NCBI GenBank assembly: GCA_963723165.1
Contig: CAVRPP010000013.1
Span: 25,103-89,102 of the forward strand
DNA length: 64,000 nucleotides
Direction: 5' to 3'
DNA from: an uncultured Actinomycetota bacterium
Lineage (GTDB): Bacteria > Actinomycetota > Acidimicrobiia > Spongiisociales > UBA4744
How positions within the stretch are numbered: the stretch's first letter is position 1; every line of letters begins with the position of its first letter. The notes beneath the pieces were generated by a model. The model made no database searches. It was not told the origin of the DNA and worked only from the letters and a program-made list of their open reading frames with translations. The translations under genes were made by a program, and so were the position numbers. This document shows, piece after piece, positions 1 through 64,000 of this stretch.

Positions 1-2
1 CG

Positions 3-602
3 GGTCCAATCAACGACTACACGGCCGCCGAGTTGAAGCGTTTCGATGCCGCTTTTCGTTTTGGTTCAAGTCGCGGGTGGCCGTATCGCGACCAGGGCAT
101 CACCGTCCCGACGCTCGAAGAACTCGTCACCGCTTTGCCGGAAGCGTCTTTCACGCTGGAGCTGAAGCAACCCGGGTTGGAGGCTCCGCTGGTGGAGTTC
201 ATCGATAAACACAACTTGCGGGATCGGGTGATGGTCGGCGGGTACGAAGATGCCTGGTTGAAGGAAGTCCGCCGCCACTCCGGCGGCCGCGTCCCCACGT
301 CGAGCCCTCGGCACGAAACCCTGCTGTTCTGGTTGTTCAGCCGGGTCGGGATCGGGTTCCCCATCAAAGCAGACGCACTGCAGGTACCGGTCACGCACAA
401 CAAACTCACGGTCGTCGACCGCCGGTTCGTCCGGGCTGCGCACCAGGCCGGCAAACAGGTGCACGTGTGGACGATCAACAAGGCGCCCGAGATGCACCGC
501 TTGCTCGATCTCGGCGTTGATGGGCTTATGAGTGATGTGCCCGATGTCCTGCTCGAGGTCATGGCCGATCGAAGGGCAGGTGGCCCGCATCATTCGGCTT
601 GA
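3..602 (+). CDS. Glycerophosphodiester phosphodiesterase family protein (5' truncated by window edge)
   Basis: VPTLEEL, LELK, VHVWTIN, LGVDGLMSD motifs typical of GDPD; frame open to the window start. Confidence 0.85.
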   Translation, partial: GPINDYTAAELKRFDAAFRFGSSRGWPYRDQGITVPTLEELVTALPEASFTLELKQPGLEAPLVEFIDKHNLRDRVMVGGYEDAWLKEVRRHSGGRVPTSSPRHETLLFWLFSRVGIGFPIKADALQVPVTHNKLTVVDRRFVRAAHQAGKQVHVWTINKAPEMHRLLDLGVDGLMSDVPDVLLEVMADRRAGGPHHSA

Positions 603-671
603 GACTCCCGCAGACATGACCCCGAACAGCCGTCGCGCAGCCCGGCCGGGGCAGACGCGACGGAGTCCAAC

Positions 672-908
672 ATGACGACCCGTCCGGTACAACCGATGCC
701 GGACGATGTCCGGGAGGAACTCGAAGAGCAAGGTCTGATGGCAGCCTATGAGGAGCGACCGTTCTACCAGCGCAACGACTACCTCGCATGGATCGGCCGC
801 GCCAAGCGACTCGAAACCCGCGAGAAACGACTCCAGCAGATGCTCGAGGAGCTCGATCGCGGAGGCGTCTACATGGGGATGGATCACCCGCCCAGCAGAA
901 AGCGGTGA
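672..908 (+). CDS. YdeI/OmpD-associated family small protein
   Basis: MPDDV...YQRNDYLAWIGRAKRLETREKRLQQMLEEL pattern; GGAG RBS upstream. Confidence 0.8.
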   Translation: MTTRPVQPMPDDVREELEEQGLMAAYEERPFYQRNDYLAWIGRAKRLETREKRLQQMLEELDRGGVYMGMDHPPSRKR

Positions 909-971
909 AAGCGTCCCGGCTGCGGATAGGTGCGCCCGGGGAGCTGGTTGGTGACCAGAGACATTGGATGC

Positions 972-1577
972 TCACCTCAGAATCGGGAGATACCCCGGGC
1001 GCCGGGTCTCGAAATCGGCGATCTCGGCGTCGTGCTGAAGAGTGATTTCGATGTCATCGAGGCCGTGCAGGAGACGATGCTTGGTGTACGGATCAATCTC
1101 AAACCTGGCGGAGAAACCTTCGGCGGTGACCGTTTGCTCGGTCAGATCGATTTCAACTTCTGCTCCGGGTCGTTCCTGGGCGAGTTCGGTCAGCCAGATG
1201 ACCTCTTTGGGCGAGAGCTCGACCGGCAGCAACCCGATCTTGGTGCAGTTCGTTTTGAAGATATCTGCGAACGAGGGGGCAACGATCGCCCGGAACCCCC
1301 AGTCCTGCAGACCCCAGGGGGCATGTTCTCGCGATGACCCGCTGCCGAAGTTGCGGCCGGTGACCAGGATGCCTGCACCCCGGTACTCCGGTTTGTTGAG
1401 TACGAAGTTGGGATCGAGTTCGCCGTTCGGGGTTCGGCTCCAGTCGTAGAAGAGGAACTCGCCGTATCCCGTGCGCTCCACTCGTTTGAGGAACTGCTTT
1501 GGCATGATCTGGTCGGTGTCGACATCGGCGCGGGGTAGCGGGGCCAGCGTTGCCCTGATGGTCTCAACGGCCTTCAT
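972..1577 (-). CDS. leuD: 3-isopropylmalate dehydratase small subunit
   Basis: DVDTDQIMPKQFLK, NFGSGSSREHAPW, SFADIF motifs. Confidence 0.97.
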   Translation of the reverse strand: MKAVETIRATLAPLPRADVDTDQIMPKQFLKRVERTGYGEFLFYDWSRTPNGELDPNFVLNKPEYRGAGILVTGRNFGSGSSREHAPWGLQDWGFRAIVAPSFADIFKTNCTKIGLLPVELSPKEVIWLTELAQERPGAEVEIDLTEQTVTAEGFSARFEIDPYTKHRLLHGLDDIEITLQHDAEIADFETRRPGYLPILR

Positions 1578-2070
1578 CAGATCCTCCCAAGTTGAACTGG
1601 GTCGGGGTTGACGCGAACGCTTCGACCGTATCGGTGCGCCAGGCCAGCACCCGGGAAGGGGAGATGCGGGTGAAGCGCGATCCGGCCGGGCGATAGGGGT
1701 ACTTGGCGTCGTAGGCGTCGGCGACGGCCTGCTGGAGATCGGCGGTCAGGTCCACCGGCGTAGCGATCCCGCGCACCATCACCTGGGTGCCGCCGTGATC
1801 GACTCCCAGATGAACCCGGCCGTCGCTTACGGCCAGGTTGCGGGCCCAGCGGGTGTCGTCGCCGCCTTCTATGTAGGCGGCTTCATTCACCCAGGCGCCC
1901 CAAATCGGGATGAGGTGCGGTCCGCCGTGTGGCGTAACGGTAGAAACCCAGAACAGTGGCGCATTCTCCAGCGTGGCGGTGACGTTCGACCAATCGAGCA
2001 TGCCCTCGTCGTCTTGGGCGATGCCGTACGAACGGGGTATGTGAGGCCGGCGGCGAGTGACCGTGCTCAC
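1564..2070 (-). CDS. Pyridoxamine 5'-phosphate oxidase-like (split beta-barrel flavin/F420-binding) protein
   Basis: GTG at 2070 overlaps leuC stop (GTGA); [18 protein letters not shown]...WARNL...YDAKY pattern. Confidence 0.75.
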
Positions 2071-3473
2071 GCCCAGGTCCTGACGTCCACGAAATGGCCG
2101 GCGATGGCTGCTGCGGCGGCCATCGCCGGGCTGACGAGGTGGGTGCGTCCGTCTTTGCCCTGGCGGCCTTCGAAGTTGCGGTTTGAGGTCGAAGCGCACC
2201 GTTCGCCCGGAGAGAGGATGTCCGGGTTCATGCCAAGGCACATCGAACACCCGGCTTGCCGCCATTCGAATCCTGCCTGTCGGAACACCTGGTCCAGACC
2301 CTCCTCCTCGGCTTGAAGTTTCACCAGTCCGGACCCGGGCACGACCATCGCTCCGACCGAGCCGTGGACCTTCCTACCGGCGACGATCCCGGCTGCTTCC
2401 CGTAGGTCCTCGATGCGGGCGTTCGTGCACGAGCCGATGAAAACCCGGTCCAAAGCGATCTCCGTGATCGGAGTTCCCGGCTCGAGTCCCATGTAGCTCA
2501 GCGCCCGTTCGGTCGAGTCCCGGTCGTGTGGGTCTTCAAACGAGTCCGGTGAAGGGATGCTGGCCGTGACGGGGAGCGTCTGGGCGGGGTTTGTGCCCCA
2601 CGACACATACGGGGAGAGGTCCACCGCATCGAGCTCGACTTCGGTGTCAAAGACGGCGCCCTGGTCGGTCGCCAGTTCTCGCCACGCCTCGACCGCCGCT
2701 TCCCAGTCGCTCCCGCTCGGTGCATGGGGCCGACCCTTGAGGTAACGAAACGTGGTTTCGTCGGGGGCGATCATCCCGGCCCGGGCTCCCGCTTCGATCG
2801 ACATGTTGCAGATGGTCATCCGACCGGCCATCGACAGCGAGCGGATGGCCTCCCCCCGGTATTCGATGACGTGTCCGACTCCTCCGGCTACGCCGATGCG
2901 GGCGATGATGCCCAGGATGACGTCCTTGGCCGTGACCCCGGCCGGCAAGGTCCCGTTGACATTGACGGCCATGCTTCTCGGTCTGGTTTGGGGCAAGGTC
3001 TGGGCTGCCAGCACGTGCTCGACTTCCGATGTGCCGATTCCAAAGGCGAGGGCGCCGAAGGCGCCGTGGGTAGCGGTGTGACTGTCTCCGCAGACGATGG
3101 TCATCCCGGGCTGGGTAATCCCCTGCTCGGGTCCAATGACATGGACGATTCCCTGGCGAGGGTCGTCGATGCCGTAGAGCGTGATACCGAATTCCTCGCA
3201 ATTGCGGATCAAAGCTTCGATCTGCGTGCGAGACATAGGATCCGATATCCCGAGGTGGCGGTCCGTGGTGGGAACTCCATGGTCGATTGTCGCCAGTGTC
3301 AGGTCCGGCCGGCGAACCCGGCGACCGGCGAGCCGGAGTCCGGCGAAGGCCTGAGGGGAGGTGACTTCGTGCACTAGATGCAGGTCGACGTAGAGAAGGT
3401 CTGGTTCGCCCGGCGCTTGATGCACCACATGGTTGTCCCACACCTTTTCGAACATGGTCTTGGGCGGCGTCAT
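2067..3473 (-). CDS. leuC: 3-isopropylmalate dehydratase large subunit
   Basis: [45 protein letters not shown]; ATG at 3473 after GGAGG. Confidence 0.97.
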
Positions 3474-3525
3474 GGGAGCCTCCGTCGGTGAGGGCAAGAG
3501 CGTAGCGGGTGTGGGCGGTTGTTCA

Positions 3526-4128
3526 ATGGTCTCGTTCGCTCCCCGGCGGCTGTACAGTCGCTTCATGGTCAACCTGCTTGCAGCCATCCTGGTTATCACC
3601 GCTCTGGGTGGTTCGTTCGGTGAAGCAACCGTCGAAGGAACCGACCGCGGCGACCGGATGCAAATCGAGTTCGCCGTGGCGGTCGCCGGGGCGCCGGTAG
3701 CGGTGGTCGTGCATGCTGTCGATCCCGGGCAGACGCAGCTGACTATCAGCCTCGGAGATCGGGGCCGGGGGGTGTGGGCGGGGATCGCCGAATTCGATCT
3801 CATGAACTACATAGTCGTATTCGAGGTTGTGTATCCGGACGGCACCGGTGAGGTGTCGGATCCGACCACGTTGCTCGAGCTGGGTCTGGATCCTGCGTTG
3901 ATCGGGATGGGATCCGTGCCGGTGACCGGATCCGATGATGTCGAAAGGCCGCTGTCCGCAACCACCCGCCGTTGGGGGTGGGGTGCGGCCGCTCTGACAG
4001 CGATAGCTCTTGCCCTGCTGGCAGTCTGGGCGATGGGTGAGCGAGTCAGAGGAAAACACGCCGCGCCGCGTCGGTCCTCCCGCCGGGCTGCCAATCCGCA
4101 GGATGGAGAAGGATCGCCGTCATCGTGA
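3526..4128 (+). CDS. Hypothetical membrane-anchored protein
   Basis: Hydrophobic N-terminal segment, beta-rich middle, C-terminal TM helix followed by a basic tail. Confidence 0.6.
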
Positions 4129-4223
4129 GTCTCGTGCGACAAACCGGACGGCAGTAGAAACGCATAGGCCGGTGCTCGTCGATTCGGGCGCAACACCAGC
4201 TTGGTATTCGTTACGCTCGGGCC

Positions 4224-4763
4224 GTGCAGCGAATTCGCGATGCCGGACCGGCGGATGCCGGCCGATTGGCGGAGATCCACGCGATCTCATGGCAGGCGGC
4301 ATATCGGGGCTTGCTCGCGGATGCGTTTCTCGACGGGCTCACGCCCACTACCCGCCTCGATTGGTGGACTGCCCGGCTGGCCCGGGTACCTCCTCGATGG
4401 GCAGTCCTTGTGGTGGAGGATGAGACCGGGGTGACCGGTTTCGCAACAACCGGTCATTGCGACGACAACGACCGCCGGGTCCCTGACGCAGGCGAGCTCT
4501 TTGCCATGTACCTGGATCCTGTCTACTGGGGCCGCGGATGTGGCCGGACGCTGCTCCTGGCGGCCGAAGCACGGTTGCGGGCGGACGCCTACCTCGATGT
4601 CAGTTTGTGGGTTCTGGCCGAGAATCTGCGAGCCAGGCAGTTTTACGAACGGGGCGGTTGGCGCACCGATGGCGGTGAGCAAAAGATGGTCATCGGGTTA
4701 GACGCCGTCACTGCCCTCCGCTACCTGCGTGATTTGAGCCAGCGGCCCGCGTCGAATCTCTAG
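4224..4763 (+). CDS. GNAT family N-acetyltransferase
   Basis: SWQAAYRGL, ELFAMYLDP..WGRGCGRTLL, LWVLAENLRARQFYERGGW. Confidence 0.9.
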   Translation: MQRIRDAGPADAGRLAEIHAISWQAAYRGLLADAFLDGLTPTTRLDWWTARLARVPPRWAVLVVEDETGVTGFATTGHCDDNDRRVPDAGELFAMYLDPVYWGRGCGRTLLLAAEARLRADAYLDVSLWVLAENLRARQFYERGGWRTDGGEQKMVIGLDAVTALRYLRDLSQRPASNL

Positions 4764-4804
4764 CGCTAGGTCTCAGCTGCAAAAAGCATCTTGCTTGCGG
4801 GCCC

Positions 4805-5623
4805 TCACGAAATCTTGTGCCGTGTGCGGATCGCCCAGAGAACGATGGCTCCGCCGATCGCTCCGGCCAGGGCCGCTCCGGAGATCAGGGGTACGGGTCG
4901 GGGAAGAGTAGCCAGCCGGGTACGGATGGTCACCGGCCGTTCGAAATCCATGGATTGCCAGTCGCGCTCCTCGGCAATGTGGGCCAGCTCCTTATCCGGA
5001 TTGACCACGACCGGATGACCGACGGCTTCCAGCATCGGCAGGTCGGTCACGCTGTCCGAGTAGGCGAACGAATCCGGCAGGACCAGGTTTTCGGCTGCGG
5101 CCAGCTCACGGATGGCCTCCGCTTTCCCTTCGGCGTAGGCGTAGAACTCCATCGCCCCGGTGTAGCGGCCTTCAGCGTCGATTTTCGCCCTGGTCGCAAT
5201 CACATGATCGACCCCGAGGTAGCGGGCCAGGGGCTTGACGATTTCTTCCGGGCTCGACGAAATGATCACCACTTTGCGCCCGATGCGGCGGTGCTCGTCG
5301 ATCAAGGCCAGGGCCTCGGCATAGACCAGGGGTGACACAACTTCATCGACGATTTCTCGCACGAGCTCCTCGACGGCGACCTTGTCCCAGCCCTTGGTCA
5401 TCTCGAGCATTTCCTCACGGGCCCGTTCCATTTGAGTGTGGTCGGCGCCGAAGGTCATGTAACTGATCTGGGCAATACCGGCTTTGAGCAAGGACCGGCG
5501 ATTCAGGAAACCAGCCTGATAGAGCGGACGGCCAAACGCCAAAGCCGACGACTTGGCAATGATCGTCTTGTCCAGATCGAAGAAGGCCGCGGCAGTCGGG
5601 GTTGTAGATGAAGCGGTCACCAC
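4805..5623 (-). CDS. HAD-IB family hydrolase (Rv3661-like)
   Basis: FFDLDKT motif I, AYSDSVTDLPML motif IV; divergent from the tad locus as in other Actinobacteria. Confidence 0.92.
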   Translation of the reverse strand: MVTASSTTPTAAAFFDLDKTIIAKSSALAFGRPLYQAGFLNRRSLLKAGIAQISYMTFGADHTQMERAREEMLEMTKGWDKVAVEELVREIVDEVVSPLVYAEALALIDEHRRIGRKVVIISSSPEEIVKPLARYLGVDHVIATRAKIDAEGRYTGAMEFYAYAEGKAEAIRELAAAENLVLPDSFAYSDSVTDLPMLEAVGHPVVVNPDKELAHIAEERDWQSMDFERPVTIRTRLATLPRPVPLISGAALAGAIGGAIVLWAIRTRHKIS

Positions 5624-5734
5624 ACCTGGAGTCTACAAACCTCTATTCATGCCACAGACCAAGTGCATTGGCAAGGGGTTGGCGCGGCTCCTCGACCTCC
5701 TTACGGTTCGACTGTTCGCTGCACGAGGATGGAG

Positions 5735-6283
5735 ATGCCTGCTCTGGCCGTTTGGACCGCTTTCGATGGGCTCCTCTCGGCCGTCGCGCCCATCGGGCTG
5801 GCGGCCGCGGCCGGCACTGCACTGGTCGTCGATCTGGACCCGGCCGGCCCTCACTACCCGGGCCAGGCATCTCTCGCCGACCTGGTATCCGACGGACCGC
5901 GCCGGGTCGATCTGGTGCCGGCGCGCCGGGGCGTAGCGGTTCTCCGCAATGGTGGGGTAGAGGTGTCGGAAGCCCGGGAAGTCGTCGACGCCCTGGTCGC
6001 CGGTTGGCCCGATGTGGTTTTTCGGGTCGGCACGCCTGCCACCGCCTCGGGGATTGCCCCACTCGTGCCTGTGTGGCCGTTGTTGCCGGGGATACTTGCC
6101 GCCCGGTCGAGCGACACGTGCGTGTACCAGCAGACGGGATTTGCAGCACGTCCGCCCGGGCCGGGCCCCTTGTTGCCGCGGCTCCGGCCGGCTTTGCTCG
6201 GTGCGCTGCTGAACGGGAGGTTGGTGCGGAAATCCCGATGGACCACGGCGTGGCGCCAGGTTTGGAGACTGCCGTGGCGTTGA
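5735..6283 (+). CDS. Degenerate Ssd/CpaE-like (MinD/ParA-related) protein
   Basis: LVVDLDPAG motif; occupies the ssd position upstream of cpaF; no Walker A; start may be 5729. Confidence 0.55.
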   Translation: MPALAVWTAFDGLLSAVAPIGLAAAAGTALVVDLDPAGPHYPGQASLADLVSDGPRRVDLVPARRGVAVLRNGGVEVSEAREVVDALVAGWPDVVFRVGTPATASGIAPLVPVWPLLPGILAARSSDTCVYQQTGFAARPPGPGPLLPRLRPALLGALLNGRLVRKSRWTTAWRQVWRLPWR

Positions 6284-7335
6284 TTGATCGTTTGGTGAAC
6301 AGCCTGGTCGCATCCGATGTCCCGCTGCAACGCGAAGCGGTGACCCTGGCCGCCGGCCGGTTATTGGCCGAGGAAGCTCCGCTGGCCGGGCCCGAACTTG
6401 CCGTGGCAGTCACCGATGCGCTGGTCGGATTGGGTCCTGTTGAAGCCCTGCTCCGAGATCCGCTGGTATCCGACGTCCTGGTCAACGGACCCGAGGAAAT
6501 CTGGGTCGAGCGGTCCGGCCGCCTCGAGCGATCGTCGCTCCAATTTGCAGATTCCGGTGCGATCGTTGCTGCAGTGGAGCGAGTCATCGCACCATTGGGG
6601 TTGCGAATCGATCGAGCCTCGCCTTCCGTAGACGCCCGGCTCGCCGACGGGAGCCGGCTTCACGCGGTGGTTCCTCCCGTGTCGGTGGATGGTCCCATCG
6701 TTGCGATCCGGCGCTTCACCCCGGCCGTGCCCAATCTCGAATCCCTGGAGGCGATGGGTGCGCTGCCTCTCGAGGGCGTCGAACTCTTGTCTCAAGCCGT
6801 GCGCGAGCGGCGGAACGTGATCGTGGCGGGTGGAACCGGTGCAGGCAAGACGACGCTGTTGAATGTTTTGTCCGGCGAGATCCCTGCGGGTGAGCGGGTG
6901 GTGACGATCGAGGATGCAGCCGAGCTCCAACTGCCCGGACACGTGGTTCGCCTCGAGGCCAGACCGGCCAATGCAGAAGGAGCCGGAGAAATAACCTTGC
7001 AGCAACTCCTGCGATCGTCGCTCCGGTTGCGCCCCGATCGGATCATCCTCGGCGAGGTGAGAGGACCGGAAGCACTCGATCTCGTCTCAGCACTCAATAC
7101 GGGTCATCGGGGCTCGATGAGCACGGTGCACGCCAACAGCCCCGAAGAAGCCCTGTGGCGGATTGAGACCCTGGCGTTGTCCGGCGACCGACGGGTCGGG
7201 GAGGTCGCCGTCCGCCGCCAGCTCATGAGTGCTGTTGACCTCATGGTTCAGGTGGTCCGCAACGGACCGGAGCGGAGGGTATGCACGATCGCCTCGGTCG
7301 AGACGGACGGCATCCGGGAGGTATTCGGGTGGTAA
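6274..7335 (+). CDS. cpaF: CpaF/TadA pilus assembly ATPase
   Basis: GGTGAGKTT Walker A, TIEDAAEL, LRLRPDRIILGEVRG, TGHRGSMSTVHA; GTG at 6274 after GGAG. Confidence 0.93.
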   Translation: MALIDRLVNSLVASDVPLQREAVTLAAGRLLAEEAPLAGPELAVAVTDALVGLGPVEALLRDPLVSDVLVNGPEEIWVERSGRLERSSLQFADSGAIVAAVERVIAPLGLRIDRASPSVDARLADGSRLHAVVPPVSVDGPIVAIRRFTPAVPNLESLEAMGALPLEGVELLSQAVRERRNVIVAGGTGAGKTTLLNVLSGEIPAGERVVTIEDAAELQLPGHVVRLEARPANAEGAGEITLQQLLRSSLRLRPDRIILGEVRGPEALDLVSALNTGHRGSMSTVHANSPEEALWRIETLALSGDRRVGEVAVRRQLMSAVDLMVQVVRNGPERRVCTIASVETDGIREVFGW

Positions 7336-8000
7336 TCGTTCTTGGCCTGGCTGCCGGGCTCGTCCTCGGTGCGCCCGTTCCGGCTCTGGCCGCCCTCGGC
7401 CTGGCCGTGTGGCAACCGGTGTTGGCACTGTGTGGTGTCGCAGCATGGGGGGCCCTGTCGTTGCAGCACAAGAGGCCCGGTGCGAACTCGGCCGAGGCCG
7501 TCTACCTGTATGCCGTCGCCGGTGAATTGCGGGCTGGCTCGAGCTTGCGTCACGCGTTGGCTGCGGCGGCGGGCCGGGCATCCGATCTGAGACTGGAGCC
7601 GGCGATACGGATGGCCGCCGCCGGCCAACCACTCGACCGTGTTGCTGCGTTGTTTGAACCGGCTCTGCCGAGGTTGGGCGCACTGACCGCTTCCGCCGTG
7701 AGGACTTCCGGGATCACCGGCGGCAGGACCGCCGACGTCTTCGATGCCCTTGCCCTGCTGGCCAAGGAAGAAATGGAATTGACGCGCGAGCGGCGGGCCG
7801 CCACAGCCCAAGCGCGGTTGAGCGCCTGGATCGTCGCGGGAATACCCGTCGTCTACGTGGTGTACGCCGCCGTCAGCGGAAAATTGGCGGCTCTGCAAGG
7901 CGTCGGATCGGTCGGGAACGTAGTTCTCGCCGTTGGCTTGCTGTTACTGGCCACGGGTGTTGGCGCCATGTGGGGCATGCTCCGGGAGGCGGAGCGATGA
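7329..8000 (+). CDS. TadB-like type II secretion F-family membrane protein
   Basis: ELRAGSSL, GG..ADVFD.LA, ATAQARLSA motif; TM helices; position after cpaF. Confidence 0.8.
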   Translation: MVIVLGLAAGLVLGAPVPALAALGLAVWQPVLALCGVAAWGALSLQHKRPGANSAEAVYLYAVAGELRAGSSLRHALAAAAGRASDLRLEPAIRMAAAGQPLDRVAALFEPALPRLGALTASAVRTSGITGGRTADVFDALALLAKEEMELTRERRAATAQARLSAWIVAGIPVVYVVYAAVSGKLAALQGVGSVGNVVLAVGLLLLATGVGAMWGMLREAER

Positions 8001-8632
8001 CCTCCCTCGGCTCGCTCGCGGTCGGATTGCTGGTGCACCAGGCCATCCGCCATCGCCGGCCGGGCCGGCGGACGTTCTGGATCGCGGTTTCAGCAGCGCT
8101 CGTGACGGCCGGATCGGCCGGCCCCCCCATCGCCGGCATCATGTGGGCGTCGATGCTGATCCGGACCGCCAGGGCCCGGGCCGTGACGGCGGGTTCCTCT
8201 CCGGGTCTGGATCACCTCGGGCAAGTCCTGTTCATCGCATTGTCGGCAGGGCTTCCCGTCGCCGCTGCCCTCGAGTTCTCGACCCACGAAGTCGGTCCCG
8301 CCCAAGCCGGTGAGATTCGATCGGTCCTACGGGAAGCCCGCCACCATGGCCTGGCTGCGGCTCTCACTGCTGCCGACGGGACGGCCGGCCGTTTGTTCAC
8401 GGATCTGGCCAGGGCGCAGCTGACCGGCGCTTCGGCCGTCAAGGCGGTCGCTTCTTTCGTAGATGAAGAGCGCCGAGAGCGACGAACGCGAGCCGCTGAA
8501 GCCGCCCAGCGTTTGCCGGTCAAGCTGACGGTGCCGCTGGCCCTTCTCATTTTGCCCGGATTTGTTCTCCTCATTTTTGGTCCAACGGTGATCTCCACCG
8601 TGCAGCGATTGCTGGGGCCACTCCTCTCGTGA
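7997..8632 (+). CDS. TadC-like type II secretion F-family membrane protein
   Basis: LSAGLPV..AL, AAQRLPVKLTVPLALLILPGFVLL motif; ATGA coupling. Confidence 0.8.
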   Translation: MTSLGSLAVGLLVHQAIRHRRPGRRTFWIAVSAALVTAGSAGPPIAGIMWASMLIRTARARAVTAGSSPGLDHLGQVLFIALSAGLPVAAALEFSTHEVGPAQAGEIRSVLREARHHGLAAALTAADGTAGRLFTDLARAQLTGASAVKAVASFVDEERRERRTRAAEAAQRLPVKLTVPLALLILPGFVLLIFGPTVISTVQRLLGPLLS

Positions 8633-8689
8633 TGAGGTCAGCGCTTCCCCCGCGCCGGCCGGTTGCCGGCATCAATCAAGGAGAAATAC

Positions 8690-8872
8690 ATGCTGCTGTT
8701 GCTGCATCGGATCATCGATCGTGAGAAGGGTCAGGGAACCGTCGAGTACGTGCTCGTGATCCTCGCCGCGGCCGCCATCGCCCTGTCGCTCATCGCCTGG
8801 ATCAGTGACACGAATCTGTTCAGCGGGTTGTTCGGAACGATCCTCAAGAAGGTCATCGGTTTCGCCAAGTGA
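8690..8872 (+). CDS. Flp family type IVb pilin
   Basis: EKG/QGTVEY prepilin cleavage and Flp motif, hydrophobic helix; AAGGAG RBS. Confidence 0.85.
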   Translation: MLLLLHRIIDREKGQGTVEYVLVILAAAAIALSLIAWISDTNLFSGLFGTILKKVIGFAK

Positions 8873-9243
8873 CCGGTGAGCGGGGAGAGCCGGGATCGGC
8901 AGTGGTCGAGTTTGCCCTGGTGCTGCCCGCAGTGGTTCTGGTGTTGATGGCGGTCGTGGAAGTGACGGTCGTTGCGCGCACCCAGTACGAGCTGGTGCAT
9001 GCCGCCCGGGAAGGGGCCAGGACGGCTGCGACCGTCGCCGACCCCGCCCGGGCGGTGCTGGCCGTCCAGTCTGCTCTCGATCCGGCTGCGTCCGACAGGG
9101 TCCGGGTGACGGTGGAGCGGCCTGGAACGGTCGGAGGCAGCGCCGTGGTCACAGTGGTGCTGCCCTATCGGATCGGAGCCAGAATCCTCGGTGGCCTGCA
9201 GGTCGATCTCCGGGCCAGATCGGTAATGAGGGTGGAGCGGTGA
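8869..9243 (+). CDS. TadE-like pseudopilin
   Basis: GSAVVEFALVLP and AAREGAR motifs. Confidence 0.88.
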   Translation: MTGERGEPGSAVVEFALVLPAVVLVLMAVVEVTVVARTQYELVHAAREGARTAATVADPARAVLAVQSALDPAASDRVRVTVERPGTVGGSAVVTVVLPYRIGARILGGLQVDLRARSVMRVER

Positions 9244-9638
9244 GCGACCGGGGGTCCGCTTCGGTGCTCATTGTCGGATTCCTGGGTTTGCTCCTCGTCC
9301 TGGGCTTCATGCTGGGCACTGCCGGCCACTATCTGGTGGTCCAGAGCGGCGTGCAAGCTGCGGCCGATGCGGCGGCTTTGGCGGCCGCCCCGGTCACGTT
9401 CCGTCCGTTCGGCTCCGATGGGAGCCCGGCAGCGGAGGCTGCTCGTTTCGCCGCCGCCAACGGAGGGCGGTTGATCGCTTGCCGGTGTCCGATCGACCGG
9501 TCCTGGGAAACTCGCGTGGTCGAGGTTGAGGTTGGGAAGGAGATCGATCTGATGGGGCTGGGACGAAAGGAGGTCCGGGCGAGAGCAGCGGCGGAGTTCG
9601 TCCCCGTTGAGCTGTTCAGCCTAGAAAGGACGGACTGA
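9240..9638 (+). CDS. TadE/TadG-like pseudopilin (Rv3654c-like)
   Basis: DRGSASV, QAAADAAALAAA, ARFAAANGGRLIAC, RARA motifs. Confidence 0.82.
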   Translation: MSDRGSASVLIVGFLGLLLVLGFMLGTAGHYLVVQSGVQAAADAAALAAAPVTFRPFGSDGSPAAEAARFAAANGGRLIACRCPIDRSWETRVVEVEVGKEIDLMGLGRKEVRARAAAEFVPVELFSLERTD

Positions 9639-9658
9639 TATCGGGTAGGATATGGGCT

Positions 9659-10285
9659 ATGACGATGATCCGTATTCGATCTGTCGAGGAACCATTTGAC
9701 TCCCCGACAACCGTGAAGTCGGCCGTGTCGTTCCTTTCGCGAGCCGAGATAATGGGTTTTCTCGGCGATGAAGACATCGATCGCCTCGACATGGCCGCTG
9801 TGCGGGAGGTCATCGACGCGATGGCCCGAGCCGGGTTGGGTTCAGGGCCCGGAGCTTTACTGCACATGTCTGATGACGAGATCAGCGGAAGCGAGATTGC
9901 TGCAGTGCTCGCCAAACTCGAGGACATCCTGGAGAGCTCGCCCGCTCCGGAGCAAGAGTGGCCCATCCTGAACGATCTGTTCGGAATCGAGACTTTGTCA
10001 CAGCTGCTGGCAGTGTCGCCCGCCAGCGTACGTCGCTATCTGCGCGGCGATCGAGTCACGCCCGACCGCGTTGCCGCCCGGCTGCACTTCCTGGCGATGG
10101 TCGTCTCCGATCTCTCCGGCGCTTACAACGACTTTGGTATCCGCCGGTGGTTTGTCCGGTCGCGAGCCGTCTTGGACGGGGCCGCCCCTCGCGAACTGCT
10201 TGTGGGCGAATGGGACCCCGACGAAGCCGGACCGGAGCGGGTGCGAGCCCTCGCCCGGGCACTGCTCGGTTCACCTGCGACATGA
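9659..10285 (+). CDS. Putative Xre/MbcA/ParS-type antitoxin
   Basis: HTH-like LSQLLAVSPASVRRY, then RRWFVRSRAVLDGAAPRELL (DUF2384-like); ATGA overlap with RES gene. Confidence 0.75.
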   Translation: MTMIRIRSVEEPFDSPTTVKSAVSFLSRAEIMGFLGDEDIDRLDMAAVREVIDAMARAGLGSGPGALLHMSDDEISGSEIAAVLAKLEDILESSPAPEQEWPILNDLFGIETLSQLLAVSPASVRRYLRGDRVTPDRVAARLHFLAMVVSDLSGAYNDFGIRRWFVRSRAVLDGAAPRELLVGEWDPDEAGPERVRALARALLGSPAT

Positions 10286-10809
10286 TCTTGTTTCGCCATG
10301 TCGATCCGCGGTACCCGTTTCTGTGGGAGACCCGCGACCAACCCGCGGCTCGATGGCACCAAACCGGCGATGGGCCCGTGCACTATCTGTCGGACACCCC
10401 GGATGGAGCCTGGGCGGAGTTTCTGCGGCATGAGGAGATCACCGACCTCGAGGACCTGGCCGGAGTCCAGCGGAGCATGTGGGCCGTCGAGGTCCCGGAT
10501 GTGCCCGTGCGGCGATCCGGGCTCCCGTTCCAGGTGGTGACAGGGGGATCGGAAACCTATCCGCGGTGCCGGCGATACGCATCGCGACTCCGGGCTGAAG
10601 GCGAGTCGGGTTTCTCAGTAGAGGGAGCGGCGCTGGAGCGCGACGCAGCACAAGGATGGACGGTTGACAACGGATTGCAGCCGGGTCCGGCCCGCACCGG
10701 CCGGGTCATCGTGCTGTTCGGAGTCCGGCCCGACCTGGTCGGTTGGCCGGCAGCCGCCCTCGGGCGGCCGCCTCCGTATCTCCTGGATAGGGTTCGCTAT
10801 CTGACGTAG
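10282..10809 (+). CDS. RES domain-containing toxin candidate
   Basis: LFRH, ARWH, VHYLSDTPDGAWAEF pattern typical of RES proteins; ATG at 10282. Confidence 0.75.
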   Translation: MILFRHVDPRYPFLWETRDQPAARWHQTGDGPVHYLSDTPDGAWAEFLRHEEITDLEDLAGVQRSMWAVEVPDVPVRRSGLPFQVVTGGSETYPRCRRYASRLRAEGESGFSVEGAALERDAAQGWTVDNGLQPGPARTGRVIVLFGVRPDLVGWPAAALGRPPPYLLDRVRYLT

Positions 10810-10887
10810 CCGCCTCCGTGTGCCGTTCTCCGCCGAGCGCGTTCCCGGAGATGCAGGTGTTTGGGGATGGCAGTGTTCTCCAGTCGC

Positions 10888-13170
10888 TCAGCCGTCTCCC
10901 AAGGCCGTATGGAGGAATCGGACGGCGCCTTCCTTTGACAGAGGTTCATTGAAGTTCCCGCACTTCGGCGATTGGACACACGAGGGGCAGCCATCCTCGC
11001 AGGGACATCCATCGATCATCTGGGCGGTTGCGTCGAGGTGAGCGATGCCTTTTTCGAACGCCAGGGCGGAGATGCCGGCCCCTCCCGGGTAAGCCTCGTA
11101 GATGAAGATCGATCCGGTGCCCGTCTCGGGATGCAGCGGGGTGGAGAGGCCGCCGATATCCCAGCGGTCACAGATAGCGAAGAGGGGAAGCATGGCGATA
11201 GCACCGTGTTCGGCGGCGTGCAGCGTGCCCGGTACGTCGCGATGGTCAACCCCGGCTGCCGAATACAGATCGTCGGGGATGGTCCACCAAACCGCATCCG
11301 TTTCGAATTCCACCGGGGGAAGGTCGAGGGCTTCGAAACTGAGCACCTCTCCTGAGCCGATCTGTTTGCGTTTGAACGCAACGACATGGCTCTCCACCCG
11401 CACCGATCCGACATGCTGGAGCAAGCGGCCGACCGGCCGCCGATCGCGAGTCTGGAGAATCTCCAGATACTTCTCCTCCTGCGCCTGGGTGTAATAGCCA
11501 ACGGCCTCCTGGTGCACGAATACCTGCCGGTTTGCGAGATCCAGCCGATCGACCACGAAGGTGTCCCCCTGGTGGAGGTACACAGCGCCGGGGTGCGCCT
11601 GGTTGAAAGCCTGGGTCTCCTCGAGGGTCCCCAGCAGCTCATCTTTTGTTCCCTCGACGACCGAGAACGGCGAGCCACCGGAACTGCGAATACCGACCGA
11701 CCCGGCGGGGCGGTTACGCCGCGCCCAGAACAGTCGTCCCTCCCGGAGGCGCAGGTCGCCGGCCTGGACCAGCCGGTTGGCTGCCTCTTCCATGCCCTCT
11801 CCGAGGAACTGCCGGTCATCGGGTTGCAGTGGTAGCTCGTAGGCAGCACACCCGGTGTGGGCCTCTGCCACCAGGGGGTTGTCCGGATTGATCACTGCCG
11901 ACTCCGGTGGCCGTGTGAACAGTTCGCGGGGATGCATCATGTAGTACTGATCGAGCGCATCTTCTCCTCCCACGAGCACACCCAGTGAGTGTTCCTGGCT
12001 GCGGCCCGCCCGGCCGACCTGCTGCCAGAACGAGGAGAGGGTCCCGGGGAACGTGTTGATGATGGCCGCATCGAGGTTGCCGACATCGATACCCAGCTCG
12101 AGTGCATTAGTGGCCGTCACCCCGAGCAGATCGCCTCCGAACAGGGCGGCTTCGATGCGACGCCGGTCGGCCGGGAGGTACCCGCCCCGATAGGGGGCGA
12201 TCCGTCCTCGCAGGGATTCCTCGAGTCGTCCGTCGGCCCACTTGTAGATCAGCTCGGTAGCTTTCCGGCTTCTGGAGAAGACGATGGTGTTGCGCTCGTT
12301 GCGGATCAGATCTACGAAGAGGTCGGTCGCTTCCCCCATGGCGCTGCGACGGCGCCTCGGTCCATCGTCGGTGAGAGGTGGATTCCACAGGGCGATCAGC
12401 TTCTCTCCTTGCGGTGAATCGTCACCCTCCAGGACTGCGACCTCGATGCCGCTCAAGCGCCCGGCCAGTTGGCCGGGGTTTCCGATCGTGGCCGAGGCGA
12501 AGACCAGGGTCGGCTGCTTGCCGTAATGGGCGGCAAGCCTCCGCAGCCTGCGCACCACGTGCGCCACATGACTGCCGAAGATGCCGCGGAGCACGTGCAT
12601 CTCGTCGATGACGATGTACTCGAGGCGCAGCAGGAAGTCTGCCCACTTCCCATGGTTCGGCAGCATGCCGAAGTGGAGCATGTCGGGATTGGTCAGGATG
12701 ACGTTGGCATGGCGCCGTGCCCACAGACGATCCTCTTGAGACGTATCTCCGTCGTAGGTAGCCGCCACCAATCCCGGGATTCGCAGAGCCGCCAGGCTTC
12801 GCAGTTGATCCTGGGCGAGGGCTTTGGTCGGGAAGACGAGCAGGGACGAAGTACGCGGGTTCTCCAGGATCGCTTCGGCTATTGGAATCTGGAAACTGAG
12901 CGACTTGCCGGAGGCAGTGCCGGACACCAGGACCGTATGAGTTCCGGATCGTATCGATTCCACAGCTCTTGCCTGGTGCCGGTACAGGCGTTCGATCCCG
13001 TGGTCTGCGAGACGCTGCGCGAGTGCCCCATGCAGAGGAGGATCGACTTCGCCGAAGATGGCCGGCCGGGCCGGCAGGCGCTCCAAGTGCGCCAACTCGC
13101 CTTCCAGGTCCGGGTCCTCGACCCAGGCGTGTACCAGTGTGTCGAGGTCCATGGGACTCCAGTTTGTCAT
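10888..13170 (-). CDS. DEAD/DEAH-box helicase with DUF1998 (SftH/MrfA/Hrq1-like)
   Basis: GTASGKS, PTKALAQDQ, IDEMH, SAT, ALELGID, QQVGRAGR, C-x-C-x3-C-x2-C cluster (CPCEDGCPSC). Confidence 0.93.
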   Translation of the reverse strand: MTNWSPMDLDTLVHAWVEDPDLEGELAHLERLPARPAIFGEVDPPLHGALAQRLADHGIERLYRHQARAVESIRSGTHTVLVSGTASGKSLSFQIPIAEAILENPRTSSLLVFPTKALAQDQLRSLAALRIPGLVAATYDGDTSQEDRLWARRHANVILTNPDMLHFGMLPNHGKWADFLLRLEYIVIDEMHVLRGIFGSHVAHVVRRLRRLAAHYGKQPTLVFASATIGNPGQLAGRLSGIEVAVLEGDDSPQGEKLIALWNPPLTDDGPRRRRSAMGEATDLFVDLIRNERNTIVFSRSRKATELIYKWADGRLEESLRGRIAPYRGGYLPADRRRIEAALFGGDLLGVTATNALELGIDVGNLDAAIINTFPGTLSSFWQQVGRAGRSQEHSLGVLVGGEDALDQYYMMHPRELFTRPPESAVINPDNPLVAEAHTGCAAYELPLQPDDRQFLGEGMEEAANRLVQAGDLRLREGRLFWARRNRPAGSVGIRSSGGSPFSVVEGTKDELLGTLEETQAFNQAHPGAVYLHQGDTFVVDRLDLANRQVFVHQEAVGYYTQAQEEKYLEILQTRDRRPVGRLLQHVGSVRVESHVVAFKRKQIGSGEVLSFEALDLPPVEFETDAVWWTIPDDLYSAAGVDHRDVPGTLHAAEHGAIAMLPLFAICDRWDIGGLSTPLHPETGTGSIFIYEAYPGGAGISALAFEKGIAHLDATAQMIDGCPCEDGCPSCVQSPKCGNFNEPLSKEGAVRFLHTALGDG

Positions 13171-13197
13171 CTCCCCGTGACAATTTCGCCGGGAGGG

Positions 13198-14415
13198 TCA
13201 CTCCGCTTCCAGTACCCCGTCGGCGAGGTCGGCAAAAGTATCGAACGCGGCATCGGTCAGATAGACCACGCTGGCGCTCCCAGCCGTCCCCACCCGGCCG
13301 TCGGCAACCACATTGGCGAGGGTGTCGGGATCCAGGTCGTAGGTCATGGCTCCCAGGGTGAGGAGTTGCTCCGCAGAGAGATCGGTCCAGACGAACTCAC
13401 CGAGAAGTTCGAGCAGGCGGGGTAGTTCTCCGATTCCGAGCGATTGGACTCTTCGGAGAGCGGCCACCATCAAGAGACCCTGGTGATAGCTCCGGGTGAA
13501 GTCGCCTCCGGCCAGGGTGCGATTGCGGGCAAATGCGAGAGCGTCCGCTCCGCCGAACAGTTGCAGCCCGGCACTGAAGAACGCTTTCGACTTCGGCTCG
13601 GCCATGGCGAACGGAACATCAAACTCGAAGCCGCCGAAGGCGTCCACCAGGCCCTCGAAACCGAGGAAGCCGGTGACCAGGTAGCCCTCGAGAGGCAGGC
13701 CGGTCAGATTGCGGGCGGTCTCGAGGACCACTTCGGGCCCGTGGGACGCCATGACGTTGGTGAACTTGTTATTTCCCCCGTACGAAGCCTCGACCCAGGA
13801 GTCCCGGGGGATTCCGACGATCGATCCCTGACCGGTGCCGGGAACCATGCCCACCAGGTGCAGCGAGTCTGCCCGGTAGCCGAGCGGATTCTGACCGGGA
13901 CGAGCATCCGAGCCGATGACGAGGGCGAGTCGCGGGCCGTCGCCGTACCAGGCTGTCTTGGCGAACCTGGACAGGCGCGCTCCCACGATCCTCCAGCCAC
14001 CGGTTGTGTCGTTGACGAGGAGAATGATGTCTTCGTCGGCGACCACGACGGCGACCTCCGATTCGACGATCGTCCCGGTGGTGACCGTGCCGGAAACAGC
14101 GACCTCTCCGACGGTCTGCCCGAGGTCGGCAAGATGTTCAACCAGGCCCGCAGGCGGATCCGGGACCTCTCCCGCGGCCGGGTCTGCCGCGTAGGTGTAC
14201 AGGTCGAGGACGGGAGCGTCGAGACCGGCTGGTGCACCAGCGAGCTCCAGTGAAACAGTTGTTTGCGGAAGCGTTGCCGTCGACGTTGTTGCCGCCGTGG
14301 TCGATGTGGTTGAGGTCGCGGTCGTGGTCGTGGTCGATGGTTCGGCTTCCGCAGCGCAAGCGCCTGCGGTCATCGAAAGGATCACGAGGAGGGCGGCGAA
14401 GTGCAGTCGTTTCAT
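13198..14415 (-). CDS. LCP (LytR-CpsA-Psr) family protein, predicted lipoprotein
   Basis: IGSDAR, RADS, IPRD, ALAFARNR, GDFTR motifs; signal peptide with Cys, Thr-rich linker. Confidence 0.85.
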   Translation of the reverse strand: MKRLHFAALLVILSMTAGACAAEAEPSTTTTTATSTTSTTAATTSTATLPQTTVSLELAGAPAGLDAPVLDLYTYAADPAAGEVPDPPAGLVEHLADLGQTVGEVAVSGTVTTGTIVESEVAVVVADEDIILLVNDTTGGWRIVGARLSRFAKTAWYGDGPRLALVIGSDARPGQNPLGYRADSLHLVGMVPGTGQGSIVGIPRDSWVEASYGGNNKFTNVMASHGPEVVLETARNLTGLPLEGYLVTGFLGFEGLVDAFGGFEFDVPFAMAEPKSKAFFSAGLQLFGGADALAFARNRTLAGGDFTRSYHQGLLMVAALRRVQSLGIGELPRLLELLGEFVWTDLSAEQLLTLGAMTYDLDPDTLANVVADGRVGTAGSASVVYLTDAAFDTFADLADGVLEAE

Positions 14416-14508
14416 GGAAATTAGGACAGTAGAGCTCCGGTCGGGTTATCGGTACCCGGCGCGGCGTCGGCGAACGGCTGCGTGCTCTAGCATCTGTCGT
14501 GTCCGCAG

Positions 14509-15810
14509 ATGGGAGTGAAGGTGGAGGTCTTCGAGAGCCTCGTCGAACTGCTGATAATCCTCATTGCGGCAAAGGTCGGCGCAGAGGTGATGGCCCGGCT
14601 TCGTCAACCTGCAGTCATCGGAGAGTTGTTGATCGGAGCCATCATCGGCGCCAGCGTGCTCGGCTGGGTGGGCGGAGGCGACGGTGGCTTGCTCTCCACG
14701 CTGGCGGAAATCGGCGTGATTCTGCTCCTGTTTGAAGTCGGCCTCGAGACGGACCTTCGCTCCTTTGCCCGGTTGGGTCCTTCTGCCCTTTCTGTGGCCT
14801 TTGTGGGGGTGGCAACCCCGTTTGCGCTGGGTTTCTTTGCGGTCAAGTGGCTATCGATTGGGGGCGGTTCGACCGAATTGGCCCTCTTCATGGGTGCGGC
14901 GATGACGGCGACGAGCGTGGGTATCACCGCCCGAGTTTTTGCCGACCTGCGCCGCCTCCACACCGACGAAGCGAAAACGATCATCGGTGCCGCGGTCATC
15001 GACGATGTGGTCGGACTGATAATTCTGGGGGTAGTTGCGGCAACCCTCGGGGGCGAAGGCGAATTCACCACCGGCACCCTGCTCGGGATCACGGCCAAAG
15101 CGGTGGGCTTTCTGGTCGTCGTAGTTGCCGTCGGTCATGTCATTGCGCCCTTCTTCTTCCGCTTCCTGCGTTTCCTCAAGGTCGAAGGGAGCTTTGTCGT
15201 CGGCTCCTTCGTGTTCGCCATTGCGGTCGGGCTGGCGGCAGAACACTTCGCCGGTCTCGAACCGATTGTCGGTGCGTTCGCCGCTGGTCTGGTCGCCGGC
15301 CAAACCAGCTTCTCGGACAGAATCGAAGCTGAGCTTCGACCAATTGCATTCCTCTTTGTGCCCATCTTCTTCCTGTTTATCGGGACCCAGGTCGATGTCA
15401 TCGCCTTGTCGGATCCACAGGTCCTGTTGGCAGGCGGATTGATTTCTGTGCTGGCGATCGTCGGGAAGTTCGTAGCCGGCTTCGGGGTCCTGTCGAAAGG
15501 AGTGAACCGACGGATCGTCGGGGTGGGCATGGTTCCCCGTGGCGAGGTGGGTTTGATTTTCGCCGCCCTGGGAGCCAACGAATTGCGGTCCGTAGTAAGC
15601 CCTGGTGATAACGCGGTGGTAGTGCTGATGGTGGTGGTTACCACTCTGATAGCGCCGCTGATTCTCAACCGGATGCTGAAGGCGCATCCTCTCGATGATG
15701 AGACCGCAGCCGAAGAAGAGTCTGTTGCTTCCATGGGCAAGATCCTCGACTCGCCCGTCACCGGGTCGCCAGAGCAGGACGCCACGCTGCGTGGCATTCC
15801 GGAGGATTAG
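14509..15810 (+). CDS. Cation:proton antiporter (CPA2 family)
   Basis: QPAVIGEL, LLFEVGLE, ATSVGIT, AAVIDD, GMVPRGEVGL. Confidence 0.92.
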   Translation: MGVKVEVFESLVELLIILIAAKVGAEVMARLRQPAVIGELLIGAIIGASVLGWVGGGDGGLLSTLAEIGVILLLFEVGLETDLRSFARLGPSALSVAFVGVATPFALGFFAVKWLSIGGGSTELALFMGAAMTATSVGITARVFADLRRLHTDEAKTIIGAAVIDDVVGLIILGVVAATLGGEGEFTTGTLLGITAKAVGFLVVVVAVGHVIAPFFFRFLRFLKVEGSFVVGSFVFAIAVGLAAEHFAGLEPIVGAFAAGLVAGQTSFSDRIEAELRPIAFLFVPIFFLFIGTQVDVIALSDPQVLLAGGLISVLAIVGKFVAGFGVLSKGVNRRIVGVGMVPRGEVGLIFAALGANELRSVVSPGDNAVVVLMVVVTTLIAPLILNRMLKAHPLDDETAAEEESVASMGKILDSPVTGSPEQDATLRGIPED

Positions 15811-16787
15811 CTGTGCTCCGCGGGGAGGTTGTCCTGGAGGATGCTGATGGGGGTGGCCCATTTGAGCGATCCGTGGGGTCGGTGGTGATTGTAGAAGTGG
15901 ATGAAGCGGTGGTAGTGGTCGGTCCGTTGGTTGTCTGAGGTCCAGGGGCGGATATAGGCCCACTCCTCGAGAAGGATGCGGTGGAATCGTTCGACTTTGC
16001 CGTTGGTTTGGGGCCGGCGGGGTCGGGTCTTCTTGACTTCGGTGCCGGTTTCCGCGCAGGCGCGATGCCACAGTCCGGACCGGTAACAGGACCCGTTGTC
16101 AGTTATGACCCGTTTCGGAGTGATTCCGATCGACTGGTACCAGGCGGCGGTTCTCCTCCAGAACCCAGCGGCGGTGGCGGCTTGTTCGTCGGTGTGGATC
16201 TCGGAGTAAGCGATCCGGCTGCGGTCGTCGATAGCGGTGTGGATGTAGCGGTAACCGACCCGGCGGCTTTTGGCCTGCTCCCCTGGATAGCCTTTCCCTC
16301 GGATACGCCAGCCGCCACCTGGAGGGATCCCAGCAAGTTTCTTGATATCGACGTGGATCAGCTCACCAGGAGTGTCTCGCTGATAACGACGTGGCGGTTC
16401 ATGTCGGGTGGCGCGGTCACCCCGATCCAAGCGTCCCAGGCCGGCCCGGTTGAGGATATTCTGCACCGTCGAGGCAGCTAACCCGACCTCGAACCCAATA
16501 TGGTCCGCGCCCCAACGGCGTTTGCGGCGGAGATGAATCACCCGACGCCGTATCGACCTCGGGGTCCGGTTCGGTGATCGATGCGGCCTCGACGACCGAT
16601 CCTCCAAACCGGCTTCACCCTCAGCGAGGTATCGATCGCGCCACTTACGTACCGTCTTCGCATCAACCTGGAACCGCTCCGCTGCGGCTTCCACCGTCCA
16701 CCCCCGATCCAGTACACAACCAACCATCCGACGCCGCCCCTCCACCGTAAGCGGCGCATTCGGATGCTGAGGTCTACCGTTGGACAT
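15807..16787 (-). CDS. IS481-family DDE transposase
   Basis: HPNAPLT..GR, DRSSRPHRSP, HVDIKKL, IDDRSR, TDNG, PQTNGKVERF; ATG at 16787. Confidence 0.95.
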   Translation of the reverse strand: MSNGRPQHPNAPLTVEGRRRMVGCVLDRGWTVEAAAERFQVDAKTVRKWRDRYLAEGEAGLEDRSSRPHRSPNRTPRSIRRRVIHLRRKRRWGADHIGFEVGLAASTVQNILNRAGLGRLDRGDRATRHEPPRRYQRDTPGELIHVDIKKLAGIPPGGGWRIRGKGYPGEQAKSRRVGYRYIHTAIDDRSRIAYSEIHTDEQAATAAGFWRRTAAWYQSIGITPKRVITDNGSCYRSGLWHRACAETGTEVKKTRPRRPQTNGKVERFHRILLEEWAYIRPWTSDNQRTDHYHRFIHFYNHHRPHGSLKWATPISILQDNLPAEHS

Positions 16788-16887
16788 GAGCCCTCCTTCG
16801 AGTCGTGAGTCCTTCAACCCACAGTCTCGCAAGGAGGGCTCAACCAATCACACCATCCCAACAGGGACAACGTCCCCGGTTGTCACA
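15812..16887 (-). mobile_element. IS481-family insertion sequence, complete (1076 bp)
   Basis: TGT...ACA ends; 23-bp imperfect IRs (TGTGCTCCGCGGGGAGGTTGTCC vs TGTGACAACCGGGGACGTTGTCC, 17/23 identical); ATTAGC direct repeat at 15806-15811 and 16888-16893. Confidence 0.95.
16788..16841 (-). promoter_or_regulatory. Stem-loop covering the transposase ribosome-binding site
   Basis: GAGCCCTCC...GGAGGGCTC inverted repeat directly upstream of the transposase ATG. Confidence 0.6.
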
Positions 16888-16900
16888 ATTAGCCGTCATC

Positions 16901-16929
16901 TTGGTGGGCAAACGCTCGCCTCTTATACT
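16901..16929 (+). promoter_or_regulatory. Candidate sigma70-type promoter for hppA
   Basis: TTGGTG-17 nt-TATACT, 30 bp upstream of the ATG. Confidence 0.4.
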
Positions 16930-16958
16930 CCGAATGCCGGCGAACAAACGAGGGGGAG

Positions 16959-19031
16959 ATGTCAACCGAGTTCTTTTTGGTAGGGGCAATTATCTCGGCA
17001 GTCATGGCTCTGGGACTGGCCCTTTACTTTGGGCGGCATGTACTGGCCATGGACCGCGGGTCGGATCAGATGGTGTCGATCTCGAATGCTATTCGGGAAG
17101 GTGCCGACGCCTTTATGCGTCGGGAGTACACCTGGGTCGCAGGCTTCGTTCTGATCCTGGCCGTTTTGATTGCAACGTTGCTCCCCTTCGGCGGTTGGAA
17201 GGCCGCCGCTTTTGTGTTCGGTGCCCTCTTGTCCGGCGGAGCCGGTTTTGTGGGTATGCGGATCGCCACTGCCGCCAACTCGCGGACCACAGAAGCCGCG
17301 AGGACAGGTGGGGTCGCCAAGGCGCTGCCGGTTGCGTTCCGTGGCGGAGCCGTGATGGGCTTCACCGTTGCCGGTTTCGGGTTGCTCGGCGTCGGTCTCG
17401 GTTTCTGGCTGTTCAATACTGAGTTGCTCGGAGTCGGCGATCTGGATACGAGCTGGGCCGAGGTGCTGGCTGCCATCGGGCTGGGTGGTTCCTCGATCGC
17501 GCTGTTCGCCAGAGTCGGCGGCGGCATCTTCACCAAGGCTGCAGACGTGGGGGCCGATCTGGTCGGGAAAGTGGAGGCGGGAATCCCCGAAGACGATCCG
17601 CGTAACCCGGCCACGATCGCAGACAACGTCGGTGACAATGTCGGTGACGTGGCAGGGATGGGGGCAGATCTCTTCGAGAGCTACGTCGGGTCACTGATCG
17701 CTCCGATCGTCTATGCCGTGATCGTCTTCCAGGGGAGCTCTTTTCTGTCGGAGGCCGTGATATTCCCGCTGGCCGTCGCGGCGCTTGGCATGGTGGCCTC
17801 GATTGCCAGTTCCTTTCTGGTCCGGGTCAGCGGTGAGAACCTGGCCGCCGGTCTGCATCGGGGGACCTGGGCTGCTTCTGGCCTGACGGCTCTTGGCGTC
17901 CTGGGACTATCGGTCTGGATCTTCGGCGGGGACTCGGGGGTCGCCAACCCGATCGGTTTGTTTGTGGCCGTCGTGATCGGGCTGACTGTCGGCATGCTGG
18001 TCGGTCAGATCTCTGAGTGGTTCACGTCCGACCATCACAAGAAGGTCAAGGAGATCGCCCGCCAGTCCGAGACTGGAGCGGCCACGGTGATTCTCGCCGG
18101 CATTGCAGAAGGGATGCGTTCTGCAGCCTTCAGCGTGATCGTTGTTGCCTTCGGCATCTTTGGAGCATTCTGGGCGGGCGATTGGGCGCTCGGTGACGGT
18201 GGTGGGGTCTACGGAGTTGCCATCGCTGCGATCGGAGTACTCGCAACGCTGGGGATCACCGTGGCAGTCGACGCATACGGACCCATTGCCGACAACGCCG
18301 GCGGTATCGCCGAGATGGCACATCTGCCTCCCGAAGTTCGAGAAGCGACCGACGCGCTCGATTCGCTGGGCAACACGACGGCCGCAATGGCGAAGGGGTT
18401 TGCTATCGCCTCGGCAGCGGTGACCGCCCTCGCCTTGTTCTCGGCTTTCACGCAGGCCGTGAAGCTCGAATCGATCGACCTGACCAACGTCGGCACCATT
18501 GTCGGGCTCTTCCTCGGCGCCATGTTCCCGTTCCTGTTTGCGGCGATGACCATCAACGCAGTTGGTCGGGCGGCATCCAAAATGATCGAGGAAGTGCGCC
18601 GCCAATTCAGGGAGATCCCGGGCTTGCGGGAGGGCCGGGAAGGCGTCAAGGCCGAGTACGGCAAGTGCGTCGATATCGCCACCGGTGCGGCCTTGCGCGA
18701 AATGGTGACCCCAGGGTTGCTGGCCGTTCTCTTCCCCATCGTGATCGGCTTCATCGATGTTGAAGCACTGGGCGGTTTCCTGGCCGGTGCCCTGGTTACC
18801 GGGTTTCTCCTGGCCATCTATATGGCCAACGCCGGTGGCGCCTGGGACAACGCCAAGAAGTTCATCGAGTCGGGTGCGTACGGCGGCAAGGGCTCTGACG
18901 CTCACAAAGCGGCCGTGATCGGTGACACGGTTGGTGATCCGTTCAAGGACACCGCCGGTCCGGCCATGAATATTGTGATCAAAGTCATGACGATCGTCAG
19001 CCTGATCTTTGCGTCGGCGTTTATCGCCTGA
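16959..19031 (+). CDS. hppA: Membrane-bound pyrophosphatase, K+-dependent type (probably Na+-translocating)
   Basis: DVGADLVGKVE, DNVGDNVGD, DNAGGIAEM, GNTTAA (Ala variant), GDTVGDPFKD. Confidence 0.95.
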   Translation: MSTEFFLVGAIISAVMALGLALYFGRHVLAMDRGSDQMVSISNAIREGADAFMRREYTWVAGFVLILAVLIATLLPFGGWKAAAFVFGALLSGGAGFVGMRIATAANSRTTEAARTGGVAKALPVAFRGGAVMGFTVAGFGLLGVGLGFWLFNTELLGVGDLDTSWAEVLAAIGLGGSSIALFARVGGGIFTKAADVGADLVGKVEAGIPEDDPRNPATIADNVGDNVGDVAGMGADLFESYVGSLIAPIVYAVIVFQGSSFLSEAVIFPLAVAALGMVASIASSFLVRVSGENLAAGLHRGTWAASGLTALGVLGLSVWIFGGDSGVANPIGLFVAVVIGLTVGMLVGQISEWFTSDHHKKVKEIARQSETGAATVILAGIAEGMRSAAFSVIVVAFGIFGAFWAGDWALGDGGGVYGVAIAAIGVLATLGITVAVDAYGPIADNAGGIAEMAHLPPEVREATDALDSLGNTTAAMAKGFAIASAAVTALALFSAFTQAVKLESIDLTNVGTIVGLFLGAMFPFLFAAMTINAVGRAASKMIEEVRRQFREIPGLREGREGVKAEYGKCVDIATGAALREMVTPGLLAVLFPIVIGFIDVEALGGFLAGALVTGFLLAIYMANAGGAWDNAKKFIESGAYGGKGSDAHKAAVIGDTVGDPFKDTAGPAMNIVIKVMTIVSLIFASAFIA

Positions 19032-19078
19032 GGGTCCGGCGGGCGGCAAAGGGCACACCGCCGGTACCATCGTCGGCT

Positions 19079-20311
19079 ATGCGCTCGATTACTTTCATGC
19101 GTCACGGTGAGTCGACCGGGAACGCCTCCGGCATCGTTCAAGGTCGTGGATCGAGTCCTCTGTCCGACCGGGGGCGAATGCAAGCTGTGGCCGCCGGCAC
19201 CCGATTGCGAGATCAGCAGTTCGATGTGGTGATCTCATCGGATATGGAGCGCGCGGTGGAAACCGCTCGGACGCTCGACGTTTCGTTCACGACCGACGCT
19301 TCGTGGCGGGAGATGGACGTCGGGGGTTGGGACGGTCTCACCAATGAGGAGATCGGCGAGCAGTTTGCCAACGAACTGATGGCGCTGCGAGACGGCCACG
19401 ATGTGCCCTTGGGTGGTAGCGGCGAGAAGATGTCGGAGCTGGTCGACCGTGTGGCAAAGGCGCGGGACCGTGTTTTCGAGAGCCTGGATGACGGCGAGTC
19501 GGCTCTAGTCGTGTGCCACGGCGGGGTGATCGAAGCGATCATGGGTCTGGTACTCGAGACCAGAGAGACCTATCGACACCTATCGCGGGTTACCAACACA
19601 TCGATGACGACCATCGTCGAGCATCACGGCTGGGTCCAGGTGGCTCGATTCAACGATGCCGCGCATCTGGGGGCGGTGAATGGTTGGGCCCGTAGCCGGC
19701 TTCGGAACGGGGGACTGGTTCTCGGTCTGGTCCGGCACGGACGAACCGATGCGAATGCGACTGGTCATTGGCAAGGTCAGACTGATACTGGACTGAACGA
19801 CGAAGGTCGCCGCCAGGCCCTCGATCTGGCCGGCTGGTACGGAGAGTTCGGGGTTGTCTATTCCTCACCCCTCGGGCGTGCCTACCAAACCGCCCGGGCA
19901 CTCGCCGACGGATCGGACCCGGCGACACACCCCGGGCTGGTCGAGCTTGGCATGGGGGATTGGGAAGGTCACACCCGGGACCAGATCGTCGAAGGTTGGC
20001 CCGAGCTGTGGAACCGAATCTATGAACTCGAAGAGGACCTGCCGCGAGGGGACACGGGAGAGACCTGGGCCGGCATGTGCGAGCGGATGATTGGCGCCGT
20101 CTCGGAGGTGGTCGCCCCTCGCGATCAAGGACACATAGGAATCGTCTCGCACGGGGCCGCAATACGTGGCTACGTGTCAGACATCCTGGGGTTGAATCAC
20201 TCCAGCAGACGGAGGCTCGGCGTACCCGCCAACACCTCGGTGAGCCATGTGGTCATCGAAGACGGACGCAAGGTACTGGCCGACTACAACGTCGCCCCCC
20301 ACCTCGAATAG
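19079..20311 (+). CDS. Histidine phosphatase family protein with two tandem domains
   Basis: Two RHG motifs (MRHGE, VRHGR), two HG motifs (VCHGG, VSHGA), repeated N-x-S motif. Confidence 0.88.
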   Translation: MRSITFMRHGESTGNASGIVQGRGSSPLSDRGRMQAVAAGTRLRDQQFDVVISSDMERAVETARTLDVSFTTDASWREMDVGGWDGLTNEEIGEQFANELMALRDGHDVPLGGSGEKMSELVDRVAKARDRVFESLDDGESALVVCHGGVIEAIMGLVLETRETYRHLSRVTNTSMTTIVEHHGWVQVARFNDAAHLGAVNGWARSRLRNGGLVLGLVRHGRTDANATGHWQGQTDTGLNDEGRRQALDLAGWYGEFGVVYSSPLGRAYQTARALADGSDPATHPGLVELGMGDWEGHTRDQIVEGWPELWNRIYELEEDLPRGDTGETWAGMCERMIGAVSEVVAPRDQGHIGIVSHGAAIRGYVSDILGLNHSSRRRLGVPANTSVSHVVIEDGRKVLADYNVAPHLE

Positions 20312-20317
20312 CCGGGA

Positions 20318-22874
20318 TTACTTCTTGCTGTCCCGGCGCGCCTGAAGGAGTTCGGCGGCCCTTTCGAGCGTGATGCTGTCCGGGTCGTCGCCCTTGCGGA
20401 GAGATCCGTTGACCTCTCCATCTGTGACGTACGGCCCGTAGCGGCCGTTCTTGAGTACCACCGGTTTCTTGGAAAAAGGATCGACACCCAGCTCGCGGAG
20501 CGGGGCTGCAGCGGCCTGCTGACCTCGGCGCCGCTTGGGTTGGGACAGCAGCACGAGTGCTTCCTCGACGCTCACAGTGAGCAGTTGTTCCTCGTCTTCG
20601 AGCGATCGGGTTTCGGTGCCCTTTTTGATGTACGGCCCGTAGCGGCCGTTCGAGGCGGTGATCTCCTCGTCGTCCGCCGGGTCTACCCCGACCACCCTTG
20701 GCAGCGACAACAGCTGGAGGGCGACCTCGAGCGTGACTTCCTCCGGGTCCATCGACTTGAACAAAGAAGCGCGCTTCGGCTTGCTCTTTTCCTCCTGCTC
20801 GCCAAGCTGCACGTAGGGCCCGAACCTTCCGGTACGGATGGAAACAGACAGCCCGGTTTCCGGGTCGTTGCCCAGCTCCCGGTCGCCACTGGGGGCCGAG
20901 AGAAGCTCGATGGCTTTCTCGACGGTCAGCTCGTCTGGTGCCACCTGGTCCGGGATGCTGGCGGTGTCGTCACCCCGCTGCAGATACGGTCCGTAGCGGC
21001 CCGCCCGGGCAACGATCTCCACCCCGTCGGAGTCGGTGCCGATGGGAATCGAATTGACCTCGCGGGCATCGATGTCGGCGAGCCGCTCGGTCACCATGGT
21101 GTGAAGACCGGGTTTGCCGTTTCCGAAATAGAACCGGCCAAGCCAGGGAGCCGAGGCCTCTTCCCCCCGGGCGATCTGGTCGAGATCGTCTTCCATCCGG
21201 GCTGTGAAGGCGAAGTCGATCAGGTTGGGAAAGTGGCGCTCCAGCAGGGTCACTTTGGCAAAGGCAGTGAACGACGGCACCAGGGCCGAAGCCTTCTTCC
21301 ACACATAACCCCGGTCCTGGATCGTGGTGATGATGCTGGCATAGGTGGAGGGCCGGCCCACGCCAAGTTCTTCGAGACGTCGGACGAGGGATGCTTCGGT
21401 GAACCGCGCCGGCGGCTTTGTCTCGTGCGACTTTGCCGTCATCTCTTCCACGTCGAGCGGATCCGCCTCGGCCAGCGGTGGCAACCGTCGCTCCTGGTCG
21501 TCGAGGTCAGCGTCGGGGTCGTCGCTGCCCTCAACGTAGGCGCGCAGGAAGCCGGGGAACGCTATGACTTTGCCGCTCGTCGCAAACTCGGCATCTTGGC
21601 CGCTCGACGATGTACCACCGAGGCGAACCTGAATGCTCTCACCGGTCGCATCGGCCATTTGCGAAGCGATCGTGCGCTTCCAGATCAGCTCGTAGACGGT
21701 GGCCTCATCCCCGTCGATCTCAGCAGCCACCTCCTCGGGCGTGCGGAAGGTCTCCCCGGTGGGACGAATAGCCTCGTGAGCCTCCTGAGCGTTCTTCACC
21801 TTGCTCTTGTACGTGCGCGGTTTGGCAGGTACGTAATCCTGGCCGTACATTTCTGCGATCTGTCGGCGGGCCGCCGCCACCGCAGTCTCTGACAGGTCCG
21901 TGCTGTCCGTGCGCATGTAGGTGATGTATCCGTTTTCATACAGACGCTGTGCGGCGCGCATCGTTCGAGCGGTCCCGAACCGCAACTTGCGTCCCGCTTC
22001 CTGCTGCAGGGTGGAGGTGCGGAAGGGCGGGTACGGCGACCGACGGTACGGCTTGCGGGTCACGGAGCGGACCTCAATGCCGGCGTCGGTGAGGCCTTCG
22101 ACAAGCGCAGTTGCGCCAACCTCGTCGAGAGGCAAGGCGTCGCCCGTCAACGCTCCAGATTCCGAAAAATCCTTGCCCGTGGCCAGGCGCTGCCCGTCGA
22201 GCATCACCAGGGTCGCTAGGAAGTTCTCACCGTCTGCGGTAACGAAGAGGCCTTCGAGGTCCCAGAAGGCAGCCGATCGGAAGGCCATTCTTTCGCGTTT
22301 CGCGATCCACGACCACCCGAACGGCGACGCTCTGCACTCGCCCGGCGGAGAGCTTGGGCTGCACTTTCTTCCAGAGCACCGGGCTGACCTCGTACCCGTA
22401 CAGGCGGTCCAGGATCCGTCGCGCTTCTTGCGCCTCCACCAAACGATCGTCTATGTCTCTTGGCTGCTCGAGGGCAAGGCTGATGGCCTCCGGGGTGATT
22501 TCGTGGAACACCATCCGGCGTACCGGGACCTTGGGTTTGAGGACATCGAGCAGGTGCCAGGCAATCGATTCGCCCTCACGATCCTCGTCTGTGGCGAGAT
22601 AGACCTCCGAAGCGTTCTTGAGCGCAGCTTTGAGCTTCTTGATCTGCTCTTTCTTCTCACGGGGGATGATGTAGAGCGGTTTGAAATCGTTGTCGACATC
22701 GACGCCGAGCTTCGACCAGGGCTTCTCGCGATAGGCGGCCGGAATCTCAGCGGCATTGCGGGGGAGGTCCCGGATGTGCCCGATCGACGACTCGACTACG
22801 TAGTCGGAGCCGAGGAAACCGGCAATCGTGCGCGCCTTCGCGGGGGATTCGACAATGATGAGTGGTTTAGACAC
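20318..22874 (-). CDS. topA: DNA topoisomerase I, split by a one-base insertion near 22298-22300 (probable sequencing error)
   Basis: [24 protein letters not shown] in ORF 22227-22874; [23 protein letters not shown] and GRYGPY repeats in ORF 20318-22288; removing one A restores VDRERERMAF. Confidence 0.93.
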
Positions 22875-23060
22875 AGAGCAAGCAATACTAAGCGGACTTG
22901 GGAAAAGTCAAGTCATCACGGAGCAGTTGCCTACTCCCGGGGCGAACGAAGCCGACGAATTTGGGGTTGATGTCGATCCCGCTTCGGCACGAAATCGGGC
23001 GGATGGACCCAACACTGCGGCCTGAGCAAGCGCGCGAACGGTCCACGACCGGGAACGTTA

Positions 23061-24464
23061 GTGTTCTCTGTCATGGTGGAAGGGGCAGAACAGAGCGCGC
23101 GACCGTTGAGCCTTCTACGAAGGGGTCCGTTCGCTCGCCTGTGGTGGGCAGGGGTCGTCTCCTCCTTCGGCGATTGGGTGGCGTTGTTCGCAACGATCGC
23201 TCTGGCCGATCAGCTGGGTGGGGTGACCGGAATCCTCGTGCCGCTCAGTGCCCGCATGCTTCCGGGTTTGTTCGGCGCCGTTTCCGGTGTGCTGGCCGAT
23301 CGGTTCAATCGGAAGCTGACAATGGTTGTAGCGGACATCGCCAGAGCGGTTCTGGTGCTCTCTCTGGTGTTCGTCGACAACCTCGCGATGTTGTTCTTGG
23401 TCTCGTTCCTGATGGAGACCCTTACTCTGTTCTGGCAACCTGCCCGCGATGCCAGCGTTCCCAATCTGGTTCCCGTCGGCCGCCTGATATCGGCAAATTC
23501 CATCACCCTGGTGGCGACCTACGGCAGTCTGCCGGTGTCCTCGGCCTTCTTTTCGTTTCTGGTGACGGTAGGCGATTGGGTACCCGACCTGGCCGGATTC
23601 GGGGTGGATTTTGGTCCGGCGTTCACCTTCGACGCTCTCACGTTCCTCTTGTCGGCCTTTCTGGTTGCCAGGATTCCCATTCCCAAGCCAGAGGTAGCCG
23701 AGCACCGCAAGGCCAAGGGAGCTTTGGATTGGCGGGCGCCGCTCCGCGATCTCTCTGACGGCGTCAAATTCGTGATCGGTGATCCGGGCGTCCGCAATGT
23801 GATCGTGGGAATGGCCACAGCCCTCTTCGGAGCAGGCATCTTCTTCATTCTCGGTCAACCCTTCTCCCGCAATGTTCTGGGGGGCGGGAGAGCGGGCTTC
23901 GGGGTCCTCATCACGGCGCTGGGCAGCGGCGTCGGGGGCGGCATGCTGGTGCTGGCCACAATCGGCTCCAGAATCGGGAGGCGAGATCTCACGTTTGCCA
24001 TAAGTCTCATCCTCACGGGGGCTGCGATCACGATGGTCACAACCATGAACTCCGTCTTCGCCGCTGCGGGATGGCTGTTCCTGGCCGGGATCGGTGCGGG
24101 GTCTTCCTATGTGATGGGTTTCACTCACCTCCATGAACAGGTCGACGATGCGATGCGGGGCAGGACCTTTGCCGCTCTGTACACGCTGGCGAGAACGTCG
24201 CTCCTCATATCTATTGCTCTAGGCGGCTTTGCCGCCGAAGTGCTGGACGGCCTTCTCCCTGCTCCATTCGACAACGGGATTCGCAATGCCCTGGCCGTCG
24301 GAGGCGCGATCGTCCTGTCGGCAGGTCTGGTGACGCTGTGGAATCTACGCAGCACCCTGTCCGGTCCCGAGTTCAGTGAAGAGACCTATCGGACCCTGAA
24401 GGATGCCAGCGACGCTTTCACGTCGGTGCGCGGCAGACGGCGATCGCCGGAGGACAAAAAGTGA
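23061..24464 (+). CDS. MFS transporter
   Basis: FARLWWAGVVSSFGDW, GVLADRFNRKLTMVVADIAR, MRGR motif; about 12 hydrophobic segments; start may be 23073. Confidence 0.9.
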   Translation: MFSVMVEGAEQSARPLSLLRRGPFARLWWAGVVSSFGDWVALFATIALADQLGGVTGILVPLSARMLPGLFGAVSGVLADRFNRKLTMVVADIARAVLVLSLVFVDNLAMLFLVSFLMETLTLFWQPARDASVPNLVPVGRLISANSITLVATYGSLPVSSAFFSFLVTVGDWVPDLAGFGVDFGPAFTFDALTFLLSAFLVARIPIPKPEVAEHRKAKGALDWRAPLRDLSDGVKFVIGDPGVRNVIVGMATALFGAGIFFILGQPFSRNVLGGGRAGFGVLITALGSGVGGGMLVLATIGSRIGRRDLTFAISLILTGAAITMVTTMNSVFAAAGWLFLAGIGAGSSYVMGFTHLHEQVDDAMRGRTFAALYTLARTSLLISIALGGFAAEVLDGLLPAPFDNGIRNALAVGGAIVLSAGLVTLWNLRSTLSGPEFSEETYRTLKDASDAFTSVRGRRRSPEDKK

Positions 24465-25066
24465 GCCGGGGCCGCTACATCGCCCTGGAAGGGATTGAAG
24501 GTGCTGGAAAGTCGACCATCCAGAACTCACTGGCGGCTGCGCTCCGCAACGACGGCTACGAAGTTGTGATCGTGCGAGAACCGGGTGGAACATGGACGGG
24601 GGAGGGGATTCGCAGCCTCTTGCTCGATGGTGACGATATCGGGCCGTGGACCGAGGCGTTGTTGTTCGCTGCCCAGCGTTCCCAACTTGCTGAGGAGGTC
24701 ATCGAACCCGCGTTGAACCGGGGGGCGTGGGTGATCGGCGACCGGTCGGTCTATTCGTCGCTTGCCTATCAGGGTGGCGCTCGCGGGTTGGGGATTGAAG
24801 CCGTACGTAAGGTCAACCAGGCCGGGCTGCGCAGCATCTGGCCGGACCTGGTCATTGTGCTGGCCGTGGACCCGCAGGCCGGTCTGGAGCGCCAGGAGGG
24901 CGAAGACCGTATCGGTGGCCAGGGTTTTGAGTTCCAGCAGAGCGTTGCCGGGTTCTACCAGGAACTGGCCGATGCCGAGCCGGACCGCGTCGTTGTTGTT
25001 GACGCCGTTGGAGATGTTGATGACGTGACCGGGCAGGTGGTGAGCCTGGTGCGAGGTCGATGGTGA
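24461..25066 (+). CDS. tmk: Thymidylate kinase
   Basis: EGIEGAGKST, REPGG, LFAAQR, DRSVYSSLAYQG. Confidence 0.96.
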   Translation: MSRGRYIALEGIEGAGKSTIQNSLAAALRNDGYEVVIVREPGGTWTGEGIRSLLLDGDDIGPWTEALLFAAQRSQLAEEVIEPALNRGAWVIGDRSVYSSLAYQGGARGLGIEAVRKVNQAGLRSIWPDLVIVLAVDPQAGLERQEGEDRIGGQGFEFQQSVAGFYQELADAEPDRVVVVDAVGDVDDVTGQVVSLVRGRW

Positions 25067-26142
25067 ATGGGCCTTTCGACGGAGTGATCGGGCACGACCG
25101 GGTCGTCGGTCTGCTGACCAGGGAGATCACGGCGCCGGCCCATGCGTATTTGTTCGCCGGCCCATCGAGCGTCGGCAAGGGCACCGTTGCTCATCTTTTC
25201 GCCACGGCCTTGTTGTGCGATGTCCACGGAGTACACGACAAACCGTGTTCGTCCTGCCGCCGGGCGAAATCGGGAAACCATCCTGACCTTATTGCCGTTG
25301 AGCCCGACGGGCGGACGGCCCTATCGGTCGAGCAAGCCAGGGCAACAGTTGCACAGGCACCGATGGCGCCGGTTGAAGGGGATAGAAAGGTGTTTGTGTT
25401 CGACGAGGCGGGCTCGATGTCCGAGCAGGCAGCTAGTGCGCTGCTGAAGACCATCGAGGAGCCGACTCCGAGCACGGTGTTTGTGCTCGTCGTCGAATCG
25501 GAAGATGACCTCCCGTCGACCATCGCCAGTCGTTGTCGCTCCGTGCAGTTCGGTCGGGTACGCGAAGAGACCCTCATCGGCGCGTTGGAGGCCCGCGGTA
25601 TCGATGCCGACCAGGCCGGTGAAGCTGCCCGGATCTCCGGGGGCCGTCCCGGCTTGGCCTTGGGGTTGGCGACCAACCGCGATCTGGCCGCCTACCGGGA
25701 TTTGTGGCTCAGTGTTCCGGTGCGCGTATCTCCTCATCCGGGGGAGGCCTTCCGTCTCGCCGACGCAGTCCTGGAGGCGGCCGAACCCCTTCTCAAGGCA
25801 CTCGATGCGCGGCAAAGGGGGGAAGCTACCGACGATCTTCCGCCCTCCCGTCTCAAGGCGCTACGGGAGCGGCACGAGCGGGATCGGCGGCGGGAGAAGC
25901 GGGCTTTGCACATCACCGGCTTGGAGATCCTGGCTTCCTGGTACACCGACGCTGCTTCCGCTCAGTTCGGGGGGCCGGTCCGCAATCACGATATCCCGTC
26001 CGCCACCCTGGCGATGATTCGACCGGGCGCAGCCGTATCCAATGCCGACCGGGTATTGAACGCGGTCACAGAGTTGCAGGCCAATCAGCGTCCTCAGCTG
26101 GTGTTCGCCACTCTGTTTGCCGAGTTGACCCCGGCAACATGA
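25060..26142 (+). CDS. holB: DNA polymerase III delta' subunit
   Basis: HAYLFAGP..GK, Zn-finger C..CSSC, HPD, LLKTIEEP, TIASRC; follows tmk. Confidence 0.9.
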   Translation: MVNGPFDGVIGHDRVVGLLTREITAPAHAYLFAGPSSVGKGTVAHLFATALLCDVHGVHDKPCSSCRRAKSGNHPDLIAVEPDGRTALSVEQARATVAQAPMAPVEGDRKVFVFDEAGSMSEQAASALLKTIEEPTPSTVFVLVVESEDDLPSTIASRCRSVQFGRVREETLIGALEARGIDADQAGEAARISGGRPGLALGLATNRDLAAYRDLWLSVPVRVSPHPGEAFRLADAVLEAAEPLLKALDARQRGEATDDLPPSRLKALRERHERDRRREKRALHITGLEILASWYTDAASAQFGGPVRNHDIPSATLAMIRPGAAVSNADRVLNAVTELQANQRPQLVFATLFAELTPAT

Positions 26143-26155
26143 CGTATTCGAGGGA

Positions 26156-26230
26156 TGGAGCCGGAGCGGGGATTTGAACCCCGGACCTGCTCATTACGAG
26201 TGAGCTGCTCTACCCCTGAGCTACTCCGGC
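26156..26230 (-). tRNA. tRNA-Thr(CGT)
   Basis: GCCGGAGTAGCTCAGGGGTAGAGCAGCTCACTCGTAATGAGCAGGTCCGGGGTTCAAATCCCCGCTCCGGCTCCA: cloverleaf, CGT anticodon, encoded CCA. Confidence 0.97.
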
Positions 26231-26256
26231 GCGGCGCATAAGTTAGCACTCAGCTT
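26194..26256. repeat. 63-bp direct repeat, copy 1 (tRNA-Thr 5' half plus 26-bp leader)
   Basis: Identical to 28353-28415 by base-by-base reading. Confidence 0.95.
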
Positions 26257-26461
26257 TCAGCTTCCAGCTACCAACCGACCGGGAGGTTTGACCTTGCGCT
26301 CCGGGCAAGCGAGGGAGGAGTCAATCGGGTCGGGTGTGGATTCGCTTGTAGCCGGTCTCGGTTCGGGAGACGATGGATTCGAGATTCTGCGTGAGTTTGT
26401 GAAGAAAGGATGGATTGCAATTGGGTCCTCGAGCGTCTGCTGAATGAAGGAGACGGACGAC

Positions 26462-26962
26462 ATGTCCAGGACGCTGCCCGAAGAGACACAAACGGAGAGG
26501 CTCCGTCCGACAGTGTTTGAGGACTTCTATGGGAGCCAATGGTCGGAGATCTACCGCCCGCTGGCCATCACCCTGCGTAATCCCGATCTTGCCCGGGAGG
26601 CTACCGACGAAGCCATGGTCCGTGCCTACCAGCGATGGCGAACAGTCTGCCGCAAGGACAACCCCGTGGGATGGACCTATCGGGTAGCTCTCAATTGGGC
26701 GATCTCGCAGCTCCGACGCAGACGAAAGCTCATCCACACCCATGCCTCGGACAATCCCGGTTGGGATCCAATTCCGGTGGATCCGGCAATCTCGAAGGCA
26801 TTGGCGGAACTTCCGACGAACCAGCGTGCCGTTGTGGTACGGCGCTATCTGTACGACGAAACTCAGTCGGAGATCGCCGATGCGCTCGGGGTTCCGATCG
26901 GAACGGTGCGAAGCCGGTTGTCTCGTGCGTTGACACGGCTTCGAGAGGAGGTCCAACCGTGA
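26462..26962 (+). CDS. ECF (sigma-70 group 4) RNA polymerase sigma factor
   Basis: Region 2 (LAREATDEAMVRAYQRW..GWTYRVALN) and region 4 (LAELP..QR...SEIADALGVPIGTVRSRLSRA); AAGGAG RBS. Confidence 0.92.
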   Translation: MSRTLPEETQTERLRPTVFEDFYGSQWSEIYRPLAITLRNPDLAREATDEAMVRAYQRWRTVCRKDNPVGWTYRVALNWAISQLRRRRKLIHTHASDNPGWDPIPVDPAISKALAELPTNQRAVVVRRYLYDETQSEIADALGVPIGTVRSRLSRALTRLREEVQP

Positions 26963-28250
26963 AACTCGACGAACTGATCACTCCCGAGTTGGAAGTCGAG
27001 CGTTCGGCAGTCCCCCCCTTGTCGGGTTCGCTCGAAACCGTCCTGCGACGTGGTCGCCGCCGTAAGATCACGTCTGTCGCGCTCATGGCTTTTGCCACCA
27101 CAATCCTCGTAGGAGCTGCCATCGGCATTGGTGTCTGGCTGACCGGCTCCCCTGAGCCCGAATTCGTGGCACCGGAGACTCCAGAATCGTGGACCACCTA
27201 CACCGGCGCAAACGGTCTGCTCGGTGAATGTGGGTGCGACATGGCTGTCTCAGATGATGGAATGGTGTGGGTCATCGGCCCGGAAGGGATCTCTTCCTTC
27301 GATGGGACGGCGTGGACGCCGGTACAGGCACCGAACGAGTTCTATCGTGGCGGTGATCTGTCGGTCAACGCAGCCCCCAACCTCGTCCTGTGGTTCACCG
27401 GAGGAGGTCAGGCGGCCCGCTATTCGAGTGGCGAGTGGACGATTCATCGAACCCGAAGACATCGAAGCCTTCGGGCCCCTTCTCCAGGTCGTGGTCAGCG
27501 GTGACGGAGCGGCGTGGGGCCGCGAAGGGGATGATGTGGTGAAGCTCGCGGAGGGATCCTTCGCGTCGGTCAACGAACAATTCGAGCCTCTTCCAAGCCG
27601 TGAATGGGATGAGGAGAATCCCATGATGGTCAGCCCCACTATTGCCGTTGGGCCCAATGGGACCCTGTGGATGGCAGGCGGGCCCGGTGGTGGGACCAGC
27701 TTGTACGAGTACGACGGAATCACGGTTCATACCTATCCCGCTCCTGGAGAGTTCGCTCCGGATCTGTTCGACGATTGCACCGGACGGTTCGGCGTGGCTG
27801 GCGGCCGTGTTCGACATGGAGGCATCGGATGGCCGGTTGCTGAGATTCGACGGCGTAGCCTGGACGACGTTCCCGCTCGGCGGCGTCATCGATGCGGTGT
27901 TCGACTCCGACGGTACGGGGTGGTTCATCGTCGACGACGTTTCCGAGAGGGATCAGTGGTGGCGGCCGCAATACTCCGACCCGGGGGTGTACCGCCTCGA
28001 GGGCGAAACGTGGACTCGCTTCACAATTGACGACGGACTGGCCGGTCACGATCTCACGTCGGTTGTGATTGGGGATGATGGTTCGGTTTGGTTTGGGACC
28101 TATTCCCACGGCGTGACCCGTTATCAATCTGGAACCGATCCGGAGAGCGGCGAACTGATCAGCATCGAGGGTGAGGCGCTCCCACAAGACAATTGGCCGG
28201 CCACGTTTTCCACCACCACAGCTCCTTCTGTCACCACCACGGCTCCTTGA
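26959..28250 (+). pseudogene. Anti-sigma-like membrane protein with extracellular beta-propeller, two apparent frameshifts (about 27445 and 27770)
   Basis: GTGA coupling to the sigma gene; RRGRRRK then TM helix; repeated A/V-x-x-DG-x-x-W and FDG-x-x-W blades continue across three consecutive frames; TIDDGLA (Reg_prop-like). Confidence 0.7.
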
Positions 28251-28352
28251 CGTACCGGCAAGACGACCTGGGCCACAGCAGATAATTGTGCTGGTTTCGC
28301 TCGACCGGATGGTGGGGAATCGCCTGGTAGCACTGCGTTCAGTGGCGGATGC

Positions 28353-28415
28353 TTACGAGTGAGCTGCTCTACCCCTGAGCTACTCCGGCGCGGCGCATAA
28401 GTTAGCACTCAGCTT
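28353..28415. repeat. 63-bp direct repeat, copy 2 (truncated tRNA-Thr 5' half ending in the anticodon loop)
   Basis: ttacgagtgagctgctctacccctgagctactccggcgcggcgcataagttagcactcagctt; no T-arm or 3' acceptor strand. Confidence 0.95.
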
Positions 28416-28513
28416 CCGGCAACCAGCAGCCAGCTGCCAACCAGCGGCCACCACCGGCGGCCAGTCGGCGGGCCTTGATCCCCGACGCGCTATCCGGCGT
28501 AGCGTTGGAAGTA

Positions 28514-30016
28514 ATGGAGTGGCGTCATCGCGAATCCTTCACATGGGCCACCGTGCTGGCCTTGACCGTCGTCAGCCTGGCCGCCTGCACCGGACCGCCC
28601 GCTGTCCCGGCCGCGGAAGATCCGTTCGGTGTTGCGTGGGATGACCGGTCCGCATTCCAACAAGGGCTTGTGGGGACGACAGAAATCGAGGGCCTGGTTG
28701 GGGCCACCGTCTACCACATCGACGTGGTGATCAACCCCGAATTGGATGGTCTCATCGGTCGTGAGTGGGTCCAGTACACAAACCGGGAAACGGAATCCCT
28801 GGAGGAGATCTACCTGCAACTGTTCGCCAATGCCACCGGCGCCGACATGGCAGTTTCCTCCCTCTCGATAGCAGGTACCGAGATCGTCCCGGTCCTGGAG
28901 TGGTCGGATACGGCGCTCAGGGTCGCGCTCCCGACGGCCTTGCCGCCAGGTGAGGCAGTCACCGTGCAGGTGGATTTCGACATCCGCTTCGGCCAAGAGG
29001 GGGTCGGCAGCCGTGGTGTGCTCGGGTACTTCGACGAGTTCTTGCTACTCGACGGCTTCTACCCGGTTGTTCTGGTCTTCGACGATGAAGGCTGGAACGT
29101 GCAGGAACTCGTACCGATTGGTGACATGACCTATCTCGATGCTTCGTTCTTCTTGGTGCGTTTGACCGCGCCACGTGATCTCGATCTTGTTGCAACTGGA
29201 ACCGAGGTCGAACGGGATCGCGCCGGACGAGATCAGGTGGTCACATTTGCCGCCGGACCCGCCAGAGATTTCTCCGTGGCGGCCGCCCCCGACCTCGGCC
29301 TATTCCGCGAGCGGGCGGGGGAGACGGTCATCAACAGCTATGCCCGGTCAGAGGACAGCGACGGAGCAGAAACCGCTCTGCGCTTTGCCGTTGATGCGCT
29401 GACGTTGTTCCACCAGCGCTTCGGTCCTTACCCTTATACCGAGTTTGATGTGATCGGCACCCCCATGCAGTTCCTCGGTATCGAATACCCGGGAATGACC
29501 ACGATTTCACGTGCCATGTACGACCTCGAATCCTTCGTCGCGGACCTGCCGGCGGCGGTCATGCTCGAAGGCACAGTCGTGCACGAGGTTGCTCACCAGT
29601 GGTTCTACAACGTCGTCGGCAACGACCAGCTTGATGAGCCCTGGCTCGACGAGGCCCTCGCCCAGTTCCTCACCGGGCTCTATTACCGGGAGGTCTACGG
29701 CGACCAAGCGGAACAGGAGTACCGCCGGTCCTGGGTCTCCAGATGGGATCGCATCCAGAGTGAGCTGATCCCCATTGGCCTTTCGACCAGTCGGTACGCC
29801 GCAGAGGAATACTCGCCCATCGTGTACGGGCGCGGCCCGCTGTTCTTGTCCGAACTGGAGGATCGGATGGGGCGGGAGGAATTTGCAGGGTTTCTCCGCG
29901 ACTACGTGAAGACCAACCGCTGGGGGATAGCCACCGGCGATGGCTTCCGTGCTCTGGCCGAACAGCACTGTGGATGCGACCTCGGTGAGGTCTTTGCGAC
30001 CTGGGTGGACGGTTGA
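28514..30016 (+). CDS. M1 family zinc metallopeptidase, predicted lipoprotein
   Basis: GIEYP, HEVAHQW...WLDEALA, VYGRG; LAAC lipobox. Confidence 0.9.
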   Translation: MEWRHRESFTWATVLALTVVSLAACTGPPAVPAAEDPFGVAWDDRSAFQQGLVGTTEIEGLVGATVYHIDVVINPELDGLIGREWVQYTNRETESLEEIYLQLFANATGADMAVSSLSIAGTEIVPVLEWSDTALRVALPTALPPGEAVTVQVDFDIRFGQEGVGSRGVLGYFDEFLLLDGFYPVVLVFDDEGWNVQELVPIGDMTYLDASFFLVRLTAPRDLDLVATGTEVERDRAGRDQVVTFAAGPARDFSVAAAPDLGLFRERAGETVINSYARSEDSDGAETALRFAVDALTLFHQRFGPYPYTEFDVIGTPMQFLGIEYPGMTTISRAMYDLESFVADLPAAVMLEGTVVHEVAHQWFYNVVGNDQLDEPWLDEALAQFLTGLYYREVYGDQAEQEYRRSWVSRWDRIQSELIPIGLSTSRYAAEEYSPIVYGRGPLFLSELEDRMGREEFAGFLRDYVKTNRWGIATGDGFRALAEQHCGCDLGEVFATWVDG

Positions 30017-30164
30017 AGCCAGGAAGGTGATTTCACCGGGAAACTGCGTGGTGGGCTGCAGGAAGTCGGTCGCTCTCCAGGCGATTGCGGCTGCGCAAGG
30101 CTGCCGGACTTCTTAGTTCTGACCTTCTCAGGTATCGTCCTGATCGTCCGGCGGGGAGCAGTTT

Positions 30165-30746
30165 CTGGCTGATCAGGCTGATTTCGAGAAAGACGCGATG
30201 GAGTTTGCGCCGCAGCTGTATTCGGCGGCGCTCCGCATGACGCGCAATGCGGCCGATGCTGAGGATGTGGTGCAGGAAACATACCTGAAGGCCTATCGGG
30301 CGTACCACACGTTTCAAGCGGGAACCAACCTGAAAGCGTGGCTGTATCGGATCCTCACCAACACCTACATAAACCGGTACCGCAAGCAAGTGCGCCGGCC
30401 CAATGAGGTGGAATTCGGTGAGGTTGAAGACCTGTATCTCTACAAACGAATGGGCGCGGTCGAGTCGGGGCGCGCCGCCAGAAGTGCCGAAGATCAGGTT
30501 CTCGAGCACTTCGTAGATGCCGACGTGAAAGCGGCAGTCGAGGAACTTCCCGAACACTTCCGGATGCCTGTCCTGCTGGCCGACGTGGAGGGGTTTTCCT
30601 ACAAAGAGATTGCCGAGATCCTGGACGTCCCCATCGGGACGGTGATGTCGCGTCTCCATAGGGGAAGAAAGGCACTCCAAAAAGCGTTATGGGTGTTTGC
30701 GGAGGAACACGGTCTGACGGGAGAACAGGTGGCAGGAGATGACTAA
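30165..30746 (+). CDS. SigH/SigR-type ECF sigma factor (probable CTG start at 30165; first ATG at 30198)
   Basis: [55 protein letters not shown]; followed by zinc anti-sigma. Confidence 0.9.
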
Positions 30747-30987
30747 GCACAACTGCGAAGACGCTGTAGCGCACATCTACTTCTACCTCGACGACGAGAT
30801 CGGATGGTTCAGGAAAGTTCGGATCAAGCGCCACCTGAAGAAGTGCCCCCCCTGCGAGGGCGCCTTCGGGTTTGAACACAACCTGAAGGCCATCGTGCGT
30901 GAGCGCCTCCGCGAGGAACCGCAACCGGAAGTGATGGACAGGCTGCGCACCTACCTGAGAGAAAACGAGTCCGGCTTCGGGAATTAG
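30739..30987 (+). CDS. Zinc-binding anti-sigma factor (RshA/RsrA-like, zf-HC2)
   Basis: N-terminal Cys, [13 protein letters not shown] (HxxxCxxC). Confidence 0.88.
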
Positions 30988-31029
30988 TCACTCGCCCCGA
31001 TTCACAGCTGCGGGTAGTCTGTAGCGGCC

Positions 31030-31341
31030 ATGTCAAACCTCCAGCGTCGATCAACGGTCTTTGCCCTCATCGGTCTCCTCGTCATGGTGCTGGCTCCGGC
31101 CGGGAAAGCGCAGGAGGCCCCGACCGATTCAACGGCTCCTGCCGAAGAACCCGCCGTGGTCGTCGACATTCCCGAACCTGCGGTCGAGGTCAATCCGGCG
31201 GCTCCTGCGGAGGTCGAGCAGGCATGGACGTTCCGGTATTTGATTCCGACCTCCCTCGTCATAGCTCTACTGGTCGTCGTCGGCAGCATCGTGGCGTATT
31301 TTCTCAAGGTGGTGCGGACCAGGTACCGGCTGATCCAGTGA
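31030..31341 (+). CDS. Small hypothetical membrane protein
   Basis: Signal peptide, acidic Pro/Ala linker, WTFRYL plus TM helix; GTGA overlap with next gene. Confidence 0.6.
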   Translation: MSNLQRRSTVFALIGLLVMVLAPAGKAQEAPTDSTAPAEEPAVVVDIPEPAVEVNPAAPAEVEQAWTFRYLIPTSLVIALLVVVGSIVAYFLKVVRTRYRLIQ

Positions 31342-32393
31342 GCGGCCAGATTCCCTGGTCGTCTGCTGCCGGAATTGCGGGGAGAGTGGCCGGCCACTAT
31401 CCGCTGGGCGGCACCTATCACGAGCGCCTGCTGCGGAGCCAGGCTCCCGAATTTGTTGATCGGGCCGGCCGGCTCGTTGTGGAAGAGACCGGCCTGACCG
31501 GCCCGGGCGTGCCGACCGTGGCGGTTGTGTCCCGTCTGGAATGGGCCGAACAGAACATCCGGTTCTTCACGAAGATGCTGGAACCGGCCGAAGAGCGCTT
31601 GACCGAGCGGTTCCGGGAGTCCGGTTTGATTGGCAAAGCTGCTGCCCGTACTTCCCAGCGCCTCGTTGCGGCCGAGATGGGAGCACTGCTGGGCTTCATG
31701 GCTCGTCGCGTGCTGGGCCAGTACGAATTGGTGTTGCCGGCCGACGAGGAAAACGATGGAGACACGGTCTATCTCGTCGGCGAGAACGTCCTGAGTCTCG
31801 AGCGTACGCATCAGTTCCGTCCCCTCGAATTCCGCTTCTGGTTGGCGCTGCACGAGTGCACGCACCGGTTGCAGTTCGTAGGAATCCCCTGGATGCAGGA
31901 CTACTTTCTGGGGCTCGTTCAGAAGCTGGTCGCGACTGCTCAACCTGAACCGGGCCGGTTCGGGAGGCTGGTAGCCGAGGCGCGGACCGCCGCCTCCGAA
32001 GGTCGTCCTCTGGTCGGAGATACGGGTCTGTTGGGTTTGTTTGCATCCGATGACCAGCGAGCCATGCTGGATCAGGTTCAGGCCTTGATGTCATTCCTGG
32101 AGGGACACGGTCACGTCGTAATGGATCGCATCGGTAGTCGCGTCCTCGTCACACAGCGGCGAATGTCGGACACGTTGAAGAATCGTCGTAAAGATCCACG
32201 CACTGCGGCTTTCTATCGCTTGACCGGCCTCGAAATGAAGATGCGACAGTACGAGCTCGGTGAACAGTTTGTGCTCGGCGTCGAACGTCGAGCCGGGTGG
32301 GCAGCGCTGGATCACGCTTGGGAAAGCCCGGATCATCTGCCGACCCTGGAAGAGATCGAGCATCCGGAACGATGGCTGGCTCGCGTCGCCTGA
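31338..32393 (+). CDS. Zinc-dependent metalloprotease (DUF2342/Rv3626c-like)
   Basis: VLGQYE, FRFWLALHECTHRLQF, MSFLEGHG, KMRQYELG; usual position upstream of tilS. Confidence 0.88.
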   Translation: MSGQIPWSSAAGIAGRVAGHYPLGGTYHERLLRSQAPEFVDRAGRLVVEETGLTGPGVPTVAVVSRLEWAEQNIRFFTKMLEPAEERLTERFRESGLIGKAAARTSQRLVAAEMGALLGFMARRVLGQYELVLPADEENDGDTVYLVGENVLSLERTHQFRPLEFRFWLALHECTHRLQFVGIPWMQDYFLGLVQKLVATAQPEPGRFGRLVAEARTAASEGRPLVGDTGLLGLFASDDQRAMLDQVQALMSFLEGHGHVVMDRIGSRVLVTQRRMSDTLKNRRKDPRTAAFYRLTGLEMKMRQYELGEQFVLGVERRAGWAALDHAWESPDHLPTLEEIEHPERWLARVA

Positions 32394-33705
32394 CCGACCT
32401 GAGCGAGGCCGTCCTCGCTCGCGTCGAAGAACATCTGCCGGAGGGACGCCTTGTCGTCGCCCTGAGTGGTGGCGCCGATAGCGCCGTTTGCGCCTGGGCG
32501 GCCGTCCGTTTGGGAGCCGACGTGCGGACCGTCCACGTCGACCACGGGTGGCCGGCTTCAGGGGGGTTGCGCCGGGCTGCACAGGCGGTAGCGGGGAACC
32601 TGGCGGTCGACTTTCTGGCGGTCCCGACGCACCCATACCCCGGACCAACGGCGGAGGGGCAGGCCAGGATGGTTCGCTACGCCGCTCTCGAAAACGAATT
32701 GGATGAAGACGAGTGGTTGCTGACCGGGCACACGATGGACGATCATGCCGAAACCGTCCTCGGCAATCTCGTGCGGGGAGCCGGGTCGGCCGGTTTGTCT
32801 GGCATTCCGCGAAAAGAGGTCGAATCGTGCGCCCTCTTCTGGATGTCTCTCGCACGGAGACCCGCGAACTGGCGGCGCTGCTGGGTCTGCCCTGGGCAGA
32901 CGATCCAACCAATCTGGATGGTTCGCTCCGTCGCAATGCTCTCCGACTTGACCTCATTCCCTACGTCGAAAGCCACTTCAATCCATCGTTTCGCTCGGCC
33001 CTGATCAGATTGGCGTCCTCGCTCGCGATCGACGAGGAGCACCTCGAGAAGGAGGCGCTCACCGTACCGGTCGAAGTTGGCCCTTCGAATGTGCGTTTGC
33101 CGGCCGCCCGGTTGGCAACTGCGCCCCGTCCGATCGCCGCCCGGGCCGTCCGCCGAGCCCTGCGAGCCGCGCGCGACGACGGGTATCCGGGTTCGGCGGC
33201 CGAGGTGGTCGCGGTCCTTGTGGTTGCAGGCGGGGGTCCGCCTACCGAGTTGGCAGGTCCCATTCGGGTTGAGCGGGACGGCCCCTGGTTGACGCTGAGA
33301 AAGCCTGAGGAAGTAGGGGCCCCCCCGGCGCAGGATTGGGCACTGCCCGGGAGGGTTCGATTCGGATCCTGGACACTCGAAGCGTGGGTGGAGGAGATCC
33401 CGCCCCGGGTGTTTCCGCTGTCGGCCTTCGCCGAGGTATTCGATGCCGACCAGGTACCGGACTCGGCCGTCGTGCGGAGCGCACTACCCGGTGACGGAAT
33501 CGCCATTGTTGGAGGCACCAAGCCGCTGTCGGCTGTTTTCGGTGAAGCCCGGGTCGCTGCAGCCGAACGGCCGCGGTGGCCCGTGGTAGCCGCTGCCGGA
33601 GACGTGATCTGGGTTCCCGGGGTGCGGCGGGCCGACGCCGGTTGGGTGGAGAAGGCTACGACACGCTACCTTTGGGTGCGCGCCGAATTGGAGGGATCTT
33701 CGTGA
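32372..33705 (+). CDS. tilS: tRNA(Ile)-lysidine synthase, split by a one-base deletion at 32812-32815 (probable sequencing error)
   Basis: ALSGGADS, VDHG, GHTMDDHAETV in first frame; IVRPLL, DPTN, RNALR in second; adding one A gives GIPRKRGRIVRPLL. Confidence 0.9.
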
Positions 33706-34229
33706 ACGTGGAGAGGGTGCTGATCTCAGCCGAGGAGATCGCAACGAAGCTGGCGGAAATGGGCCGGGCCATAACAGCCGACTACCAGGACAAAGACTTG
33801 CTGATCGTGGGAGTCTTGAAAGGCGCGTTTCTCGTGATGGCCGACCTGGCGCGCCAAATCGAACTTCCCGTCGAGTTCGACTTCATGGCCGTTTCTTCCT
33901 ACGGCGCCGCCACCCAGACATCCGGCGTTGTCCGGATCCTGAAAGATCTCGACCAGGAGATCGCCGGCCGGCACGTGCTCATCGTCGAGGACATCATCGA
34001 TTCGGGACTGACCCTCAATTACCTCCTGAAGAGTTTGCGGGTTCGCCGTCCGGAATCGCTCGAAGTAGCCGCCCTTCTGGTCAAGGAAGGCATCCAGCGG
34101 ACCCCGCTCGAAGTCAAGTACACCGGGTTCACGATCGGGCCCGAATTCGTGATCGGCTATGGACTCGACTACGCAGGCAAGTTCCGCAATCTGCCCTACA
34201 TCGGTGTCATGGACGAAAGCTCTCTCTAG
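33702..34229 (+). CDS. hpt: Hypoxanthine phosphoribosyltransferase
   Basis: VLKGA, VSSYG, VLIVEDIIDSGLTL, FVIGYGLDY, RNLPY. Confidence 0.96.
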   Translation: MNVERVLISAEEIATKLAEMGRAITADYQDKDLLIVGVLKGAFLVMADLARQIELPVEFDFMAVSSYGAATQTSGVVRILKDLDQEIAGRHVLIVEDIIDSGLTLNYLLKSLRVRRPESLEVAALLVKEGIQRTPLEVKYTGFTIGPEFVIGYGLDYAGKFRNLPYIGVMDESSL

Positions 34230-34233
34230 GACA

Positions 34234-34400
34234 CTTCCTCCCCCGGGCGAACGAAGTGAGCATTGAGGGGAGAGTCGAGCCTGAGGAGGCTCGACGGAGG
34301 GGGTTCGCTCCCAGCAACGAGGCCCGGAGTGAGTCAAGAGCGCTGACCTTGCAGTGCTCAGTCTTGACAACGGACAGCTGATTACTGATTACTGATAACT
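34234..34400. repeat. Composite intergenic repeat (C-tract/G-tract double hairpin plus CTGATWA heptamers)
   Basis: GTCGAGCCT/AGGCTCGAC hairpin followed by GGAGGGGG; CTGATTA CTGATTA CTGATAA at 34378-34398. Confidence 0.7.
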
Positions 34401-34517
34401 CGCACTGTGGCATACCTCCAGAAACGGCATACCATGGTCTCAACTACCGGTTTGCGCCCATCACAGACAGTGATACGGTGATGCCCGGGCAACGCAGCTA
34501 ACTCGGCAAGGAGTGTC

Positions 34518-36440
34518 TTGACCCGCACGTTCCGCTCCATTTTGATCTACGGGGTGATAGCGCTCGTCATGCTGATCGTGTTGCAGCAGATGATGGGTAG
34601 CGTCGCTCAACCGGAGGAGATCTCGTACAGCGAGTTCTGGGACCGGGTCGAGAATGGTCAGGTGGAATCAGCCCTGCTGATGACCAAGTCCAACGTGGTC
34701 ACGGGCCAGTTCATCGACACTCCGGGAGACGACCCCGACTACCGGATCGAGTATCCCCCGGAAGAGGAGGACGAACTGTCCGCCCGCCTACGCGGGGCAG
34801 GTGTCGAAGTCGACATCGACGGAGAACCAGCCGGGATCTGGGAGATCTTGTTGAGCTTCCTCCCGTGGCTGTTCCTGATCGGGTTCATGGTCTTCATCTT
34901 CATGCAGATGCAGGGCAGCGGTAATCGTGTCATGCAGTTCGGTAAGTCCCGTGCCAAGCAGGTCACCAAGGACATGCCCAAGGTCACCTTCCAGGACGTT
35001 GCCGGCCTCGACGAAGCCATCGAAGAGTTGGAAGAGCTCAAAGAATTCTTACAGAACCCCGACAAGTTCCGGGCCATGGGAGCCAAGATCCCGAAAGGGG
35101 TTCTGCTGTTCGGCCCGCCCGGTACGGGCAAGACGTTGCTGGCCAGGGCCGTTGCCGGCGAGGCAGGCGTGCCCTTCTTCACGATCTCTGGGTCCGACTT
35201 TGTCGAGATGTTTGTCGGAGTTGGCGCCAGCCGGGTTCGAGATTTGTTCGAGCAAGCCAAAGCGCAGGCGCCGGCGATCGTGTTCATCGACGAGATCGAT
35301 GCGGTTGGCCGCCACCGGGGTGCCGGTTTGGGCGGTGGCCACGATGAGCGTGAACAAACGCTGAACCAGTTGCTGGTCGAACTCGATGGATTCGACGTCA
35401 ACAGCGGTGTCATCGTGATCGCCGGTACCAACCGGCCCGACATCCTCGACCCTGCTCTACTGCGACCGGGCCGTTTCGACCGGCAGATCGTCGTCGATCG
35501 AGCCGACCTGGCCGGCCGCAAAGCGATACTGGCTGTGCATGCACGCGGCAAACCGCTGGGAGACGACATCGACCTCGAGGTGCTCGCCCGGCAAACCCCT
35601 GGTTTCACCGGGGCTGATCTGGCCAACCTGATCAACGAGGCCGCGATTCTGGCAGCCCGGCGCGAGAAGACGGAGATCTCGATGGACGAACTCGAGGAAT
35701 CCATTGAACGGGTCATCGCCGGCCCGGAGCGCAAAAGCCGGTTGATCTCCGAGGAAGAGAAGCTCGTTATCGCCTACCACGAGACCGGTCACGCTCTGGT
35801 CGGTTGGGCTCTCCCGATGGCCGATCCCATCCACAAAGTCACGATCATTCCGCGGGGCCGCTCCCTTGGGCATACCCAGGCCTTGCCGACCGAGGACAAA
35901 TATCTAATGCGGCGCAGCGAGCTCGTCGACCAGCTCGCCATGCTGCTCGGTGGGCGAACGGCTGAAGAGCTGATCTTCGTCGATCCCACCACCGGGGCAG
36001 CCAACGACATCGAGAAGGCGACTGACATCGCCCGCAAGATGGTGATGGAATACGGCATGAGCGACCGGCTGGGGCCCATGCAATACGGACACGCCAACGG
36101 CGAGGTGTTCCTCGGCCGGGACTACGGTCGTCAGCAGGATTACTCGGACGAGGTTGCTTCATTCATCGACGCCGAAGTTCGCAAACTGATCAGCCAGGCT
36201 CACGAAGAAGCCCGCCAGATCCTGGCGACCCATCGCGACGCTCTCGACCGCATGGCCAACGTATTGATGGAACGTGAGACCATCGACGCCGCCGAGGTAG
36301 CAGAAGTGTTTGTCGATGTTCCCAAATGGGAGCACGCTGAAAGCGGAGCGATGCGGATTCAGATCCCCAACGGCCACAACGGGGCCGCGGAGTCGGTCAT
36401 CCCCGACAGCGTTGCGGCCGCTCGCGAACCGAGTTCCTGA
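34518..36440 (+). CDS. ftsH: ATP-dependent zinc metalloprotease FtsH
   Basis: Two TM helices, [28 protein letters not shown]. Confidence 0.97.
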
Positions 36441-36458
36441 TCTGAAGGGCACTTCTCA

Positions 36459-37049
36459 ATGACGGCCAACGACTCCCATGGACCCCCGGACCTCGACGCC
36501 ATAGCCGGGGCCGTCCGCACCATTCTGGAAGCGATCGGGGAGGATCCCGAACGGGAAGGACTGGTCGATACGCCGAAACGGGTTGCCAAGATGTATGCAG
36601 AGGTCTTCGGTGGCCTCCGCAAGGATCCCGGCGCTATCGTCGAAACGATCTTTGAAGATGAAGAACATCATGAGATCGTCATGGTGAAAGACATTCCGTT
36701 CTACTCGATGTGCGAGCACCACCTCGTTCCCTTCCATGGCCGTGCCCACGTGGCCTATACCCCGCGAGGCACCGTCACCGGACTATCCAAACTCGCCCGG
36801 CTTGTCGACACCTATGCCCGCCGCCCGCAGATGCAGGAGCGACTCACCACTCAGGTTGCCGACACTTTGATGGACACTCTGAAGCCCTACGGGGTGATGG
36901 TGGTGGTCGAGGCGGAGCACCTCTGCATGAGCATGCGCGGCATCAAGAAACCGGGCGCGACGACAGTCACTTCCGCCGTGCGAGGCGCTTTCTGCGAGGA
37001 CGCCGCGGCCCGATCGGAGGCTATGTCGCTGGTCTTCGGAGGCCGTTGA
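36459..37049 (+). CDS. folE: GTP cyclohydrolase I
   Basis: [36 protein letters not shown]. Confidence 0.97.
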
Positions 37050-37050
37050 T

Positions 37051-37905
37051 TTGGTTCAGTGGGCGATCCGAGACCGGGTACTTTCAACCACAGACCGCAC
37101 ATTGATCATGGGGGTGGTCAACGTCACTCCCGACTCCTTCTCGGACGGGGGTCGTTTTCTGGGGTCCGACCGGGCCATTTCTCACGGACGACGTCTGCAC
37201 GCCGACGGTGCCGATCTCGTGGACGTGGGCGGTGAGTCGACCCGCCCCGGCGCAGAGGCAGTCTCCGCGACCGTAGAGATCAAACGAGTGATTCCGGCGG
37301 TTGCCGGGTTGGTCGCGGCCGGTGTCCCCGTATCCGTGGACACTTCAAAACCGGAGGTGGCGGCGGCGGCGCTGGCCGAAGGTGCAGTCGTGGTCAACGA
37401 CGTCTCGGCGTTCGGTCACCCCGATATGGCTCCGCTCGTCGCGGAAGCCGGATGTGGGGCAGTCTTGATGCACATGCCGGGGACACCGCAGGTGATGCAG
37501 GACAATCCGACCTACGGGGATGTGGTCGTCGAAGTTCGCGACTTCTTGTTGGAACGGGCCGCCGTGGCAGAACGCGCCGGGGTAGAACCGTCCCGGATCT
37601 GCGTCGATCCGGGGATAGGATTCGGGAAGGCCCAGCGGCACAACCTGCAGCTTCTCGCCCGTCTGGATCTCCTCGTAGCAACCGGCTATCCGGTGTTGAT
37701 CGGAACATCGCGCAAGTCCTTTCTCGGGAAGATTCTCGATGAACCCGACCCTGCTGAGCGCGACGTCGCCACTGCCGCTACGGTGGCGATAGCAGCGACC
37801 CGGGGGGCGGCCGTCGTGCGTGTCCACAACGTGGCGATGACCCGTCAGGCGGTGTTGATAGCCGATGCCATTGTCCGCTCGATCGAAGTGGAGGAAGGGC
37901 CGTGA
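37051..37905 (+). CDS. folP: Dihydropteroate synthase
   Basis: NVTPDSFSDGG, GGESTRPG, DPGIGFGK, SRKSF, RVHNV. Confidence 0.96.
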   Translation: MVQWAIRDRVLSTTDRTLIMGVVNVTPDSFSDGGRFLGSDRAISHGRRLHADGADLVDVGGESTRPGAEAVSATVEIKRVIPAVAGLVAAGVPVSVDTSKPEVAAAALAEGAVVVNDVSAFGHPDMAPLVAEAGCGAVLMHMPGTPQVMQDNPTYGDVVVEVRDFLLERAAVAERAGVEPSRICVDPGIGFGKAQRHNLQLLARLDLLVATGYPVLIGTSRKSFLGKILDEPDPAERDVATAATVAIAATRGAAVVRVHNVAMTRQAVLIADAIVRSIEVEEGP

Positions 37906-38378
37906 CCGGTCTCAAACCGAGAGAATTTGTCTGGGTGATTCAGGGTCGGCTGGCCGTGTCCGAACGGATTGGCGGGTACGGGATCCAACATCGGCGAGTT
38001 CGACGGGAAGAGGAGATCCTCTGGCTCAAAGAGGAAGCAGGCATTACCACCGTTTTCTCACTCCTCGGCGGGTCGCAGAATCTGGCCAGCTATCGGGACT
38101 CGGGGTTCGACGTGAGCGGCGAACCGCTCACCGCCGATTACGAGCCGGCCGATGTCCAGCGAGTATTCAAGGGCCTCGACGGGGCGCTCAAAGACCCGCA
38201 GGCAGTCGTTCTCGTCCATCGCGATCTCGTCGATGACACGCTGGCGGGAGTCCTGGCCGGGTATCTCGTGCATTCCGAATTGATCGACGATCCGATCCTC
38301 GCCTCGGCCCTCATCCAGGAGATTCTCAAACGCCCCCTCGGTCCTGAAGGTCGGTCACTGATCCCCGTTCCCTCGTGA
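37902..38378 (+). CDS. Hypothetical protein, possible inactive protein-tyrosine-phosphatase-like fold
   Basis: WVIQGRLAVS, WLKEEAGITTVFSL, VLVH without the CX5R motif; GTGA coupling to folP. Confidence 0.55.
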   Translation: MTGLKPREFVWVIQGRLAVSERIGGYGIQHRRVRREEEILWLKEEAGITTVFSLLGGSQNLASYRDSGFDVSGEPLTADYEPADVQRVFKGLDGALKDPQAVVLVHRDLVDDTLAGVLAGYLVHSELIDDPILASALIQEILKRPLGPEGRSLIPVPS

Positions 38379-38451
38379 GAGCCGGCCGAAGGGTGATGGC
38401 GGAGCGCCGCGGTCGTGCGAATCGAACAAATCTGCCCTGCCGGTCACTGTA

Positions 38452-38820
38452 TTGACGATGAACGGCGACACGATCACCCTCACCGGACTTCGAATCTTTG
38501 CGTTTCACGGGGTTCTGGCAGAAGAGAAGTCCTCGGGTCAGGAGTTTGTGGTGGATGTCGTCTTGCACATCGACCTCTCTATTCCCGCTTCGTCCGACGA
38601 TCTGGCAGACACGGTCGATTACGGGGCTTTGGCCGATGCTATTCACGCAAGGGTGTCCGACGAACGGTGGGATCTCATTGAACGGGTTGCAGGCCGTGTC
38701 GCGGATCTCGTAATGGAGGATCAGCGGGTAGGGGCGGTTGAGGTGCGCATACACAAGCCGGCCGCCCCGATCGCCGTTCCGTTCGACGATGTCGTGGTCG
38801 AACTGCGACGCGAGCGATGA
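38452..38820 (+). CDS. folB: Dihydroneopterin aldolase
   Basis: FHGV..EEK..GQEF.VD, SDDLADTVDYG, LIERVA, HKPAAP; start may be 38458. Confidence 0.95.
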   Translation: MTMNGDTITLTGLRIFAFHGVLAEEKSSGQEFVVDVVLHIDLSIPASSDDLADTVDYGALADAIHARVSDERWDLIERVAGRVADLVMEDQRVGAVEVRIHKPAAPIAVPFDDVVVELRRER

Positions 38821-39839
38821 CCAAGGCAGCCATCGCTCTGGGTTCCAACCTCGGCGATAGGCGTGCGTTGCTCCGCTCCGGGGCGGATGCTCTCACCGAG
38901 CTGGGAGCGGTCGTCGCGGTCTCTTCGCTGTACGAAACGGCTCCGGTCGGCGGCCCCGATCAGGACCCGTTCTTCAATGCGGTCATCGTGATCGATACCG
39001 AGCTTGGTCCCCGGGAGTTGCTCGATGAGCTCCATCGCATTGAGGCCGAGGCCGGGCGGGTCCGTGAGGTCAGGTGGGGTCCCCGCCGCCTGGACCTGGA
39101 CCTCATTCTCTACGGGACACGGCGCGCCGAGGAGGGGGGGATGGTCGTACCGCACCCGCGTTTCGCAGAACGACGGTTTGTCCTCGAGCCACTGGTAGAA
39201 GCTTGGCCGGACGCCAAAACCCCGACGGGTCGTAGTGTCGCCGACCTTCTCCCGGCCCTCGCCGATCAGGAGGTGGTGTCGGTAGGGACCTGGTGGCCTG
39301 AGGAGACCACACCGAAGAGCCTGTCTGCTCAAGCAGCGGCAGAGAGCCCGGTATCACCATCCAACGAAGCGCACTCGAGCTTCGGGCAGCGGGGCGGATG
39401 GTGGGTCGTGGCCCAGGCTGCGATCGGAGCAGTGGTGGTTGTTGCCGCTCTGTACTTCGACCGCACCATCGAGTCCGGCCGCTGGTTGGTCTGGTTGGGT
39501 GCCGCCCTGCTGCTGATCGGGGCGGCGCAGGCCATCCTCGGTTTGCTTCATCTGGGCGTCAGCTTGACGCCGTACCCCGAGCCGCTGGAGCTTGGCAATC
39601 TGGTGCACGGGGGCGTGTACCGCCACGTCCGCCATCCTGTATACGGGGGCCTGGTGCTGGGGATGGTCGGCCTGGCACTGTATCAACTCAGTTGGGTCGG
39701 TCTGGTCGCAGCGGCCGGTGGCAGCGCCTTCTTCTGGCTCAAGGCCGGTTTCGAGGAGCGAAGGCTGCTTGCCACATACCCCGATTACCTCGACTATCGC
39801 GCCCGGACCCGGGCCCGGATGATCCCCTGGATCGTCTGA
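38817..39839 (+). CDS. folK: HPPK fused to an isoprenylcysteine/phospholipid methyltransferase-like membrane domain
   Basis: ALGSNLGD, SSLYET, WGPRRLDLD, PHP..RRFVL; C-half LTPYPEP...GVYRHVRHPVYGG, EERRL, YPDY. Confidence 0.85.
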   Translation: MTKAAIALGSNLGDRRALLRSGADALTELGAVVAVSSLYETAPVGGPDQDPFFNAVIVIDTELGPRELLDELHRIEAEAGRVREVRWGPRRLDLDLILYGTRRAEEGGMVVPHPRFAERRFVLEPLVEAWPDAKTPTGRSVADLLPALADQEVVSVGTWWPEETTPKSLSAQAAAESPVSPSNEAHSSFGQRGGWWVVAQAAIGAVVVVAALYFDRTIESGRWLVWLGAALLLIGAAQAILGLLHLGVSLTPYPEPLELGNLVHGGVYRHVRHPVYGGLVLGMVGLALYQLSWVGLVAAAGGSAFFWLKAGFEERRLLATYPDYLDYRARTRARMIPWIV

Positions 39840-39921
39840 AGCTGGTTGCTGGCTGCCGGCCGCTGAGTTCCAGTAGCCTTCCAGGCGGCCCCGCATCACG
39901 GGCTGGAACTGAGAGGAACAG

Positions 39922-40740
39922 GTGGGCACGTTCATTCTGGTTGGTCCCGGGCGGGCAGGATTGTCGCTCGGCATCACGTTGCGGGAGGCCGGCCATCAGG
40001 TGGTTGGGGTTCTTGCCCGAAATCCGGAGGTCGCTTCCGACGCTGCCGGACAACTCAATGCCCCGGTGCTGGAGTGGGATGTCGATCTTCCGCAGGCAGA
40101 TCTTCTGGTGGTGGCGGTGCGAGACGACGCCATCGAAGACATTGCCGGTCGTCTCGCCCCTTTCTCTGCAAGCGTTCGCTACGCGGCCCATCTTTCCGGG
40201 CTCAAACCAATTTCCGCCCTGTCAGCATTGTCCGACGTTGGATTGAAGACCGGTTCCCTGCATCCGTTGCAGAGCCTGCCCAACCCGGTCGACGGTTCCG
40301 CCGCCCTGCCGGGATCCTGGGTCGCCATAGCCGCCCCGGACCCGGGATTGCTTTCATTTCTGGAAGGCCTGGTCAAGTCCTTCGACGCCCACCCATTCGC
40401 CGTTGCCGATGAGTGCCGTGACCTGTACCACGCCGCCGCTGCTGCCAGCTCGAACTACCTGATTGCGGCGCTGGCTCTTGCCGAAGAGCTTTTCGACCTG
40501 GCAGGCGTTCCGTTTGAGGCCGCCCGTCCCCTGGTCGAAACGGTCACGGCCAACGCTTTTCGTCTGGGAGCGGCAGCTGCTCTTACCGGTCCCATAGCCA
40601 GGGGTGATCTGGGAACAGTGCGGAGCCAACTCTCGGCGGTGGCGCGCTCGGCGCCCGACTCGGAGAATGACTACCGGGCTTTTGCGAAGGCAACTGCCCG
40701 GGTCGCCGGCACGACGGCCGCTTTCGAGGGGATCCTGTGA
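39922..40740 (+). CDS. Rossmann-like plus DUF2520 protein (PanG-type ketopantoate reductase candidate)
   Basis: GPGRAG, AVRDDAI, HLSG, HPLQS, YHAAA, LTGPIARGD; directly upstream of panC. Confidence 0.85.
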   Translation: MGTFILVGPGRAGLSLGITLREAGHQVVGVLARNPEVASDAAGQLNAPVLEWDVDLPQADLLVVAVRDDAIEDIAGRLAPFSASVRYAAHLSGLKPISALSALSDVGLKTGSLHPLQSLPNPVDGSAALPGSWVAIAAPDPGLLSFLEGLVKSFDAHPFAVADECRDLYHAAAAASSNYLIAALALAEELFDLAGVPFEAARPLVETVTANAFRLGAAAALTGPIARGDLGTVRSQLSAVARSAPDSENDYRAFAKATARVAGTTAAFEGIL

Positions 40741-41642
40741 GGGTCCTGGAGAGCTTCGCAGAGGTTCGGGAAGCCGCCAGGGGGAGCACCGGTCTGGTTC
40801 CGACCATGGGGTTTCTCCACGAGGGACATCTTTCACTGATGGCGAGGGCACGGGAGGAATCGGACACCCTGGTTGTCAGCCTGTTCGTGAACCCGTTGCA
40901 GTTCAACGAGCAGGGAGATCTCGATCGGTATCCGAGAGACCTGGAGCGCGACGGCCGCTTGGCCGAGGAAACACGTGTCGATCTCTTGTTCGCCCCGCCG
41001 CTCGAGGTCATGTACCCCACGCCGATTCAAACCCGGGTGTCCGTAGCCGGTTTGGACACCGAGATGGAGGGTGCCCACCGGCCCGGCCACTTTGCCGGGG
41101 TTGCGACCGTGGTTGCCAAACTCCTGGCCGGCATCCAGCCCGACCGCGCCTACTTCGGTCGCAAGGATGCCCAGCAACTCGCCGTCGTACGGCGCATGGT
41201 TTCCGACCTGTCGTTTCCGGTCGAAGTCGTTGGTGGTTCGACGCTGCGCGAATCCGACGGGTTGGCCCTTTCCAGCCGAAACGTCTTTCTGAGTGAGGTG
41301 GAGCGTCACCGGGCTCTGGGAATCTCGCGGGGTCTGATGGAGGCCGCGGATGTCTTCGAGGCCGGCGTGCGGGATGCCGATACGCTCGAGGGGATCGTGC
41401 GCGGGACCATCAACGACGCCCAGATCGACTACGTGACCGTGGCCGATGCCGAAACCGCCAAGCGCCTGCCGCTCGTCAACCGGGAGGCTTTCCTCGCAGT
41501 TGCCGCCCGGGTCGGAGCGACGAGGTTGATCGACAACGTTGCATTCTCTGTTGAGGCGGACGGATCGATGTCCGCCGATCGCGGAGTGCGTCTTGACCAC
41601 CCGAGCCTTCTCTATGGAGACCATCATGCTGCTGACCATTGA
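40737..41642 (+). CDS. panC: Pantoate-beta-alanine ligase
   Basis: VPTMGFLHEGH, FVNPLQF, RPGHF.GV, FGRKDAQQ, GLALSSRN, RLIDN. Confidence 0.96.
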   Translation: MRVLESFAEVREAARGSTGLVPTMGFLHEGHLSLMARAREESDTLVVSLFVNPLQFNEQGDLDRYPRDLERDGRLAEETRVDLLFAPPLEVMYPTPIQTRVSVAGLDTEMEGAHRPGHFAGVATVVAKLLAGIQPDRAYFGRKDAQQLAVVRRMVSDLSFPVEVVGGSTLRESDGLALSSRNVFLSEVERHRALGISRGLMEAADVFEAGVRDADTLEGIVRGTINDAQIDYVTVADAETAKRLPLVNREAFLAVAARVGATRLIDNVAFSVEADGSMSADRGVRLDHPSLLYGDHHAADH

Positions 41643-42393
41643 CCTGGGGAACACCCAAACCGCGATCGGCCTCTTTTCGGGAGACGAACTCGCTCTCCAT
41701 TGGCGTCTGTCGACGGTGCGCGAAAGGACGTCGGACGAATACCGGTTGCTCTTGCACGGCCTCTTCGAACAGCACGGAGTGGATCCCGAGCGTTTTGCCG
41801 GAGCGGTCATTTCCAGTGTGGTGCCGAGAGCCATATCGGCCCTGTCCGACGCCCTTAGTTTGTTTGTCGTCGACCGCACCCTGGTCGTCGGCCCCGGAAT
41901 GAAAACCGGCATGCCGATCTTGATCGACAATCCCCGGGAAGTAGGAGCGGATCGGATCGTGAATTCAGTGGCTGCCCGGGCCCGCTACGGGACACCGGTC
42001 ATCGTGGTCGACTTCGGAACCTCGACCAATTTCGACATCGTCTCCGGGAGCGGCGAATACCTGGGCGGCGTAATCGGCCCGGGCCTCGAGGTGTCGATGG
42101 ACGCCCTGGTAGCCGCCACTGCCGCCCTGCGTCGCGTCGAACTGACTCCTCCTCGTTCTGTCATCGGCAAAGGGACGGTTGAAGCGATTCAATCCGGCCT
42201 CCTCTACGGTCATGCCGGATATGTCGACGGCATCATCGATCGGATCCGGGCGGAGCTTGGCAGTGAAGTGCAAACCGTGGCCACCGGCGGCCTCGCTCCG
42301 ACCATCGTGCCCCACTGTCGGACGGTCACAACCGTCGATGAGACACTGACGCTGGACGGCCTGAGGATGCTGTTCGAGATCAATCACGAGTGA
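41626..42393 (+). CDS. coaX: Type III pantothenate kinase
   Basis: IDLGNT, SSVVP, VGADR, VDFGTST, GGVIGPG, ATGG. Confidence 0.96.
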   Translation: MLLTIDLGNTQTAIGLFSGDELALHWRLSTVRERTSDEYRLLLHGLFEQHGVDPERFAGAVISSVVPRAISALSDALSLFVVDRTLVVGPGMKTGMPILIDNPREVGADRIVNSVAARARYGTPVIVVDFGTSTNFDIVSGSGEYLGGVIGPGLEVSMDALVAATAALRRVELTPPRSVIGKGTVEAIQSGLLYGHAGYVDGIIDRIRAELGSEVQTVATGGLAPTIVPHCRTVTTVDETLTLDGLRMLFEINHE

Positions 42394-42480
42394 TCCGTCG
42401 ATAGCGATCAGTTGGCGTAGGGTCGTTTCCATCCGGCCGACCCCGTCCAACCCGACCCGCTCCGACCCTAGGAGTCGCGA

Positions 42481-42589
42481 CCCCCCTCCGGCCCTACGGG
42501 CCACCTCCCCCCAACTCGACGGGCTTCGCCCGTCAGGGGGGAAGCGACTAATAACTGATAACTGATGACTCACGACTGACAACTGAGGA
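42481..42589. repeat. Composite intergenic repeat (double hairpin plus six heptamers)
   Basis: CCCCCCTCC-GGCCC tac GGGCC-ACCTCCCCCC-GACGGGC ttc GCCCGTC-AGGGGGG, then CTAATAA CTGATAA CTGATGA CTCACGA CTGACAA CTGAGGA. Confidence 0.8.
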
Positions 42590-42614
42590 CCGGCGGCATT
42601 AGTGTCGCCTTGCC

Positions 42615-44141
42615 ATGAGCGACGAAATCACCGAATCACAACCCGACGAAGAGGTGTCCGACACCGAGCCGCTGGCAGCCCATCCTTTGACTTCTCAACG
42701 GCTCGCCAAGGTCGATGACGCCCGGACGCGAGGCATTGAGCCCTATCCGGTACGGTTCGACCGGACTGCTCGCACGACCGACCTGCAGGCCGAATATGGC
42801 GAACTGGAACCCGGGCATGCGACCGGCCGGGTTGTTTCGGTCGCCGGCCGGGTTCTCAATCTTCGAAGGCTCGGCAAGCTCATCTTTGTGGTGCTCCAGG
42901 ATGGGTGGGGAACGATCCAGCTGTTCGTCGATCGCCAAACTCTCGGCCAAGCGGGATTCGAGCAATTCGAGGACGTCGACTCCGGTGACTGGATCGGCTG
43001 CGAAGGCGAGGTCATGACCACACGGCGAGGAGAGTTGAGCGTCAAGACCTCCAGCTTTGTTCTGCTTGCTAAGGCCCTTCGTCCTTTGCCCGAGAAGTGG
43101 CACGGACTCCAGGACAAGGAGCGCCGCTACCGCCAGCGCTATCTCGACCTGATCGTCAACGAGGAAGCCCGGCGCGTGGCAACTACGCGGGCCCGCGTAC
43201 TTTCCGAGCTGCGACGCCAATTCGAAACGCGCGGGTTCCTCGAAGTTGAAACCCCGATGCTGCAGAACCTGGCGGGCGGGGCGCTGGCCCGTCCATTCGT
43301 CACGCATCACAACGCGCTCGACATCGACATGTATTTGAGGATCGCCACGGAACTGCATTTGAAACGGCTGGTGATCGGCGGCTTCGAACGGGTGTTTGAG
43401 CTGAGCCGCGTCTTTCGTAATGAAGGCATCGACGCCACCCACAATCCGGAGTTCACCACCCTCGAGGCCTACCAGGCGCTTGCCGATTACCACGACATCA
43501 TGGACTTGATGGAGGAGATCATTCCGGCGGTCGCCACCGCGGCCACCGGAGGGACCGCCTTCGAGTATCAGGGACGTGTCGTCGACCTCACGCCACCGTA
43601 TCGTCGGGTCGCCTTGCTCGACCTGGTGTCAGAGGCGGTCGGCCAGAAGGTTGGTTTCGATTGGTCCTCCGAGCGGCTGGGCGATCTGCTGCGACAGCAT
43701 GGGGTTGAACCGCAACCGGCGTGGGGACCCGGCAAAATGATCACGGAGTTGTTCGAGGCACTGGTCGAACCCCACCTGTGGGAACCGGTTTTCGTGATCG
43801 ACTACGCCAAAGAGACTTCGCCGCTTGCCCGGGTGCATCGCCTGGATCCCAACCTCACCGAGCGGTTCGAGTTGTTCGCCGCCAACATGGAACTTGCCAA
43901 CGCTTTCAGTGAGTTGAACGACCCGATCGACCAGCGTTTGCGGTTCGAGCAGCAAGCTCGAGCCAAGGCAGAGGGTGACGAAGACGCTCACCCGATCGAC
44001 GAAGACTATTTGAAGGCGCTCGAGTACGGTCTGCCCCCGACCGGCGGGTTGGGTATCGGTGTCGACCGGTTGGTCATGCTGCTCACCGATCAGACAACCA
44101 TCCGCGAGGTTTTGCTCTTCCCGACCATGCGACCGGAGTAG
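42615..44141 (+). CDS. lysS: Lysine-tRNA ligase (class II)
   Basis: RYRQRYLDL, EVETPML, LRIATELHLKRL, FRNEG, YGLPPTGGLGIGVDRL. Confidence 0.97.
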   Translation: MSDEITESQPDEEVSDTEPLAAHPLTSQRLAKVDDARTRGIEPYPVRFDRTARTTDLQAEYGELEPGHATGRVVSVAGRVLNLRRLGKLIFVVLQDGWGTIQLFVDRQTLGQAGFEQFEDVDSGDWIGCEGEVMTTRRGELSVKTSSFVLLAKALRPLPEKWHGLQDKERRYRQRYLDLIVNEEARRVATTRARVLSELRRQFETRGFLEVETPMLQNLAGGALARPFVTHHNALDIDMYLRIATELHLKRLVIGGFERVFELSRVFRNEGIDATHNPEFTTLEAYQALADYHDIMDLMEEIIPAVATAATGGTAFEYQGRVVDLTPPYRRVALLDLVSEAVGQKVGFDWSSERLGDLLRQHGVEPQPAWGPGKMITELFEALVEPHLWEPVFVIDYAKETSPLARVHRLDPNLTERFELFAANMELANAFSELNDPIDQRLRFEQQARAKAEGDEDAHPIDEDYLKALEYGLPPTGGLGIGVDRLVMLLTDQTTIREVLLFPTMRPE

Positions 44142-44363
44142 GCGAACAGGCTCCGCCCCTTTTCGTGCTTCACAATTCGGGAAGCTGGTTGCCGGCCTTG
44201 GCATCGAGGCGACTCCCGGACGCCGAGTTCTGTCTACTCCCCGTTGCGACTCGTGCTGGACGAATGCGTGACGCCCTCGGAGCGCAATGGGCCGTTTGCC
44301 TCTTGTCGCAACGTTGCTCCACGGATACGGTTGCAGGGAAGCATCTCTTCGAGGAGGGATGTG

Positions 44364-45575
44364 ATGACCGAAGCCACACCGAGAACCGCCACTCGAGATG
44401 GGCCCGGTGAGGAGCCCTCGCCGGGAGTGGCAGTTGGAATCTGTGCCACAACCAACAACCCGGTTCGAGAACTGCGCCAGTTCCTGTGGTGGGGGCGGCT
44501 GGCGGGGGTAGATAGTTTCGTGATCCCTGATCATTGGCAAGATTTCGTCCCACGGGTACTTTGGGAGCCATCGGTGACGTGGCGAGCCCGTCGTACGAAC
44601 AGTCCGCATGATCTTCGCGAAGCGTTCACTGTCTTGGGAGCGCTGGCTCGATCTGCGGGACGGGTGCGCATTGGGGTGGCGGTGACCGAGATGCTGCGTC
44701 GACATCCAGTGATGGTCGCCCAAGCGGCACTCACATTGTCGGAGTTGACCAAGCGACCCCTAATCCTTGGGGTGGGTGCGGGGGAGCGACTGAACACAGA
44801 ACCGTACGGTGTTGCCGTGCCGAAGCCGGTTGGGCGGTTCGAAGAGGCACTCCAGGTGATTCGCATGTGCTTCCATTCGTCTGGGCCGTTCGACTTCGAT
44901 GGCAAGCACTTCCAGCTCAATGGAGCGGTTATGGATCTTGCTCCATCCAAGTCCGGGAGACCGGAGATATGGATCGCTGCGCACGGACCTCGGATGCTGG
45001 CACTCGCGGGACGCTACGGGGACGGCTGGATTCCGGTCCAACCACTGCACGGTCCTGCCGAGTATGAACTGGGCTGGAGAGCCATCCGAACCGCCGCTGG
45101 GGCAGCAAACCGTTGTGTCGAGTCGATCACACCCTCGCTCTTCGCATCCGTGGTCCTGGCACCAACCGCAGCGAAGGTCGAAGCCCTCCTCCGCTCCACG
45201 CTCGTGAGGTACTGGGCGCTCATGGGCACCTCAGCAAGGCAGTGGGCCGAACTCGGTTCCGACCATCCACTCGGCCCCGACTTTGGCGGCTACGGCCAAG
45301 TTGTTCCCGAAGCCCTTGATGGACGCGCACTCGATGCAGCCATCGCTCGGGTGCCACCCGAAGTAGTACGTGCGCGGTTCGTGGGTGGAACTTCCCGCCA
45401 GTTGGAAGCAACAATCAGGGACTACGCCGACGCAGGTCTCCGCCACATCGTGCTGGCACCTGTATCGGCACTTGTCAGAAGTCGGCATCAAACCTATGCC
45501 CTCTGGGCTCTGCCTCGCCTCGTGCGCGCCCTCCGCGGACCTTCCTCCACTGGCACGACAATCCGGTCCGGCTAG
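44364..45575 (+). CDS. LLM-class flavin/F420-dependent oxidoreductase
   Basis: PDH, RRHP.MVAQ, LGVGAGE.LN.EPYG, IWIAAHGPRML..GRYGDGW. Confidence 0.88.
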   Translation: MTEATPRTATRDGPGEEPSPGVAVGICATTNNPVRELRQFLWWGRLAGVDSFVIPDHWQDFVPRVLWEPSVTWRARRTNSPHDLREAFTVLGALARSAGRVRIGVAVTEMLRRHPVMVAQAALTLSELTKRPLILGVGAGERLNTEPYGVAVPKPVGRFEEALQVIRMCFHSSGPFDFDGKHFQLNGAVMDLAPSKSGRPEIWIAAHGPRMLALAGRYGDGWIPVQPLHGPAEYELGWRAIRTAAGAANRCVESITPSLFASVVLAPTAAKVEALLRSTLVRYWALMGTSARQWAELGSDHPLGPDFGGYGQVVPEALDGRALDAAIARVPPEVVRARFVGGTSRQLEATIRDYADAGLRHIVLAPVSALVRSRHQTYALWALPRLVRALRGPSSTGTTIRSG

Positions 45576-45680
45576 CCGAGAGTCGCTGCTGCACCACCAC
45601 TTGGGCGGAGAGGCCGGCCTCATCGATCCCCCGCAGTGCTATGGCAAGCTGTCCCGGCGACATGTCGACCAGAACCACCC

Positions 45681-45761
45681 CTCCGAGCGTTGAAACGACG
45701 CATCTCCGATGCTGTCTACCGCAAACTTATCGAGGATCACCACCAACGGACCCAGCCCTAA
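45681..45761 (+). pseudogene. IS110-family transposase C-terminal remnant
   Basis: Translates LRALKRRISDAVYRKLIEDHHQRTQP*, matching the typical IS110 C-terminal LKRR-x-S-x-x-VYR-x-L pattern; no upstream coding part. Confidence 0.7.
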
Positions 45762-45768
45762 ACAAGAA

Positions 45769-45940
45769 TGGTCCGGGGGACAATCAGGACCGTCTCAATA
45801 GAGCCCGTGGCCGGCCTTGCATCCTGATCACCGGCTCTTCCACTCACACCCCGGACCACCCCCAAACCTACACCCCGGCCGGTAACATCGGCCCCAACCA
45901 ACGCGCCCGAAAACACCCCCTTGACACAAAGAGGCTTCGA
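45769..45940 (+). ncRNA. Candidate IS110 non-coding end RNA (bridge/seek RNA-like)
   Basis: 10-bp stem TGGTCCGGGG/CCCCGGACCA enclosing ATCAGGA/TCCTGAT and GCCGG/CCGGC pairings; TTGACA at 45921 near the presumed element end. Confidence 0.5.
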
Positions 45941-46047
45941 TATGGGCGGATCGGTCGGCCAACGGGTAGCCTCGGACCGTGGTCAGAACCGGCGTCCTGG
46001 ACCTCGCTGAACCGCTCGTAGGCTGTTTGTAGGAGAGTGTTAGGTCC

Positions 46048-46431
46048 GTGAGCCGCCAACCTCTATTCGCAGTCCACTCCGTTGTCCTAGTCGGATTTGG
46101 AACGGGATTCTTGGTGCTGCCCAACCAGTTGCTGCAGATGTACGGCGCAGCAACTGACCAGGCCGGCACTCTCGGCCTCCGAGCTTTCGGGGTTTTCGCT
46201 CTTCTTGTTGCGTCCGCTCTTTGGGTCATGAGACGACCGGATGACCGCTCCGGCGCACTCCTGTTTGTTGCGGCTATGGCGGCAGGCAATCTTGTACTTG
46301 GTGTAGTCGCCGCTTCGGCACAGTTTGAGGGGACGCTCAACGGTCTCGGTTGGCTAAACGTTGGCCTATTCGCCCTTTTCGGCTCGGCGTACACCATGTT
46401 GACGTGGACGACGATCACCAATCGCAAATAG
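46048..46431 (+). CDS. Small four-TM hypothetical membrane protein
   Basis: Four hydrophobic segments; AGGAG upstream. Confidence 0.65.
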   Translation: MSRQPLFAVHSVVLVGFGTGFLVLPNQLLQMYGAATDQAGTLGLRAFGVFALLVASALWVMRRPDDRSGALLFVAAMAAGNLVLGVVAASAQFEGTLNGLGWLNVGLFALFGSAYTMLTWTTITNRK

Positions 46432-46616
46432 GTGCCGATCGGGTGCGGTCCCAGATATTTGGGCGTTATCGCTCAGACCGGGTGATCTGGGTGAATGTTG
46501 GTTAGCGGACCTGAGGTCACCTGGACCGTTGGCCGATTCCGCATTGGCTGTTCCTTCCTGACAGGTCTACCCGAGAGCGGTACGACCAGTCACTCCGAAC
46601 GACCGGCACTTGTTGG

Positions 46617-46811
46617 TCACCGGGCGGGGAAGGGGTACCACTGCACGCCGGCGCCCAGCACCTTGCGACACGAGGGGCAGAAGAACAGGTATCCCTGTCC
46701 GATCCCGAATGGTCCCCTGGGCTTCTTGAAGAAGATCTCGGGGAGCTCGGCCTCGCAGTGCGGGCAGACGGCAGCCAGGTCCTCGCGGCGGGTGGACTCA
46801 AAGCGGCTCAT
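46617..46811 (-). CDS. Small zinc-ribbon protein
   Basis: CPHC...CPSC pairs in 64 aa. Confidence 0.65.
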   Translation of the reverse strand: MSRFESTRREDLAAVCPHCEAELPEIFFKKPRGPFGIGQGYLFFCPSCRKVLGAGVQWYPFPAR

Positions 46812-47193
46812 AACTTATCCATCATCACTTCTGGCGTTGGCGCCAACTAGAGGATAAGGGCCCGATTGTCACTCCGCTCGAAACGACCACTCGAACTCGC
46901 CGGCCGATTGCCGGATAACGCCGCAGTCAAGAGCACCCTGTTTCGGTGGAGTCGTTCGAATCGAGCCAGCACCCGGGCAGGCTTGGTCGACGTCGAGCGC
47001 GCCACTATCTCCTCGATCGGCCGTCGGATCCCGATGGCCTACTCATAACGACGACAACCGGTCGACATCAGGACGCTCGCGGTCCGAGCCGAAACCGGCA
47101 ATACCGAGCGGCCATTGATGAGATCGGCCTCCCCGATGGAGTCGGATCACGTCTGTCGGGGGCCTAGCGGACAGACCATGCTTCCGAATGCAG

Positions 47194-48189
47194 CTAGTCG
47201 CGGGCGGCGGTGACCCTGCCCAGGAGGTAGGTTCCCAACCGGCCAAGGGCAACCTTCGCCTCGCCGTCGGGAAGACCGGCAATTGCCTTCTGCGCGACGC
47301 CGACCCGGTCGGCAGCTTCCACCAGGGCCCGATCGACATAGCCTCCCGATCGGACCAGATCGATCACTTCTGCGACGGCGTTGTCGGGGTAGGGGGGCGG
47401 CACGGAGAGGAGTTCGGAAATCCTCGGGCCTTCGGGTCCTTCCAGGGCGAAGAGCACCGGCAGGGTGAACTTGCCTTCACCGATATCCGATCCGGCCGGC
47501 TTGCCCAGGTAACCATCGGTGGCCACAAGGTCGAGTGCATCATCGGTGATCTGGAAAACCATACCGAGTTCCCACGCCCAGGTGCTGACCGCCTCGATCA
47601 CCTCAGGCGAAGCGTCGGAGGCCATCGCTCCGAGGCGGGCAGACGTGCGGATCAGGCTGGCGGTCTTGCCACCAATGATCCGGAAATACTCGACAGGACC
47701 GTGCTTCAAGTTGTGGTCGACTTGCAGTTCCAGCGTTTGGCCTTCGACCAGCTCGGCATAGGTATGGGCCAACAGGCGGACCGCTTCTTGTCCGAGGGTG
47801 GAGGCAGCGACCTCGGAAGCTCTGGCCATCAGAAAGTCACCGGCCAGGATGGCGATGGTATTGCCCCAGTTGCTGTTGACCGATGCAGCTCCGCGGCGGG
47901 TCACGGCCTCATCGATGACATCGTCGTGGTAGAGGCTCCCCAGATGAATCAGCTCGACTGCGGCTCCGGCGTCGATCGCCCGGTGGTCCATATTGGGACC
48001 GAATTCGGCGGCCAGCTGGGCCAGCAGCGGCCGGAACCGTTTTCCGCCGGCCAGGAGCCCGTGCTGGGCGATCTCCGTGAGGAAGGGGTCGTCCGCCTGC
48101 GACGCTTCGATCAGGCGTTCCTCAACGCGGTCGAGCCGCTCCCAGACCTGGGGGCTCGAGATCAGATCGGTGAGTTCGGGGGCGTCCAT
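47194..48189 (-). CDS. Polyprenyl diphosphate synthase
   Basis: GGKRFRP, HDDVID..RRG, GDFL, KTASL, FQITDD; ATG at 48189 after GGAG. Confidence 0.93.
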   Translation of the reverse strand: MDAPELTDLISSPQVWERLDRVEERLIEASQADDPFLTEIAQHGLLAGGKRFRPLLAQLAAEFGPNMDHRAIDAGAAVELIHLGSLYHDDVIDEAVTRRGAASVNSNWGNTIAILAGDFLMARASEVAASTLGQEAVRLLAHTYAELVEGQTLELQVDHNLKHGPVEYFRIIGGKTASLIRTSARLGAMASDASPEVIEAVSTWAWELGMVFQITDDALDLVATDGYLGKPAGSDIGEGKFTLPVLFALEGPEGPRISELLSVPPPYPDNAVAEVIDLVRSGGYVDRALVEAADRVGVAQKAIAGLPDGEAKVALGRLGTYLLGRVTAARD

Positions 48190-48426
48190 ACGGGTCTCCG
48201 CCGGGTGCGATGGTGCATGGTAGTGAGGTCGGGAGCATGGCAAGTCGGGATGAACCACGACCGGCCTAGTGTTACAAGAAGAAGACATCCGGAAGTACTC
48301 GAATGAACGTACAAGAGGTAGGGCACATAGCGACAGGTTCCGGGGTAGAAAAGCCCCATCGCTATACTGCCGGGGCGCATCCCCGTTACCTCGAGGGTGC
48401 CGATATTGGCTTAGGAGGCTGGCGCC

Positions 48427-50907
48427 GTGTTTGAACGGTTTACAGATCGGGCACGCAGAGTCGTGGTTCTCGCCCAGGAAGAAGCGCGCCTTCTCAATCA
48501 CAACTACATCGGAACCGAACACATCCTCCTGGGCCTGATCCACGAGGGCGAAGGGGTTGCTGCAAAGGGCCTCGAGTCGCTCGGCATCAGCCTTGATTCG
48601 GTTCGCACCCAGGTCGTCGAGATCATCGGCCAGGGACAGCAATCGCCCAGCGGGCACATTCCCTTCACTCCGCGGGCTAAGAAGGTTCTCGAATTGAGCT
48701 TGCGGGAAGCTCTCCAACTCGGGCACAACTACATCGGGACCGAACACATCCTCCTCGGCCTCATTCGAGAGGGTGAAGGGGTGGCCGCCCAGGTCCTTCA
48801 GAAGCTGGGCGCCGACCTGCCAAAGGTGCGGCAAACGGTCATCCAGCTGCTGTCGGGGGCTCCATCCGAGGAGCAGACGGCGGGCACCGGTGGACGCGGC
48901 GAAAGCGGTCCCTCGGGTTCGACGGTATTGGACCAGTTCGGCCGGAACCTCACGCAAATGGCGCGCGATCGCAAGCTCGACCCGGTGATCGGCCGTCTCC
49001 GCGAGATCGAACGGGTCATGCAGATTCTGTCCCGTCGCACCAAGAACAACCCGGTGTTGATCGGGGAGCCCGGAGTGGGCAAGACTGCCATCGTCGAGGG
49101 CCTCGCTCAGAGGATCGTCAGCGGTGAAGTACCCGAGACGCTTGAAGGCAAACAGGTCTACACGCTCGACCTGGGTGCTCTGGTAGCGGGATCCCGTTAC
49201 CGGGGCGATTTCGAGGAACGGCTCAAGAAGGTTCTCAAGGAGATCCGCACCCGCGGTGACATCCTGCTCTTCATCGATGAGATCCACACGCTGGTCGGGG
49301 CGGGAGCCGCCGAAGGCGCCATCGACGCAGCCAGCATTCTCAAGCCGATGCTGGCCCGTGGTGAGCTGCAGACCATCGGCGCGACCACGCTCGAGGAATA
49401 CCGGAAGTACCTCGAAAAGGATTCCGCCCTGGAACGGCGCTTCCAACCCATCCAGGTCGATGAGCCGACGGTGGCCGACACGATCCAGATCCTGGACGGA
49501 TTGAAGGACCGTTATGAGGCCCACCACAATGTTCGATTCACCCAGGGCGCTCTGGTCAGCGCCGCCAACCTCGCCGACCGCTACATCTCCGACCGCCACC
49601 TCCCGGATAAGGCCATCGACCTGATCGACGAGGCCGGCAGCCGGATGCGGATCAATCGCACCGGGGCAACCCCCGAACTGAAAGAACTCGACGAGCAGCT
49701 GACCGGTATTCGTACTCAGAAAACCGAAGCCGTGCAGTCCCAGCAATTCGAGCGGGCCGCCCAATTGCGCGATCAGGAGCGTTCGCTCATCGCCGATCGC
49801 GCCGAGCGGGAACGTGAGCAGAAAGCAGCCGGAATAACCAACGACTGGGTCATAGACGAAGAAGAGATCGCCGAGGTCCTGGCGCTGTGGACCGGCATCC
49901 CCGTCCACCGTCTGACCGAAGAAGAAACTGCCCGCCTCGTCAACATGGAAGCGGAACTGCACAAGCGCATCGTCGGTCAGCACGACGCCATCGTGGCCGT
50001 CTCCAAGGCCATTCGGAGGACCCGGGCCGGATTGAAGGACCCGAAGCGTCCTTCTGGTTCGTTCATCTTCCTGGGCCCATCGGGAGTCGGCAAGACCGAG
50101 ACCGCCAAGACGCTGGCTGAGTTCCTCTTCGGTGACGAAAACGCTCTCATTCAGCTTGACATGTCGGAGTACATGGAGAAGCACACGGTCAGCCGGTTGG
50201 TCGGTTCCCCGCCCGGTTACGTCGGTTACGACGAGGGCGGACAGCTGACCGAGGCTGTGCGGCGCAAGCCGTTCTCAGTCGTGCTGTTCGATGAGATTGA
50301 AAAGGCCCACCCGGATGTTTTCAACACACTGTTGCAGATCCTCGAAGACGGTCGGTTGACCGACGCCCAAGGGCGCATGGTCGACTTCAAAAACACCGTC
50401 ATCATCATGACCTCCAACCTCGGTACCGCCGACCTCCGCAAGAAGACGGTCGGGTTCGTGGCCGAAGGGGAGGACGTGAGCTACGAGGCGATGAAGACGA
50501 AGGTGACCGATCAGCTCAAGAAGCATTTCCGTCCCGAGTTCCTCAACCGTATCGACGAGGTCATCGTCTTCCACGAGTTGACCCTGGATGAGGTCAAGGA
50601 AATTGTCGATCTCATGCTGGTCCGGGTTCACGACCAGCTGAAGTCCCAAGGCCTGTCGCTGGCCCTGTCGGACGCGGCCAAAGTTCACCTGTCCGAGAAG
50701 GGCTACGACCCCGAACTCGGGGCTCGTCCGTTGCGACGGGCAATTCAACGCATGCTGGAAGACCCCTTGTCGGAGCGAGTGCTGTTGGGCGACTTCAAAG
50801 CCGGCATCACGATCGTGGTGGACTTCGACGAAGAGACCGGAGAGCTGGTCTTCGAAGAGGTCGAAGCACCCGACCAGCCGCCCGTCGAGATGGCAGAGAG
50901 CGAATAG
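48427..50907 (+). CDS. clpC: ATP-dependent Clp protease ATPase subunit ClpC
   Basis: [21 protein letters not shown], two N-domain repeats, [23 protein letters not shown]. Confidence 0.97.
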
Positions 50908-51079
50908 GCGAAGCGAAGCCTCGCAGTTTCCAGTCGGGCGGCCCTCCGGGGCCGCCCTTCCAGTTCCCAGTGTCCCGCCCCCCTGACGAGCGAAGCTCGT
51001 CGCACTGGGGGGAGTTGTCGGGCCCAAGGGGGGTTGGTTCCCACCAAGCTGGTGACGGGTGACTGGTGACTGATTACTG
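50908..51079. repeat. Composite intergenic repeat (GGGCGGCCC hairpin, double-hairpin module, heptamers)
   Basis: GGGCGGCCC-TCCG-GGGCCGCCC at 50936-50957; GACGAGC gaa GCTCGTC at 50985-51001; CTGGTGA CGGGTGA CTGGTGA CTGATTA at 51049-51076. Confidence 0.8.
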
Positions 51080-51088
51080 TCTCGGCAC

Positions 51089-51712
51089 ATGAACCGACCC
51101 CTTCGTGCTTTCCTCCTAGTGGCGTCCGCCTACATCGCTGCGCAGATGCTGGCCGACATTGCCAGCTTGCGAATCATCTCCGTCGCCGGGTTTGCCGTCG
51201 ATGCCGGAACGCTGGTCTATCCGTTCACGTTCACGCTGAGGGACCTCGTGCACAAGATCGCCGGGAAAAGCGCCGCCCGGACGTTGATCTTCGCTGCCGC
51301 GCTCATCAACCTGGCCATGGCCGGTCTGTTCTGGGTCGTGTCGCAACTCCCGGCCGACCTGGCCACCGGTCCCCAAACGACTTTCGGCGAAGTGCTCGCT
51401 CCGGTGTGGAGGATTGTGCTGGCCTCGATTGTGGCGGAGGTCGTCTCGGAACTGGTCGACACGGAGGTCTACCAACGGTGGGTTGACAGGTTCCGTGAGC
51501 GTCACCAGTGGGGGAGAGTGCTGGCGTCGAATTCGATTGCGGTCCCGCTTGATTCGGTGTTGTTTGTGTCGATCGCTTTCATCGGCGTACTGCCGTCGGC
51601 CGTCGTATGGGAGGTCTTCTGGGTGAATGTTGTAATCAAAGGGTTGGTGACGCTCATTTCCATTCCGTGGATCTATCTGGTGCGGCCTACTCCGCTTGAA
51701 GTCCCAACCTGA
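51089..51712 (+). CDS. Queuosine precursor transporter (YhhQ/Vut_1 family)
   Basis: GTLVYPFTF...D, RIVLAS..A..VSE..D, R...SN...LDS.LF..IAF. Confidence 0.88.
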   Translation: MNRPLRAFLLVASAYIAAQMLADIASLRIISVAGFAVDAGTLVYPFTFTLRDLVHKIAGKSAARTLIFAAALINLAMAGLFWVVSQLPADLATGPQTTFGEVLAPVWRIVLASIVAEVVSELVDTEVYQRWVDRFRERHQWGRVLASNSIAVPLDSVLFVSIAFIGVLPSAVVWEVFWVNVVIKGLVTLISIPWIYLVRPTPLEVPT

Positions 51713-51827
51713 GGTTGTCGCCTGGATACTGCCCAGTCCGGATTCGGATTCAGCGCGTCTTTCGGGTTACTACACTTACGGTGGTGGAAGAGTCCACGAT
51801 CAACCTCAAATGGGAGGGTTCTTGAAA

Positions 51828-52850
51828 ATGCGAAAAATAGTGCTTTTGCTCGTCGTTCTCGCCATGGTCGCAACTGCTTGCGGCGACGGTGACGGCGGCG
51901 GCGGCGAAGATACGTTCCTGGCCTGCCAGGTGACGGATACCGGAGGCATCGACGACGCCTCGTTTAATGCGACGGCCTACAAGGGCATGTTGCAGGCCGA
52001 GGACGAGCTTGGCGTTGAGATCAAGTTCGTTGAGTCGCAGTCCGAGGTGGATTTTGTGCCGAATATTCAGTCGATGATCGCCGAGGATTGCGACATCGTC
52101 ATAACGGTCGGGTTCCTGTTGGGTGATGCCACCGACGAGCAGGCTGCTGCCAACCCGGACACACTGTTCGTGGGATTGGATCAATTCCCGGCCGAACCTC
52201 CCGCCAACCTGAGGGGTTACGGCTACGCCACCAACGAACCGGCGTTCCTAGCGGGCTACCTGTCTGCCGGAATGACTACGACCGGAAAGATTGCCACGTT
52301 TGGCGGCATCGATATCGGTGCTCCGGTGACCGACTTCATGGACGGCTTTGTGTGGGGAGCCGAGTACTACAACGCCCAGAAGGGCACCAACGTCGAGGTG
52401 CTCGGGTGGAATCCCGACACGAAGGAAGGCGTCTTCGTTGGCAACTTCGATCTCAAGGAAGACGGCCGCTCAACCGGTCAGAGCTTTGCGGACGAGGGTG
52501 CTGACATCGTTCTGCCGGTAGCCGGCCCGGTTGGTGAAGGTACGGCGGCCCTGGCGATCGAACGAGGCGACATGCTTATTGTTGGCGTCGACGCCGACTG
52601 GTTCGAGACGGTGCCGACGGCAAAGAGCGTGATTCTCACGTCGATCCTGAAGAAACTGGACGAATCGGTCTTCGATTCCATCAAGGCTGCGCAGGACGGT
52701 ACGTTCACCTCCGGCCAGTTCTTTGGAGGCGGTGGACTGACCCCGTACCACGATCTCGATTCGGAGGTACCCCAGGAGCTGAAGGACGAGATCGAAGATC
52801 TTGCTTCCCAGATCAACCTCGGCTCGCTGGACGTCAGTAACGCCGGTTAA
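51828..52850 (+). CDS. BMP-family ABC substrate-binding lipoprotein (nucleoside type)
   Basis: ATAC lipobox, DTGGIDDASFN, FLAGYL, GADIV.PVAG, VGVDAD. Confidence 0.92.
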   Translation: MRKIVLLLVVLAMVATACGDGDGGGGEDTFLACQVTDTGGIDDASFNATAYKGMLQAEDELGVEIKFVESQSEVDFVPNIQSMIAEDCDIVITVGFLLGDATDEQAAANPDTLFVGLDQFPAEPPANLRGYGYATNEPAFLAGYLSAGMTTTGKIATFGGIDIGAPVTDFMDGFVWGAEYYNAQKGTNVEVLGWNPDTKEGVFVGNFDLKEDGRSTGQSFADEGADIVLPVAGPVGEGTAALAIERGDMLIVGVDADWFETVPTAKSVILTSILKKLDESVFDSIKAAQDGTFTSGQFFGGGGLTPYHDLDSEVPQELKDEIEDLASQINLGSLDVSNAG

Positions 52851-52872
52851 TTCGAGATAACAACCAACTACG

Positions 52873-52907
52873 AGAAAGCCCCCTCTGCTCGGAGGGGGCT
52901 TTCTTTC
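52873..52907 (+). terminator. Rho-independent terminator-like hairpin after the BMP gene
   Basis: AGAAAGCCCCCTC/GAGGGGGCTTTCT stem followed by T-rich tail. Confidence 0.8.
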
Positions 52908-52943
52908 GTCTAGGCTGCTCGTACGGTCGGCACTGGAGGATGT

Positions 52944-54452
52944 GTGGAACTCGAGTTGCGAGGTATCACGAAGCGGTTTCCGGGGGTGTTGGCCAGCGAT
53001 CATGTCGATCTTTCTATCAAGTCGGGAGAGATCCTCTGTCTCCTCGGCGAGAACGGGGCCGGCAAGAGCACGCTGATGAACATTCTCTACGGTTTGTATT
53101 CGGCCGACGAGGGGGAGATCCTCATCGATGGGGAGCTCCAGGAATTCGCCGGTCCCGGCGACGCTATCGCCGCTGGCATCGGGATGGTCCATCAACACTT
53201 CATGCTGGTGCCGGTCTTCTCCGTTGCCGAGAATGTGGTCCTCGGGGTGGAGCCAACCGGTCGCGGTGGGGTCATAGACATGAAGGCCGCCCGACAGGAC
53301 GTCCGCGAGATATCCAGCAAGTACGGGCTCGAGGTGGATCCTGAAGCCATCATCGAAGATCTTCCGGTAGGCATCCAACAGCGAGTGGAGATCATCAAGG
53401 TGCTGTTCCGAGAGGCGGAGGTCATCATTTTTGACGAACCTACCGCCGTGCTCACCCCCCAGGAAGTAGAAGATTTCTTCGGCATCGTCCGGTCTCTGGT
53501 AGATGCCGGTAAGGCAATCGTCTTCATCACGCACAAGCTCAAAGAGGTACTCGGGATTGCCGACCGCATCGCCGTGCTGCGGCGTGGGGCGATCGTTGGT
53601 GAGGCCATTCCCGGTGAAGTGACGGAGTCGGAGCTAGCCGAAATGATGGTTGGTCGACCGGTCGAACTCGTCGTATTCAAGGAGGAGGCAGCTCCCGACG
53701 AGGCGGTCCTGGAGGTCAAGGATCTCGTTGTGCTCGACGACCGCAACCATCCGGTAGTAGATGAGGTTTCTTTCACCGTTCGGTCTGGTGAGATCGTCGG
53801 CATCGCCGGTGTGCAGGGCAACGGTCAAACCGAGCTGGTTGAGTCGCTGACCGGTCTGCGACAGGCGCTTTCCGGTTCGATCGAGCTGCTGGGGCACAAC
53901 ATCGCGGGAGTCACGCCCCGTGAGATCCATGATCGCTTGGTAGCCCACGTTCCCGAGGATCGTCAACGAATGGGTCTCGTCCTCCCCTTCACGGTCAAGG
54001 AAAACATGGTGCTGGACTCGTATTATCTCGAGCCTTTCTCTCGAGGGGTTCGAATGGATTGGGATGCTGTGGAGGAGGCGGCCACCGGCCTGGTCGAAGA
54101 ATACGACGTCCGCACGCCGTCGATCGAGGTCCAGGTGTCCGACTTGTCAGGTGGCAACCAGCAGAAGGTCATCGTGGCGCGGGAATTCTCTCGAGATGTC
54201 AAGTTGATCGTCGCTGCGCAACCAACGCGAGGGGTCGATGTGGGCTCCATTGAGTACATCCACGAACGCATTGTCAAGGAACGAGATGGGGGCGCGGCCG
54301 TCCTGGTCGTTTCCACAGAGTTGGATGAGGTAATGGCCCTTTCGGATCGGATCTTGGTGATGTTCCGCGGAAAGATCATCGCCGAACGGCGGCCCGACGA
54401 GACCTCAACGACCGAACTCGGATTGTTTATGGCGGGAGCGGGAATCGAATGA
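52944..54452 (+). CDS. Nucleoside/sugar (CUT2) ABC transporter ATP-binding protein
   Basis: GENGAGKST, DEPT, LSGGNQQK; two fused domains. Confidence 0.95.
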   Translation: MELELRGITKRFPGVLASDHVDLSIKSGEILCLLGENGAGKSTLMNILYGLYSADEGEILIDGELQEFAGPGDAIAAGIGMVHQHFMLVPVFSVAENVVLGVEPTGRGGVIDMKAARQDVREISSKYGLEVDPEAIIEDLPVGIQQRVEIIKVLFREAEVIIFDEPTAVLTPQEVEDFFGIVRSLVDAGKAIVFITHKLKEVLGIADRIAVLRRGAIVGEAIPGEVTESELAEMMVGRPVELVVFKEEAAPDEAVLEVKDLVVLDDRNHPVVDEVSFTVRSGEIVGIAGVQGNGQTELVESLTGLRQALSGSIELLGHNIAGVTPREIHDRLVAHVPEDRQRMGLVLPFTVKENMVLDSYYLEPFSRGVRMDWDAVEEAATGLVEEYDVRTPSIEVQVSDLSGGNQQKVIVAREFSRDVKLIVAAQPTRGVDVGSIEYIHERIVKERDGGAAVLVVSTELDEVMALSDRILVMFRGKIIAERRPDETSTTELGLFMAGAGIE

Positions 54453-55687
54453 GCGATCACATAGAGCCGACCGAGTCGAACCTCGAAGTCCCATCCGAAC
54501 CGGAGAGTCCGGACGACAAGAGCTTCCGGGGGAAGTTCTGGGAGCAGCTATCGGGGATCGGAGCCGATTGGCAGTCGTTGATTCTGGTACCCATATTGGC
54601 CGTCTTCAGTGCACTGGTGATCGGCGCCTTCATTATTGCGGTCTCGACGGTTGATCTGCTCGAACTCTGGGGTGAATCGCCGGGGGAGGCCATCACCGAG
54701 ACTTTTCGGACCATCGGTGAAGCTTATGCCGGTTTGTTTGAGGGTGCCTTTGGCTCAGTAGGCGCAGTTTCTGAGACGTTGACCGCCGCCACTCCGTTGA
54801 TCTTGGCCGGTCTGGCCGTGGCTATTGGATTCCGGGCCGGTTTGTTCAACATTGGAGCCGAAGGCCAGATGTTGATCGGCGGCTTGAGTGCGCTTATGGT
54901 CGGGTTCTCGTTCGAGGGTCTTCCCATCTTCATCCATCTGCCGTTGGCCATCATCGCTGGGATCATCGGTGGGGCGATCTGGGGTGGTTTCCCCGGTTGG
55001 CTCCGAGCCAAGACGGGAGCGCACGAGGTCATCACCACCATCATGCTGAACTGGATAGCCATTCGATTTGTCGAGTGGGCCTTGAAAACTCCGTTCATCC
55101 AGGCAGAGGGAAGGACTGATCCGATCTCCAAGAGCGTCCTGGATTCGGCTCGGTTCCCCAAGCTGTTTGGGGCGTCTTATCGCGTACACGTGGGGATTAT
55201 CCTCGCCCTACTGGTGGCCTGGTTCGCTTACTGGCTGCTCTTCAAATCAACCATCGGGTACGAGTTTCGGGCGGTCGGCTACAACCCCGACGGTGCCCGC
55301 TATGCCGGGATCAGCGTGACCCGCGCCTACGTCCTGGTGATGGCTGTGGCCGGCGCCATGGCAGGGATTGCGGGGGCCAATCAGGTCCTGGGCGTACTCC
55401 ACCGCGGTTCTCCAGGTTTCTCAGCTTCGATTGGTTTTGACGCTATCGCATTGGCGCTCCTGGGGAGGTCTCATCCCTTCGGGGTCGTCCTGGCCGGCTT
55501 GCTCTTCGGGGCTCTCAAAGCTGGTGGTTTGAAGATGCAGGCAGCCAGCTCGGTTGGCATCGATCTGGTCACGATCGTCCAAGCCCTGGTGATTGTTTTC
55601 ATTGCTGCCCCCGCCTTGATCCGAGCCGTCTTCCGGGTAAAAGCCGGCAAGGGTGCGGAACAGCTGACGAAAGGATGGTCGGCATGA
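54449..55687 (+). CDS. Nucleoside ABC transporter permease
   Basis: FNIGAEGQ, HEVITTIMLN, GYEFRAVG.N...ARYAG, GFDAIALALLG. Confidence 0.93.
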   Translation: MSDHIEPTESNLEVPSEPESPDDKSFRGKFWEQLSGIGADWQSLILVPILAVFSALVIGAFIIAVSTVDLLELWGESPGEAITETFRTIGEAYAGLFEGAFGSVGAVSETLTAATPLILAGLAVAIGFRAGLFNIGAEGQMLIGGLSALMVGFSFEGLPIFIHLPLAIIAGIIGGAIWGGFPGWLRAKTGAHEVITTIMLNWIAIRFVEWALKTPFIQAEGRTDPISKSVLDSARFPKLFGASYRVHVGIILALLVAWFAYWLLFKSTIGYEFRAVGYNPDGARYAGISVTRAYVLVMAVAGAMAGIAGANQVLGVLHRGSPGFSASIGFDAIALALLGRSHPFGVVLAGLLFGALKAGGLKMQAASSVGIDLVTIVQALVIVFIAAPALIRAVFRVKAGKGAEQLTKGWSA

Positions 55688-56955
55688 GCGCTACCACGGC
55701 ACCCGCCGCCCTGGCTGAGCTCAGAACCCCGGCCGAGATTCGCAGAGCTCGGATCATCGGGATCATCTATTTGGTGCTGGCCGCGTTCGTGCTGTTTGTC
55801 TTTGCGGTTGGTACCGAAGGAAACTCGACGTTTGGTTTGGCTCGGGCGGGCGACCGTTTCGCGAACTTCCCTGATCTGGTGTTGCCGTCGGCCGGCCTTG
55901 GGTATACAACCGCCGCAGTGCTGGCCTTCTTCGGAGGGATCCAGCTGACCCGCGGGTTCGGTAAGCGATCGACCCTGGTACTGGGAATCGGACTGCTGCT
56001 CTTTATCTTTGCCTTTCTCGGATGGGCGGCGGCCGGCAAGGAGTTCAGCCTGGTCGGCATGTTGCAGTTGTCGGTGACCAAGAGTGTCCCGATCACCTTT
56101 GGTGCTTTGTCCGGGGTGATGTGCGAGCGGGTGGCCGTTATCAATATCGGCATCGAGGGCATGTTGCTCGGCGGTGCCTTCATGGGGGCTTTGATAGGAT
56201 CCAGCCTGGGTCCCTGGGTGGGCATACTGGCCGGGATGGTGACCGGAGGCGTTTTGGCACTGGGTCTGGCCGTACTGGCCATTCGCTATCGGGTGGACCA
56301 GATCATCGCCGGGGTCGTGATCAACATCTTTGCCCTGGGGCTCACTTCGTTCCTCACCTCACAGATCCTCGTGCGCAACCCTGAACTCAACGATGTGCGG
56401 ATCCTGGCTCCGTACAAGGTCCCTTTTCTGGGTGATATTCCGGTGATCGGGCCGATTCTCTTCGACCACAACTTCTTCGTTTATGCCATGTTTGCGCTGG
56501 TCGGAGTGATGACTTTCGGGTTGTTCCGCACACGGTGGGGGCTGCGATCCCGGGCCGTCGGCGAGCACCCCAAAGCCGCCGACACGGTCGGCATCAACGT
56601 ATTCAAGCTTCGCTACTGGAACGTCATGCTGGGTGGGCTCATCGCCGGCATGGGTGGAGCGTTCTTCACGATCGGCTCCTCGGGGAGCTTCGACGAGAAC
56701 ATGACGGGCGGCCGTGGCTTCATCGGTCTGGCGGCCATGATCTTCGGGCGTTGGCACCCGGTTGGTGCCCTGGGTGCTGGTCTGGTGTTCGGATTCGCCG
56801 ACTCGCTTCAGAACAAGCTGGCGATCCTGCAAACACCTATCCCAGGCGAGTTCTTGCTGATGGCGCCCTACATCGTCACGATGATCGTGGTGGCCGGTCT
56901 GGTCGGGAAAGCCCGGCCACCCGCAGCCGACGGCCAGCCCTATGTGAAGGAGTGA
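55684..56955 (+). CDS. Nucleoside ABC transporter permease
   Basis: ER..VINIGIEG, GLRSRAVGEHPKAADTVG, GRGFIGLAAMIFGRW. Confidence 0.93.
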   Translation: MSATTAPAALAELRTPAEIRRARIIGIIYLVLAAFVLFVFAVGTEGNSTFGLARAGDRFANFPDLVLPSAGLGYTTAAVLAFFGGIQLTRGFGKRSTLVLGIGLLLFIFAFLGWAAAGKEFSLVGMLQLSVTKSVPITFGALSGVMCERVAVINIGIEGMLLGGAFMGALIGSSLGPWVGILAGMVTGGVLALGLAVLAIRYRVDQIIAGVVINIFALGLTSFLTSQILVRNPELNDVRILAPYKVPFLGDIPVIGPILFDHNFFVYAMFALVGVMTFGLFRTRWGLRSRAVGEHPKAADTVGINVFKLRYWNVMLGGLIAGMGGAFFTIGSSGSFDENMTGGRGFIGLAAMIFGRWHPVGALGAGLVFGFADSLQNKLAILQTPIPGEFLLMAPYIVTMIVVAGLVGKARPPAADGQPYVKE

Positions 56956-57121
56956 GCTCGCTGCGCTCGCAGTTATTAGTTGTCAGTCGGGCGGCCCCTT
57001 GGGGCCGCCCTGTCAGTGCTCAGCTGGTTGACCAAACGGTCCAGCCGTTGGTTGTCACCACCAGAGATGAGGCTCTTCCCTGATGACTGATGACTGACAA
57101 CCGCAGCGCCCGAGGCGCTGC
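56956..57121. repeat. Composite intergenic repeat between convergent genes
   Basis: CAGTTATTAGTTGTCAGTC, GGGCGGCCCC-TT-GGGGCCGCCC at 56989-57010, CTGATGA CTGATGA CTGACAA at 57080-57100, GCAGCGCC/GGCGCTGC hairpin. Confidence 0.75.
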
Positions 57122-57123
57122 TG

Positions 57124-58032
57124 CTATCCCGCCGGGCGTCCGTAGAACTCGAACTCGTCGATGGCCAGTTCGTTGAACGGGGTCTCACCGGTGACCGCCT
57201 CAGCCGCAAAGGTACTGGTCACCCGGAAGGTGAGCTGACGGGTCCGGAGTGTCGCCAGCAAAATGAGCTGTGATCGGTTGTCGTCGTCGAGTTGATCGAT
57301 GAACGGGCGATCCGGCAGGTCATCGGTGACGATTTCGAACCCCTTGACGCGATAGTTCTTCCTGAAGCTGTCGTCGTCGACCACGTTCTTGAAGACGATC
57401 TGTTCAATAGCGATCGGCTCCGAGAATGTGAATTCGATGAAGGCGTCCCGTCCCTGGGCCGACTGGTCGTTCCAGTAACGGTCGGTCCCGTCCACGAGGT
57501 TGTCGCACGCGAATGAGCCCGAAGAGGTCTCCAGTGTGCTGGAACAGGTCACCGAGATGGGAACGACCTGCTGGGAACTGGCCGCGGGTTGGGTTGTGGA
57601 GGTGGTGGAAGTGTCGTCGGGCGCCGGATCGTCGCTGCTCCCAAAAATGGCATTCCAGGCGAAGGCCAGCACCGCCACTACCGCTACCACCCCGAGAATG
57701 ACCGCGAGGGCGCGGGCGCCGGCTGTGGTCCTGATCATGGGTTGGGGAGCGACCGGCAGGGGGCCCTGGGTGATGCGAGCTCCGCACTCCTCGCAGTGCC
57801 GGTTGTGATCGGGGTTGGCCGCCCCGCACGAGGGACAGTTGATCAGCTGGCGGATGGGCGCCGCGGCGGGCACGTCGACATAAGGATCGTCGTCATCGAC
57901 CGGAGGCGAGTCCCCCAACGTGAACTCTTCAAAATGGGTTTCGTCGAGGGGATCAACCCATTGCCCGCAGTCGGGACAGAACTGCTGATCTTCGAAGTTG
58001 GCTCCGCAATTACTGCAGGTCTGCTGCGTCAA
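57124..58032 (-). CDS. Zinc-ribbon membrane protein with discoidin/galactose-binding-like external domain
   Basis: Four CxxC pairs, TM helix, Thr-rich linker, NLVDG...WN, IEFTF, LAIDEFEFYG. Confidence 0.75.
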   Translation of the reverse strand: MTQQTCSNCGANFEDQQFCPDCGQWVDPLDETHFEEFTLGDSPPVDDDDPYVDVPAAAPIRQLINCPSCGAANPDHNRHCEECGARITQGPLPVAPQPMIRTTAGARALAVILGVVAVVAVLAFAWNAIFGSSDDPAPDDTSTTSTTQPAASSQQVVPISVTCSSTLETSSGSFACDNLVDGTDRYWNDQSAQGRDAFIEFTFSEPIAIEQIVFKNVVDDDSFRKNYRVKGFEIVTDDLPDRPFIDQLDDDNRSQLILLATLRTRQLTFRVTSTFAAEAVTGETPFNELAIDEFEFYGRPAG

Positions 58033-58207
58033 AAGACATCCTTCCTCGTCCGCGGTATTGTGCCACGTGCGTGAGCTACTTTGTGATCAGAACGGTAGAG
58101 ACTTGGTCGGCCGGCAGTATTCTTGGTGCGCTGCTGCTGTTGGCCATCGTGATCAGCATCATAACGGCCGGCTTTTTCGTCACTCGTAACCGATAGCATC
58201 CCGTCCC

Positions 58208-59518
58208 ATGACGTATTCCTGTACTGCGTGCGGCTACCGATCTGCCAAGTGGATGGGGTTCTGTCCACAGTGCCGGGTTTCCGAAGCCCTGGTTCAGACC
58301 GCGGAACCCTCCGCCCGGGCGTCGCGCACCGCGCCCGATCCGATTCCTCTTGCAAAAGCCGGAGGAGCCACCGTGGCCCGTGTGGCCGCCGGTATAGGGG
58401 AGATTGACCGGGTCCTGGGAGGCGGGTTTGTTCCAGGGGCGGTTGTTCTTTTGGGCGGTGAACCGGGAGTAGGCAAGTCGACGCTCGTATTACAGGTGGC
58501 CGGGGCCCTGGCGGAGGGCGGCTCGAGGGTTCTCATCGCCACTGCCGAGGAGTCTGCCGAGCAAGTTGGTCTGCGGTCCGAGCGACTGGCGATCGACGCA
58601 GACGAGGTCTTCCTCGTCGCCGAGGCATCTATCGACGACATCCTCGGCGCAGCCCAGAAGATGAAGCCGGACCTCTTGGTGATCGACTCAATCCAGACCG
58701 TGATGGCTCCGGAAGTCGGCAGCGCCCCCGGCTCGGTCACCCAGGTGCGCGAGTGCGCCGCCCGGGTGATGCGTTTCGCCAAGGAATCAGGTACGGCTGC
58801 GATTCTCGTCGGCCACGTAACCAAAGACGGGGGAATTGCCGGGCCCAAGACGCTCGAGCATATGGTCGATGTGGTGCTGTACCTCGAGGGCGAGAGCGAG
58901 TCCGGGCTGCGCGGCTTGCGCAGCCTCAAGAATCGGTTCGGAGCCACTCACCTGATGGGTTTCTTCGAAATGGCCAGCCAGGGACTGCGAGAAGTGGAGG
59001 ACCCGTCGGCCGCCTTCCTTGCCGATTGGCGCGGGGCCGTGCCCGGGACTCTGGCTTTCCCAACCGTGGAAGGCCGCCGCCCGGTATTGATCGAGGTGCA
59101 AGCGCTGGCCTCGCCTACCACGTTGCCGCAGCCACGCCGGAGCGTACGAGGGGTCGAGGCCTCACGTGTTCACCAGATGCTGGCAATCCTGGAGCGGCAC
59201 GCAAAGCTCTCATTCTCCGACCAGGAGGTGTACGTCAACGTGGTCGGTGGCCTCAAGCTGACGGAGCCTGCGACAGACCTCCCGGTCGCGCTGGCCCTCG
59301 CCTCCTCGCGCCTCGACCGACCGCTCGGCCCGTTGGCCGCCTGGGGCGAAGTTGGGCTGACCGGGGAACTGCGGGCCGTCGCTCACGAAACGCGCCGGAT
59401 CGAGGAGGCCGCCCGGTTGGGGATTCCCACGTCCGTTGCCCCGCGCAAGGGGAGCCGGCTGGGTATCTGTGAGGCGCTCGACCTGGCTCTGCCGGGGTGG
59501 CGAGCACAGCTCGGGTAG
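58208..59518 (+). CDS. radA: DNA repair protein RadA/Sms
   Basis: C..CG...KW.G.CP.C, GGEPGVGKSTL, IDSIQT, GHVTK, KNRFG. Confidence 0.96.
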   Translation: MTYSCTACGYRSAKWMGFCPQCRVSEALVQTAEPSARASRTAPDPIPLAKAGGATVARVAAGIGEIDRVLGGGFVPGAVVLLGGEPGVGKSTLVLQVAGALAEGGSRVLIATAEESAEQVGLRSERLAIDADEVFLVAEASIDDILGAAQKMKPDLLVIDSIQTVMAPEVGSAPGSVTQVRECAARVMRFAKESGTAAILVGHVTKDGGIAGPKTLEHMVDVVLYLEGESESGLRGLRSLKNRFGATHLMGFFEMASQGLREVEDPSAAFLADWRGAVPGTLAFPTVEGRRPVLIEVQALASPTTLPQPRRSVRGVEASRVHQMLAILERHAKLSFSDQEVYVNVVGGLKLTEPATDLPVALALASSRLDRPLGPLAAWGEVGLTGELRAVAHETRRIEEAARLGIPTSVAPRKGSRLGICEALDLALPGWRAQLG

Positions 59519-59716
59519 CCGGGTCCGACCCGGTGGTTGGCTGGTCCTTCGTCCGCTTTCGCACGCAGATGTGCCCGGGTAGCGGGTGCCGCTCTGGCCC
59601 CTCCGGTCGGCCGTTTCACCGGCATCTGGCGCCGCCGGGTCCAGGTGACCTCCGCCGCGTGGATGAACGATGTGCGAGCAACGATGAACGGCTTTCGACC
59701 AACTATGATCGTCCCG

Positions 59717-60787
59717 ATGGCATCGATATCTTCCGGACTTCTTGACATCCTGCAACGGTTGGCTCCCGGCACGCCTTTGCGCGACGCTCTGGGCAGGATC
59801 ATTCAACACCGCAACGGGGCTCTGATCGTGCTCGGGTTTGGTCCTGAGGTTGCGAATTTGTGCAGCGGTGGTTTTGAGCTCGCCGACTCTGACTTCACAC
59901 CTGCCCGGCTGGCCGAGCTCGCCAAGATGGATGGAGCAATCGTTCTCGATCATCCCTGGCAGGAGATTCTCCGGGCCAATGTGCACTTGCTGCCCGACCC
60001 GGCGGTGACGACTCAGGAGACTGGAGCTCGCTACCGGACGGCCGAGCGGGTGGCCCGCCAGACGGGTGTGCCGGTGGTCGCGGTCAGTGAGGACCGGAGG
60101 GTTGCGACTCTGTTTCTGGGAGGGGAGAAGCACGAACTCCAGAGTCCGGCGGTGCTTGCCGCCGAGGTCAATCAGGAACTGCTAACCCTCGAACGGTTCC
60201 GCCGCCGGCTCGAGGAGGCAGAGGAACGCCTCACCCGCGAAGAGGTGGCCGATCTCATGACCTTCCGGGCAGTGGTACAGGTGGTACAGCGGGCCGAGCT
60301 CGTGCGCCGGATCGGCCAGGACATCGAAAAAGATGCCATCGGTCTCGGCGGCGAGGGCGGTCTCATTAGCCTGCAACTGGCTGATCTGCTCTACGGCACT
60401 ACCGATCTGCGGAACCTGGTTATTCGCGACTATGTTCGCCCGGTCACCGCCAAGAGGCTGGGCCAGGCTCTTGCCCGGCTGGAAGCTCTCCCGACCTCCG
60501 ACCTGAGCGACCCGGACGGCGTCGCCGCGGCCCTCGGATTCGATCATCCCGACAGCCACACCCGGCCGCTCGGAGTGCGGCTCCTCTCGCAGGTGCCCCG
60601 GCTCCCGACTGCGGTTCGAGATGAGATCGTCAAACACTTCAAGGATTTTCAGAAGATGCTGAACGCTTCGGTCGACGAACTCGACGAAGTCGCCGGGGTT
60701 GGCAGGACCCGGGCCGCACAACTGCGGCTCCTCTTCGACCGGATGCTCGAAACGACCCGGGCCTGGGATCACTCCGTCGAGCTCTGA
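59717..60787 (+). CDS. disA: DNA integrity scanning diadenylate cyclase
   Basis: APGTPLR, ELAKMDGA, ETGARYRTAER, C-terminal HhH (ELDEVAGVG..RA); follows radA; start may be 59705. Confidence 0.9.
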   Translation: MASISSGLLDILQRLAPGTPLRDALGRIIQHRNGALIVLGFGPEVANLCSGGFELADSDFTPARLAELAKMDGAIVLDHPWQEILRANVHLLPDPAVTTQETGARYRTAERVARQTGVPVVAVSEDRRVATLFLGGEKHELQSPAVLAAEVNQELLTLERFRRRLEEAEERLTREEVADLMTFRAVVQVVQRAELVRRIGQDIEKDAIGLGGEGGLISLQLADLLYGTTDLRNLVIRDYVRPVTAKRLGQALARLEALPTSDLSDPDGVAAALGFDHPDSHTRPLGVRLLSQVPRLPTAVRDEIVKHFKDFQKMLNASVDELDEVAGVGRTRAAQLRLLFDRMLETTRAWDHSVEL

Positions 60788-60938
60788 GCGTCGCGCTGCC
60801 CCGTAGCCAGTCAAAGGTCCCCCCACGGTGAAGCCGGCTAGGGCTACCCGGACCGGGGAACGAGCGCTTTGCCCCACCGGTACTCCTCAGTAGCTCCGGG
60901 GCGTTACTATATGGCGCCCGACGTCGACGCAGGGATCT

Positions 60939-61985
60939 ATGGCGACCAAGAAGACCACAACGAAAACCAAGGCCGCGCCTGTTAAGAAGACGGCTGCTGC
61001 TGCGAAGAAGCCCGCTGCGGCTGCCAAGGCGGCGCCTGTTAAGAAGACGGCTGCTGCTGCGAAGAAGCCCGCTGCGGCTGCCAAGGCGGCGCCTGTTAAG
61101 AAGACGGCTGCTGCTGCGAAGAAGCCCGCTGCGGCTGCCAAGGCGGCGCCTGTTAAGAAGACGGCTGCTGCTGCGAAGAAGCCCGCTGCGGCTGCCAAGG
61201 CGGCGCCTGTTAAGAAGACGGCTGCTGCTGCGAAGAAGCCCGCTGCGGCCACCAAGGCGGCGGCCAAGAAACCGGCTGCCCGGAAAGCAACGACGGCCGC
61301 CAAGACTGCAGCCAAACCGGCAGCCCGGAAAACTGCTGCGGTTGCGAAGAAGCCGGCCGCGGCAAAGACGGTCAAGGCCAAGCAAGCAACCGCCGCGAAG
61401 CCTGCTGCTACCCGCAAGGCGCCTGCTAAGAAGGGGGCCGTCCCGGAGCCGGCGGCACCCACGAAGTCGCGGGCCAGGAAACCTCCTGCGTTCTCGATCG
61501 GTGACAAGGTGGTCCATCCGCACCATGGGGCGGCGATCATCGTCAAGAAGGTCAAGCAGACTGTGGCAGGGAATCGGCAAGACTATTTCAAGCTGGAGAT
61601 CGCCACTGATCAGCTGACGGTGTTGTTGCCGATCTCCAATATCGAGGAGACCATCCGGCCGGTCATCAGCAAGAACCAGGCTCGCAAAGTATTCGCCTTG
61701 TTCAAAGAACAGCCCCAGGAGGCCGGCAGCAACTGGAGCCGCTGGTACAAAGTCCTGAACGAGAAAATGACGTCCGGTGACATCTATCAGGTGGCCGAGG
61801 TTGTGCGCGACCTGACCTATTCCCAACAAACGAAGGGGATATCGCCTGCCTTGAAGAGGATGCTCTCCAAAGCCCGGCTGACGCTGACCAGCGAACTGCG
61901 ATTCGCTCTGAACGTGGACGAGGAAGAGGCAACCAGGAAACTGGACCGGGCCCTCCCCAAGGTGGAAACTCCCGACGAGGGCTGA
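60939..61985 (+). CDS. carD: CarD-family transcription factor with a long Lys/Ala/Pro-rich N-terminal extension
   Basis: FSIGDKVVHPHHGAA, NWSRWYK, SGDI..VAEVVRDL in the C-half; about 185 aa low-complexity basic N-half. Confidence 0.88.
   Translation: MATKKTTTKTKAAPVKKTAAAAKKPAAAAKAAPVKKTAAAAKKPAAAAKAAPVKKTAAAAKKPAAAAKAAPVKKTAAAAKKPAAAAKAAPVKKTAAAAKKPAAATKAAAKKPAARKATTAAKTAAKPAARKTAAVAKKPAAAKTVKAKQATAAKPAATRKAPAKKGAVPEPAAPTKSRARKPPAFSIGDKVVHPHHGAAIIVKKVKQTVAGNRQDYFKLEIATDQLTVLLPISNIEETIRPVISKNQARKVFALFKEQPQEAGSNWSRWYKVLNEKMTSGDIYQVAEVVRDLTYSQQTKGISPALKRMLSKARLTLTSELRFALNVDEEEATRKLDRALPKVETPDEG
60975..61259 (+). repeat. Five tandem 57-bp coding repeats (APVKKTAAAAKKPAAAAKA)
   Basis: Units start at 60975, 61032, 61089, 61146, 61203; first four identical, fifth differs near its end. 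Confidence 0.95.
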
Positions 61986-62051
61986 GGTTCCGCAGCGGGT
62001 GGAAGCAGCTTGCTCCTCGGGATTCGACCCGTACGGGGCTAACCTCGCCCT

Positions 62052-63101
62052 GTGATTGTCGAAGCCGTCCGACTGCTCATCACGCTGGCCCTGACAGCTT
62101 TGGGGTTCCAGCTTGGTTCGAATGTCGACGTACCCAACCAGGACACAGCTCCGGTTCTCGGTGCCGTGCTCGGCGCCGGCGTCGGGTATGTGCTGGGTGG
62201 TGTGCTGGGTCGGGGGTTTCGCAAGAGCCTGGACATCGTGCCGGATCGCGTCGCCGAGCGGTCGTCGGGACCAGAACTGTTTGCCGGTGCGTTCGGGATG
62301 GTGGTTGGGCTCATCGTAGGAGTCGTCCTCGGAGTACCGATTGTCTTCTTCATGCCGGCGGCTGTGGCGTGGCCGCTTGCTTCGTTGGTCGTTCTGATCG
62401 CCGCCAGTCTGGGTACGCGCCTGTTTGCCTCGCGTACCGACGATCTATTGGCCGTGACCGGCTTGCGACGGCGTGGAACGCTCGTGAGTCGAAGTCTGGA
62501 CCATCCAGAGCGGGCCTTTCTGATGGATTCTTCGGCCGCCATCGACGGCCGGGTCCTCGAAATGTCCCGCCTCGGACTCCTTCCCGGTCGTCTGTGGGTT
62601 CCGGAGTTCGTCCTCGACGAGATGCAAGGCCTCGCCGACGCGGTCGACAAGACCCGCCGCCGGCGCGGCCGTCGGGGACTCGAGGTCATCGAAGCGATGC
62701 GAGGGTCCGAGGTCTCGCAGATCTACATCCTCGAGGAAACGGTACCGGAATTCGAAGATGTGGACGCCAAGCTCCTGGCGCTGGCAATGCGCGCCGAAGC
62801 CACCCTCATCACGACAGATCACAACCTGGCGAAAGCCGCCGGGGCTCGCGGCATCGGGGTACTGAACCCTCATTCGCTGGCCGAATCGCTCAAACCGGCC
62901 GTCGCGGTTGGAGACCGACTGACGGTCGATGTCAGCAAACCCGGCTCCGAACCCGGTCAAGGAGTGGGCTACCTCGACGACGGCACAATGATCGTTGTGG
63001 AACGGGGAGCCGATCTGATAGGGACCGAACTCGAGGTCGAGATCGTCAGTGTGACCCGAACCTCTATCGGGCGCATGCTGTTTGCCCGTCCGATGGCATG
63101 A
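62052..63101 (+). CDS. Membrane PIN/TRAM domain protein (YacL-like)
   Basis: Four TM helices, DSSAAIDGR, FVLDEMQ..AD, RGRRGL, TTDHNL, QGVGYLDDGTMIVVE. Confidence 0.92.
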   Translation: MIVEAVRLLITLALTALGFQLGSNVDVPNQDTAPVLGAVLGAGVGYVLGGVLGRGFRKSLDIVPDRVAERSSGPELFAGAFGMVVGLIVGVVLGVPIVFFMPAAVAWPLASLVVLIAASLGTRLFASRTDDLLAVTGLRRRGTLVSRSLDHPERAFLMDSSAAIDGRVLEMSRLGLLPGRLWVPEFVLDEMQGLADAVDKTRRRRGRRGLEVIEAMRGSEVSQIYILEETVPEFEDVDAKLLALAMRAEATLITTDHNLAKAAGARGIGVLNPHSLAESLKPAVAVGDRLTVDVSKPGSEPGQGVGYLDDGTMIVVERGADLIGTELEVEIVSVTRTSIGRMLFARPMA

Positions 63102-63706
63102 CCGCCTGGGGCATCGTGGTGGCGGCGGGGACCGGGAGCCGGTTTGGCAGCCCCAAACAAGAATTGGAACTTCAGGGTCGGCCTCTCTGGGAATGGGGGC
63201 GCAGGTCCCTGCTCAAAGGTGGCGTGACTGAGGTGGTCATCGTCGGCACCGTCCCCGGAGGGATCCCGGGCGGCAAACGGCGGCGTGACTCGGTCGCGGC
63301 TGGTCTGGCCGCGATCCCCAAAGATGTCGCAACGGTCGTCATCCACGATGCAGCCCGTCCTATGGCCGGTCCGGACCTCGTGCGCAGGGTGCTTCAGCGT
63401 TTGGCCGTCGGAGATGTGGCGGGCGTTGTGCCGGGAGTCCCGGTGCGGGACACCCTGAAACAGGTTGAGGATGATCGGGTGGTAGCGACTCTCGATCGTG
63501 ATTCCCTCATCAGTGTGCAAACCCCGCAGGCGTTCCTGGCGGCCGTGCTGCGCAAGGCTCATGCCGCCGACGACGAGGACGCCTCGGACGATGCCGGGCT
63601 TGTGGAACGGGCAGGCGAAGCTGTGGCATGGGTGGCCGGTGAGCCCGGCAATCTCAAGGTGACCTATCCGGCAGATCTGCAGCTTCTCGAGGCGCTGTTC
63701 CGATGA
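63098..63706 (+). CDS. ispD: 2-C-methyl-D-erythritol 4-phosphate cytidylyltransferase
   Basis: AAGTGSRFG..KQ, GG.RRDSV, IHDAARP, VQTPQAF, NLKVTYPADL. Confidence 0.93.
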   Translation: MTAWGIVVAAGTGSRFGSPKQELELQGRPLWEWGRRSLLKGGVTEVVIVGTVPGGIPGGKRRRDSVAAGLAAIPKDVATVVIHDAARPMAGPDLVRRVLQRLAVGDVAGVVPGVPVRDTLKQVEDDRVVATLDRDSLISVQTPQAFLAAVLRKAHAADDEDASDDAGLVERAGEAVAWVAGEPGNLKVTYPADLQLLEALFR

Positions 63707-64000
63707 GGGTCGGCTGGGGCTTCGATGCACACCGATTCGGCGGTGACCCTCCTGTTGTTCTGGCGGGAGTCACGGCCGATCAAACCCGCGGATTACTGGG
63801 GACATCCGATGCGGATGTGGTCGCCCATGCCGTCGCGGACGCGCTGTTGGGAGCTGCAGCGCTCGGCGATCTGGGAGAGTTCTTTCCGTCGTCGGATCCG
63901 CAGTGGCAGGGCGCCGACAGTATGGGGTTACTGCGTATCGTCACGGATCGTTTTCACGACGAAGGGTTGCGGGTGGAGCACCTCGACGTCACTCTGATCT
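63703..64000 (+). CDS. ispF: 2-C-methyl-D-erythritol 2,4-cyclodiphosphate synthase (3' truncated by window edge)
   Basis: ATG at 63703 reads MRVGWGFDAHRF...SDADVVAHAVADALLGAAALGDLGEFFP. Confidence 0.92.
   Translation, partial: MRVGWGFDAHRFGGDPPVVLAGVTADQTRGLLGTSDADVVAHAVADALLGAAALGDLGEFFPSSDPQWQGADSMGLLRIVTDRFHDEGLRVEHLDVTLI

Follow-up and report, generated by a model that had tools for sequence, protein, structure and literature searches.

Mobile elements classically land in transfer RNA genes, and in the textbook cases the element swaps the 3' part of the gene and the host promoter stays in charge. The anticodon loop is reportedly one sublocation of the tyrosine-integrase islands found in tRNA genes (tDNA), a point said to go back to Williams in 2002. 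The CIMEs of streptococci are flanked by att sites but lack genes for recombination or transfer, and are thought to be deletion derivatives of integrative elements. Replacement of the 5' half has been described for archaeal pTN3-like integrases (PMC8371274, PMC5495485), the filters of Islander accept fragments of the 5' kind that lie upstream of the tDNA (PMC4383910), and Klebsiella islands that integrate upstream of the tDNA have been reported (10.1101/2020.11.02.365908). On the available excerpts of these sources, integration by the 5' half is already known, from archaeal pTN3 and from rare bacterial cases, and the proposal of an initial annotation that the locus described here is an undescribed system is not supported.

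The locus lies in a 64,000-nt stretch of DNA (the window) from the genome of an uncultured actinobacterium (G000). Our analysis suggests that the islet at this locus is probably a relic or satellite of an element that a Xer-like tyrosine integrase brought in from the 5' side of tRNA-Thr(CGT), with the anticodon loop as the point of entry.

The repeat and the genes that it encloses

The single tRNA gene that ARAGORN finds in the window is tRNA-Thr(CGT) (Table 1). A repeat search places over it one copy of a direct repeat of 80 nt and 93% identity (26194-26273 and 28353-28432), the first 63 nt of which are identical (26194-26256 and 28353-28415) and consist of the first 37 positions of the tRNA together with 26 nt of the leader 5' of the gene. 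The repeat ends exactly at the final nucleotide of the anticodon loop (CTCGTAA); past this boundary the intact gene reads TGAGC, the 3' arm of the stem, and the fragment reads GCATC. In tRNA orientation the order is 5' fragment, cargo, intact tRNA-Thr(CGT), so that a 5' fragment stands upstream of the intact tDNA in the same orientation, which is the Islander configuration rule for tDNA islands, and the crossover lies at a recognised tRNA sublocation. The initial annotation had described both an exact 63-bp repeat made of 26 bp of leader and the tRNA 5' half to just past the anticodon, and an order with the broken half first and the intact gene last, and both descriptions hold. Exact identity over 63 nt gives little indication of the age of the event because 55 of these positions, 37 in the tRNA and 18 in the leader, are conserved in all eight genomes of the genus. 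One of the 18 conserved leader positions is T/C polymorphic.

Table 1. Features of the islet and its flanks, in nucleotide positions of the window
Feature	Position	Strand	Basis and remarks
Intact tRNA-Thr(CGT)	26156..26230	-	ARAGORN; conserved in 7 congeners
3' part of intact tRNA	26156-26193	-	Continuous with host side (holB); 5' part on islet side
Repeat copy 1 (tRNA positions 37..1 and leader)	26194..26273	-	Exact up to 26256; 93% over 80 nt
ECF sigma factor sigE1, 172 aa	26444..26962	+	Pfam Sigma70_r2 and Sigma70_r4
Membrane partner	26959..28250	+	Translation; three frames in assembly
Islet end adjoining the fragment	28282..28352	-	Blocks CGCAGTGC, TTCCCCA..GGTC and AATTATCTGC, like far ends of 5'-type islands
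Displaced 5' fragment of tRNA-Thr(CGT), positions 37..1	28353..28389	-	Sequence repeat
Displaced original leader	28390..28432	-	Same -10-like sequence TGCTAACTT; repeat and genus comparison
M1-family peptidase, host flank	28475..30016	+	Pfam; adjoins tRNA in 3/7 congeners, missing in 4/7

The leader of repeat copy 1 holds the genus-type TGCTAACTT, an extended -10-like sequence, and its conservation suggests that it may serve as a promoter; a consensus scan of 26000-28600 gave no sigma-70-type promoter, and the promoters of this organism may not fit the consensus used. The displaced leader, which adjoins a heptamer array and is continuous with the M1 peptidase flank, is directed towards the partner gene, which it enters at the 3' end, and antisense transcription into that gene might conceivably start there.

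The genes enclosed have the make-up of an ECF pair: a sigma factor with regions 2 and 4, and an overlapping gene for a membrane partner with one helix, whose GTG start at 26959 overlaps the sigma stop (GTGA). SigE1 scores 118 bits against the NCBIfam SigE-family subfamily, under its cut-off of 141.55, and its best relatives in a class-level protein search are 47-56% identical, top identity being 55-56%. The partner consists of a short N-terminal part that matches no Pfam family, the membrane helix, and an outside domain with a weak likeness to Reg_prop beta-propellers (E 0.005-0.006) and to the sensor propellers of PDB 4a2l and 3va6 (E 0.003-0.016), and it is presumed to be an anti-sigma or a sensor. 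Beyond these it resembles only the protein that accompanies the homologue in G018, a genome of the same family (36.5% over 63 aa). In its own genome the partner has no paralogue; for the sigma, the best paralogue shares 33% identity. The statement of the initial annotation that the cargo is only an ECF sigma and its coupled membrane partner is correct as to both genes, but the partner is split over three frames in the window assembly, by +1 shifts near 27443 and 27769. Contigs of other runs are one base shorter at both places, and the two frameshifts are probably assembly errors.

Insertion at the tRNA gene and 5'-side integrases in relatives

Cassette and fragment are absent at this locus from all seven congeners examined, in which the tRNA-Thr gene is followed by the M1 peptidase (G001, G003, G004) or by sigE2 (G005, G006, G008, G009), and both flanks of the islet are syntenic with these genomes. 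The cassette is therefore an insertion, since seven congeners have the site without it. No tRNA fragment was found near the M1 peptidase of G001, G003 or G004; G001 shows just a heptamer-array repeat there. In the present arrangement the 5' half and leader of the working tRNA gene face the cassette, the leader being of the type native to the genus and most like that of G006, and the displaced 5' half retains the old flank. The congener comparison, together with the integrase geometry of relatives, supports the earlier proposal that the cassette entered at the anticodon loop with a new 5' half and leader.

That geometry is seen in G018, where holB and tRNA-Thr(CGT) are followed, on the 5' side of the tRNA, by a divergently oriented and decayed tyrosine integrase of the Xer-like kind, and where a 5' fragment of tRNA-Thr lies directly upstream of the sigE2 ortholog on a separate contig. 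Contig C139 of G018, with the closest sigma (50.6% identity), was considered as part of the G018 island and rejected, there being no contig-end overlap and another gene context. With the C-domain of the G018 integrase as query, a survey of 401 genomes of the order found 25 places in 20 genomes. A tRNA gene adjoins the integrase start at 23 of these, on the 5' side (divergent) at 17 and on the 3' side (co-directional) at six, and for this one clade of integrases, in an actinobacterial order that is uncultured, the 5'-side geometry is thus common, not exceptional. Fifteen of the 17 divergent loci and two of the six co-directional ones were fetched for inspection. Eight of the 15 have 5' fragments in the same orientation on the integrase side, covering tRNA positions ~1 to 38-40, and both co-directional loci have 3' fragments that start at position 32/33. 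The seven divergent loci without a fragment comprise five stretches of less than 6.4 kb and two long ones (L075, 20 kb; L081, 17.7 kb). At six of the eight fragment-bearing loci the fragment ends in TAA exactly as in G000; the fragments of L078 and L086 are decayed and differ. Sequence comparison thus indicates that, in relatives, this tyrosine-integrase clade makes exactly the geometry of the G000 islet, also at the same tRNA. A contig scan with the integrase of G005 gave four loci, among them a Dehalococcoidia relative (47%) with the 3' geometry and an Acidimicrobiia relative with the 5' geometry.

Whole integrases of the clade measure 300-345 aa, lie beside the tRNA and resemble XerC/XerD yet fall below the cut-offs for those proteins; one of them, in G005, is a 328-aa gene adjoining tRNA-Arg(CCT) (L075:794-1780). 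Eight of the 25 frames do not reach 280 aa, because they are decayed or run into a contig end. Their architecture by Pfam is a SAM-like N-domain plus a catalytic domain, with no separate arm-binding domain. Islets that lack an integrase stand in tandem behind integrase-bearing ones at L083 (1.8 kb) and L080 (4.6 kb). The suggestion that the locus is an exchangeable slot for signalling cassettes found no backing in these relatives: an ECF sigma is present in none of eight related 5'-type islands, and among the 11 loci of the best sigma relatives none has an integrase or a match to the partner, and 10 have no tRNA within 1.5 kb.

One end of the islet resembles those of the integrase-bearing islands. 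A far-end profile was built from nine island ends, G000 excluded, and scanned over the whole genome, and the end adjoining the fragment is match number 3 genome-wide (10.4 bits, E 1.5), in exact register with the fragment. True island ends score 1.6-21.1 bits when left out in turn, and G018's own island end fails to match. The likeness, weak in absolute terms, counts only through its position and register. At the other end, integrase-bearing islands have a conserved leader-side module (GCAYAACGCT..CAGCGGATAAC), which lies 58-85 nt away from the 5' end of the tRNA; a 16-locus profile of it gave 12 matches (E up to 36), none on C13, the contig that holds the window, and a motif search gave no match in the window. 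No integrase or remnant was found inside the islet by tblastn with a clade integrase (best E 0.96). The genome search for integrases that the initial annotation had proposed also came back empty as regards this clade: the genome has three PF00589 matches, each on a contig other than this one, and the assembly, which is 91% complete, has only two Xer-like genes, of 27-29% identity, and no member of the clade.

Origin of the islet and alternative explanations

In the origin that we favour, an integrase acting from the 5' side would have placed the element in the anticodon loop of tRNA-Thr(CGT), fusing the element's own 5' half and leader to the host 3' half and displacing the host 5' half and leader to the element's far end. 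With the integrase and the arm on its side lost, the element would today be reduced to the two repeats, the arm of the far end, and the ECF sigma with its membrane partner. We infer both the authorship of an integrase in G000 and the route by which the integrase side disappeared. Since integrase and integrase-side arm are gone, the islet is most likely immobile and vertically inherited in its lineage. The native-type leader at the working tRNA is not explained by a simple internal deletion, and it speaks against the relic reading, as do the missing integrase and leader-side module, the weakness of the far-end likeness and the seven divergent loci without a fragment.

That leader fits an origin without any integrase, which we regard as unlikely, through homology-facilitated illegitimate recombination (anchored in holB and the tRNA, with a chance joint in the loop) or through break repair that duplicated a target of ~80-100 bp. 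The two copies of the leader belong to the native G000/G006 type, as expected from a close-relative donor or a duplicated target; the heptamer arrays next to the leader, which vary strongly, are found beside the M1 peptidase of G001 as well; and the slot has seen other gains and losses independent of an integrase, the M1 peptidase being patchy on the tree. However, the joint must then coincide to the base with the breakpoint of six of the eight fragment-bearing integrase loci, a coincidence of about 1 in 10 even assuming a joint within the tRNA. It would also leave unexplained that the adjoining 70 nt resemble island ends in register, when only three places in 5.55 Mb score so high and the place-specific chance is estimated at ~1e-5 or less.

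It is rather improbable that the islet is still an att-flanked, cis-mobilisable cassette, excised and inserted in trans by a clade integrase encoded on another element, co-resident or incoming; mobilisation in trans was one of the two routes that the initial annotation had put forward. In favour, the two crossover sites are intact and share 63 identical bp, the arm at the far end can be recognised, relatives have the tandem integrase-less islets noted above, and Xer-like integrases without an arm-binding domain may need little beyond the core sites. Against this stand the lack of a clade integrase in the assembled genome and of the integrase-side module in the islet, and the distribution of the cassette: a DNA search for its donor in the 400 other genomes of the order returned only the sigma core, at 68-76%, and a scan of JGI metagenomes gave nothing above 35% identity. 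Nor do the contigs of four runs, which drop rare forms, show a join across the 2159 bp or the junction of a circle. The only joint across the region in these contigs connects 26254 to 30166, the peptidase-less arrangement of a relative; neither the excised circle nor an empty site of the strain itself is among the joints listed for the four runs, and the run that has pieces identical to the window offers only short contigs of low depth here.

A wider proposal, which we hold to be doubtful as a whole, is that in these Acidimicrobiia the clade uses the symmetric anticodon stem-loop both ways, mostly from the 5' side, and that its elements routinely swap the promoter and 5' half of host tRNA genes, with the G000 islet as a minimal member still movable in trans; from the orphan promoter and 5' half an RNA, antisense or resembling a tRNA half, would then be transcribed into the sensor gene, and the sigma module would thereby be coupled to the activity of the tRNA promoter. 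Fusion of two strains or loci at the 63-bp repeat is very improbable: the assembly is a draft of 16 contigs with indel errors (a frameshifted topA, near 22290, besides the two shifts in the partner gene) and no contig among the records listed bridges the left junction, but misassembly is unlikely because an independent contig from another study (370 nt, 92% identical) spans the junction of cassette and fragment, 28028-28399, the flanks are syntenic with congeners on both sides and base composition is even across the region.

Comparison with known systems

If the islet derives from a decayed integrase-bearing element, there seems to be nothing unusual in the result: the vehicle decayed, and a pair of regulatory genes stayed on and was domesticated. 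Here it is the tRNA's 5' half and promoter that change hands, and such elements, like their relics, would escape island-finding programs that look for 3' fragments or insist on an integrase. Like the CIMEs, the islet is flanked by att sites and is without recombination genes, but it shows one arm-like end only. It shares with the tyrosine-integrase tDNA islands and prophages of the anticodon-loop sublocation (PMC8371274, PMC4383910) an intact tDNA and a same-orientation fragment that mark the ends, a crossover in the anticodon loop and an insert-free site in relatives; in contrast to these islands, as the excerpts at hand describe them, it swaps the 5' half and promoter and not the 3' half, has no integrase, and is only 2.1 kb long. 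The Klebsiella arg2 islands (10.1101/2020.11.02.365908) are, in the portion of the report available, the work of a bacterial integrase clade that places islands upstream of the tDNA, as here, but they use the D-loop sublocation and carry their integrase, whereas the G000 islet uses the anticodon loop without one. Closest in geometry is pTN3 of the Thermococcales (Cossu et al. 2017, PMC5495485; PMC8371274), whose att likewise runs from the tRNA 5' half to the anticodon region and whose rebuilt tRNA gene is likewise parted from its original promoter. According to the same excerpts, pTN3 is archaeal and its integrase gene is disrupted on integration; no such split of an attP-carrying integrase (the SSV type) was seen in the relatives of the islet, which in the Acidimicrobiia have whole Xer-like integrases beside att.

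The islet at tRNA-Thr(CGT) and its locus in relatives

The sole tRNA gene of the window, tRNA-Thr(CGT), and a displaced 5' fragment of it lie 2159 bp apart, bracketing a 2.1-kb islet. The initial annotation had correctly described an exact 63-bp repeat of the tRNA 5' half and leader around an ECF sigma gene and its membrane partner; the full direct repeat is 80 nt long and 93% identical, its first 63 nt being identical, and comprises the upstream leader and tRNA positions 1-37. It stops at the final base of the anticodon loop (CTCGTAA), after which the intact gene continues into the stem arm TGAGC and the fragment into GCATC. As all 8 genomes of the genus conserve 55 of these 63 positions, perfect identity is weak evidence of a recent event. 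The leader beside the working tRNA gene is of the native genus type, closest to that of the congener G006. Arrays of 7-nt period (CAGCTNC, GCCAGCN, CGAGCTA) lie directly upstream of the tRNA-Thr leader here and in G001, G004 and G006, and vary among congeners and, to judge from metagenome contigs, among strains (with TTGCCGG repeated at a loose end); the G001 M1 peptidase gene has them again on either side.

The cassette is a real insertion. In the genome containing the window (G000; 2.78 Mb, 16 contigs) it interrupts a locus that is syntenic in all seven congeners examined, none of which has cassette or tRNA fragment; the order is tmk-holB-tRNA-sigE2 in G005, G006, G008 and G009, and tmk-holB-tRNA-M1 peptidase-sigE2 in G001, G003 and G004. 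Misassembly, a concern of the initial annotation, is answered on the fragment side by another study's 370-nt contig, 92% identical, which covers 28028-28399 and links the partner gene, across the islet end, to the tRNA fragment; this junction is thus no artefact of this assembly and is common to related populations. The empty site also envisaged there did not appear, no contig of four metagenome runs having a joint across the 2159 bp; the sole joint seen across the region, 26254 to 30166, is a relative's arrangement without the peptidase. Because the M1 peptidase is patchy on the tmk+holB tree (present in G003, absent from its sister G009), the interval from tRNA leader to sigE2 promoter is a hot spot of gain and loss. 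The window's M1 peptidase is 61-65% identical to the copies of G001, G003 and G004 and the flanking genes 79-91%, and this low identity and patchy presence suggest that the gene was gained, lost or replaced repeatedly at this slot. Upstream of sigE2, CAACTTC ... GGTATCGTC is conserved in 8/8 genus genomes and looks like a candidate ECF-type autoregulated promoter of that gene.

Features of the islet, its surroundings and other tRNA sites of the same genome
Feature	Coordinates	Position	Remarks
tRNA-Thr(CGT)	26156-26230 (minus)	in the window	
Repeat copies	26194-26273; 28353-28432	bounding the islet	
ECF sigma gene (sigE1)	26444-26962	between repeat copies	Sigma70_r2/r4
Partner gene	GTG 26959 to 28250	between repeat copies; start overlaps sigma stop	one membrane helix encoded
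tmk, holB		core-gene flank, one side of islet	
M1 peptidase, second ECF sigma (sigE2), zincin, tilS		core-gene flank, other side	M1 peptidase at 28475-30016
7-nt-period arrays	26257-26285; 28416-28470	upstream of tRNA-Thr leader	
CAACTTC motif	~30120-30197	upstream of sigE2	
topA	20318-22874 (minus)	in the window	two frames
tRNA-SeC	G000:C9:33124-36337 (L043 3125-6340)	outside the window	3' 66-71 nt three times, bounding two integrase-less islets
tRNA-Val(TAC)	G000:C15:58471-65263	outside the window	52-nt 3' part repeated 6.7 kb away
tRNA-Ser(TGA)	G000:C10:35870-37024	outside the window	3' part + trailer, 121 nt, 97.5%, repeated 1 kb away
Tyrosine-recombinase remnant	G000:C11:35458-35922	outside the window	189-aa open frame, 40 bits

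In this assembly the partner gene spans three frames, with shifts near 27443 and 27769, where 90-95% identical genes from other sediment metagenomes have exactly one base fewer (at 27443 in run X1, at 27769 in run X3). The topA gene is likewise broken near 22290, one frame encoding Toprim and the start of Topoisom_bac and the other the remainder; as topA is essential, this points to assembly indel errors. Together with the one-base-shorter genes of those metagenomes, it makes indels of the assembly the most likely source of the partner-gene shifts, very recent mutations being the alternative. The ECF group of the islet sigma is a common one in the order (best relatives 47-56% identical), and the sigma matches the SigE family with a score below cut-off. 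The partner, whose outside domain resembles the Reg_prop propellers of hybrid sensor kinases only faintly, is by gene order and topology a putative sensor or anti-sigma.

Integrases on the 5' side of tRNA genes

In G018, which shares the family but not the genus of G000, holB and tRNA-Thr(CGT) are followed by a decayed tyrosine integrase, divergent and immediately 5' of the tRNA gene, with N-domain and C-domain in two frames and part missing; on a separate contig the sigE2 ortholog is directly preceded by a tRNA-Thr(CGT) 5' fragment. Integrase and displaced fragment together indicate that the same site has been taken from its 5' side by an integrase-bearing element. With the 138-aa C-domain of this integrase as query, a search of 401 genomes from the order (E <= 1e-15) gave matches at 25 places in 20 genomes, one place being in the unpublished G195, and none in G000. 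A tRNA gene adjoins the integrase start at 23 of the 25. At 17 of these 23 the tRNA is divergent, with the integrase on its 5' side (Thr-CGT, Thr-TGT x3, Val-TAC, Arg-CCT x2, Arg-ACG x2, Ala-TGC x2, Asn-GTT, Lys-TTT, Met-CAT x4); at six it is co-directional, with the integrase on its 3' side.

Fifteen divergent and two co-directional loci were inspected over up to 20 kb each. A same-orientation 5' fragment (tRNA positions about 1 to 38-40) lay on the integrase side at 8/15 divergent loci, delimiting islands of 3.1 to 13.9 kb, and none was found in the other seven, of which five stretches were < 6.4 kb and two measured 17.7 and 20 kb. The two co-directional loci both had 3' fragments, from position 32/33. 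In six of the eight islands the 5' fragment ends in TAA on the 3' border of the anticodon loop, the exact breakpoint of G000, which bears out the earlier proposal of entry at this loop; the decayed fragments of L078 and L086 do not end there. The integrases (300-345 aa) are XerC/XerD-like, with scores far under those cut-offs, and group apart from the two Xer-like genes of G000, 5' and 3' users being intermixed; one host is an Acidimicrobiia MAG. Island cargo is diverse (TrwC relaxase, HK97-type capsid, SARP, MarR and LuxR regulators, PALP enzyme), and there was no ECF sigma among 73 frames of eight islands. Island-supplied leaders at nine tRNA species (L047, L075-L091) have two modules in common, ttacaagggttt and GCAYAACGCTnnnACAGCGGATAAC, located 10-30 and 58-85 nt away from the 5' end of the tRNA. 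The latter includes TGCTAGCGT, extended -10-like in tRNA sense, and could be an island-borne tRNA promoter or an integrase-binding arm.

The islet end and its probable history

Nine integrase-linked island ends are conserved over the 75 nt that adjoin the fragment within the island, with blocks CGCnGTGC, TTCCCCAGGTC and cagTTATCCGC. When a profile of these nine ends, G000 left out, was scanned along both strands of the complete G000 assembly (5.55 Mb), window 28282-28343 (minus) ranked third (10.4 bits, E 1.5), in exact register with the tRNA fragment; leave-one-out scores of true ends were 1.6-21.1 bits (median 16.8). By itself this score is not significant genome-wide; at the sole predicted place, strand and register it is significant, with chance estimated at ~1e-5 or less. 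Neither an integrase remnant nor the leader-side module of integrase-bearing islands (58-85 nt from the tRNA) was found in the islet.

It is most likely that an element of this integrase clade entered by recombination at the tRNA-Thr(CGT) anticodon loop, giving the tRNA a 5' half and leader while the host's own copies would have moved to the element's far end; the repeats, the far end and the cargo closest to it would be what remains today. The native-type leader beside the tRNA gene may reflect an attP that bore a genus-type leader; island and host leaders are alike at L080 and L083 as well. Alternatively, the gene pair and leader may have been taken up in a related host through aberrant excision of the kind known from specialised transduction, or the islet may have been swapped between strains via homologous recombination. 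Having no integrase, the islet does not count as a complete island; it agrees with a relic or a CIME-like derivative. Integrase-less islets also lie behind integrase-bearing ones at L083 (1.8 kb, PALP enzyme) and L080 (4.6 kb), so such minimal derivatives recur.

At three more tRNA sites in G000, parts of the tRNA gene bound stretches that have no integrase; these are all of the usual 3' kind, and the further 5'-half duplications that the initial annotation had considered are absent among them. The tRNA-SeC islets carry another ECF sigma with a 307-aa partner (1.9 kb) and a DUF4386 protein (1.2 kb), and the tRNA-Val(TAC) stretch carries PIN, CAAX-protease and hydrolase genes. The tyrosine-recombinase remnant is convergent with the adjoining tRNA-Val(GAC).

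Known 5'-half integration systems

Passages of one source describe the tRNA gene as restored on integration, the bacterial gene keeping its original promoter with very few exceptions, and pTN3-like integrases as the only archaeal ones to use the 5' half (PMC8371274). Excerpts from others give the minimal pTN3 site as positions 2-44, with the rebuilt tRNA parted from its promoter (PMC5495485), and report that 5' fragments upstream of tDNA pass Islander's filters (PMC4383910) and that a Klebsiella integrase clade integrates upstream, at the D-loop (10.1101/2020.11.02.365908). With these precedents, 5'-half integration geometry is rare but already known. The initial interpretation is partly supported: insertion at the anticodon loop is, the integrases of relatives giving the same geometry, and an undescribed system is not. 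The islet itself is of modest weight; the integrase clade reached through it is somewhat weightier. So far as these excerpts go, archaeal pTN3 and the islet are alike in having a tRNA 5' half as the site and a tRNA parted from its original promoter, and the Klebsiella clade shares with the islet the upstream side of the tRNA gene, but uses the D-loop rather than the anticodon loop.
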